From: a virus
IMG/VR virus record: IMGVR_UViG_3300045988_120820
Span: 1 to 64,000 of that record
DNA length: 64,000 nt
Strand: one strand, 5' to 3'
In this document: piece by piece, positions 1-64,000 of the stretch
Layout of the letters: every line of letters starts with the position of its first letter
Numbering within the stretch: the stretch's first letter is position 1
Notes under the pieces: model-generated
Told to the model about the DNA's origin: nothing
Seen by the model: only the letters and a program-made list of their open reading frames with translations
Database searches by the model: none
Position numbers and translations under genes: made by a program

Positions 1-26941: not shown

Positions 26942-28069
26942 ATGATAATAAACTTTAATCAAGAATTAAGTGAAGAATTTGGAAATGAAATAGTAGGTCA
27001 ATTATTAGATGTATATGCAAAAAATGAAGCAATATTAGATGCAAATTCAAGATTAAGATACAGAGAAGATTGGTTACCTTTATATTGCGATGAAATGACA
27101 TTTATGATAAATAGTCCAGGAGGTAGTTTATATTCGTTTATTCAAATATGGGATATTATAGATAAATTAAAGTCTCAAGGTGTTAAAATAAAAGCAGAAG
27201 TACAATCTCATGCTATGAGTGCAGGGTTTTTCCTATTTATGTTAGCTGACGAAAGAAGAATGAATAAATTAGGAACACTTCTTTATCATGAGATGCTTAT
27301 TGGAAATAGCATGAAATTATCTGACTGGAATTTAGAAACGCATAGAATGGATAAAATACAAAAGGCTTTAGATAAGTTGGTAACGGATAATACAAATATA
27401 ACACAAGATATGTTAGATAAATATAAAGGAAAAGATTGGTATATAGACTATGATGAAGCTTTAGAATTAGGGATAATAGAACCAGAATTAACAGAAGAAG
27501 AGCAATTGGCAAAAGCATTAGAAGATATGGATAAAGAAGAGATGACACAAAGTGAATTTGATGCTTTTGTTGAAGAAATGAAGGAATTGATTAATATCGT
27601 TCCAGATAAACCTACAGAAAAAGAAATACAAGATAAAATAAAAGAAATAGAGGGAGATACAGAACCAGATATGACATTAGGAGAAGCTGTTAAAGAGGTA
27701 TTAGGCGAAGACTTTAGATGCAATGGAGAAACTAAATGCGATGAGTTTGAAGATAGATGTTGTTATATGTGTGAGAACTTTGATAAATGTGATAAATTAT
27801 GTAAATATGCAGAAAAAGCAGATATATGTGAACATATGGAGAATAAATTAGATGAATTAGATAGTGAATGTGAAGATTGCACTTGTAAAGAAAATAAACA
27901 AGAAGATATAAAAGAATGTGAGGAACCAACTGAATGTGGGTTACATCGTGGAACTAATACTTGTTGTTATTTCTGTCCAGACTTCAATGAATGTACAGAC
28001 TTTAATAAATGTGTATACTCTAATGAATCTTTTGATTGTGAGTATTTAAAAGAACCTTCAAATGACTAA
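26942..28069 (+). CDS. ClpP-family serine protease with long acidic, duplicated Cys-rich C-terminal extension
   Basis: MINSPGGSLYS..IWD..SHAMSAGFFLF..LYHEM ClpP-like core; two C-terminal CCY(M/F)C..F(D/N)(K/E)C modules. Confidence 0.7.
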   Translation: MIINFNQELSEEFGNEIVGQLLDVYAKNEAILDANSRLRYREDWLPLYCDEMTFMINSPGGSLYSFIQIWDIIDKLKSQGVKIKAEVQSHAMSAGFFLFMLADERRMNKLGTLLYHEMLIGNSMKLSDWNLETHRMDKIQKALDKLVTDNTNITQDMLDKYKGKDWYIDYDEALELGIIEPELTEEEQLAKALEDMDKEEMTQSEFDAFVEEMKELINIVPDKPTEKEIQDKIKEIEGDTEPDMTLGEAVKEVLGEDFRCNGETKCDEFEDRCCYMCENFDKCDKLCKYAEKADICEHMENKLDELDSECEDCTCKENKQEDIKECEEPTECGLHRGTNTCCYFCPDFNECTDFNKCVYSNESFDCEYLKEPSND

Positions 28070-28135
28070 AAATAATTAATAAATTTTATAATACGAAGAG
28101 GGAGGATTCCTCCCTAGAAAGGAGAATAAAGGAGT

Positions 28136-28936
28136 ATGAGCAAACATTGTATTCATTGTAATGGAATAGTTGAGAATGAAGAGCTAAGTTATTGTGAAAG
28201 TTGTTATAATAAATTAAGAACTAAAGGGATGTTTAGCGAAAGTAAAAAATACTTTTGTGGTGTTTGTGGAAGAGAACTAACGGAGGGGGATAATATAAAA
28301 AGGAAATTATGTAATAAACATTATCAACAAATTAAAAAGTATGGATTTACTTTAGAAGATAACAGAAGAACAGAAATAGATTTAAATGAATATGAGGAAT
28401 ATCCTAAACATTACGAAATGAAGTTATATGATGAGTTTCAAGAAGAGCTAGAGGATAGAGTTTTAATAGATAAAGATGATTATGAATTAATAAAAAATAT
28501 TAGATGGGATAAAAATACTTCTTGTGTCACAGCAAAAATAAATGGTAAGATTGTACCACTTCAAAATTATATATTGAATACAAACGAAAAAATAAACTTT
28601 GTGTCACAAGATATACTAGATTGTAGAAGAAATAATTTATATATTAAAAAGAAAAAAGATAAAAAGCATAAACATTATGATATATCTAAAAAGAATAAAG
28701 ATAAAATTATAATAGATTTTGCAGGAAGTAGTAAAACACAAGTAACAGGGAGTGCAATAATTGTATCTTATCCAGTAGGTGATAATAAATATGAAAGATT
28801 GTTAGTTGAATTTGGACAAAGTCAAGGTAATGGAAGTTTATATGACGAATATAAAGCTAATAAGGGGGTGGTTGATGATGTGTTAAGTAGAATAGACAAT
28901 CTACAAGCTTGTTTTATCCTACATACACATCTTTGA
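28136..28936 (+). CDS. beta-CASP/metallo-beta-lactamase nuclease, N-terminal part (zinc-ribbon and HNH-associated-like region plus MBL start), ends inside HxHxDH
   Basis: ..FILHTHL then TGA 28934-28936. Confidence 0.6.
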   Translation: MSKHCIHCNGIVENEELSYCESCYNKLRTKGMFSESKKYFCGVCGRELTEGDNIKRKLCNKHYQQIKKYGFTLEDNRRTEIDLNEYEEYPKHYEMKLYDEFQEELEDRVLIDKDDYELIKNIRWDKNTSCVTAKINGKIVPLQNYILNTNEKINFVSQDILDCRRNNLYIKKKKDKKHKHYDISKKNKDKIIIDFAGSSKTQVTGSAIIVSYPVGDNKYERLLVEFGQSQGNGSLYDEYKANKGVVDDVLSRIDNLQACFILHTHL

Positions 28937-30147
28937 AGCTAGACCATATTGGAAATCTCCCGTCTTTAATAAATAATCATATATCAGTACCTTTAATAAC
29001 TACTAGAGAAAATAGATTACTATTAGAACCGTTACTACTTGATGGGGCATACATAATAGAAAGAAATATGAAAGCATTGCAAAAACAGAAATATAAAGTA
29101 GAACCTATATATAATGAAAGTGATGTTTATCTATTAATGAATAATGTAATAGATAAAGAAATGCATAAAGTATATAAATTAAATGATAGAGTGTGTTATG
29201 AGTTTGTTAATTCTGGGCATATTTTAGGTGGCTGTCAATTGATTCTTTATATAAAAACTCTATCTGGAAATACTAAAAAAATCCATATAACATCTGATTT
29301 GGGTAGCAATTATAATAAAGCACCATTTGTATTAAAAAGGGATAATATACAATCTTCTAGTGTAAGTATAGTAGAAGGGACATATAATGATTTAAATAGA
29401 GGATTTAAATCTAAAAAACAAGTAGAAAAGGAAAGAATCAAATTAAAAGAAATAATTAAAAAAGAATTAAGTAAAAACAAAAGAATACTATTTGGGGCAT
29501 TTGCACAGTCAAGAACTCAAAACTTGATGATATATTTGTATGAATGTTTTAAAGACGACCCTAATTTTGATACAAAGATATATGTAGATGGGAAATTATG
29601 CCATTCTATCACTAATGCTTATTTAGAAATATTACAAGGTGAAGAAAAAGAATATTTTAGAGAAGTGTTGAATTGGAAAAATTTCATTTATGTAAAGGAT
29701 TATCAAAATAGCTTAAGTGTAGCAACTAATAATGAAAAGAAAATTGTTATCTCTGGTGGTGGTATGTATACTCAAGGGCGAATATTAAACCATTTAAAAA
29801 CAATGGTGGAGGATAAAGATTCTACTATTATAATGGTTGGGTATTGTGGAATAGGTACTATAGGTAGAGAACTTCAAAGAAAAGACAATAAAACTATAAA
29901 AATAGAAGGATTAGAATATAAGAAAAAATGCAAAATATATGAAATGAATACTTGGTCGTCTCATATAATGGCTAATGAAAATATAGATTTTATGTGTAAC
30001 ATAAATACACCGTTAATATTAATACATCATAGTGATAAAGACGGTAAATATAAATTTAGAGATATAACAGAAGATGAATTAAGAAATAAAGGTAATAGTG
30101 CTAAAATAATAGCAGTCGATGAGAACAATTCAGTATTTTTTATTTAA
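28909..30147 (+). CDS. beta-CASP/metallo-beta-lactamase nuclease, C-terminal part
   Basis: ..LDHIGN.. then SGHILGG, EGTYN, MVGYCGIGTIGREL, WSSH motifs typical of RNase J/CPSF-like beta-CASP enzymes. Confidence 0.65.
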   Translation: MFYPTYTSLKLDHIGNLPSLINNHISVPLITTRENRLLLEPLLLDGAYIIERNMKALQKQKYKVEPIYNESDVYLLMNNVIDKEMHKVYKLNDRVCYEFVNSGHILGGCQLILYIKTLSGNTKKIHITSDLGSNYNKAPFVLKRDNIQSSSVSIVEGTYNDLNRGFKSKKQVEKERIKLKEIIKKELSKNKRILFGAFAQSRTQNLMIYLYECFKDDPNFDTKIYVDGKLCHSITNAYLEILQGEEKEYFREVLNWKNFIYVKDYQNSLSVATNNEKKIVISGGGMYTQGRILNHLKTMVEDKDSTIIMVGYCGIGTIGRELQRKDNKTIKIEGLEYKKKCKIYEMNTWSSHIMANENIDFMCNINTPLILIHHSDKDGKYKFRDITEDELRNKGNSAKIIAVDENNSVFFI

Positions 30148-30159
30148 TGGAGGGATGTA

Positions 30160-30795
30160 ATGAATAATTTAATTGTAATTGAAAATAATGAGCAATTAAT
30201 TAGCTTACGTAAACTATATGACGCATTAGAAATAAAAAGTAAATTCAATGATTGGAAAAATAGAATGTTTTCTTATGGATACGAAGAAAATATAGATTAT
30301 ATAGCTGTTACTCAAAAAAAAGTAACAGCTCAAGGGAATAGTTCTGAATACATAGACTATTATTTAAAAATAGATGTAGCAAAAGAAATATGTATGATTC
30401 AAAGAAATGATAAAGGGAGAGAATTTAGAAGGTATTTTATTGAAGTTGAAAAGGCATATAACGATTTACAATTTAGAATAGGAGACAAAAAACATCAACT
30501 TAAATGTATGGAGATGTTGCAAGATTTTTTACCAGAAGAATTAAAACAAGAAAAAGTATCCTATATAAAAGCTAATACTATTGTTAATAAATGTACCAGC
30601 AATTATTTTGGATTTCCTAAGATGTTAAAGAAAGCCGAGATGAATGATGAGATGTTAAAAGTTAGAGAAGAAATATTAGATGATTATCTAAAATTATTTG
30701 AAGTGTTACAAGATAATGGTGAGGTTAGAGATGCTTTATATAAGAAGTATGATAAACAAAAATTGTTATTAGAATCAAAAAATGAAAATAATTAA
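30160..30795 (+). CDS. AntA/AntB-type antirepressor domain protein
   Basis: N-terminal ISLRKLYDALEIKSKFNDW..RYFIEVEKAY pattern. Confidence 0.6.
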   Translation: MNNLIVIENNEQLISLRKLYDALEIKSKFNDWKNRMFSYGYEENIDYIAVTQKKVTAQGNSSEYIDYYLKIDVAKEICMIQRNDKGREFRRYFIEVEKAYNDLQFRIGDKKHQLKCMEMLQDFLPEELKQEKVSYIKANTIVNKCTSNYFGFPKMLKKAEMNDEMLKVREEILDDYLKLFEVLQDNGEVRDALYKKYDKQKLLLESKNENN

Positions 30796-30804
30796 TAAAG
30801 CCTA

Positions 30805-30832
30805 TTGACAAATAATTTGGTTATGATATAAT
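30805..30832 (+). promoter_or_regulatory. sigma-A-type promoter (repeat family)
   Basis: TTGACAAATAATTTGGTTATGATATAAT. Confidence 0.6.
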
Positions 30833-30855
30833 GTATTTATAGGAAGGTGATAAGA

Positions 30856-31017
30856 ATGAAAAAGATAAAATTTACATTAAAAGGTAAGGATTTCAATCAT
30901 GTTGGTAAAATAGAAAACATACATGAACATCTACAAGAAATTAATCGTGGTGCTGGAGTAAAGAAAAGTAAAAAGACTTATACTAGAAAAACAAAACATA
31001 AAGAGAAATTATATTAA
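30856..31017 (+). CDS. small basic protein (53 aa)
   Basis: SD GGAAGGTGA, ATG 30856; below track cutoff. Confidence 0.5.
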   Translation: MKKIKFTLKGKDFNHVGKIENIHEHLQEINRGAGVKKSKKTYTRKTKHKEKLY

Positions 31018-31029
31018 GGAGGTATTAAT

Positions 31030-31194
31030 ATGACTATAGAAGAATTAAAAGATATACTAAAAAAGCTTGATTCAAATGAAGTGTGTGAGTTGTTATCTAA
31101 CAAACAATGCGAGAAATGTTTCTTTTATTATGAGGACACTAAAGAATGCGTCAAGACAGTATTCGTAGAAGGGACATTGGAAGAGTTAGAATAG
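31030..31194 (+). CDS. small Cys-containing protein (54 aa)
   Basis: SD AAGGAGG, ATG 31030. Confidence 0.5.
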   Translation: MTIEELKDILKKLDSNEVCELLSNKQCEKCFFYYEDTKECVKTVFVEGTLEELE

Positions 31195-31250
31195 AAGGAA
31201 TTAATATGAAATAGGAAATAAATAAAAATAATTAATAAAGGAGATAAAAT

Positions 31251-31427
31251 ATGATAAAATTAATAACTAATGGTAGTTTAAAAGAAGTGAAAGTTTATAA
31301 CACAGTATACGAAGCAAGAGTTGATTTAATACAAAGAAATACAGAAAAATATTTAGTTGAATATTGTGATAAAATATATGGTATCAATAGATTCTTAGCG
31401 TTAATAGAAGGAGGTGAAGAGAAATGA
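31251..31427 (+). CDS. small hypothetical protein (58 aa)
   Basis: Junction motif plus SD GGAGA, ATG 31251. Confidence 0.5.
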   Translation: MIKLITNGSLKEVKVYNTVYEARVDLIQRNTEKYLVEYCDKIYGINRFLALIEGGEEK

Positions 31428-31573
31428 ATTTAAAAGATTTGATTATAAGATGTATTATTATAATCTTATCTCTAGTATTAATTTTTCGAGTAGAATTTGT
31501 AACTCCTTATGTAGTAGTTTTAGTATCATTAATGATAGGAGAGATAATATATAGTTTAAGATATAAAAAATAA
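31424..31573 (+). CDS. small membrane protein (49 aa)
   Basis: ATGA overlap with previous gene; two hydrophobic stretches. Confidence 0.45.
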   Translation: MNLKDLIIRCIIIILSLVLIFRVEFVTPYVVVLVSLMIGEIIYSLRYKK

Positions 31574-31576
31574 ATT

Positions 31577-31637
31577 CATAGGTAATTATTACAACTTAAT
31601 TGTTAATACAACAATATAAGGGGTGATTAAAATGTAG
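31577..31637 (+). promoter_or_regulatory. phage-specific promoter-like element, copy e, with ATG-TAG minimal ORF
   Basis: CATAGGTAATTAT 31577-31589, N11, TGTTAATAC 31601-31609, AATATAAG 31613-31620, ATG-TAG 31632-31637. Confidence 0.5.
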
Positions 31638-31683
31638 TGTATAAGAAGTATTTAATAAAATATTAAATAAGGAGGGGGTAATT

Positions 31684-31935
31684 ATGAAAAAGAAAAAATT
31701 ATGGTTAGTATATGTTGAATTTGGTGGAGATATGGAATGTTATGAATGTTTATACATATTACATAGATTATGCAGAGGTAATACTAAAGAAGAAGTTTTA
31801 GAGGCTTATCAAGAATATTTTGACGGTGATATATCAGACGGAACTATGAGTGGTAGACCTATTAATATGATAGAAATTCCCGAAGTTGCAGAAGGTGATT
31901 GGGGAGAATTAAAAATAGTTAAATTTAAACATTAA
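31684..31935 (+). CDS. hypothetical protein
   Basis: Track ORF; SD GGAGGGGG. Confidence 0.6.
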   Translation: MKKKKLWLVYVEFGGDMECYECLYILHRLCRGNTKEEVLEAYQEYFDGDISDGTMSGRPINMIEIPEVAEGDWGELKIVKFKH

Positions 31936-31983
31936 TAAAAATAACAAATATAAAAATAATAAATAAAAAGGAGAGATGTGTAT

Positions 31984-33114
31984 ATGAGTAATTTAAATTT
32001 TGTTATGATTGGAAAATTATCAATAGCGCCAGATAGAGAAAATAGAAAAGCTTTTAGTGATAAACTATTAGATAGTGGGTGCAATATCCGAGAGTTAAAC
32101 CTACAAATGAAATGTGACAAAGACAACTTTAATCTTCAAATAAAATCTTTTATGAATAATGTCAAAAGAACTTCAGATGGGACACTTAATGTTAATGATT
32201 CAACTATATATACCATATTAGATAATGACGGTAAATATGAATCAACTAACTTTAAATATAAAGATAAAGATAAATATGAAGATAGAATCGCAAACTTCCG
32301 TAAACTGGTATTTGTAGACGAAAACGAAGAAAGAGTAGAGTGCAGTAATGAATTTGATTATTCGATGGCAGTACACTCAATATTAAAATCAGATGCTTAT
32401 AAAGACAAAAAATTTAAAGTACAAGGTAATATAGAATATTCAAGTTATACTAATCCTAAAACACACGAAGAAAAGATTTATACAAATTACAATGTGCAAA
32501 GAATATATGTTATAAATGACGAGGCAGAAGAAAAAGCATTAGCAAACGTTGAGTTTTATATTACAGAAGATTGTTTAGACGATAGTAGATTAGAAGATGA
32601 AAATCTATTAGTTATTAATGGATACATACCAGAATATAATTCTAAAAAGAAAGCAGATATAGGATTTTATCAATCATTTGAATACCCATTAGGTGAGGAT
32701 AGTGAGAAAGCTAAGAAAATGGCTAAATTAATAAATAAAATGCTATTAGATAACTTTGACGATAATGAATTATGTAAAATGGGGTATAGGGTTAGATTAA
32801 TAAATAGACGTGAAGAAGTACCATTTAATGAAGATATGTTAAGTGATGATGAGAAGGAATTATTAGAGTTTGGTTTAATCGACCTCGAAACATTGAAACT
32901 TCAATATGGTGCAGGAATGGGGTCTATGCAAAGAAGAATGGAAATATCTTCAATAGGTAGAGGATATAGTAAAGGAGCAATACCAGTACCTTTAACATTA
33001 AACGAGTTATTAAGTAAAGGTGATGAACCTAAGAAAGAATTATTAGATGAGGACGGAGATTTAGATATATTATCAGATGGCGATGATGACGAGGACGATT
33101 TATTTGAATTTTAG
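31984..33114 (+). CDS. putative single-stranded DNA-binding protein (non-canonical, acidic C-terminal tail)
   Basis: C-terminus DGDDDEDDLFEF resembles the SSB acidic tip (D-D-D-hydrophobic-P/E-F); lies in the replication/recombination module. Confidence 0.45.
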   Translation: MSNLNFVMIGKLSIAPDRENRKAFSDKLLDSGCNIRELNLQMKCDKDNFNLQIKSFMNNVKRTSDGTLNVNDSTIYTILDNDGKYESTNFKYKDKDKYEDRIANFRKLVFVDENEERVECSNEFDYSMAVHSILKSDAYKDKKFKVQGNIEYSSYTNPKTHEEKIYTNYNVQRIYVINDEAEEKALANVEFYITEDCLDDSRLEDENLLVINGYIPEYNSKKKADIGFYQSFEYPLGEDSEKAKKMAKLINKMLLDNFDDNELCKMGYRVRLINRREEVPFNEDMLSDDEKELLEFGLIDLETLKLQYGAGMGSMQRRMEISSIGRGYSKGAIPVPLTLNELLSKGDEPKKELLDEDGDLDILSDGDDDEDDLFEF

Positions 33115-33143
33115 ATTAATTATAATTAATAAGGAGGAAAAAT

Positions 33144-33605
33144 ATGTTTAACAATTATTATATATTTAATAAAGAAATAGGAGAGAAATTAAAAGAATTA
33201 GGATTTGAATTAGATAAAGATACATTAACATATAAGAAAATATGTTATGACCTTGATATGATTGTGAATTATGAAATAACAGACGACATGGTATTAGCAA
33301 GAAGATTAAATCATCCTAAAGGATGTAAAAGTATGGCTTATATAACTAAAATAACAGATAAAACATTTGATTCTATAATAGGTGCATTAAAATCATCATT
33401 AAATGATTTACATGAATCTTCTGGTATTGTAGTAAAATATTCTGATATAAAACCAAATAAATATAAAACTGAAATAAGAAGATTAGAAACTGGCAGATTT
33501 GACCTTAGTGAGGTAAAAAAGGAATTAGAATCAAAGAATTATTATGTTAAACACGCAATTGCAACTAGTAATTATGGCTTAGATGAAATTAAAATTTATT
33601 GGTAA
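33144..33605 (+). CDS. hypothetical protein
   Basis: Track ORF; SD AAGGAGGA. Confidence 0.6.
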   Translation: MFNNYYIFNKEIGEKLKELGFELDKDTLTYKKICYDLDMIVNYEITDDMVLARRLNHPKGCKSMAYITKITDKTFDSIIGALKSSLNDLHESSGIVVKYSDIKPNKYKTEIRRLETGRFDLSEVKKELESKNYYVKHAIATSNYGLDEIKIYW

Positions 33606-33663
33606 AAATAATTAATAAACTTACAAAGAGGGATTAATTTCCCTCTAGAAAGGAGTTGGTAAT

Positions 33664-33738
33664 GTGAAGTTTGAAGATTTTATAAAAGACAAACATATTG
33701 AAATGAAATCGAAATCACAAGGGTGTGCTAAATTTTAA
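33664..33738 (+). CDS. very small ORF (24 aa), doubtful
   Basis: AGGAGTTGGTAATGTG leader identical to that of 33783. Confidence 0.25.
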   Translation: MKFEDFIKDKHIEMKSKSQGCAKF

Positions 33739-33782
33739 GCAGAGTATATCATAGAATCACTATTTAGGAAGGAGTTGGTAAT

Positions 33783-34010
33783 GTGGAAGAGTTGAAGTTA
33801 TACGTTGATTATATTCATACAAAAGGTTTATATTTGATTCAATTATATAAAATAGATGAGAATGGAAAAGTCTTAGAATATTTAGAAAAATATACAACTC
33901 ATAATGTATACGGTGCTGTAAATAAAGTAAAAGAAATAACAAATAGATATCCTAAGATTACAATAATAAGTGAAGATATAAGTTTTAATACACATTATAT
34001 GAATAAATAA
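33783..34010 (+). CDS. hypothetical protein
   Basis: Track ORF, GTG start after AGGAG. Confidence 0.55.
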   Translation: MEELKLYVDYIHTKGLYLIQLYKIDENGKVLEYLEKYTTHNVYGAVNKVKEITNRYPKITIISEDISFNTHYMNK

Positions 34011-34019
34011 ATTTTAAAT

Positions 34020-34080
34020 CATAGGTAATTTTTTATAAGGAATTGTTAATACGATAATATAAGGAGGTATTAAAATGTAG
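34020..34080 (+). promoter_or_regulatory. phage-specific promoter-like element, copy f, with ATG-TAG minimal ORF
   Basis: CATAGGTAATTTT 34020-34032, N11, TGTTAATAC 34044-34052, ATG-TAG 34075-34080. Confidence 0.5.
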
Positions 34081-34151
34081 AATATATTAATTATAAGATA
34101 TAAATAAAAATAACAAATTGAAAATAATTAATAAAAAGGAGAAGTGATATT

Positions 34152-35228
34152 ATGGCTATAAAAAGAAATAAAGTGAAAGTTGATTTAACATCTTACTCAC
34201 ATTATATATTAATGGGTGAAGCGAAAATAGGAAAAACAACAACAGTTTATGAACTAGCAAAACAAGAATATAGTTTAGACGAAATGCTATTAATTTCTTG
34301 TGGAAATGAGCAGGGATATAAAGCATTACCAGATATACAATATGAAGAAGTTTTAAAATTTAGCAAAAAAGAAGATTCAGAAGGTAATAGAGGATTTGTG
34401 CAAGTAGTAGATGATTTGGTTAAGAATTATAAAGAATTAGGTATAAAAATGGTGGTAATAGATACATTAGATACTTTATTTGATATAGGTATAGAACATG
34501 TTATGGAAGAAAGTAGAAGACAAGCAGGTAAACCATGTAAAAGTTTGAACGATTGTTTTGGTGGGTATTCCAGAGGTAGAGATAGATTATTAGAATTAGT
34601 AATGAATGAGATACATAAATTAGATAGATTGCCTGTTGCACTATTTATTTTAGGACATACTAAATATAAAGGTAAAAAAGATACATTAACAAACGATGAA
34701 TATGAACAACTTACGACAAATTTAAGATTTGACTTTTATTCACCAATATCTAATTCAGCACAAATGGTAGTTAATTTAGCAACAGAAAGAGTTATTGAAG
34801 ATGGTGTGCAAGTAGATGCTAAAAGATATATGTATTTTACTTCTAATGGTTTAATTGATTGTGGTAGTAGATTTGAAGGTCTACCAGAAAAATTAGAATT
34901 ATCAGCAGAAAACTTTATGAAAGCATTTAAAATGGGCGTTGAAAATTCATTAAAAAAATCAAAGGTTAAACATAATGTAGAAGAATTAAGAAAAGAAGAA
35001 AAGAAACAAGCTGAAAAAGATTTAAAACAAGTACAAGAAGAAGTTGAAGAACAAGAAAAAGAAGAACAACAAAAATCAGTAGATGAGTTAAAGTCTCAAT
35101 TAAAAGACAAACTTAAAACAACAGAAAATAAAAATATAGTAAAAGATTATATGAAAGAGAAAGATATCAAATCTGTAGCAAATTTAGACGTAGAACAATT
35201 AACTGAAGTATTAGCTAAATTACAATAA
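34152..35228 (+). CDS. AAA_24/Sak4-like RecA-fold ATPase with K/E-rich C-terminal tail
   Basis: Walker A GEAKIGKTT, Walker B VVIDTLD. Confidence 0.6.
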   Translation: MAIKRNKVKVDLTSYSHYILMGEAKIGKTTTVYELAKQEYSLDEMLLISCGNEQGYKALPDIQYEEVLKFSKKEDSEGNRGFVQVVDDLVKNYKELGIKMVVIDTLDTLFDIGIEHVMEESRRQAGKPCKSLNDCFGGYSRGRDRLLELVMNEIHKLDRLPVALFILGHTKYKGKKDTLTNDEYEQLTTNLRFDFYSPISNSAQMVVNLATERVIEDGVQVDAKRYMYFTSNGLIDCGSRFEGLPEKLELSAENFMKAFKMGVENSLKKSKVKHNVEELRKEEKKQAEKDLKQVQEEVEEQEKEEQQKSVDELKSQLKDKLKTTENKNIVKDYMKEKDIKSVANLDVEQLTEVLAKLQ

Positions 35229-35276
35229 TAAATAGTGGAGATTAATTAATCTCCACTCCCCTGTGGAGGTGATTAA

Positions 35277-35864
35277 ATGTCAAAGTCTAAAATAGTTACT
35301 TGTAAATATTGTAAATCTAAAATACCCAAAGATACTGCATATGTAGAAGAGTATTTAACTAATAGTGGCGTACTACGAAATAATTATTATTGTAGTGAGA
35401 AATGTTATAATGAAAAACAAAATGAGATTAAGAAAAAAGAATGGTTGAAAAAAATTAAAAAAGAAAATAGGGAGAAAATAAGAAGTATATGTAATTTGGG
35501 AGAGAAAGAAAAGAATATATATTTTCAAAGCACTTATAAAAGTATTACTGATAATTTTTCACAAGAAGATATATATGAATTTATTAATAAATATGAAAAA
35601 GATATGTTAGATATATTAAATAATATAGATTTTAAAACTGTTAATTCAAGAATTAAATATTGTTTATCAATGTTAGAAAATCAATTACAACATTATATAG
35701 CCGAGAATCAACTAGACAAACAAGAATCTAAAGAAAAAACAGAAGAGGTTAAAGAAGTAGAACCAAGTTTTGTAGATGAGGATTTTGATATAGTAGTTAA
35801 TGTTAAGAAAAAACAGAGAAGAAGCTTGGAACAAATACTGAATGGAGAAATTAATAATGAATAG
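35277..35864 (+). CDS. zinc-ribbon hypothetical protein
   Basis: CKYCKSK...YYCSEKC. Confidence 0.6.
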   Translation: MSKSKIVTCKYCKSKIPKDTAYVEEYLTNSGVLRNNYYCSEKCYNEKQNEIKKKEWLKKIKKENREKIRSICNLGEKEKNIYFQSTYKSITDNFSQEDIYEFINKYEKDMLDILNNIDFKTVNSRIKYCLSMLENQLQHYIAENQLDKQESKEKTEEVKEVEPSFVDEDFDIVVNVKKKQRRSLEQILNGEINNE

Positions 35865-36621
35865 AATAGGGGAGAAGAGATTAAACAATTTTGGGTGTGA
35901 AATGGTAATTGTAGATTATAGAAAATATTCAGACATAGATGTTTATTTTCCAGAATACAATTGGGCTTTTAAAAGTGCAACATATCAATCTTTTAAAAAA
36001 GGAAGTATTAAATGCCCTTATGATAGAAGTATATATGGTGTAGGATATATTGGAGAGGGTGATTATAAAACTACAGAAAATGGAAAACATACTAGAATTT
36101 ATGATACTTGGCACGGTATGTTAAAAAGATGTTATTCTGAAAAATATCATAAAAAACAACCTACCTATAAAGATTGCAGTGTTGCTGAAAAATGGCATAA
36201 CTTTCAAAACTTTGCTAAATGGTATAGTGAGAATTTCTATGAAATAGAAAGCGAAAAAATGTGTTTGGACAAAGATATTTTATTTAAACATAATAAAATT
36301 TATAGTACAGATACTTGTATATTTGTACCACAAACAATTAATTTATTATTTACTAAATCTGATAAAAGTAGAGGTAAATATCCTATAGGAGTAAATCCTC
36401 ATGGTGATAAATTTAGAGTACAATGTAGTATTATCAATCTAAAAACAGGAAAATCTAAAAATGAATATTTAGGTGTTTATGAAACTCAAGAAAAAGGGTT
36501 TGAAGTATATAAATACTACAAAGAACGTAACATAAAAGAAGTAGCTAACTATTATAAGGAACTGATACCAGAAAAATTATATGATGAGTTGTATTCTTAT
36601 GAAGTCGAAATAACAGATTAA
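35857..36621 (+). CDS. AP2/HNH-like endonuclease family copy 4
   Basis: Start moved to ATG 35857 (8-nt overlap with upstream gene); family-wide colinearity. Confidence 0.7.
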   Translation: MNRIGEKRLNNFGCEMVIVDYRKYSDIDVYFPEYNWAFKSATYQSFKKGSIKCPYDRSIYGVGYIGEGDYKTTENGKHTRIYDTWHGMLKRCYSEKYHKKQPTYKDCSVAEKWHNFQNFAKWYSENFYEIESEKMCLDKDILFKHNKIYSTDTCIFVPQTINLLFTKSDKSRGKYPIGVNPHGDKFRVQCSIINLKTGKSKNEYLGVYETQEKGFEVYKYYKERNIKEVANYYKELIPEKLYDELYSYEVEITD

Positions 36622-36653
36622 AAATAATTAATAACAAAATAGGAGTTGATATT

Positions 36654-62105: not shown

Positions 62106-63408
62106 ATTGTAAGATGAAATCATTAAAAATAAAATTATATCCTACAAAACAACAAGAAATATTATTCTACAAACATATTAATTGTCAAAGATATATTTAT
62201 AATTGGGCTTTAGGTATTAACAATGAATTATATAAAGAAAATAAAATGAAATATTCTAGTAATGAATTGTGTAAAATGCTTACTCAATATAAAAAAGATA
62301 ATACTTGGTTAAATGAAGTATCTAGTGCAACGTTAAAAGAATCAATTAGAAATCTAGATAAAGCTTATACTAATTTTTATAAAGGTAGAGCCAATTTACC
62401 TAAATTTAAGAGTAAAAGAAAGTCTAAATTAAGCTTTTATAGTAGATATGATAAAATTAAATTTTACCAAAATAATACTGTTAATTTAGAAAAAATAGGT
62501 AGGGTAAAATATAAATCTAGCTATAATATAGATTTGACTCAAATAATTAAATTTAGTAATCCTCATGTATCATATAATGGTAGATGTTGGATATTAACTG
62601 TAGGTATAAGTGTAGATAGTGAAATGCATAAATTAACAAATGAAGTAATAGGAATAGATTTAGGCATAAAAGAATTAGCAATATGTAGTAATGGAATGAT
62701 ATTTAAAAATATAAACAAAGATTTAACTATTAAGAAATTAGAAAAACGACTTAAAAGATTGCAAAGAAAAGTAAGTAAAAAATATGAATTAAATAAAGAA
62801 GGGAGGAGTTATCAAAAATCTAATAATATAATTAAACTTGAAAATAAAATAAATAGATTATATCGAAAATTACATAATATAAGATTAAATTATATACATC
62901 AAACAACTTCTACAATAGTGAAAACCAAACCTTGTATGATAGTTATGGAAGATTTATGTATTAAAAATATGATGAAAAATAAATCAATTGCTAAACAAGT
63001 TCAAAAGATAGGGTTATATGAATTTATTAGACAGATGAAGTATAAATGCGAATGGAATGGTATCAGATTTGAACAAGTAGATAGATATTTCCCATCAAGC
63101 AAAATATGTAGTAATTGTTTTAATATAAAGAAAGATTTAAAATTATCTGATAGAACATATTATTGTGAAAAATGTGGTTTAACTATTGATAGAGATTTTA
63201 ATGCAAGTATTAATCTTATGAATTATGGAAAGTCATTATTATAAGAATTTCTATAACATGTAGTGTTTCGTTAAACACGAATTTACGCCTTTGGACTATT
63301 AATAACTATAGTAGGTATTTTTCTGAAATAGAATAGAATGAAAAAGGAATGAAGATTTATTTAAGTTTAATTTATAGATTTTTATAGATTTTCGATAACG
63401 GTGATAAT
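62106..63408 (+). mobile_element. TnpB-only IS200/IS605-family (IS1341-like) insertion; boundaries inferred
   Basis: Interrupts a repeat element whose two halves (62046-62105 and 63409-63470) rebuild the intact copy at 49264-49380; GGTGATAAT at 62097-62105 and 63400-63408. Confidence 0.55.
62114..63244 (+). CDS. tnpB: TnpB (OrfB) RNA-guided nuclease
   Basis: KLYPTKQQ N-terminus, RuvC-like IGIDLG, VMEDL, zinc finger CSNC..CEKCG, DRDFNASINL. Confidence 0.85.
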   Translation: MKSLKIKLYPTKQQEILFYKHINCQRYIYNWALGINNELYKENKMKYSSNELCKMLTQYKKDNTWLNEVSSATLKESIRNLDKAYTNFYKGRANLPKFKSKRKSKLSFYSRYDKIKFYQNNTVNLEKIGRVKYKSSYNIDLTQIIKFSNPHVSYNGRCWILTVGISVDSEMHKLTNEVIGIDLGIKELAICSNGMIFKNINKDLTIKKLEKRLKRLQRKVSKKYELNKEGRSYQKSNNIIKLENKINRLYRKLHNIRLNYIHQTTSTIVKTKPCMIVMEDLCIKNMMKNKSIAKQVQKIGLYEFIRQMKYKCEWNGIRFEQVDRYFPSSKICSNCFNIKKDLKLSDRTYYCEKCGLTIDRDFNASINLMNYGKSLL

Positions 63409-63470
63409 AAAAATGTAAAATACATTCTAAATAAAATATTAATAAAAATAATAAATTTTAAGGAGATGAT
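63400..63470 (+). promoter_or_regulatory. orphan 3' half of a phage-specific element with ATG-TAA minimal ORF
   Basis: GGTGATAATAAAAATGTAAAATA..AAATATTAATAAAAATAA, close to 49311-49370; ATG-TAA 63413-63418. Confidence 0.5.
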
Positions 63471-63476
63471 GTTGTT

Positions 63477-63716
63477 ATGGTAATGTTATTCATAGATTCA
63501 AAAATAGAACATCTGCAAGAAATCGTAGGACAAAGGGTTAGTTTGGATTTTGATAGTATGACAGGTGAATTATATATTAATGCATTACAAACAGGAAAAT
63601 ATATCAAATTATCATCTAATATAAATATAAATAATGAAGGTAGATATGTAATAATTTCAGATAATGATAATAATAGTTTATTTATAATGAAAGATTTAAA
63701 TGAGGAGGAGTTATAA
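63477..63716 (+). CDS. hypothetical protein
   Basis: Track ORF; SD AAGGAG. Confidence 0.6.
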   Translation: MVMLFIDSKIEHLQEIVGQRVSLDFDSMTGELYINALQTGKYIKLSSNININNEGRYVIISDNDNNSLFIMKDLNEEEL

Positions 63717-63717
63717 T

Positions 63718-64000
63718 ATGAATTTAAAAGTAGGAGATAAAGTTAGAATAAAAGAAAATTTGAGTGAATGCGAATTTGGATATAATCGTTATATGGAAGA
63801 GTTTGCAGGTAAAAAGGCAACTGTAATAAGAACTTTTGGTAAAGGTGGGATAGAGTTAGATATAGATAAACAAGTCTGGAATTGGTCAGAAAATGTATTA
63901 GAATTAATAGAGGAGGAAAAAACAGTGAATACGAAAATAGAAGAAGGGAATAAAGTAAATGAATCAGAGTTAAAAGATTCTGAAATATCTAAAGAAGTTA
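63718..64000 (+). CDS. hypothetical protein, 3'-truncated by the window edge
   Basis: SD GAGGAGGAG, ATG 63718, frame open to the end of the window. Confidence 0.55.
   Translation, partial: MNLKVGDKVRIKENLSECEFGYNRYMEEFAGKKATVIRTFGKGGIELDIDKQVWNWSENVLELIEEEKTVNTKIEEGNKVNESELKDSEISKEV

What the first reader, a model, noticed from the sequence alone, without database searches (positions are those of the whole stretch)
28909..28947. beta-CASP nuclease interrupted inside HxHxDH by 8 nt with CUU-UGA...CUA geometry: decay or translational hop
The upstream ORF ends ...F-I-L-H-T-H-L-stop (CAT ACA CAT CTT TGA, stop at 28934-28936). The downstream frame reads ...L-K-L-D-H-I-G and goes on through all later beta-CASP motifs. 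Skipping exactly 8 nt (28934-28941, TGAAG-CTA) yields H-T-H-L-D-H-I-G, the canonical metallo-beta-lactamase HxHxDH motif, and also corrects the frame. The skipped segment is bounded by two Leu codons: CTT (28931-33, followed at once by a stop) and CTA (28939-41). This is the take-off and landing arrangement known from T4 gene 60 bypassing and from short tRNA hops over stop codons in E. coli reporters. Alternatively it is a plain 8-bp insertion that killed the gene.
Basis: partly seen in the sequence, partly recalled or inferred. Interest (0 to 1): 0.65.

Follow-up and report, generated by a model that had tools for sequence, protein, structure and literature searches.

The report
Conserved stop-codon gap splitting phage nuclease
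A phage RNase-like nuclease gene is cut in the middle of its metal-binding motif by a short stretch that starts with a stop codon. This break is kept by selection in many related phages together with two upstream RNA signals. Ribosomes therefore probably hop over it, which would be the first natural case of a short 'stop-hop'.

Summary
ORF 28136-28936 ends CAT ACA CAT CTT TGA. The -1/+2 frame then reads ..LKLDHIG and carries the whole beta-CASP domain. Skipping 28934-28941 restores HTHLDH.

It is neither decay nor an assembly error. More than 25 independent assemblies carry a break at the same codon boundary. There are ten gap types of 1, 5, 6, 8, 9 and 11 nt, some in frame and some not. Each begins with TGA or TAA directly after the 'x' codon, and each ends before GAY CAY. 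No other lesion occurs in either ORF. Both halves show dN/dS of 0.02-0.27.

All 5-11-nt-gap lineages, and none of 40 intact homologs, carry two upstream signals. One is an RBS-strength Shine-Dalgarno-like AAGGRGGTGG. The other is a stable roughly 55-nt hairpin abutting the Leu codon.

Only a hop from CTT/CTG to the triplet before GAY gives HxHxDH in every variant. That triplet is CTN in 7 of the 9 multi-nucleotide gap types. This is my best explanation (about 0.5). The main rival is a split enzyme whose C-terminal fragment starts at the TTG in CTT-TGA. That rival fails for the in-frame variants.

A methylase gene in the same phages carries a conserved CCC-TAR +1 site.

The parts
28136..28933 (+). 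ORF1, 266 codons. Contains N-terminal zinc ribbons, a degenerate HNH-like domain and the first part of the metallo-beta-lactamase domain. Ends H-T-H-L.
   Evidence: N-fragment clusters P0073-P0079 all end HTHL or HCHA. dN/dS 0.08-0.27.
28862..28873 (+). Shine-Dalgarno-like element AAGGGGGTGGTT inside ORF1 (codons K-G-V-V). It ends 59 nt upstream of the take-off codon.
   Evidence: Anti-SD duplex -16.7 kcal/mol. Present at the same position in every 5-11-nt-gap lineage (-16.7 to -18.0). Absent in 40 intact homologs, where the best value anywhere in the 100 nt upstream is -2.3 to -9.8. Such strong sites in the window are otherwise almost all at real RBSs.
28877..28931 (+). 5' stem-loop. Outer stem GATGTGT (28877-28883) pairs with ACACATC (28925-28931, which is the Thr and His codons plus the C of CTT). 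The inner stem (28887-28922) ends 8 nt upstream of the take-off codon.
   Evidence: Hairpin MFE is -14.2 (z -3.9) for L001, whose 55-nt hairpin sequence is identical to the window's (the window's own was deduplicated out), and -13.2 to -18.7 across interrupted lineages. Forty intact homologs have mean -5.2 and mean z +0.15 (Mann-Whitney p=5e-6). Within the superclade 90.8% of cells are paired against at most 55% in slid controls, with 2 compensatory pairs.
28931..28933 (+). Proposed take-off codon CTT (Leu), the 'x' of HxHxDH.
   Evidence: CTT in all 5-11-nt-gap types except one, which has CTG. CTN codons are only 20.5% of Leu codons in the window.
28934..28936 (+). [quoted passage not shown]
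   Evidence: A stop (TGA or TAA) sits at this position in all ten gap types. TGA ends only 3 of 65 long ORFs in the window.
28934..28941 (+). 8-nt coding gap TGAAGCTA.
   Evidence: Homologous gaps in relatives: T, TGATA, TAACTA, TGACTC, TGAAACTA, TGAAACCA, TGATTCTT, TGAGAACTA, TGAAATCACTA.
28939..28941 (+). Proposed landing codon CTA (Leu).
   Evidence: The triplet before GAY is CTA in five gap types, and CTT, CTC, CCA and ATA in one type each.
28942..30147 (+). ORF2, 401 codons plus TAA. Resumes at GAC (Asp of DH) and carries the rest of the MBL domain and the beta-CASP domain.
   Evidence: Pfam Beta-Casp. Intact at 398-401 codons in all interrupted loci where ORF2 is fully contained. dN/dS 0.02-0.17. 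PDB and Foldseek matches to CPSF73, aCPSF, TTHA0252 and Cas14.
28933..28935 (+). TTG in the ORF2 frame, overlapping the TGA (TTGA). This is the possible start of a separate C-terminal fragment (M-K-L-D-H..) under the rival reading.
   Evidence: Gene callers start P0004-P0008 here. The in-frame gap variants lack it.

Best explanation
The gene encodes a CPSF73/RNase J-type beta-CASP metallo-nuclease. Its reading frame is deliberately broken between the fourth and fifth residues of HxHxDH.

Proposed mechanism: the ribosome reaches CUU (Leu) with the stop codon UGA in the A site. Peptidyl-tRNA-Leu unpairs, the mRNA slips 8 nt, and the tRNA re-pairs at CUA. Decoding resumes at GAC, giving one 667-aa chain with a canonical HTHLDH. 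This is a short programmed translational bypass, a 'stop-hop'.

Two upstream elements exist only in interrupted alleles and are inferred to stimulate the hop. One is a very strong Shine-Dalgarno-like sequence. The other is a long hairpin whose inner stem ends 8 nt before the take-off codon, and whose outer 3' arm is the 7 nt running into that codon. As these nucleotides leave the ribosome, the outer stem could zip up and draw the mRNA forward. The SD-like element could anchor the 5' arm at the anti-SD, or hold back the next ribosome.

Ribosomes that fail to hop release a 266-aa truncated product, so the site probably keeps nuclease output low.

Shown: the anatomy, its conservation, selection on both halves, and the association of the two signals with the gap. 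Inferred: the hop itself, the roles of the two signals, and the regulatory purpose.
For: (1) The break is real and maintained. The same boundary is interrupted in the window, in IMG/VR genomes of 133-204 kb, and in ENA and Logan contigs from many samples. No other frameshift or stop occurs in either ORF. dN/dS is 0.08-0.27 for ORF1 and 0.02-0.17 for ORF2, with dS up to 0.6, among alleles that are all interrupted.

(2) Gap lengths of 5, 6, 8, 9 and 11 nt occur, both in frame and out of frame, on near-identical backgrounds. L001 (8 nt) and L049 (6 nt) differ by one synonymous change across the last 228 codons of ORF1. Frame-changing indels are seen only inside the gap. Skipping from the Leu codon to GAY gives HxHLDH in every case.

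(3) A stop always follows the take-off codon, including in in-frame alleles, where most single mutations would make it a sense codon.

(4) Take-off is CTT or CTG. The landing triplet is CTA, CTT or CTC in 7 of the 9 multi-nucleotide gap types, and is identical to take-off (CTT/CTT) in L306. In this phage TTA makes up 68% of Leu codons and CTN 20.5%.

(5) The SD-like element and the 5' hairpin separate interrupted from intact homologs completely. The close intact relatives L086-L088 encode the same N-K-E-V-V with AT-rich codons. On the NJ tree the gap and both signals are gained or lost together at least three times.

(6) Precedent. T4 gene 60 has a stop after take-off and a 5' stem-loop 9 nt upstream, and pairing of exiting mRNA drives forward movement (bioRxiv 10.1101/2024.12.09.627546). 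A 5' stem-loop with a flanking SD is proposed for the short bypass in Streptomyces phage Hau3 (PMC10732093). Stop-hops work in synthetic constructs (PMC5009743).

(7) The same phage group has a second conserved shifty-stop site, CCC-TAA/TAG in a DNA methylase. Its downstream +1 frame has no start codon for 46 codons, yet is open and conserved (median dN/dS 0.21).
Against: No protein data exist, and natural short stop-hops have never been demonstrated (PMC5009743).

The SD-like element is of RBS strength. The hairpin would bring it within roughly 6-14 nt of the TTG in CTT-TGA. The region downstream is unstructured. This is what an internal initiation site looks like.

At take-off the outer stem's 3' arm lies inside the ribosome, and the SD-like element is 59 nt away. 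Its stimulatory role therefore needs a special model.

Two gap types have poorly matching landing triplets: ATA in TGATA and CCA in TGAAACCA.

No gap of 4, 7 or 10 nt has been seen. A pure hop model does not predict this absence (roughly p=0.06 with 7 types).

The stems lie in different registers in different lineages, so RNAalifold finds no common structure.

Hop efficiency in E. coli reporters is low, about 1% by my recollection.
Confidence: 0.5

Rival explanations
1. Split enzyme. ORF1 terminates at TGA, and ORF2 is translated separately from the TTG that overlaps the stop (TTGA). Translation starts either by coupling or by de novo initiation. The hairpin bridges the strong upstream SD to this start, as in T4 genes 38 and 25, and by analogy with calicivirus TURBS re-initiation. 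The two polypeptides then assemble into an active nuclease.
For: Out-of-frame gaps (5, 8, 11 nt) all place a TTG in the ORF2 frame. The 1-nt group has an ATG there instead (C ATG CCT GAC). The SD-like element is as strong as real RBSs of this phage. The hairpin brings it close to the TTG. The downstream region is unstructured. Gap lengths 5, 8 and 11 differ by whole codons. This reading also explains why an SD cannot sit in the His-rich codons themselves.
Against: The in-frame alleles TAACTA, TGACTC and TGAGAACTA have no ATG, GTG or TTG in the ORF2 frame. L002 and L005 even lack the ATG at codon 43. These alleles arose at least three times and make up 7 of the 12 window-clade sequences. They keep an intact, selected ORF2, the SD-like element and the hairpin. 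The split would create chain termini plus 2-4 extra residues inside the metal-binding motif, at a strand-to-helix turn modelled with pLDDT about 95. This reading gives no reason for CTN at the triplet before GAY.
Confidence: 0.22
2. Everything in the gap is translated. Out-of-frame alleles use a +2 (or -1) shift of tRNA-Leu from CUU to UUG. In-frame alleles use stop-codon readthrough. The result is full-length proteins with 1-3 extra residues between HxHL and DH.
For: tRNA-Leu(UAG) could pair with UUG by two wobbles (inference). This reading would explain the absence of gaps of 4, 7 or 10 nt. UGA-C in L015 is a leaky context (own knowledge).
Against: It needs two different mechanisms. The number of inserted residues would vary between 1, 2 and 3 inside a motif whose spacing is invariant across the MBL superfamily (Callebaut et al. 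2002, own knowledge) and in all 40 intact homologs here. If insertions were tolerated, in-frame stops should readily mutate to sense codons, yet none has. TAA is a poor readthrough codon.
Confidence: 0.1
3. Dead gene or sequencing artefact. An 8-bp insertion killed the nuclease, or the assembler introduced it.
For: A single sequence taken alone cannot exclude this. Some relatives are uninterrupted.
Against: The break appears in over 25 independent assemblies from different studies. Both ORFs are open, while the alternative frames carry 27-61 stops. dN/dS is far below 1 among interrupted alleles. Co-evolved upstream signals are present.
Confidence: 0.03

Closest known systems
Phage T4 gene 60 programmed translational bypassing
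   Same: A phage gene whose two ORFs make one protein. [quoted passage not shown] Take-off and landing codons are read by the same tRNA. A 5' stem-loop ends 8-9 nt upstream of take-off. A Shine-Dalgarno-like element is involved. Relatives include both uninterrupted and interrupted alleles.
   Different: The gap is 5-11 nt, not 50. It varies in length and frame among close relatives. No take-off stem-loop can fit in the gap. No KKYK-type nascent-peptide signal is evident. The SD-like element is far upstream (56-59 nt) and very strong, not a mini-SD inside the gap. No adjacent homing endonuclease is conserved. The gene is a nuclease, not a topoisomerase.
Synthetic 'stop-hops' in E. coli reporters (Weiss et al. 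1987; O'Connor et al. 1989)
   Same: [quoted passage not shown] The in-frame alleles here (CTT TAA CTA, CTG TGA CTC) have exactly this layout. By my recollection CUU-stop-CUA was one of the tested hops.
   Different: Those were low-level events without stimulators, in artificial constructs. The 2016 review states that no natural in-frame stop-hop is known (PMC5009743). Here the site is conserved, under selection and accompanied by dedicated signals.
[quoted passage not shown]
   Same: A short coding gap in a phage gene, with a proposed 5' stem-loop plus flanking Shine-Dalgarno stimulators (PMC10732093).
   Different: There the slow A-site codon is the rare UUA, not a stop. It involves a different gene and a high-GC host, and the sites are not inside a catalytic motif.
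prfB (RF2) +1 programmed frameshift, CUU UGA C
   Same: The same P-site codon (CUU), the same stop (UGA) and the same next decoded codon (GAC, Asp), with an SD-like stimulator. The 1-nt allele of the L038 group (GCC T GAC) and the methylase site (CCC TAR) are of this +1 type.
   Different: In the window a +1 shift gives the wrong frame, because 8 nt must be skipped. The SD-like element is 59 nt upstream, not 3 nt. There is no link to release-factor autoregulation.
SD-to-start bridging hairpins (T4 genes 38 and 25) and TURBS termination-reinitiation
   Same: An rRNA-complementary element tens of nucleotides upstream of a stop/start overlap, brought close to it by a hairpin. This is the model for the rival reading.
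   Different: Those systems always have a start codon in the right frame. The in-frame alleles here have none.

Membership tests
Programmed translational bypassing (hopping) | Two non-contiguous ORFs that together correspond to one uninterrupted protein in relatives | tested here: met
   Intact homologs of 624-634 aa. The PHROG profile is contiguous across the junction. P0053 reads HTHLDHIG.
Programmed translational bypassing (hopping) | A slow-to-decode A-site codon (a stop) directly after the take-off codon | tested here: met
   TGA or TAA in all ten gap types.
Programmed translational bypassing (hopping) | The landing codon matches the take-off tRNA | tested here: inconclusive
   CTT/CTT in L306. 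CTT/CTA in five gap types. CTG/CTC in L015. However, ATA (TGATA) and CCA (TGAAACCA) offer only 2 of 3 pairs. The host's tRNA-Leu set is unknown.
Programmed translational bypassing (hopping) | [quoted passage not shown] | tested here: met
   Predicted hairpin with z -1.75 to -5.3 in interrupted lineages, against a mean of +0.15 in 40 intact homologs. Prediction only.
Programmed translational bypassing (hopping) | Nascent-peptide signal | not tested
   No KKYK-like motif is seen. The upstream residues are also conserved in intact homologs.
Programmed translational bypassing (hopping) | A single polypeptide lacking any residue encoded by the gap | not testable with these tools
   Needs mass spectrometry or tagged expression.
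beta-CASP metallo-beta-lactamase nucleases (CPSF73 / RNase J type) | MBL motifs 1-4 (including HxHxDH), the beta-CASP domain and motifs A-C | tested here: met
   Pfam Beta-Casp. HTHLDH appears only after the skip. GHILG, SDLG, EGTY, SSH and HHSD are present. PDB sequence hits to CPSF73, aCPSF, TTHA0252 and Cas14. The AF2 model of an intact homolog has pLDDT 91 with Foldseek E=1e-30 to the same proteins.
RF2-type +1 frameshift site | A +1 shift restores the frame, with an SD about 3 nt upstream | tested here: not met
   The +1 frame reads IFEARPYW.. and stops. The SD-like element is 59 nt upstream. The feature is met in form by the 1-nt L038 allele (without an SD) and by the methylase site.
Translationally coupled split gene | A start codon in the downstream frame at or near the stop, served by an SD | tested here: inconclusive
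   Met for the 5-, 8- and 11-nt gaps (TTGA). Not met for the 6- and 9-nt in-frame gaps.

The most novel reading that the evidence does not exclude
A family of gut-phage beta-CASP nucleases is expressed through a natural, selected, short-distance stop-hop. tRNA-Leu leaves CUU at a UGA or UAA and re-pairs 5-11 nt downstream. The hop is driven by a new kind of stimulator: an RBS-strength SD-like anchor followed by a hairpin that zips up on the nucleotides leaving the ribosome. The same phages also use a CCC-UAR +1 shift inside the catalytic motif of a DNA methylase. Shifty-stop recoding placed in catalytic motifs would then be a recurrent way for these phages to throttle nucleic-acid enzymes.
Probability: 0.45. 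Interest if true: 0.9.

Novelty: new variant of a known kind. Interest (0 to 1): 0.8.

Why it matters
Translational bypassing has one fully proven natural phage example (T4 gene 60 and its homologs), plus yeast mitochondria and a Streptomyces phage candidate. Short 'stop-hops' have been known since 1987, but only from artificial constructs. The field's main review says no natural in-frame case is known.

This locus offers a natural allelic series. The gaps are 5, 6, 8, 9 and 11 nt, in frame and out of frame, with intact alleles as controls. The stimulatory elements are compact at about 100 nt. That makes the rules of take-off, landing and mRNA-driven movement directly testable with simple reporters.

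The locus also warns annotators. 'Split' or 'pseudogene' calls in phage metagenomes can hide functional recoded genes.

If the rival is right, an MBL enzyme split inside its metal site, served by a long-range SD bridged by a hairpin, would itself be unusual.

Tried and rejected
- blastn of the gene against 50,697 GenBank phages found no match. tblastn gave only distant, unannotated gut phage contigs.
- Degenerate DNA pattern scans of viral and genome collections returned only loci already known, plus chance hits.
- No tRNA gene was found in the window. No Rfam family matched at the site. No promoter or terminator enrichment was seen.
- I looked for a 3' stimulatory structure and found none. 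The downstream region is less structured than in intact homologs.
Positional covariation could only be counted within the superclade.
- TGA reassignment (code 4 or 25) is rejected. The ORFs are long under code 11, and reassignment cannot repair a frame change.
- Transcriptional slippage is rejected because there is no homopolymer run.
- An intron or intein is rejected because 5-11 nt is too short.
- A conserved neighbouring homing endonuclease, as with mobA and gene 60, was not found. Gene neighbours differ among interrupted loci.
- A start codon placed by the SD-like element at normal spacing was examined. It gives only mini-ORFs in varying frames, except in L007.
Full report
**1. The observation.**
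The window is a 25.8% GC phage-like sequence with all long ORFs on the + strand. ORF 28136-28936 ends CAT ACA CAT CTT TGA (H-T-H-L-stop). The frame opened at 28909 reads ..T-S-L-K-L-D-H-I-G-N-L and runs to 30147. Deleting 28934-28941 (TGAAGCTA) joins CTT to GAC. This gives a 667-aa protein with HTHLDH at 263-268, followed by GHILG, SDLG, EGTY, SSH and HHSD. ORF2 carries the Pfam Beta-Casp domain. PHROG 36352 aligns ORF1 up to profile position 77 and ORF2 from position 79.

**2. What the protein is.**
Sequence search of the PDB with an intact homolog (P0001, 69% identical) hits CPSF73, archaeal aCPSF/FttA, Thermus TTHA0252, Integrator-11 and the type VII CRISPR Cas14 nuclease. An AlphaFold model of P0001 (pLDDT 91.3, pTM 0.88) matches the same proteins by Foldseek at E=1e-30. 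H224, H226, D228 and H229 sit at the end of strand 217-221 and the start of a short helix. The protein is therefore a beta-CASP metallo-nuclease, probably an RNase. Its N-terminal region of about 190 aa holds zinc ribbons and a degenerate HNH-like fold.

**3. Relatives.**
The protein search found intact homologs of 624-634 aa at 47-69% identity. The closest relatives, however, were called only as C-terminal ORFs of about 400 aa. I retrieved DNA from IMG/VR, JGI, ENA and Logan. It shows an interruption at exactly the same codon boundary in more than 25 independent assemblies. The gap between the 'x' codon and GAY CAY takes these forms:

| Gap | Length (nt) | Where found |
|---|---|---|
| TGAAGCTA | 8 | window, L001, L004, L308 |
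| TGAAACTA | 8 | L006, L053, L309 |
| TGAAACCA | 8 | L012 |
| TGATTCTT | 8 | L306, L307 |
| TAACTA | 6, in frame | L002, L003, L005, L049-L052 |
| TGACTC after CTG | 6, in frame | L015 |
| TGATA | 5 | L007-L011, L013 |
| TGAGAACTA | 9, in frame | L014 |
| TGAAATCACTA | 11 | L024 group; 47% identical protein; 170-204 kb phages |
| T after GCC | 1 | L038 group; 33% identical protein |

Every gap starts with a stop codon. About 40 other homologs are uninterrupted.

**4. Not decay, not an artefact.**
In every interrupted locus both ORFs are otherwise open wherever they are fully contained in the contig. The alternative frames of the window's ORFs carry 27-61 stops. Among 12 window-clade alleles, all interrupted, Nei-Gojobori dN/dS is 0.08-0.27 for ORF1 and 0.02-0.17 for ORF2, with dS up to 0.6. 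The 1-nt group behaves the same way, at 0.07-0.19 and 0.08-0.09. Six- and eight-nt gaps sit on near-identical backgrounds. L001 and L049 differ by one synonymous site in the last 228 codons of ORF1.

**5. Two signals that travel with the gap.**
(a) All 5-11-nt-gap lineages carry AAGGRGGTGG in the codons for N-K-E/G-V-V, ending 56-59 nt before the Leu codon. Its anti-SD duplex energy is -16.7 to -18.0 kcal/mol. In intact homologs the best value anywhere in the 100 nt upstream is -2.3 to -9.8 (p=2e-7). The close intact relatives L086-L088 encode the same residues as AAT AAA GAA GTT/ATA GTx. In the window such strong sites otherwise mark real ribosome-binding sites. AAG, GAG/GGG and GTG are each 12-15% of their codon families.

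(b) The 55 nt that end at the first base of the Leu codon fold into a hairpin with MFE -13.2 to -18.7 and z -1.75 to -5.3. Forty intact homologs have mean MFE -5.2 and mean z +0.15 (p=5e-6). The outer 3' arm is made of the x-His codons. Its partner changes with them:

| Lineage | 5' arm | 3' arm |
|---|---|---|
| window | GATGTGT | ACACATC |
| L024 | TGTGAATG | CATTCACA |
| L012 | TGTGAGT | ACTCACA |
| L015 | ATGTGT | GCACAT |

The inner stem ends 8 nt before the take-off codon. Registers differ between lineages, so RNAalifold finds no common fold. Within the superclade 90.8% of cells pair, against at most 55% in slid controls, with two compensatory pairs. On an NJ tree the gap and both signals appear or disappear together at least three times. 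No 3' structure accompanies the site. The 1-nt group has neither signal.

**6. Mechanism.**
A single rule fits all alleles. tRNA-Leu on CUU or CUG meets a stop, and decoding resumes at GAY after the gap. This gives the canonical HxHLDH each time.

The triplet before GAY is a CTN Leu codon in 7 of the 9 multi-nucleotide gap types, and is identical to take-off in L306. Yet 68% of Leu codons in this phage are TTA. Frame-changing indels are tolerated only inside the gap. In-frame alleles keep their stop.

The literature gives the parts. T4 gene 60 has a stop after take-off and a 5' stem-loop 9 nt upstream. Pairing of exiting mRNA acts as the forward driver, and slowing of the trailing ribosome lets that stem form. 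A 5' stem-loop plus flanking SD is proposed for the short Hau3 bypass. Stop-hops are shown only with synthetic constructs, and 'no occurrences are known' in nature.

I infer that the outer stem zips up on the 7 nt leaving the ribosome. I also infer that the SD-like element anchors the 5' arm or spaces the ribosomes. These steps are not shown.

**7. The main rival.**
The main rival is a split enzyme. CTT-TGA creates a TTG in the ORF2 frame for the 5-, 8- and 11-nt gaps. The hairpin would bring an RBS-grade SD close to it, and the downstream region is open. This explains the two signals very naturally.

It fails for the in-frame alleles, which have no start codon. L002 and L005 even lack the ATG at codon 43. 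Yet these alleles are frequent, arose several times, and keep the SD-like element, the hairpin and a selected ORF2. The split would also place chain ends inside the metal site.

A second rival combines a +2 shift with readthrough. It would insert 1-3 residues into a motif of invariant spacing, and it predicts that in-frame stops should be lost.

I put the hop at about 0.5, the split gene at about 0.2, the insertion model at about 0.1 and decay or artefact at about 0.03. The lack of 4-, 7- and 10-nt gaps, and the poor landing triplets ATA and CCA, count against a pure hop.

**8. A second site in the same phages.**
The N6_N4 DNA methylase gene reads ..DSIISQPP, CCT CCC TAA (51327-51335). It then continues in the +1 frame from AAT 51334 (NLTREDY..) to 51966.

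The arrangement CCC-TAA or CCC-TAG followed by the +1 frame is conserved in 12 related genomes. The +1 frame has no start codon for 46 codons, yet is open with a median dN/dS of 0.21. CCC makes up 3.8% of Pro codons.

This looks like a +1 shift at a shifty stop, and it raises the prior that these phages use P-site re-pairing at stops. One point is unresolved. The +1 product lacks the aromatic residue expected after PP in the (D/S)PPY motif, and Pfam does not align across the junction.

**9. Novelty.**
I found no report of bypassing in beta-CASP or MBL genes. The site is a new variant of translational bypassing. It is short, variable in length, conserved, and equipped with its own stimulators. 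The evidence remains comparative until a junction peptide is seen.

Noticed in passing
window 51204-51966 (junction 51327-51336); L310-L321 around position 1201: The N6_N4 DNA methylase gene is broken after ..SQPP by CCC TAA and continues in the +1 frame. This is conserved (TAA or TAG) in 12 related phage genomes. The +1 frame has no start codon for 46 codons, but is open with a median dN/dS of 0.21. In the window the site lies in a perfect 8-bp inverted repeat, CCTCCCTA/TAGGGAGG. It is a likely +1 frameshift at a shifty stop. The +1 product lacks the Tyr/Phe expected in (D/S)PPY, and this is unresolved.
   Followed up: partly
L038, L039, L045, L047 (position 1500) versus L036, L037: A distant branch of the same nuclease family (33% identity) has a 1-nt insertion at the very same boundary: CAT GCC T GAC, so GCC TGA C. 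It is seen on at least 13 contigs, and both halves have dN/dS of 0.07-0.19. It lacks the SD-like element and the hairpin. It is either a +1 shift or a start at the ATG in C-ATG-CCT-GAC.
   Followed up: partly
window 28136-28700: The N-terminal region of about 190 aa holds CxxC zinc ribbons and a segment (..LIDKDDYELIKNIRWDK..FVSQDILDCRRNNLYI) that resembles an HNH_3-type endonuclease fold without its catalytic His. The window clade has one more zinc ribbon than P0001-P0003. P0049 joins this N-terminus to a much more distant, uninterrupted nuclease body.
   Followed up: no
window 25696-26928: A 410-aa protein with three DUF4379 treble-clef zinc fingers lies two genes upstream of the nuclease gene. 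Its C-terminal part looks like a small endonuclease domain. It could be a free-standing homing endonuclease, but it is not a conserved neighbour of interrupted alleles.
   Followed up: no
whole window: Stop codon use in 65 ORFs of at least 100 aa is TAA 49, TAG 13 and TGA 3, and one of the three TGAs is the recoding site. No tRNA genes are present. No strong SD-like sites occur on the minus strand.
   Followed up: partly
L009 positions 1-3337: In one relative the DNA polymerase III alpha gene next to the nuclease gene carries an intein (Pfam Intein_splicing, with a faint Hint hit). The otherwise similar L007 has none.
   Followed up: no
window 26942-28069: A ClpP-like protease with a long C-terminal extension rich in Cys and acidic residues lies directly upstream of the nuclease gene. 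The same neighbour is seen in L306 and L308.
   Followed up: no
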